Position numbers and translations under genes: made by a program. The notes under the pieces were generated by a model. It worked only from the letters and a program-made list of their open reading frames with translations, ran no database searches and was not told the origin of the DNA. Below, piece by piece: positions 1-22,970 of a stretch of DNA of 22,970 nt (position 1 is its first letter; each line of letters begins with the position of its first letter). Source of the DNA: an uncultured Candidatus Poseidoniales archaeon (GTDB lineage Archaea > Thermoplasmatota > Poseidoniia > Poseidoniales > CAYMED01); the NCBI GenBank assembly GCA_964389655.1, contig CAYMED010000026.1, positions 1 through 22,970 of the forward strand, read 5' to 3'.

Positions 1-1150
1 GGGCATGCATCACTGAGGTCCACGACGCCATCATTATCATCATCCGCATCTTCATCATCACTGCAACCATCAAGGTCGTGGTCACTACTCTGAAGGCGAC
101 CAGTGGGGCACAAATCAGCAGTATCTTCGAGACCATCATCATCATCATCGAGGTCTTCATCTAAGTCCCTACATCCATCAGCGTCCCAATCAGTCACGCG
201 CCCGGATCGCCATCCAGTATGACCCAATGGGCAGCGGTCATCTGAATCTGCAACTCCATCGCCATCGTCATCATAATCCTCATCATTCCCACAGCCATCA
301 CCATCAGGATCCTCTGAAGGATCCGGCGTTGTACAATTTTCCCCCGGATCAATATCAACGTCGACACCCACCGTAACGCCTTCTTCGGCATCAGTGCAAC
401 CATCTCCATCTTGGTCAGAGCCGGTTCTCATTCCCCGTGGGCAAGCATCATTGATGTCATCGCGGCCATCATCATCGTCATCTGAATCTTCATCGTCCTT
501 ACAACCGTCTTGATCATGATCGGGACCTGAAAGCAGACCAAGAGGGCATTGATCCAGTGTATCATTCAGGCCATCATTGTCATCATCGAGATCTTCCCCT
601 TGATCTTGACAGCCATCCGAGTCATGGTCAGTAATAGAGCCAGAATACCAATTCATCGTTCCATTTCGGCATTGGTCATTCTCATCCATGATGGCATCAT
701 CATCGTCGTCTCGATCTTCTGCATCAAAGCAGCCATCACCGTCTGAATCTATGCCCACCAGCAAACCCATCGGGCAGGCATCAACACCATCTTCCATACC
801 ATCACCATCATCATCACCATCCTCTGCATCCATGCACCCATCACTGTCATGGTCAGTACCCATTAGGAGACCAAGGCTGCAAGAATCGACTGTATCATTC
901 AGGCCATCATTATCATCATCGAGGTCTTCAGAATTAAAACAGCCATCGCGATCATGATCACTGCCACTCTGAGACCCCAAGGGACAAGCATCAACAGTAT
1001 CATTGAAACCATCCTCATCGTCATCGATATCTTCTGTTGAATCCTCACAACCATCATTATCGTGATCTGTGGTGGGATTTGAGGTCCATGAGGATGCTCC
1101 ATCATGGCAATTATCTAGGACATTGGTAAACCCATCACCATCCATATCTC
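1..1150 (-). repeat. Tandem protein-level TSP3-like repeats (~30-35 aa period, e.g. DHDSDGCQDQGEDLDDDNDGLNDTLDQCPLG)
   Basis: About 10-11 degenerate units, visible on the + strand as recurring catcatcatc/cagccatc runs. One irregular unit (DQDGDGCTDAEEGVTVGVDVDIDPGENCTTPDPSE) lies near 315-415. Confidence 0.88.
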
Positions 1151-2396
1151 GGGATCCAAGTGCAGTTGTGTTCACTCCCAATCCTATCGGTGTTGCCAAA
1201 CTTGAACGCTTGTAAGCTGAAGCTGAATTTTGTGAATTAATCCCGAGATAGTAGTCCCTACCCCAGCAAGTTGTACTGCTATCATTTAGTAAAATGCAGG
1301 TTGTCAGACTTGATCCTGCGATTTGAACTGCCGTTCGATTAACTGGTAATACAGGGTCTGAAGACTGATAATTAGAATCTGATCCCCAGCAGGTTACATT
1401 CCCATCATCTAGGATGGCACACGAATGATACCAACCCATCGATAGAGAGACTGCGGTTCTATTTTGAGGGATGGATTGAACAAGAACGGGAGTCGTTCTT
1501 GATGTTGTATTTTTATCACCTAACTGTCCATAACCTCCGTCCCCCCAGCACCAAACTTGAGAATTCTCAAGGAGAGCACAACTGTGCTGATATCCCGCAT
1601 CGAGATCAATAACTCGGCTTGCTGATGGTATTCCAGTCTGAACAAATGAATGCCTCTGAGTGGTCGAAGCATCTCCCAGTTGACCTGCAGAATTTGTTCC
1701 TGCACACCAGACATCATAATCATGGGAAATGATGCAAGTGAACAGATATCCAGCAGTAACGGCACGAACTTTTTTTGTGGGGGTTTTCGACATGATAGGG
1801 AAGTTTTGATTTTTCGTTTGCACAGAATCCTCATAGGATAACTGACCCGTGCTATCACTTCCCCAGCACCACAGCGATCGACTCTCCATAATCGCACACG
1901 TGTGTGATTCACCCATTCCAATCGAAACGACTGAAAGGTGAGCAGGTAAACTCACAAGTTGTGGGGTATACCGAGTTCCACCTGTTCCATCTCCGAGTGC
2001 ACCACTCGGATTATTCCCCCAACAATACAATTCACCCGTATTCATGATCCCGCATGTCTGTCGATAATTTGCATCGAGACTCTTCAGGGTTTTACCAGTT
2101 GGAAGATCGATTGACGCAGGACTACGCAAGAAATTGGTGTTCCCATTTCCACTTTGGCCATTGCCATTCTCACCCCAGCACAGACCAGAACTATCTTTTT
2201 TGATCACGCAAGTGTGGTACTCACCCGATGCAATCGTGACTTCATCAAAGGCAGTTCCATGGCTCCCACCTATAGGAATCGAAGGCCCCGGAGCGGCCTC
2301 AACAGTTGGAATAAAAGACAACAATCCTGCACTCAGTAGAAGTGCAATGGCGGCGAAAAATGGCGCGTACCGCGCAGGTGTGCGATGATCGCCCAT
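1..2396 (-). CDS. Secreted/surface protein, partial (3' end beyond window): signal peptide + 7 RCC1-like repeats + >=10 TSP3-like Ca-binding Asp-rich repeats
   Basis: Manual translation from ATG 2396 (alternative ATG 2405; in-frame TGA at 2409-2411) is open to position 1, about 798 aa. It starts MGDHRTPARYAPFFAAIALLLSAGLLSFIPTVEA. Seven RCC1-like blades follow (HTCVIKKDSSGLCWG, QTCGIMNTGELYCWG, HTCAIMESRSLWCWG, FTCIISHDYDVWCAG, HSCALLENSQVWCWG, HSCAILDDGNVTCWG, TTCILLNDSSTTCWG), then DxDxDGCxDxEDxDDDxDG..D.CP repeats. It is absent from the ORF track because no stop lies inside the window. Confidence 0.93.
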   Translation of the reverse strand, partial: MGDHRTPARYAPFFAAIALLLSAGLLSFIPTVEAAPGPSIPIGGSHGTAFDEVTIASGEYHTCVIKKDSSGLCWGENGNGQSGNGNTNFLRSPASIDLPTGKTLKSLDANYRQTCGIMNTGELYCWGNNPSGALGDGTGGTRYTPQLVSLPAHLSVVSIGMGESHTCAIMESRSLWCWGSDSTGQLSYEDSVQTKNQNFPIMSKTPTKKVRAVTAGYLFTCIISHDYDVWCAGTNSAGQLGDASTTQRHSFVQTGIPSASRVIDLDAGYQHSCALLENSQVWCWGDGGYGQLGDKNTTSRTTPVLVQSIPQNRTAVSLSMGWYHSCAILDDGNVTCWGSDSNYQSSDPVLPVNRTAVQIAGSSLTTCILLNDSSTTCWGRDYYLGINSQNSASAYKRSSLATPIGLGVNTTALGSRDMDGDGFTNVLDNCHDGASSWTSNPTTDHDNDGCEDSTEDIDDDEDGFNDTVDACPLGSQSGSDHDRDGCFNSEDLDDDNDGLNDTVDSCSLGLLMGTDHDSDGCMDAEDGDDDGDGMEDGVDACPMGLLVGIDSDGDGCFDAEDRDDDDDAIMDENDQCRNGTMNWYSGSITDHDSDGCQDQGEDLDDDNDGLNDTLDQCPLGLLSGPDHDQDGCKDDEDSDDDDDGRDDINDACPRGMRTGSDQDGDGCTDAEEGVTVGVDVDIDPGENCTTPDPSEDPDGDGCGNDEDYDDDGDGVADSDDRCPLGHTGWRSGRVTDWDADGCRDLDEDLDDDDDGLEDTADLCPTGRLQSSDHDLDGCSDDEDADDDNDGVVDLSDAC

Positions 2397-2535
2397 GCAA
2401 TTCATTATTCATCATTACACTTGAGTTCTTCCACCAGAGAACTACACCTTTGGAAGCAAGAAAAAAATAGGCGAGGCGGAGCAAAAAAACATTTCGAAAG
2501 GCAATGGTGATGGAGTGCGAACCCCACTGCGGCTC

Positions 2536-4359
2536 ATGGCGAATGCTGAGGTAAGCGAGGCGGAGCGGGAGAAAGCAATCAAGGGATGGTGCCTCTATGA
2601 TTGGGCGAATTCGACCTTTTCAACCTCGGTTGTCGTTGCGATTTTACCGGTATATTTTGTATTTTTATTCCAACAGGCAAATGGGACAGAAACCTCGATT
2701 CTTGGCATAAAAGTTACTGCATCTAGCATGTGGGCTTGGGGAGTCACATTCGCCTCAATTGTTGTCGCCATCATATCCCCTGGACTGGGCATCATAGCCG
2801 ATCGAGTGCCCATCAAGATGCTCCTGATGCGTATTTTCACGGCCATAGGTGCGGGGGCAACGGTCCTATTTGGTGCAACTCTCTTCTTCTCATATAATTG
2901 GGCATGGATCTGGGTTTGGATTCTTTTCCTTGTAGCAAATCTTGGATTTATGGCTGCAACCTCAGTATACAATTCCTTGCTGCCACATCTTGGAAATGAC
3001 GATGAGATGGACCGAATATCCAGTAGGGGATTCGCGTGGGGATACATTGGGGGAGGCCTATTGCTAGTCATTCATCTTCTGATGGTTACGGTGATCGTGG
3101 ATGAAGCGGGCAGCACGCAATCATGGGTCGTGCCCTTTTGCTTGGCTAGTGCAGGTGCATGGTGGTGGGGTTTTGCAATCCTCACATTTCGATGGATACC
3201 TGAACCTGAAATCGAGAACCAAATGGAGCCCATGGGTGTCATGGATGCGACAAAACTTGCGGTATCTGAACTCAAAACAACGCTAAGTGAGATCGGACGT
3301 TTCCGTACGCTTGTCTTCTACCTAGTTGCCTATTTGCTTTTCATTGACGGTGTCAATACAGTTGTCAATCTAGCAGGAGTATTTGGGGCTGATGAATTGG
3401 GTGTTGCCCTGACATTCAACATGCTTGTAATCCTCTTGATACAATTTACTGCTGCACCTGCCGCCATGCTTTTTGCTACAATTGCTGAGCGAACCTCTAC
3501 GAAAGCAGCCCTTACTGCAACTCTGATTGGCTGGTGCCTCGTTATTTTCGCAGCGGTAGGCTTTGCACCGCTAGAACTCGATGCACACGAGGAACATGAC
3601 ATACAACTGGACTGGGATAACTCGACATCGAATTATACTGTGTCCATCCTTGATTCTGGAAGAGTCGCTTTGGGACAATCATCCCAGGATCAAGTACTCC
3701 GTGGAGCACACGGAGATATACTTCCTCTCAATGAAAATGGGGATTTCAACACCTCTGCAACAGGAAGCGCAAATGAGACTGAGGCTGCGATGCTCCTTGC
3801 TGAGATACATGACACACGTTGGTCAGTTGCACTTCGAGGAGGTCCCATAGACAGCACAAATGGGTCTTGCCCGTTATTTCAGGCCAATGTCCCAAGCACA
3901 TCACATCCAGCTGATTGTCGCATTCTCGGCACCGAACATCCCACTCATCTAGGAGACGGGGCAGTCGATGTTATTCCAACAACCATGCGAAGCTGGATTT
4001 GGAGTCCTCTAGGTCTATCGATCAATTTGCAGTGGCTTGTATTGGGCCTTCTCGGCGGCCTCATGATGGGCGGCAGTCAGGCACTTGCACGTAGCATGTT
4101 TGGCATGATGATCCCGGAAACGCGCTCAACTGAGTTCTTTGGCTTCTTTGGCTTCACACAGAAAGTTGCGGCAGTCACTGGCCCACTTATGTATGGCATT
4201 ATCGTGGCAGTGTTAGATGCGAGAACAGCAATTCTCTCAATTACACTCCTCATTGTGATCGGCACAGCAATGCTAACTCGTGTGGATGTAGGAAAAGGCA
4301 TCCAAGATGCAAAAGACGAAGATGAGCGGCGAAGAGGGCTAGCCTCAGAAAGTGAATGA
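2536..4359 (+). CDS. MFS transporter, Atg22/UMF1 (BtlA-like) family, with a large inserted hydrophilic loop
   Basis: Family motifs WCLYDWANSTF, YNSLLP, ISSRGFAWGYIGG, LFIDGVNT, GGSQALARS and EFFGF, with about 12 hydrophobic segments. ATG 2536 (MANAEV) is preferred over GTG 2515. Confidence 0.88.
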   Translation: MANAEVSEAEREKAIKGWCLYDWANSTFSTSVVVAILPVYFVFLFQQANGTETSILGIKVTASSMWAWGVTFASIVVAIISPGLGIIADRVPIKMLLMRIFTAIGAGATVLFGATLFFSYNWAWIWVWILFLVANLGFMAATSVYNSLLPHLGNDDEMDRISSRGFAWGYIGGGLLLVIHLLMVTVIVDEAGSTQSWVVPFCLASAGAWWWGFAILTFRWIPEPEIENQMEPMGVMDATKLAVSELKTTLSEIGRFRTLVFYLVAYLLFIDGVNTVVNLAGVFGADELGVALTFNMLVILLIQFTAAPAAMLFATIAERTSTKAALTATLIGWCLVIFAAVGFAPLELDAHEEHDIQLDWDNSTSNYTVSILDSGRVALGQSSQDQVLRGAHGDILPLNENGDFNTSATGSANETEAAMLLAEIHDTRWSVALRGGPIDSTNGSCPLFQANVPSTSHPADCRILGTEHPTHLGDGAVDVIPTTMRSWIWSPLGLSINLQWLVLGLLGGLMMGGSQALARSMFGMMIPETRSTEFFGFFGFTQKVAAVTGPLMYGIIVAVLDARTAILSITLLIVIGTAMLTRVDVGKGIQDAKDEDERRRGLASESE

Positions 4360-5018
4360 GGAAAATATATCAAAAATGTGATGAAAATCTAGAATTGATG
4401 GCCATGTCTAGTGATTCTGTTCTATACTATATCTCAGATCCGATGTGTTCATGGTGCTGGGGCTTCAAAGAAGCAAGAGACGAGGTATTCAACATAATCG
4501 GGGAAGGTAAAAGGCTCAAATTCGTGATGGGTGGGCTAGCCAAGGATTCGGATGAACTGATGCCTGAGGAAACGAAATCCTACGTCAAAGATGCTTGGCG
4601 TAAAGTCATGGCACGGACTGGTGCTGAATTCAACTGGGATTTCTGGGATAAATGTCAGCCACGACGCTCAACCTACCCTGCTTGTCGTGCCGTCATTGCA
4701 GCAGAAGAGAAGGGCCCACAGATGTTCGATCGCATCCAGCAGGCTTACTATCTTGAAGCGAGAAATCCCTCGGATGTGGGGGTTCTTTGCTCTCTTGCTG
4801 CAGAACTTGGCCTGGACGAAGATAAATTTCGCGCGGATTTAGCATCTGCAGAAGTTGAGGCAGAATTGCAGGAAGGATTCAGCACTCGAAGGCGGCTAGG
4901 CGCCTATTCCTTTCCGAGTCTGATCTTGGAAAGCGATGGAAAGGTGCATTTCCTTTGTGAGGGGTATTCCTCGGCTCACGAGATTCTCCAGAAGTGGAAT
5001 GGAATCGGCCGGATCTGA
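4356..5018 (+). CDS. DsbA/FrnE-like thioredoxin-fold protein (CSWC)
   Basis: YYISDPMCSWCWG active site, RSTYPACRAV and a cis-Pro-type SFPSL motif. The ATG overlaps the MFS stop (ATGA); the true start may be a downstream ATG (MAMSSD). No signal peptide. Confidence 0.85.
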   Translation: MRKIYQKCDENLELMAMSSDSVLYYISDPMCSWCWGFKEARDEVFNIIGEGKRLKFVMGGLAKDSDELMPEETKSYVKDAWRKVMARTGAEFNWDFWDKCQPRRSTYPACRAVIAAEEKGPQMFDRIQQAYYLEARNPSDVGVLCSLAAELGLDEDKFRADLASAEVEAELQEGFSTRRRLGAYSFPSLILESDGKVHFLCEGYSSAHEILQKWNGIGRI

Positions 5019-5027
5019 AGGAACCCC

Positions 5028-6362
5028 TCACTCGGCTTCTGCTGTGAAAGTACGCTCATCCATCAACCTGAGGGGCGCTTGTAAGACCAGTGCAAAGAGG
5101 ACAAATACACCACAAACCCAAAATGCAGTTTTATGGTCAAAAATCCCTCCATTTGTGGATGTTAACGACCAAACGACCCCACCTAACAAGGGGCCAATAA
5201 TACGAGCAAGTGAGCCGGCTGCCTCTTGAGCACCCATAACAATTCCAAGGTCGCTTCCTGACGCACGAGCACTCCGCGTGAGAATGGATGCTTGTGCTGG
5301 TTGATATGTCCCATTTCCAAATGCGATGAAGATGCAAGCAATGATCATGCCCGGCCAAGCAAAGTGAGCTGGGAATTGAGGAATGAGGACAAGGCCAAAA
5401 CCGCAAAAAAACAACCCTAGGGGCATCATCCGCCTACTTCCGAGGGTTTTCGACATTTTTCCCACGAGGCCTCCCTGAACGATAATTCCACAAACACCAA
5501 GCAGTGCGAAAAGGCGACCATTATCCGCTTCATTCATCGAATATCCCCCCTGCTCAACTGGCATCATTGTTTGAAGAATGAAAACCGCATGCATGACAGT
5601 AAACCCAATCATAAAGCAAAAAGAAACAAGAACCAAAGAACCAACTGTTGGCATTCGCATCACACGAACAACCGAGCGAAACGAATTTCCCAACATCTCG
5701 ATAGGGTTTCGAGCAATATCATCAGTTCTATCAGCAGGAGGAAGGGATTCGGGCAAATTGAAAATTCCAAATCCTAGCGAAATTAGAGAAAGCGCGCTTG
5801 CCACGAGGCATGGCAGAAGATAGGGGTACTGCTGCCACATATTGGCGCTGAATAGATCGGGCCAGCGTGAAGCAGGGTCTGAAAGTTCACCACCAATGAA
5901 TGGGCCAATGGCAAACCCTAGGCCGAATGCAACACCAATTAGTCCCATCCTAGCCGTCAATTTGCTCGGGTCGCTGACATCTCCAATGTAGGCTCGAGCA
6001 ACCGCAATATTAGCATTGAATGCTCCAGCAAAGAAACGTGCAAGAAGAGCGACAGACAGTGTCCAAGCAATGCCAAAAAGTGCAAATGAGAGAGTATTAC
6101 CGACAAGCCCAATCAAAATAATTGGACGCCTGCCAACGCGATCAGACAACCCACCCCAAACTGGCGTCATGAGGAACTGAGCAAGAGAATACGCAGCCAT
6201 GAGAAGGCCGACCCACATCCCAGTAAGATGAGCATCCTCGGTAGAAATGAGACCCTCGACGAGAAATGTCATGAAGGGAATAATAATTCCAAATCCAATC
6301 ATGTCAATTACAACGACGAGAAAGAGTATGATGAGGGCTCTCCTCTCACTCCCCTCGTCCAT
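5028..6362 (-). CDS. MFS transporter, DHA1/TetA-like family
   Basis: IDMIGFGIIIP, motif A GGLSDRVGRRP, ARFFAG, motif C GFAIGPFIGG, LPESL and ARIIGPLLGG, with 12 TM. Substrate unknown. Confidence 0.9.
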   Translation of the reverse strand: MDEGSERRALIILFLVVVIDMIGFGIIIPFMTFLVEGLISTEDAHLTGMWVGLLMAAYSLAQFLMTPVWGGLSDRVGRRPIILIGLVGNTLSFALFGIAWTLSVALLARFFAGAFNANIAVARAYIGDVSDPSKLTARMGLIGVAFGLGFAIGPFIGGELSDPASRWPDLFSANMWQQYPYLLPCLVASALSLISLGFGIFNLPESLPPADRTDDIARNPIEMLGNSFRSVVRVMRMPTVGSLVLVSFCFMIGFTVMHAVFILQTMMPVEQGGYSMNEADNGRLFALLGVCGIIVQGGLVGKMSKTLGSRRMMPLGLFFCGFGLVLIPQFPAHFAWPGMIIACIFIAFGNGTYQPAQASILTRSARASGSDLGIVMGAQEAAGSLARIIGPLLGGVVWSLTSTNGGIFDHKTAFWVCGVFVLFALVLQAPLRLMDERTFTAEAE

Positions 6363-6501
6363 ATTCCGCAGTCGGATGGCAGATGTTATTGAATCCCCAC
6401 TGAAACTTGACTGCGAAGGTACACCATCTGAAATTCAGGCATTGCTCAGAGGATTGTAGCCCCAATCATGATGAGTAAGATGGTTCAGGACTTCTTGGGG
6501 A

Positions 6502-6508
6502 GAGGTGA
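6502..6508 (+). promoter_or_regulatory. Possible Shine-Dalgarno (GAGGTGA) immediately before the ATG at 6509
   Basis: Complementary to the TCACCTC anti-SD of the 16S in this same window. The spacing to the ATG is unusually short. Confidence 0.4.
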
Positions 6509-7975
6509 ATGACGAACTACGGATTCGTCATCGACAACCGCACATGCATTGGTTGTCATGCGTGTACCGTTGCTTGTAAATCTGAGCACAACATACCCGT
6601 CGGCGTCAACCGAACGCACGTCAAATATATCGAAAAAGGAGTGTATCCAAACACGACAAGAGAATTCAGTGTTCATCGGTGTAACCACTGCGAAGATGCA
6701 CCCTGTGCGACGATTTGCCCAACCACGGCCCTATGGACACGTGCAGATGGAATCGTCGATTTTGATGATGAAAGGTGCATAGGATGCAGATCATGCATGC
6801 AAGCCTGCCCATATGATGCACTCTACATCGATCCAAATCAGGGAACTGCTGCAAAGTGTAACTATTGCGCTCACAGAATTGAAGAATCATACGAACCTGC
6901 ATGCGTCATCGTTTGTCCCACTGAATCAATCACGTCTGGAAATTTGGATGACCCCTCTTCAAAAATCGCCAAATTGGTGGCAGAAAATGAGACGAGAGTA
7001 CGAAAGCCTGAGGCATTAGCAAAGCCAAATGTATACTATCTGAGTACAAGCCAAGAGATGCTCAATCCTGAAGCAACAGCATGGAAAAGTGGGGGTATGT
7101 GGACCGAACAAGAAGCAGGTGTAGGCCATTTTGCAAAGTATGCGAGTAAACGAATCGAAGCATCGGATACACCATCGATGCTTGTTCAACTGGCTCTAGA
7201 GAAAAAGGCAAAAGAAGCCGCGCCTCGAGACCAAGCAATCATTCGAGACGTGGCCTCAAAATTGAGGCAAGACGGTGCAAATCCAAAGCGAGTCTACGAT
7301 CAACCCTCTAAAGGCATCTTGTGGGACTCAGAGGTCGCTGGATATATCATCACCAAGGGAATCGCATCTGGACTCTACCTGTTTATGCTTCTTGGCGCAT
7401 TGTTGCTCAGTGACGAATATCTTGCAGAGTCAAATTTCATTGCCATCACCGGAAGTATAATTCTTATCCTGATGGGGTTAACAGCCCTTCTTCTCGTGAA
7501 AGATTTGGATCGACCAAAGAGATTCATCTACGTCTTGTTGCGGCCAAATTTCAAGTCATGGCTGGTAAAAGGAGGGTATATTATTGGAGCGTTTTCAACG
7601 ATCGTCTTGTTACAAGTCTTGGTTGATATAACGGGTCTAGACCCAAATCTTCACTATTTTCTATTCTTCATCGGAGCCCCTTTGGCATGGATGACGGGTA
7701 CATACACAGGTTGGCTACTGAAGCAGGCAAAGGGTAGGACGGAATGGGCGGGTAGAAGTGGAATTAGAATCGCAGTTACGGGTACATTTGAGTTACTCTA
7801 CCTCGGATTCCTAATCCCTGCTTTGGCCCTTTTGCAGGGGGGGACCCCAAACCCAGAATTCACACAGGAGATACAACTTTCCACCCTCGGAGTGGTTTGG
7901 ATGCTCATGCTTATCCTCGGATTTAGGCATATCCGAACAGACCTGAGAAAGGCACAAATGGTGCCACTATTGTAA
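6509..7975 (+). CDS. 4x[4Fe-4S] electron-transfer subunit (DmsB/NrfC/PsrB-like) fused to an NrfD/PsrC-like membrane anchor
   Basis: CIGCHACTVAC, CNHCEDAPCATICP, CIGCRSCMQACPY and KCNYC...PACVIVCP clusters. The C-terminal membrane part carries the NrfD-type DLDRPKRF and SWLVKGG motifs and about 6 hydrophobic segments. Confidence 0.92.
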   Translation: MTNYGFVIDNRTCIGCHACTVACKSEHNIPVGVNRTHVKYIEKGVYPNTTREFSVHRCNHCEDAPCATICPTTALWTRADGIVDFDDERCIGCRSCMQACPYDALYIDPNQGTAAKCNYCAHRIEESYEPACVIVCPTESITSGNLDDPSSKIAKLVAENETRVRKPEALAKPNVYYLSTSQEMLNPEATAWKSGGMWTEQEAGVGHFAKYASKRIEASDTPSMLVQLALEKKAKEAAPRDQAIIRDVASKLRQDGANPKRVYDQPSKGILWDSEVAGYIITKGIASGLYLFMLLGALLLSDEYLAESNFIAITGSIILILMGLTALLLVKDLDRPKRFIYVLLRPNFKSWLVKGGYIIGAFSTIVLLQVLVDITGLDPNLHYFLFFIGAPLAWMTGTYTGWLLKQAKGRTEWAGRSGIRIAVTGTFELLYLGFLIPALALLQGGTPNPEFTQEIQLSTLGVVWMLMLILGFRHIRTDLRKAQMVPLL

Positions 7976-7979
7976 TGGG

Positions 7980-10730
7980 GTGAATAAGTTGGTAAAACGT
8001 TCAATCATTGAAAAATTTGCTGAGGCAGTTAGAATCATTCCAAAAATTTCAACGCGGGAACCACCAAACACCGAAGAAAAAACCCTACGACGATATCCCA
8101 AACCTTCCCAATGGCACAATCACACTGAATTCGATGCAAACGCTTGGCCTAAACGTATCAAGCGAAACTACTCCCTTATTCCAACAACCTGCTTCAATTG
8201 TGAATCTGCCTGCGGACTATTGGCCTATGTTGACAAAGATTCGAAAGAAGTGTCAAAATTTGAAGGAAATCCACATCATCCGGGTAGCAGAGGCAGGAAC
8301 TGTGCCAAAGGGCCTGCAACAATCAACCAGATACAGGATACTGAGCGTATTCTTCACCCCTTACGAAGATCCGGTGACCGTGGATCTGGTGAGTGGGAAC
8401 AAATTACCTGGGATGAAGCACTCAACGAAATTTCTTCCAAAATCCGTGCATCCCTAAAGACCGGTGCAAAAGATAGGGTTGTATACCATGTCGGAAGACC
8501 AGGGCATGAAGGTTACACCAACCGTGTTCTAAAAGCATGGGGAGTTGATGGACATAATAGCCACACCAATATTTGCTCAGCTGGCGCAAGAACGGGATAT
8601 GCTCTTTGGCACAAGTTTGACCGGCCATCACCAGATCATGCCAATGCGAAAGTGATCCTTCTGACCTCATCACATCTTGAAACAGGACACTACTTCAACC
8701 CACATGCACAAAGAATCTTGGAAGGGATGATGGATGGTGCCAAACTCATCGTGATTGATCCTCGACTTTCCAATACTGCTGCTATGGCAGACCACTGGAT
8801 ACCTACTTGGCCTGGTTCAGAACCGGCTCTGTTTCTGTGCTGGGCACGCATGATTCTCGAGAAGAAACTCTACGATCGAGAGTTCCTCCACGACTGGGTG
8901 AATTGGGCAGATTGGTTATCAACTTGCCATCCCAACGAAGCACAGACATTTGAGCGCTTTATTGAGCTCCTCGTCGAAGAATATTCAGAATATACACCCG
9001 AATTTGCAGCCAAAGAATGCCAAATTCCAGTAGAACAAGTGATTGAAACGGGTGAGATTGTAGCGAATGCGGGTAGCCAATTGTGTACCCATGTGTGGAG
9101 GTCCGCTTCCATTGGGAACCTTGGAGGATGGCAAGTATCTCGAACATTGCATTTTCTCAATGTGCTAACTGGTTCAGTAGGGACCAAGGGAGGTACTGCA
9201 CCGAATTCGTGGGCCAAATTTAAGCCTGAATTGTTTGATGTACCCCCCGATCCGGATGGGTGGAATGAGTTGCATTTCCCTCCAGAATATACGCTCTCAC
9301 ACTACGAAATGAGCCATATCCTCCCACATTTGATCAAGGACGGGCGAGGCACGATGGATGTATACTTCACCCGGGTGTTCAATCCAGTATGGACCTATCC
9401 CGATGGATTCTCTTGGATGGAGATGCTTCAGAATGAAAAATCCATAGGTTGCCATGTGGCACTCACCCCAACTTGGAATGAAACAGCATTTTTCGCCGAT
9501 TATGTGCTTCCAATGGGCCATGCATCGGAGAGGCACGACATCAACTCCTATGCAACTCAGGCTGGAAAATGGGTTGCATTCAGACAACCTGTTCTTCGCG
9601 AATATGCAAGACGAGAGGGTAAAAAGGTTGAATTCACCTATGAGGTAAATCCGGGTGAAGTATGGGAAGAAGACGAGTTTTGGATTGAACTTTCATGGAG
9701 AATCGATGACGGAAGCATGGGGATCAGAGAGCACTTCATGAGTCCCTATAGGGAAAGAGAAAAAATCACGGTTGACGAATATTATCGCTACACGTTTGAG
9801 CGAGTACCCGGTCTAAAAGAGACGGCTGAAAAAGAAGGACTAGATGCACTTGAATACATGAAGAAACACGGAGCATTCCTGATTGAGCCATCGATCTATA
9901 GCAAACACGAACTGGAAGGATGGCCAACTCCGAGTGGAAAACAAGAGTTCTACTCACACACCATGGTCGAATTTGGATACCCCGAACATGCCATACCACA
10001 TTACAGAGTCAAAAGTCATGTTCATCCATCAAAATTAGCTGGTGAAAATGAATATTGCTTACTCCCTAATTTCCGACTTCCGCAACATATCCATTCTCGC
10101 TCTGCAAATGCGAAATGGCTTGTCGAAATTGCACACAAGAACCCAATATGGATTCATCCAAAAGATGCTACACACCTTGGAGTCAAAGAAGGTGAATTAT
10201 TGAAAATTGAGACTGAAATTGGCTGGTTTGTAGACAAAGTTTGGGTAACCGAGTCGATCAAGCCTGGCGTGGTGGGCTGCTCCCATCATATTGGGAGATG
10301 GCGAAGAAAGCAGGATGCTGGAAATCGCTTTCTTACCAATACGGTATCTATTGAGGAGCACGATGGAAAAATGAGGATGCGCACATTAGAGAGTGTTCGC
10401 CCTTGGAAGTCAGTAGATCCTGACACAAGTCGAATTTGGTGGAGAGATGGCGGTGTTCACCAAAATATCACACACGCGGTCCAACCAGACCCAATTAGCG
10501 GAGCACACTGCTGGTTACAAAAGGTGCGACTGACAAAGCCCGGCCCTGGAGAAAAATATGGTGATGTTGAAGTGGACCGAAAGAAATCATTTGAATACTA
10601 CAAAAAATGGAATCAATGGGCCATCTCAAGAGAAACGCATCCAAGAAACGAACGGCGCCCAATGTGGATGAACCGCCCACTACCCCCACGCAAACAACAT
10701 TGGCACCTTCATTCAGATAATTCTGAATAA
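7980..10730 (+). CDS. Mo/W-bisPGD (DMSO reductase superfamily) oxidoreductase catalytic subunit, substrate unknown
   Basis: FS0 motif CFNCESAC...CAKG, HPLRR, ITWDEAL, HTNICS (probable Cys metal ligand), VIDPRLS, ETAFFADYVLP and C-terminal HIHSRS...IWIHPKDA. GTG start 4 nt after the upstream stop. No Tat signal is evident. Confidence 0.93.
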   Translation: MNKLVKRSIIEKFAEAVRIIPKISTREPPNTEEKTLRRYPKPSQWHNHTEFDANAWPKRIKRNYSLIPTTCFNCESACGLLAYVDKDSKEVSKFEGNPHHPGSRGRNCAKGPATINQIQDTERILHPLRRSGDRGSGEWEQITWDEALNEISSKIRASLKTGAKDRVVYHVGRPGHEGYTNRVLKAWGVDGHNSHTNICSAGARTGYALWHKFDRPSPDHANAKVILLTSSHLETGHYFNPHAQRILEGMMDGAKLIVIDPRLSNTAAMADHWIPTWPGSEPALFLCWARMILEKKLYDREFLHDWVNWADWLSTCHPNEAQTFERFIELLVEEYSEYTPEFAAKECQIPVEQVIETGEIVANAGSQLCTHVWRSASIGNLGGWQVSRTLHFLNVLTGSVGTKGGTAPNSWAKFKPELFDVPPDPDGWNELHFPPEYTLSHYEMSHILPHLIKDGRGTMDVYFTRVFNPVWTYPDGFSWMEMLQNEKSIGCHVALTPTWNETAFFADYVLPMGHASERHDINSYATQAGKWVAFRQPVLREYARREGKKVEFTYEVNPGEVWEEDEFWIELSWRIDDGSMGIREHFMSPYREREKITVDEYYRYTFERVPGLKETAEKEGLDALEYMKKHGAFLIEPSIYSKHELEGWPTPSGKQEFYSHTMVEFGYPEHAIPHYRVKSHVHPSKLAGENEYCLLPNFRLPQHIHSRSANAKWLVEIAHKNPIWIHPKDATHLGVKEGELLKIETEIGWFVDKVWVTESIKPGVVGCSHHIGRWRRKQDAGNRFLTNTVSIEEHDGKMRMRTLESVRPWKSVDPDTSRIWWRDGGVHQNITHAVQPDPISGAHCWLQKVRLTKPGPGEKYGDVEVDRKKSFEYYKKWNQWAISRETHPRNERRPMWMNRPLPPRKQHWHLHSDNSE

Positions 10731-11513
10731 ATCCGCCACATACTGAAGAATGCTCAGAGATATCAAAACGACAAAAATAACCGAGGTAATTTGCTCTGAG
10801 AGATGTTGGACTGCATTTTTCCCGCCAATGAAAGAGCTAACTAGAGCCATGATAGGAGTCAATATTAGGACAAATAGATCGAGGTCCGCAAGATCACCAA
10901 AACCACCCACCAGAATATGTGTGCACATGGCTACAGGAAGGACAAACACGGCTGTAACGAATGAAGTTCCTGCAGCCCTGTGGGCGCTTAATCCACCCCA
11001 TCCACGATTCATAGTTACATAGATTGCACCACCACCAATTCCCAGCATCCCGCTGCAAAAACCTCCAATTCCCGAACCTACTCGGAAGGTTCTCGGAACG
11101 AGGTTGCCGATTATGGCATCACCTTTTGCATCATCTCGCATCTTCTTAATCGCAGTATATAGCACCCAGGATGTCAGAGACATGGCCATTAATTTGACCA
11201 AAAACTCACTTTCCCGTTCGAGTAACCATAAACTCACAATCGAGCCAAGTACAGCGCCTGGAAGCGCAACCATGCTGGCTATTTTCACGTTTTTAGTTTC
11301 CACCATGCGCTCTTTCTGATGGGCTTTCCCACTTCCCAAAGCCGTACAGAGAACGAGAACGAGAGATCCTAATATCGCACTTTGAAATGGAAGTTTAGCC
11401 ACATAATGCAAAATAGGCACATAGAGAAGACCGCCACCTAATCCAACGGGACTAAACAGAAAAACAACTGCAATTAGGAGACACATAACTCCTAGAGTTC
11501 CAAGATCAATCAA
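10713..11513 (-). CDS. TSUP family (TauE/SafE) sulfite-exporter-like membrane protein
   Basis: Duplicated GLGGG / GMLGIGGGAI motifs and AAGTS, about 8 TM. TTG start preceded by TGAGGT overlapping the thiolase stop. The 3' end overlaps the Mo-enzyme 3' end by 18 bp (convergent). Confidence 0.85.
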   Translation of the reverse strand: MIDLGTLGVMCLLIAVVFLFSPVGLGGGLLYVPILHYVAKLPFQSAILGSLVLVLCTALGSGKAHQKERMVETKNVKIASMVALPGAVLGSIVSLWLLERESEFLVKLMAMSLTSWVLYTAIKKMRDDAKGDAIIGNLVPRTFRVGSGIGGFCSGMLGIGGGAIYVTMNRGWGGLSAHRAAGTSFVTAVFVLPVAMCTHILVGGFGDLADLDLFVLILTPIMALVSSFIGGKNAVQHLSEQITSVIFVVLISLSILQYVADLFRII

Positions 11514-11522
11514 TATGATACC

Positions 11523-12755
11523 TCATAACCGTTCTATGAGAACTGCGATGCCCTGACCGCCCCCAATGCAGGCAGTAGCCATACCATAACGACCGCCAGA
11601 ACGCTGAAGTTCATGCGCAAGTGTGAGAACAAGGCGAGTTCCAGTTGCAGCTAATGGATGCCCAATTCCTACGGCACCACCATTCACATTGACGTTCTCG
11701 ATATCAATGCGGAGTTCCTTAATGCAAGCAACGGCCTGACCCGCAAATGCCTCATTTATTTCCCACCGGTCGATGTCACTGACGCTGAGGCCTGCTTTTT
11801 CTAGGGCTTTAAGCGAAGATGGTACTGGGCCAAAAGCCATTATCGCAGGTTCAAGGCCAACAATCCCCCATGAAACAATACGCGCAAGGGGTGCGTCACC
11901 ATCCTTTTTCGCACGAGACACCGATTTTAGGATAACTGCTGCCGCACCATCTACGACACCAGAAGCATTTCCTGCAGTTACCAATGAAGTGGGGCCAAAG
12001 TGTGTGCGCAGGTTGGAAAGAGAGTCCACAGTTGTCCCTCGAACAACGTGATCCTCTTCGGATGCACCTACGGTTCCATCCGGTGTCGGAACATCGACAA
12101 TCTCCTGAGACCAAATTCCTTCATCGACGCTTCTTTCTGTGCGTTGATGGCTGAGAGCTGCAAACTCATCCACCTCTGGACGTTCGACACCCTTGCGTCT
12201 GCATAATTCATCACTTGTTTGGGCCATGAAAGAACCACACATTCCATCTAGGAGATTCGTAAACAAAAGGTCCTCCATATCAGCAGGGAGTTCTTCACCC
12301 GATTGAGGGGGTCGGCCTAAGCGGTAAGTCGAGCGGAAATTTCGCAGCACGTGTGGTGCTTGCGAAAGGTTCTCCATCCCTCCTGAGACAACGGTTTCTG
12401 CCTCGCCCAACATGATCATTTGGGCGCCTGTAACAATCGATTGAGCACCACTTCCACAGATGCGGGAAAGAGTGAGCATTGGAACTTCTTGGGGGATCCC
12501 TGCTTTGAGGCCCGCATGACGGGATCCAAAAATTGCTTGATCAGAGGTCTGAAGTGCATGGCCCATGACGACGTGATCGACTGATTCAGGAGATGTTCCG
12601 GTTTTCTCTAACGCACCCTTAATTGCGAAGGAGCCCAAATCTTCAGCACTGATCGACGACAAGCGGCCCCCAGGTTCACCATCTCCCCTTCGACCCCCAC
12701 TCCATTCACAAAAAGGGGTGCGGGCGCCCCCAATTACCACAACGTCCTCCGCCAT
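11523..12755 (-). CDS. Acetyl-CoA C-acyltransferase (thiolase)
   Basis: ARTPF, catalytic RICGSG, TAGNASG, EINEAFA, GHPLAATG and CIGGGQG motifs. Confidence 0.96.
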   Translation of the reverse strand: MAEDVVVIGGARTPFCEWSGGRRGDGEPGGRLSSISAEDLGSFAIKGALEKTGTSPESVDHVVMGHALQTSDQAIFGSRHAGLKAGIPQEVPMLTLSRICGSGAQSIVTGAQMIMLGEAETVVSGGMENLSQAPHVLRNFRSTYRLGRPPQSGEELPADMEDLLFTNLLDGMCGSFMAQTSDELCRRKGVERPEVDEFAALSHQRTERSVDEGIWSQEIVDVPTPDGTVGASEEDHVVRGTTVDSLSNLRTHFGPTSLVTAGNASGVVDGAAAVILKSVSRAKKDGDAPLARIVSWGIVGLEPAIMAFGPVPSSLKALEKAGLSVSDIDRWEINEAFAGQAVACIKELRIDIENVNVNGGAVGIGHPLAATGTRLVLTLAHELQRSGGRYGMATACIGGGQGIAVLIERL

Positions 12756-12863
12756 GTTTCATCCGCACCTGCACCAACTGATGAATGAAACCCCTTTTTG
12801 TCAGGTGATAACGCATCAACAGATATCCTGTGTATTCAATAGCAATGCGCCCGACGGACAGTC

Positions 12864-15800
12864 ATGAAAGAGGGAAAGGCTAGTGCCATTCCTGCAGTGA
12901 CTGAGAAAAGCACATGGTCGCTAGCAATTGCAGGAACTGCTGTCATCCTAGCTCTCATCATCAGTCTATCAATGTCGATGACTTGGGCAACAGCATCTAC
13001 AAAATCAACTGAAGGAGAGGGAGATGATATCGAAGTAGAAGAAAATCAAATTTCAGTATCACCTCATGCGATCTCTATACGCAATGATGACATTGCTGAA
13101 TCCATTACGGGTTCTCCAAATTTCACAGTCTCTGAGCCAAAAACTAGCTCCGATCGATCAGAACTTGAGCGCCAGGCAAGTCCACAAACCGCAGACCTCG
13201 TTGAAATGATGGGGAAAATCGATGCACGGCTAGATTTTGCTCGATTCCTCATGCTGATGATTGCAGGAATCGCAATTGCGCGTGCTCTTTCTCCATCAAA
13301 AGTTGCAATTCTGCGACATGCACCGATTGCAGCCCTAGCGGCCATAGCAGGAATTACAATGCTAGTTTCCCTTTCACCAATTGGTGACTTAGGAGAGGCA
13401 ATGGAAGATTTCTTTGAACTCGGAGATCGAAGTGGCGTTGATGACGAAATGTATGGGGGCTATTCGGGTGAAATGGATGGGACATTTACTGCCGTAAGGG
13501 ATGTAGAAATCTCGTGGGGCCCAAGCCTCATGCTCATCTTTGTCATCATCATTTCTTTGGGAGTGCTTGCATTAGCCGGAGCAGAAATTCTCGCATGGGC
13601 AATGACAAAAGAGGCAGAAGAAGCGGGCTTGGACGAAAGTCAAACATTAGCCCACAAATATGCACCACATACCCTTATCGGCCTTGTATCAGTCATCGCG
13701 GGTTTGCTTTTCGCAACCCAAATTATGCCTTGGTTTACATTCGAGCAAACACACAATGCCGATTTTGGAACAGGATCGGATGAAGACATCCAGCAAGGTT
13801 CATTCAAGTGGTCGGCAGGATTGTGGAGGGGAAGTGAAACCAATGATAGTTTCTATGCCGACCGAAATCTTTCAGCAACAACAGAGCCACTGGAACGAGG
13901 CCCTGGTGGGCCTATGCCATTGGTGACTTCAGCAATTGATGGATATCGTTGGACAACATTGGCACTTCTAGGACTCTCACTTCTCACCATAGGTATACTT
14001 GCTGTTGGACTGACACCTGAACGAGTGCGTGAGCGCAGAATCGGAATAGGAATGGCCCTTTTACTTGCAATATCAATTCCATTTACACTCGGCGCTGCTG
14101 AAGGTGAAATGGCAGAAGCATGGATTAGTGATTCTTCAAGAATTACAATTGATGGAGGACCCTCATCAAGCGGAATTTTCAACACCGGTTTAGATTCACA
14201 CCAAATTTCATTCGCTTTTGGCCCAGAAATCGGTTTTGTTCTGCTTGAAAGTTCATCTCATGCCGGATTTGGCATTACGGCAATTTCCATGGCAACAGGA
14301 TTTGCTTGGATTCTTCTGCTATCAATTATGGCTCTTCTATTGGCAGGGGGATCTTCAGATGGCCCCGCTTCACTTCAGGGGTGGGTTATTTCACAGCGTG
14401 CGCGCGCACGTGCATGGGGCATTCCATTGCTGCTATTTTGCAGCATCATGTTTGGAATATCTGCTGCAAGTGAATTCCGCATTGAAGGGCTAGGAAGGGG
14501 TGTAGACATCTACCACGACCACATCGTTCAATCTGTAGATCAGGATCTTCTCGTCCTCTCAAATGAAAGTGTGAAAGGAGCATGGCAAACATCGAGCATT
14601 GAAATCTCATCTGCTGAAATGCTAGAGCATCAGAGCGTCGAAAGCGGGACGACGAGTGAACTGGCAGATGTATTGGATGATCTCACGTTTTGGAAGGGGA
14701 TAATCACAGTTCTTTGCATGATTCTTGCAGGATTGTGGATTGTAAGTTTAGTTTCAGCTCCTTCAAGCACTGGAAAGCAGGCCCTCCCATTTATGCTCGT
14801 ATGCATTCTTCTTTCATTGGCTTCGGCCATGTGGATTATGGCGCAAGGAGATATCAGCGAGGCATTCCTAGATGACAACAAGATCACAAATGACGATGGA
14901 GTCGATATCAATCGTGGGCGCTGGGGCCATGTAAGAGGTGAAGGATTATCGGTCCCTTGGGAAGTAGGGCCGGCATTTTGGTATGCTGTTGCCATGATCG
15001 GAATAGCGATTATCGTAGCATTGAGTCATGGTGCCGAATTGAATACGAAATTGCGCGAGACTCCCGCCCATATGCCTTGGACATTTGACGGAAGTTTAAC
15101 CGAAGGAGCGCAATTACATGATCGAATCTCAATCGCTGAAGATCGAGAGGCTCTTCTAGCCACTGCACTCGCAGGCATGGCCTGTTTTGGCCTATTAATG
15201 GCTTCAATGACGGCATGGTATGTGCGAACTGACACGGTTCCCATCCAGAGGCCAGAATCCTATGAGGGAGAGCATTTCTCAAATGCAACATGGACATGGA
15301 AGGCTGGACTTTGGGGTTTATCCTTCACAAATTCCTCTTTTGAGAATTGGGATAATGGCAATGGGACGATCGAAAGCACGACTGTGAAGAGTGGAAATGG
15401 CTCAGAAGTGGGAATACCAAATGTCGACCGACTCATGAGTACACTACGAACGCCGATCATTACAGGAATCATCGTTGCGGGCACAGGTGCTGTGCTGATA
15501 TATGGCCAGTCGAGGGAGAAAATGGGTAACTTGCTCGGTGACCGCCGGGGCCTCTGGATCATCGTGTTTGCATCTCTCATGCTTATCATCGAATTTGGAC
15601 TGGTTGATACGTCAGAACATCTCTCAAATGCAGTTACAAAAGATGGGACACCGGTTGCTTCAGGTGAATTATCTGGATTTAATGAACAAGTGATTGGAGA
15701 CCAAGGAAGGATCATAGATGCAGGATTTATTCAGTCAGATCCATTTCACTCAACGAGTGGAGATGTTGCAGCCATTGAATGGGGCTATGGCTGGGCCTAT

Positions 15801-16592
15801 TCCGGCGTGAATTTCGCAAGACTTTGCACATGGCTTGGAATGACAGCATCACTCACTGCATTAGCCGCTGCATCCAGCACTGAGAAACGATGGTTAGATT
15901 TGAAGTCGTGGAAAGGTCCTGCTCCGATAAGCATCCTAAGTGTATGTGTCGTATTCGGAATCATAGGAGCAGGAACTGGTAATTTTGTAGCCAAAGATGT
16001 TCTTGGAATCACTGAAGGTATTGATGGTGATGACGGCATGAATGCGTATAGGGTTTCTTTTGACACGCTTCAAACAAGTGTGGATGATTCAGAAAATCTA
16101 GCAAATGATCAAGAATTGAGCATCACATTCACCCCATCTTCAGAGGGTATAGGAAACATTACCGCAGTCTCCATATCCATTGACTGTGCAGAACAACAGC
16201 AAGGTTTTCCACAAGAGGATGAAGATGAGATCGAGGTAACCATCACCCCCCCCCAAGGGTATGCAAGATCTCTTGCAACTCATGTTGCAAGCAGGACACT
16301 AGCAATGAGCGAATGCCCACTGCAAATTGAGTATGAATTAGAAAAGGACAAGGACCCAAGAGAAGGGGATCGAAACGCACGCGCATCTTCCAAAGAAAAG
16401 GCTGCTGCAGGTTTCACAGTGGATCTATTCGATGCACCTTGGCAAGTGAAGGCAAAAGCCATTGCAAAGGGCGATGGCGCCATAAACGGCCTCGGCGCAG
16501 ATGATCAGACAGGGGTGAGTCTCCAAATCAATGCAATTGGCTACACGGTAGTGGCTGAAAGAATCGCTGATGATGCAGAAGGCGCAAACTAG
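12864..16592 (+). CDS. Large hypothetical polytopic membrane protein (1242 aa): four tandem 4-TM units + 17th TM + extracellular C-terminal domain
   Basis: Long ORF with about 17 hydrophobic segments in a repeating pattern, recurring motifs, basic short loops and acidic, sequon-bearing long loops (see findings). Confidence 0.85.
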   Translation: MKEGKASAIPAVTEKSTWSLAIAGTAVILALIISLSMSMTWATASTKSTEGEGDDIEVEENQISVSPHAISIRNDDIAESITGSPNFTVSEPKTSSDRSELERQASPQTADLVEMMGKIDARLDFARFLMLMIAGIAIARALSPSKVAILRHAPIAALAAIAGITMLVSLSPIGDLGEAMEDFFELGDRSGVDDEMYGGYSGEMDGTFTAVRDVEISWGPSLMLIFVIIISLGVLALAGAEILAWAMTKEAEEAGLDESQTLAHKYAPHTLIGLVSVIAGLLFATQIMPWFTFEQTHNADFGTGSDEDIQQGSFKWSAGLWRGSETNDSFYADRNLSATTEPLERGPGGPMPLVTSAIDGYRWTTLALLGLSLLTIGILAVGLTPERVRERRIGIGMALLLAISIPFTLGAAEGEMAEAWISDSSRITIDGGPSSSGIFNTGLDSHQISFAFGPEIGFVLLESSSHAGFGITAISMATGFAWILLLSIMALLLAGGSSDGPASLQGWVISQRARARAWGIPLLLFCSIMFGISAASEFRIEGLGRGVDIYHDHIVQSVDQDLLVLSNESVKGAWQTSSIEISSAEMLEHQSVESGTTSELADVLDDLTFWKGIITVLCMILAGLWIVSLVSAPSSTGKQALPFMLVCILLSLASAMWIMAQGDISEAFLDDNKITNDDGVDINRGRWGHVRGEGLSVPWEVGPAFWYAVAMIGIAIIVALSHGAELNTKLRETPAHMPWTFDGSLTEGAQLHDRISIAEDREALLATALAGMACFGLLMASMTAWYVRTDTVPIQRPESYEGEHFSNATWTWKAGLWGLSFTNSSFENWDNGNGTIESTTVKSGNGSEVGIPNVDRLMSTLRTPIITGIIVAGTGAVLIYGQSREKMGNLLGDRRGLWIIVFASLMLIIEFGLVDTSEHLSNAVTKDGTPVASGELSGFNEQVIGDQGRIIDAGFIQSDPFHSTSGDVAAIEWGYGWAYSGVNFARLCTWLGMTASLTALAAASSTEKRWLDLKSWKGPAPISILSVCVVFGIIGAGTGNFVAKDVLGITEGIDGDDGMNAYRVSFDTLQTSVDDSENLANDQELSITFTPSSEGIGNITAVSISIDCAEQQQGFPQEDEDEIEVTITPPQGYARSLATHVASRTLAMSECPLQIEYELEKDKDPREGDRNARASSKEKAAAGFTVDLFDAPWQVKAKAIAKGDGAINGLGADDQTGVSLQINAIGYTVVAERIADDAEGAN

Positions 16593-16653
16593 GTAATTTC
16601 TCCGCATCGTTAAAGATACCAATTATTATGACTGCATACACAACCGCAGTATT

Positions 16654-17604
16654 ATGTCGAAATTGTTGCGAGCAACTGCGGCTGGCCTCCTGATTGCTGC
16701 ACTATTCATGCCTTGGTTCACCATTTACCAAGAATCCGAAGCATCGTCAGATGGAACGACTCAAATCACGTCAACACGCACTAAATACGGACCTGACCGA
16801 ATTACGGAAATGACATCCATGGAAATGAGCAAAAATAATGACAAAAGTGCAGCCTACACGGGTGAGTCTCAGTCAATACGCCATACTAGCGCGTTCTCCA
16901 TTGAGTGGTCGGCAGCTACTGTTCTATTTGCCTCTATACGAACGCTTCTGCTAATTGCACTTTGCGTATTGGTACTCGATGTATTGATCACAGGGATCTC
17001 TGAAGATGCATCAACCCGCATGGGACCCGTGCTAGGTATCATGGCTACAGTAGCTGCTGGCTTGGCATTTGGAATGTTTATGATGGGGATGGTCAATGCA
17101 GTTGAGAGCGATGGAGATAGTCTAATCTATGAATCAGATGATGGAGATGCAAATGATGTGGGACGGCGCGAATTGATCGAGGTGAAGTGGATTATTGGGA
17201 TGGGGTCGCTTCAGGATGATGACAGCGCCGTGATTGGCACCGAAACAGTTGCGACCAAGGTGAAAAGTAGTTGGCGCCCAACTTCTGGTGCATTGGCTGG
17301 ACTATTGGGATTCATCGTATGCGCAGCAAGTTCTTCCGACATCAAATCAATCCAAAACATGATGGGATCATGGAAGGAGAAGAAGCAGCAAAAGAAGGCT
17401 GCATCCGCAGCACAACAACTCGGCATCCCGCAACCAGAAGCGGCTCTTGGTGCACCTGCAGTTCTACCTGCTGCTGCACCAATGGCACCGCCAGCAGTTC
17501 CTGCTGCTGCCATGCCAACTCATGCAGCGCCACCTGCGGCACCCGCTATGCCAGTGCAGGATCTAGATTCGATCCCAATCCCACCGCCACCAGGGCCTGC
17601 TTGA
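16654..17604 (+). CDS. Hypothetical 4-TM membrane protein with Lys-rich then Pro/Ala-rich C-terminal tail; single-unit paralogue of the upstream repeats
   Basis: TM1 ends FMPWFT (cf. IMPWFT upstream), SIRT precedes TM2, GMVNAVESD follows TM3, SWRP precedes TM4. The tail runs KEKKQQKK...APAVLPAAAPMAPPA...PIPPPPGPA. Confidence 0.85.
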   Translation: MSKLLRATAAGLLIAALFMPWFTIYQESEASSDGTTQITSTRTKYGPDRITEMTSMEMSKNNDKSAAYTGESQSIRHTSAFSIEWSAATVLFASIRTLLLIALCVLVLDVLITGISEDASTRMGPVLGIMATVAAGLAFGMFMMGMVNAVESDGDSLIYESDDGDANDVGRRELIEVKWIIGMGSLQDDDSAVIGTETVATKVKSSWRPTSGALAGLLGFIVCAASSSDIKSIQNMMGSWKEKKQQKKAASAAQQLGIPQPEAALGAPAVLPAAAPMAPPAVPAAAMPTHAAPPAAPAMPVQDLDSIPIPPPPGPA

Positions 17605-17605
17605 A

Positions 17606-20600
17606 TCAGCGATTTTTCTTCGCTGCTTTCTTGGCCTCTTTCTCATCCTTCTTCATGTGACATTTTCGGTACTTTTTGCCACTTCCACAATGGCAGTCAT
17701 CATTGGGAGCGGGAGGTTTCCTCACAGTGGGCTTGTTTGTAGCTGCTTTGGCTGCTTGTTCTGCATCCCTCTCTCGCTTTTTCTCAGCACGAAGGGTCTT
17801 GAGATCCTCACTTGAGAGATTCTTGAAGAGTTGTTTCTCCTCTTCAGAAACCATGCCATCTCCATCGAGATCCATGGGGTTTTGAGAAGGTCGCATGGGT
17901 CCAGGGCCTGCTGTCTGCATCGGCCTTGCACCTCCGCCACCATATGGAGGGGCTGCCACCTCAGAAGTCCCTCTGCCTCCACGCGCGTCCCCCCCACTGC
18001 GCAGTGAGGCGCGCTTGGCCTCTTCTGCTGCCTTCCGAGCATCTTCAGCTGCCGAAGATAATTCATCCCTTGCTGCATTGATTCCTTCTAATGCCTGATT
18101 GACAAGATCGTCACCACTAACCTTTGATGCAAAACCTAACTGCTCCATTCTCTTCTCAATTTGCTCCATCAAGTCCCCATATCCACCACGGGGAAATTTA
18201 CCTTTGTCATTGACTCTGTTGATATCATCAACAAGCGATTCAAGATGATTCTTCCTGGAAGCCTTGTTGATCTTTTTCTCAAATTTCTTAACCCTCTTAT
18301 TCTTCGCTCGCTCGCTGCGTGCAAGAATCATTCGGATAATGAAACCGATGACTGCAACAGCAGCACTCGCAACTTGTCCTTGAGGTGATTCAAAAAATGA
18401 GACTGCTTTTTGGACAAATGGATGCGCCATGATTTTTCCAAACAAATCATCAGGTGGTTGACCCTCCTCAGCCTGCTTTGATGATTCAACTGAAGAAGTG
18501 TTGTTATCTGTTGTCTGTGTTGTGTTATTTGACGGGCCTTCTCCAATTTCACATCCAAATGCATCTACAATTGCAACACCGATTGAAGTATTCGCGCAAT
18601 TATCGTTGAGATCAGAAACGCCATCGACATCTGCATCTGCACATCCTAATCGGTCGTCCCAACTGACGCCAAAGTCATTTGGACAATCATCTGGATCAAT
18701 ACCTGATTGATTATCGCCATATCCATCACCATCAAAGTCCGCCCATTGAGTTGGCTCATCTGGAAAAGCATCAGCACTATCTGCAACACCATCGCCATCT
18801 CGATCACCGCCGGAAGCATACGTCGAAATGAGGCAATCATTGTCTTGTATGGATAAGCCCGGGCCATGCAATTTTGCAATTAAGCAATAAGGCCCAACCT
18901 CGCGAATACCTGTTAAATTGAGCTCAAAATATCGAAACGTAGGGTCCATCGCATTGGTGATAGAATAAGACGAATTTGAGATTTCTAAGCCACTGTAAGT
19001 CCAATTTATTTCCAGTGTATACGAGGTTGTTTGAGAAAGGCCTCGAAGATCAATTTCGACATCAATGAGATCATCAAAGTCGGTTAAATTAACACCAATA
19101 GAGAGTGAAGGATTATTGTTACCTGCCCCCCCATTTCCGAAAGGCGCACAAGCCGCAAAAATGTCAGCATCTGCTGATGTCCCTGAATTCTTTGACAAAG
19201 TGGTCTGTCCAAACGTCAATTGGGAACTCGTAAATTCACCCACAAGGCAGGGTTTCCCCCGATCATCCAATGCCAAATCATGTGCCATTTCATCTCCAGT
19301 GGAGCCCCAACTTGCAGTCCCATCGATCATACCACCATGCTTCACCCTAGCTGCAAAAATATCGTCTCCACCCTGATGCATTAGGGTTTCAGATCCAATC
19401 GTGATGTCATCGCCAAATGTGCCTGATACGATGACATGCGTGGAAGTTACTGCAATCGAATTGGCTGAATCATCATCTGGGCCACCCGCACTAACACCCC
19501 ACTTCTGATTGCATAGGTTGTCATATTTGACGAGAAATCCGTCATCCATCCCTTCAGAATTAAGCATCGTAGATGAACCATAATCCACTTCAACTGCAAA
19601 GCGTCCTGCTACGTAAGTATCCCCATTATCATCATTTCCAATCGCAAGTCCAACTTGGGGACCATCCCCCGTCATTGCAGCCATGCAGTCATCGATATCA
19701 CCAAATACAGGGTCAAGAAATAGGACAAATGCATCACCACCTGAAGAACCACTCACCTCCATTTGGTTAAGTCCTGATGAGTCAATCATTTTCAGGAGGG
19801 GTGAAGAAAATTGACCCGTTACGGCAATCGTGTTTTCCACACTGTTGTAGGCAATTGCATTGACCCGATCATCAGCAGTACCTGCAATGAAACTTACCCA
19901 CTCACAGTAGCCACTATCATCAAATTTAGCTACATAACCATCATTTCCACCTTGCTCATTATCGTAGTAATTGACCCCTCCGGAATAATCACAACTCAAA
20001 TTTGAGCCGCTCACAAATCCTCCCACATAGATGTCGCCAGATGAGTCAGAGGTGATGGAATGGACTTGGTCTGCATTAGAACCAATCAGACTAGAAGCCC
20101 ACTTCCATTGGCCATCGTCTGTTTTTAGAGTGGCAACAAAGACACCGCTATTATCAGTTAGAGTATGTGATCCAAATGTAATCTGTTGGGAATCAAATTG
20201 TCCAGTAATGTGGAGTTCATCCTCTGCATAATTGAGTGCAATCCCTGAAACTGAATCTTGTAACATGCCTCCAACACTTACTGCCCAATCCCATGTCCCC
20301 GTGCTGTCAAGTTTGGCTACAAAGAAATCCATTTGACCCGCCGGGCTCAGTTGCTGTGAGCCAAACGCTAGATTATTTGATCGGAAATTACCAGCAATGT
20401 ACGCATCATTAGCCGAATCAATCACAACTGAATTCGCAGATTCAGCGCTAGAGCCACCAATGGTTAAAGCCCATGTAAGTTCAGCGCGCCCATTGACCTC
20501 GCGTAACGCGCTGATTTGTGCAAGAGTCAAATTAGGTCCTTGAGAATCGGACTCGGTCCGCATTTCCACCCCTACAATAAGTGAAGCAAGAACAAGGGTT

Positions 20601-20641
20601 GCGACCAGCAATATTGATCGAATTTGGAAACGAGTTCTCAT
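17606..20641 (-). CDS. Membrane-anchored surface protein: beta-propeller (SBBP-like) + TSP3 repeats + TM + cytoplasmic coiled region, EF-hand and SEC-C motif
   Basis: Likely start MRTRFQIRSILLVATLVLASLIVG (ATG 20641). Repeats such as DFFVAKLDSTGTWDWA, DGYVAKFDDSGYCEW and DGFLVKYDNLCNQKW; DRDGDGVADSADAFP and DFDGDGYGDN; TM VASAAVAVIGFIIRMILA; DLDGDGMVSEEE; PNDDCHCGSGKKYRKCH. Confidence 0.9.
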   Translation of the reverse strand: MRTRFQIRSILLVATLVLASLIVGVEMRTESDSQGPNLTLAQISALREVNGRAELTWALTIGGSSAESANSVVIDSANDAYIAGNFRSNNLAFGSQQLSPAGQMDFFVAKLDSTGTWDWAVSVGGMLQDSVSGIALNYAEDELHITGQFDSQQITFGSHTLTDNSGVFVATLKTDDGQWKWASSLIGSNADQVHSITSDSSGDIYVGGFVSGSNLSCDYSGGVNYYDNEQGGNDGYVAKFDDSGYCEWVSFIAGTADDRVNAIAYNSVENTIAVTGQFSSPLLKMIDSSGLNQMEVSGSSGGDAFVLFLDPVFGDIDDCMAAMTGDGPQVGLAIGNDDNGDTYVAGRFAVEVDYGSSTMLNSEGMDDGFLVKYDNLCNQKWGVSAGGPDDDSANSIAVTSTHVIVSGTFGDDITIGSETLMHQGGDDIFAARVKHGGMIDGTASWGSTGDEMAHDLALDDRGKPCLVGEFTSSQLTFGQTTLSKNSGTSADADIFAACAPFGNGGAGNNNPSLSIGVNLTDFDDLIDVEIDLRGLSQTTSYTLEINWTYSGLEISNSSYSITNAMDPTFRYFELNLTGIREVGPYCLIAKLHGPGLSIQDNDCLISTYASGGDRDGDGVADSADAFPDEPTQWADFDGDGYGDNQSGIDPDDCPNDFGVSWDDRLGCADADVDGVSDLNDNCANTSIGVAIVDAFGCEIGEGPSNNTTQTTDNNTSSVESSKQAEEGQPPDDLFGKIMAHPFVQKAVSFFESPQGQVASAAVAVIGFIIRMILARSERAKNKRVKKFEKKINKASRKNHLESLVDDINRVNDKGKFPRGGYGDLMEQIEKRMEQLGFASKVSGDDLVNQALEGINAARDELSSAAEDARKAAEEAKRASLRSGGDARGGRGTSEVAAPPYGGGGARPMQTAGPGPMRPSQNPMDLDGDGMVSEEEKQLFKNLSSEDLKTLRAEKKRERDAEQAAKAATNKPTVRKPPAPNDDCHCGSGKKYRKCHMKKDEKEAKKAAKKNR

Positions 20642-20805
20642 CGAATGTACCGAGTTCCGCAGGGAATGTTCAGCCATCACGCCTACAGGATGCATGAGCA
20701 CGCATCAAGTGGCTCATTTATCGACTTGTCCCGAAATATGGGGAAAAACAAACTGGACGCAAGACCCTTGAGGTCGAACGGTTTCGGCCAAATCGGGTCG
20801 CAGGC

Positions 20806-21684
20806 TTGTTCGACGTCCTCGTGGTTTTTAAGAAGACATTTGAAGAAGTCCATGACCGCACCCTTCGTAGAATTCGCACGATTTGCGAGGATTTTGAGAG
20901 AAAAGAACGAGCTCAGTTCTATTTCCGGGCAAGGGAAATTGTGCGGAGAGCAGATTTTGTTGGACGTGATTTGGTGATCGTCCACGGTGGGGATGGAACT
21001 CTGACCTCTATTGCGCATAATCTTGGTTCAGAAACACCGGTCCTTGGGGTGAATTCCCATCCGATTCATGCAGATCCTAACGGAAGTGTGGGATTCTACA
21101 TGGGAACCAGTCCTGGGCGATTTGAGGATGATCTCCAATGTGTCTTTGAAGGAAAAGCAATCAAAAATCGGTTGCCACGGCTACAAGCGGAGATCGTATC
21201 TACATCAGGAAATCGAATCCAGTGTGACCCGGCCCTAAATGATCTATTAATTGCAAACACCCAATCATATGCCCCAAGCAAATATCGAGTTCTGCGCCGT
21301 GAGGATGATGGAAAAATTCGCGTGGATGAAAATCATCTCTCCTCGGGCATGCTATTTTCTACATATTATGGAATGGGAGCTTGGTTCATGAAGACTGTAA
21401 ATCTTGAGAGTATTGAGTTTGATCCATCCAAAATAGGTACACACTATCTCTATACTGCAAGAGATTTGCCACCTGATGCTCAGAATCACGATAACCTAGC
21501 GTACTTCGATTGGACCGATCGGCCAACGATCATCACTTCAGATATGCATCGCGGCTTTATCGTCCCAGATGGTTGGGATGAATATCACTTCAATCGTGGA
21601 GCAACAATCACAGTTGGCTTACATGGGCCCTCACTGATGCTATATACGTTTGACAAACCACTCCTCGATAGAGTTACCTCCTAA
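20806..21684 (+). CDS. NAD(H) kinase family protein
   Basis: GGDGT, PVLGVN, ALNDLL and SSG motifs. TTG start; there is no in-frame ATG between the upstream stop at 20695 and 20806. Confidence 0.82.
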   Translation: MFDVLVVFKKTFEEVHDRTLRRIRTICEDFERKERAQFYFRAREIVRRADFVGRDLVIVHGGDGTLTSIAHNLGSETPVLGVNSHPIHADPNGSVGFYMGTSPGRFEDDLQCVFEGKAIKNRLPRLQAEIVSTSGNRIQCDPALNDLLIANTQSYAPSKYRVLRREDDGKIRVDENHLSSGMLFSTYYGMGAWFMKTVNLESIEFDPSKIGTHYLYTARDLPPDAQNHDNLAYFDWTDRPTIITSDMHRGFIVPDGWDEYHFNRGATITVGLHGPSLMLYTFDKPLLDRVTS

Positions 21685-21753
21685 ATCAGCCAAGAGAATA
21701 AAATAAAGTCGCCTGAATTATTGCCCTCTATACCACGCTATTCTAACCTATTC

Positions 21754-22773
21754 TCACTTGAACTGGAGCAAGACTTTCCCAATGTTGTTCCCAGCGTGAA
21801 TGTGCTGGTGGGCTTTTATCACGTCGTCGACATCGAAGATTGAATCAATCAGGGGTTCCAATTGCCCCTCAAGAACCCCTTCAAGAATACGATTCAATTG
21901 TGCAACCATCACCATTTCATCATTCCAAGTTCCCATGTGCACGCCAAATACGCCGCGGTTTCTTGCCATCAATCGCAACGGATCAAACTTAGGTGTCTTG
22001 CGCCACGCAAGGAAGGAACGCAGCAAAGTGCGCTTTGAACTAGGCGCTGCTGCTGACATTCCGTAAGTGTACAACCTCCCTCCTTCTTTGAGCACAGAAA
22101 GCGAACGAGCAAGATTGTCTCCACCAATCGGGTCGAGGATATGGTCCACACCTTTGCCGCCAGTTTCACCTTTGATAATTTTGACAAAATCTTCGTTGTG
22201 CCGGTCGATGGGGGTTCCACCAAAGGAACGGATAGTGGGAGCTTTGTGGCCTGAAGCAGTAGCCCACACTTGCTTCACTCCAGCCATGCGACACAATTGA
22301 AGTGCTGCGGTGCCAACTCCACCAGCACCGCCATGGATGAGAACCGACTCTTCAGAAGAGAGATGACCAAGATGATGTAACATATGATGTGCAGTCAGGT
22401 AGGTAACGGGAAGAGCGGCAGCGGCTTCGAGGGAGATTTCATCAGGCAGCACTAGAACTCGACGAGAGGCAACAATCGCATGACTTGATTGTCCACCATT
22501 TGGGACTACTGCAGCAACACGTTGTCCAATCGAGAGATGTTTCACTCCCTTTCCGAGCGCCTCAACGGTTCCACTCAATTCGTAACCCGGAGTGAATGGG
22601 TAAGGTGGTCGAGGTTGATACAAGCCCAAACGCATGAGCAAATCTGCGAAATTGATGCCTGCATATGCCACTTCAATTCGGACTTCATCCTTGCTTGGTT
22701 CGGGCAATGTCATACTTTGAACCTTGATTGTCTTTGGAGGTCCCGCTTTGGTTAAGATCACACGTCGAGGCAT
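21754..22773 (-). CDS. Zn-independent MDR oxidoreductase (quinone oxidoreductase / VAT-1-like)
   Basis: AGINFADL, PFTPGYE, Rossmann HGGAGGVG, GVDHILDPIGG and NIGKVLL. Catalytic-Zn Cys ligands are not evident. ATG 22773 (MPRRV) is preferred over GTG 22785. Confidence 0.9.
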   Translation of the reverse strand: MPRRVILTKAGPPKTIKVQSMTLPEPSKDEVRIEVAYAGINFADLLMRLGLYQPRPPYPFTPGYELSGTVEALGKGVKHLSIGQRVAAVVPNGGQSSHAIVASRRVLVLPDEISLEAAAALPVTYLTAHHMLHHLGHLSSEESVLIHGGAGGVGTAALQLCRMAGVKQVWATASGHKAPTIRSFGGTPIDRHNEDFVKIIKGETGGKGVDHILDPIGGDNLARSLSVLKEGGRLYTYGMSAAAPSSKRTLLRSFLAWRKTPKFDPLRLMARNRGVFGVHMGTWNDEMVMVAQLNRILEGVLEGQLEPLIDSIFDVDDVIKAHQHIHAGNNIGKVLLQFK

Positions 22774-22880
22774 AATTTTACCCACTTACTACTGCTGAAT
22801 CAATCCTGCGACACGTCATAGCGATCTAGGTGCCCCAATATGAATTTCTATGTTGAATATTAAAAATTGAGATGGAGGGT

Positions 22881-22912
22881 GGAGATGAGGGCTCAAAAGA
22901 ACCCTCACCTCC
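22881..22912 (-). other. 14-bp stem-loop in the 16S 3' trailer (processing/terminator-associated), with a U-tract further downstream (22862-22866)
   Basis: Minus strand GGAGGTGAGGGTTC-TTTT-GAGCCCTCATCTCC pairs fully, with two G-U pairs. Confidence 0.7.
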
Positions 22913-22921
22913 GGTTTTCTC

Positions 22922-22970
22922 AGGAGGTGATCCATCTGCAGGTTCCCCTACAGATACCTTGTTACGACTT
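22922..22970 (-). rRNA. rrs: 16S rRNA, 3' terminal 49 nt (partial; rest beyond window)
   Basis: The reverse complement reads AAGTCGTAACAAGGTATCTGTAGGGGAACCTGCAGATGGATCACCTCCT. This contains the universal 1492R site, helix 45 (ATCTGTAGG-GGAA-CCTGCAGAT) and the anti-SD GATCACCTCCT. Confidence 0.97.

Follow-up and report, generated by a model that had tools for sequence, protein, structure and literature searches.

Whether archaea possess membrane proteins with the claudin/PMP22/TARP fold, on which tight junctions, the compaction of myelin and the regulation of ion channels depend, and what such proteins might do, is the question raised by two neighbouring genes of an uncultured Candidatus Poseidoniales archaeon. 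The genes lie 61 bp apart and co-oriented in contig CAYMED010000026.1 (assembly GCA_964389655.1), of which positions 1 to 22,970 were analysed as a whole (hereafter the window), and encode proteins of 1242 aa and 316 aa. A neighbouring thiolase in the window shares 72-82% identity with Poseidoniales thiolases, which places the host among Marine Group II archaea. An initial annotation made from the letters of the sequence had read the two proteins as five claudin/PMP22-like units, four in tandem and one free-standing, and both open reading frames and all 23 motifs that it cited were found where it had placed them. The best reading of the models and profiles described below places both proteins in an undescribed family of predicted claudin-fold membrane modules from Thermoplasmatota.

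Repeated units of the large protein

The gene of the 1242-aa protein (12864..16592, + strand), as delineated by its open reading frame, hydropathy, profiles and modelling, specifies two successive A-B pairs of putative claudin-fold units, a 17th helix and a predicted extracellular jelly-roll domain. Units 1 (aa 17-247, 12912..13604) and 3 (aa 509-721, 14388..15026) are of type A, units 2 (aa 268-495, 13665..14348) and 4 (aa 763-1003, 15150..15872) are of type B, all on the + strand, and the cytoplasmic linkers between units are short (22-44 aa). By hydropathy, 15 of the 16 helices of the units stand out, in a 1+2+1 arrangement; the signal of TM4 in unit 4 is weak by this measure, yet this segment is helical in the model. 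The 17th transmembrane helix (aa 1020-1038, 15921..15977, + strand) is recognised by hydropathy and in the model and is kept in a related two-unit family, and the jelly-roll beta-sandwich (aa ~1060-1233, 16041..16562, + strand) scores 70 bits with a family profile. The earlier parse into four 4-TM units holds for the units themselves, while it had left out the 17th helix and the beta domain of ~190 aa. The 316-aa protein (16654..17604, + strand), in which hydropathy finds four helices, consists of a single predicted claudin-fold unit (aa 1-232, 16654..17349, + strand) and a cytoplasmic tail recognised by composition (17350..17604, + strand), Lys-rich and then Pro/Ala-rich, with 19 Pro and 22 Ala in its 86 aa; Pro-rich tails also occur in further single-unit members of the family.

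Searches with a single sequence as query, against 1.84 and 5.8 billion proteins, returned the query itself as the sole match, and it took genome searches and profiles to recover relatives. Among related genomes, a 750-aa protein was found in which two units are followed by another helix and by the C-terminal domain of the 1242-aa protein. Profiles of the two unit types were built from the two-unit family alone with the window's sequences excluded. Scored against these profiles, units 1 and 3 are assigned to type A (44 and 17 bits) and units 2 and 4 to type B (21 and 46 bits), in each case above all of ~200 window-shuffled control sequences per unit that kept the hydrophobic pattern, with unit 3 passing narrowly (17.3 bits against 15.8 for its best control). 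The A and B profiles align to each other by hhalign with E 1.9e-11. When a profile of distant single-unit proteins was used to search the genome, it recovered the 316-aa protein (E 1.5e-12) and unit 1 (E 1.9e-7). Pairwise similarity between units compared as single sequences is weak (z 2-4.7), and it is at the level of sequence profiles that the internal repeat of the 1242-aa protein is settled as real. The repetition proposed by the initial annotation is thereby upheld, with the amendment that the copies are not equivalent, since their pattern is A-B-A-B. Unit 3 opens with a SQRAR motif, which is the N-terminal consensus start of the two-unit proteins, so that units 3-4, the last helix and the terminal domain together correspond to a whole two-unit protein. 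When units 1-2 and units 3-4 were modelled as two partners of a complex, the score was 0.00 and the outcome "no answer", which was counted neither for nor against any reading.

Phylogenetic trees are in keeping with this arrangement for the B units, with units 2 and 4 falling within B at support 99/96, and for the A units in a smaller set, where units 1 and 3 group with A at 91/90; the larger set gives no resolution for the latter. Units 1, 3 and 4 are each joined in the trees to the corresponding unit of a sister genome, the only other genome of the host genus, which indicates that the four-unit state is older than the split of the two genomes. In tree tests, units 2 and 4 as a single clade were not rejected (p 0.21), and all four units as one expansion were borderline rejected (p 0.0497). 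The trees support a four-unit form that arose when an A-B pair was duplicated, earlier than the split of the two genomes, although the direction of the change is not proven. The placement of the 316-aa protein, with or close to the single-unit proteins found across the phylum, lacks firm support. Its descent as a recent copy of any unit is not supported, as it never branches as sister to one, and it is best read as a separate, older member of the family.

Predicted fold, topology and signatures

An AlphaFold model of the 316-aa protein, built on 58 aligned units, reached pLDDT 88.7 and pTM 0.84 and presents its elements in the order helix, strands, helix, helix, strand, helix, with the strands of loop 1 within aa 22-76 and the strand of loop 2 within 197-209, before TM4. 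All 50 matches listed by Foldseek for this model are claudin-fold entries, including TARPs, DUOXA1, GARLH4, GSG1L and claudins 3, 4, 9 and 19. An independent aligner superposed it on DUOXA1 (Z 14.5, 181 residues aligned, rmsd 3.8), claudin-19 (Z 13.8, 152 aligned, rmsd 3.1) and TARP gamma-7 (Z 13.6, 160 aligned, rmsd 2.7), whereas plain helical bundles, which also reach Z 12-14, do so over ~100 residues only. The AlphaFold model of unit 4, of moderate confidence (pLDDT 70), matches TARP gamma-7 (Z 12.5, 176/181 aligned, rmsd 3.2) and MP20 (Z 11.4), and the best matches of the two models overall are TARP, DUOXA, MP20 and claudins. In the ESM Atlas the nearest shapes belong to unnamed archaeal clusters (TM 0.70-0.78), followed by claudin families (0.58-0.64), and a viral structure library contained no match at E <= 0.001. 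The claudin/PMP22-like fold suggested earlier, including a four-helix bundle with a sheet formed from loops 1 and 2, is thus borne out for these two models, on which Foldseek and the independent aligner agree. The 316-aa protein and unit 4 are predicted to form a four-helix bundle with cytoplasmic termini and an extracellular sheet, and a claudin-like fold may be extended to units 1-3 by homology.

The topology predicted from sequence places loops 1 and 2 outside the cell and the ends of each unit in the cytoplasm; with the N-terminus inside, all nine N-x-S/T sequons (9/9) and most of the acidic residues are located in loops predicted outside. The domain of ~190 aa that follows the 17th helix is modelled as a jelly roll resembling the GOLD domain of TMED1 (Z 10.2) and the C-terminal domain of Tk-SP (Z 9.8). 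It contains two invariant cysteines, at aa 1108 and 1151, which probably form a disulfide, and similar jelly-roll domains exist in short proteins without claudin-fold units.

Three features define the family signature, namely P-W-(Y/F) after TM1 (P in 46/58 units), a Gly in loop 2 (55/58 units) and W-G-P before TM4 (W in 54/58 units). The claudin loop-1 cysteine motif is G-phi-phi-G-x-C(n)C (PMC5962676), and none of the five units, that is, units 1-4 and the 316-aa protein, carries a loop-1 cysteine, as the initial annotation had observed of the two signature cysteines; some archaeal members carry a Cys pair late in loop 1. Both here and in the sister genome, units 2 and 4 carry the GLW motif on which that annotation had drawn, yet it is local to the genus rather than family-wide, the B-family consensus at the site being W-x-M-x-P-F, and the VKGAW assigned to unit 3 lies out of alignment register. 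An Arg at the entry of TM2 occurs in 14/15 B units and in the 316-aa protein and its orthologue, and is not conserved among the phylum-wide single-unit proteins.

Pfam and NCBIfam returned nothing above cut-off for either protein, with no enzyme or transporter profile match; a confident match to a known transporter family would have spoken against the initial annotation. Searches against PDB sequences gave hydrophobic noise only. Across the family, the best member scores 16.2 bits against Claudin_2, for which the cut-off is 29.1, and weak hits to Amastin, SUR7, Claudin_2 and Claudin_3 recur among members, all below cut-off. Membership in the Pfam claudin families (PF00822, PF13903, PF06653) was rejected on these scores and on the absence of the cysteine pair, so that both proteins have a predicted claudin fold, yet stand outside those families.

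Distribution and gene neighbourhood

Strong matches to the 750-aa query were obtained in 17 other genomes of the 300 related genomes searched, and the unit profile added four further genomes and, in the sister genome, an orthologue of 1255 aa that likewise has four units. The two-unit form is the usual one, occurring in 21/300 related genomes, and the four-unit form was found only in the host genus. Presence is patchy, ranging from 0/48 genomes in one genus to 8-9/43 in another. Throughout Thermoplasmatota, unit matches occur in 38/401 genomes, many of them weak, with clear one- and two-unit proteins included, and the units are found singly, doubled or fused to other modules, such as a PKD/Ig/CARDB array and zinc ribbons; in unit 3 of the sister genome, an LDLa (LDL-receptor class A) module is inserted within the first loop. 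A match to the 316-aa protein was discarded as spurious, being a PKD-type protein without the helices. With a single profile, no full-length match was found in Asgard (151 genomes) or Thermoproteota (151), where the hits, in 4/151 genomes each, are all partial and weak, several with stops, and are read as background. A literature search covering few subscription journals found no paper on archaeal claudin-fold proteins.

The initial annotation regarded the two genes as one locus with co-assembling products and named synteny as a check. In the sister genome, the orthologues of the large and small genes are located on two separate contigs and have other neighbours on both sides, the large gene being flanked by GST-like and DsbB genes and the small gene by an amidohydrolase-domain gene and an NAD-kinase-like gene. 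The small gene accompanies the two-unit gene in 0/15 loci, within the flanks fetched, some of which are short. Adjacency is not conserved even within the genus, the two-gene proposal is not sustained, and the position of the 316-aa gene beside the large gene is probably incidental. The two-unit gene lies between a class I/II aminotransferase gene and a 204-aa gene in six genomes and at varied sites elsewhere, and no neighbouring partner gene is conserved across 17 loci.

Possible roles and relation to known systems

We tentatively favour a role of the claudin-fold modules as non-catalytic, pore-less binding or scaffold platforms at the cell surface. Each four-helix bundle would carry on the outside of the cell a beta-sheet that is acidic and probably glycosylated, the fold being taken from the models and the topology from the sequence. 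This outer sheet, together with inserted modules, may bind external partners, for instance proteins of the envelope, polymers or particles, and two or four chained units with the terminal jelly roll could cluster several binding faces in one patch; tandem units might raise avidity or organise a membrane patch. The 316-aa protein would use its Pro-rich cytoplasmic tail where the large protein has the jelly roll. The claudin-like fold, the outside position of sequons and acidic residues, the lack of conserved polar residues at mid-membrane positions, the absence of enzyme or transporter family matches and the modular use of units speak for this reading. Patchy presence and the lack of a dedicated operon partner fit such an accessory surface role. 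Counting against the platform reading, the top structural matches are for the most part proteins that assist channels or enzymes as auxiliary subunits, and the modules to which distant members of the family are fused may not mirror the role of the 1242-aa protein.

These same top matches lend support to a possible, though rather unlikely, function in the service of one specific membrane complex, as its auxiliary subunit or as a factor in its maturation, comparable to TARP/Cav-gamma, LHFPL/GARLH or DUOXA, in which extra units would multiply or tune the contact. A candidate complex is suggested by a molybdopterin oxidoreductase with an Fe-S/NrfD-like membrane subunit, encoded within two genes of the large gene, both here and in one further genome; however, this neighbourhood was not seen in the 15 other loci fetched, the sister genome included, the membrane helices are poorly conserved, and a common fold proves no function. 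The absence of a neighbouring partner is compatible with an auxiliary role, because the partners of such subunits in eukaryotes need not be encoded nearby. It is quite unlikely that the units act in claudin-like adhesion or lattices, forming side-by-side polymers that meet copies on another membrane, compact membranes as PMP22/MP20 do or form patches like Sur7. The fold is shared with claudin-4/-15/-19 and MP20, and the one-, two- and four-unit series is what fusion of an oligomer would be expected to produce, but the strongly acidic outer loops would disfavour like-to-like contact without cations, the claudin cysteine motif is absent, and the terminal jelly roll and the archaeal envelope would presumably hinder close apposition. 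The version of the initial annotation in which the single-chain pseudo-tetramer acts as a channel and co-assembles with the 316-aa protein has in its favour one chain with four units and short cytoplasmic linkers and the closely spaced, co-oriented genes. It is very improbable, given that the usual form has two units, that gene adjacency is not kept, that neither protein matches a channel or transporter family, and that no polar residue is conserved at mid-membrane positions of the helices across the family, which makes a channel unlikely.

With regard to ancestry, convergence of a four-helix bundle and a capping sheet, rather than inheritance, is a doubtful explanation of the claudin likeness. 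It draws on a structure-based identity of only 8-17%, the failure of any member to reach the cut-off of the claudin-clan Pfam families, the Z values attained by plain helical bundles and the absence of full-length matches from the Asgard and Thermoproteota genomes. Against it, the claudin-fold matches span 150-190 residues, sheet included, where plain bundles align over ~100, strands and helices follow one another as in the claudin fold, the Pfam models Amastin, SUR7, Claudin_2 and Claudin_3 are repeatedly hit, if weakly, and some archaeal members keep the late loop-1 Cys pair. A bolder proposal, which we consider unlikely, holds that Thermoplasmatota possess a true prokaryotic branch of the claudin superfamily with units that oligomerise in the membrane, the one-, two- and four-unit chains representing a natural fusion series that fixes the dimer or tetramer and forms an archaeal membrane lattice or contact structure. 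As the profile found no full-length match in the Asgard genomes searched, simple inheritance through Asgard is unsupported here. A widespread and modular archaeal family nonetheless makes the origin of the fold testable, whether as an ancient fold, by transfer or by convergence, and natural two- and four-unit chains would show the side-by-side packing of units that is hard to capture for claudins.

Compared with the claudin/PMP22/EMP/MP20 proteins (PF00822, PF13903; PDB 4p79, 3x29, 5b2g, 9cbv), the archaeal units share the predicted four-helix bundle with both ends inside, strands in loop 1 and one strand before TM4, an aromatic residue after TM1, a Gly-containing turn before TM4 and, in the B units and the 316-aa protein, the Arg entering TM2. 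They differ in lacking the cysteine motif and in their longer acidic loops with extra strands, and the archaeal protein differs in having two or four units per chain, a 17th helix, a jelly roll and an archaeal host. TARP/Cav-gamma/GSG1L, LHFPL4 (GARLH4) and DUOXA1 (PDB 9s41, 7rz5, 9faj, 7d3e, 6wxr) give the best scores (Z 12.5-14.5), the DUOXA1 match covering the most residues (181-193 aligned), and are auxiliary subunits that occur as single units in eukaryotes; unlike them, the archaeal proteins have no partner channel or enzyme consistently encoded near their genes. Amastin (PF07344) and Sur7/PalI (PF06687), which are eukaryotic single-unit proteins with surface or patch-forming roles, account for the most recurrent weak Pfam hits, all below cut-off, and among named clusters language-model features place Amastin nearest (0.78). 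The terminal domain aligns over ~100 residues with GOLD (TMED1, 7rrm) and the subtilase PPC jelly rolls (Tk-SP 3afg, KP-43 1wmd) at Z 9-10, and differs from them in its 190 aa, long insertions, own Cys pair and lack of a Pfam match and of a protease domain. [quoted passage not shown] To these systems the locus contributes a two- and four-unit architecture with a jelly roll and a map of the family, and to Marine Group II archaea it adds a patchily distributed, unstudied putative surface protein.

Genomic neighbourhood of the large and small genes

The genes that flank the large gene, which encodes the 1242-aa protein with four claudin-fold units, include a molybdopterin oxidoreductase that has an Fe-S/NrfD-like subunit, identified in the window (6509-10730) and also at locus L184. 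Its position no more than two genes from the large gene was found in the window and in genome G014, and at none of the 15 other loci. On the far side, the small gene, encoding the 316-aa single-unit protein, is separated in the window from an NAD-kinase-like gene by a gene on the minus strand (17606-20701), the product of which, a single-pass protein of 1031 aa, carries beta-propeller repeats and, at its C-terminus, a SEC-C motif that scores above the Pfam cut-off, while in the sister genome, the only other genome of the genus, the small gene directly adjoins the NAD-kinase-like gene. A by-eye reading of the window additionally assigns an MFS-like transporter to 2515-4359 on the plus strand, and by eye this protein carries a hydrophilic insertion of about 150 aa ahead of its final helices.

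Variants of the two- and four-unit genes

The four-unit orthologue of the sister genome (L084:3715-7479, plus strand) contains an LDL-receptor class A module at aa 556-584, located within loop 1 of unit 3. In genome G197 (L023 / L041), the two-unit gene is represented by two successive frames of 393 and 361 aa, with the break falling inside unit B; this may reflect an error of assembly or mark a pseudogene. Tandem paralogues were observed at L086 (G314), where two neighbouring genes both have the two-unit form with a long C-terminal region, and at L058 (G576), where a single-unit gene with a zinc ribbon precedes two genes judged similar by eye.

Single-unit relatives and further unit-like proteins

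A family of single-unit proteins of about 262 aa (P0015-P0044), derived chiefly from ENA metagenome assemblies, has a pair of conserved cysteines in loop 2. In the ESM Atlas, a Thermoplasmatota cluster of 790 aa with a GreA/GreB domain (row 3) matched the unit with a TM score of 0.78 across 217 residues. A frame of 403 aa matches the unit weakly (G000:C4:11555-12025, plus strand; E 6e-4) and seems to contain a large loop-2 insertion.

A further unit-like protein is encoded on contig C24 of the window's own genome (L210:1240-2166, minus strand), in a gene whose sequence includes an assembly gap; it matches the single-unit profile at E 4.2e-6 and bears a SAP domain at its N-terminus (Pfam E 7.5e-11). 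Two cysteines lie late in loop 1, and this protein is nearer to the claudin signature than are the units of the window proteins.
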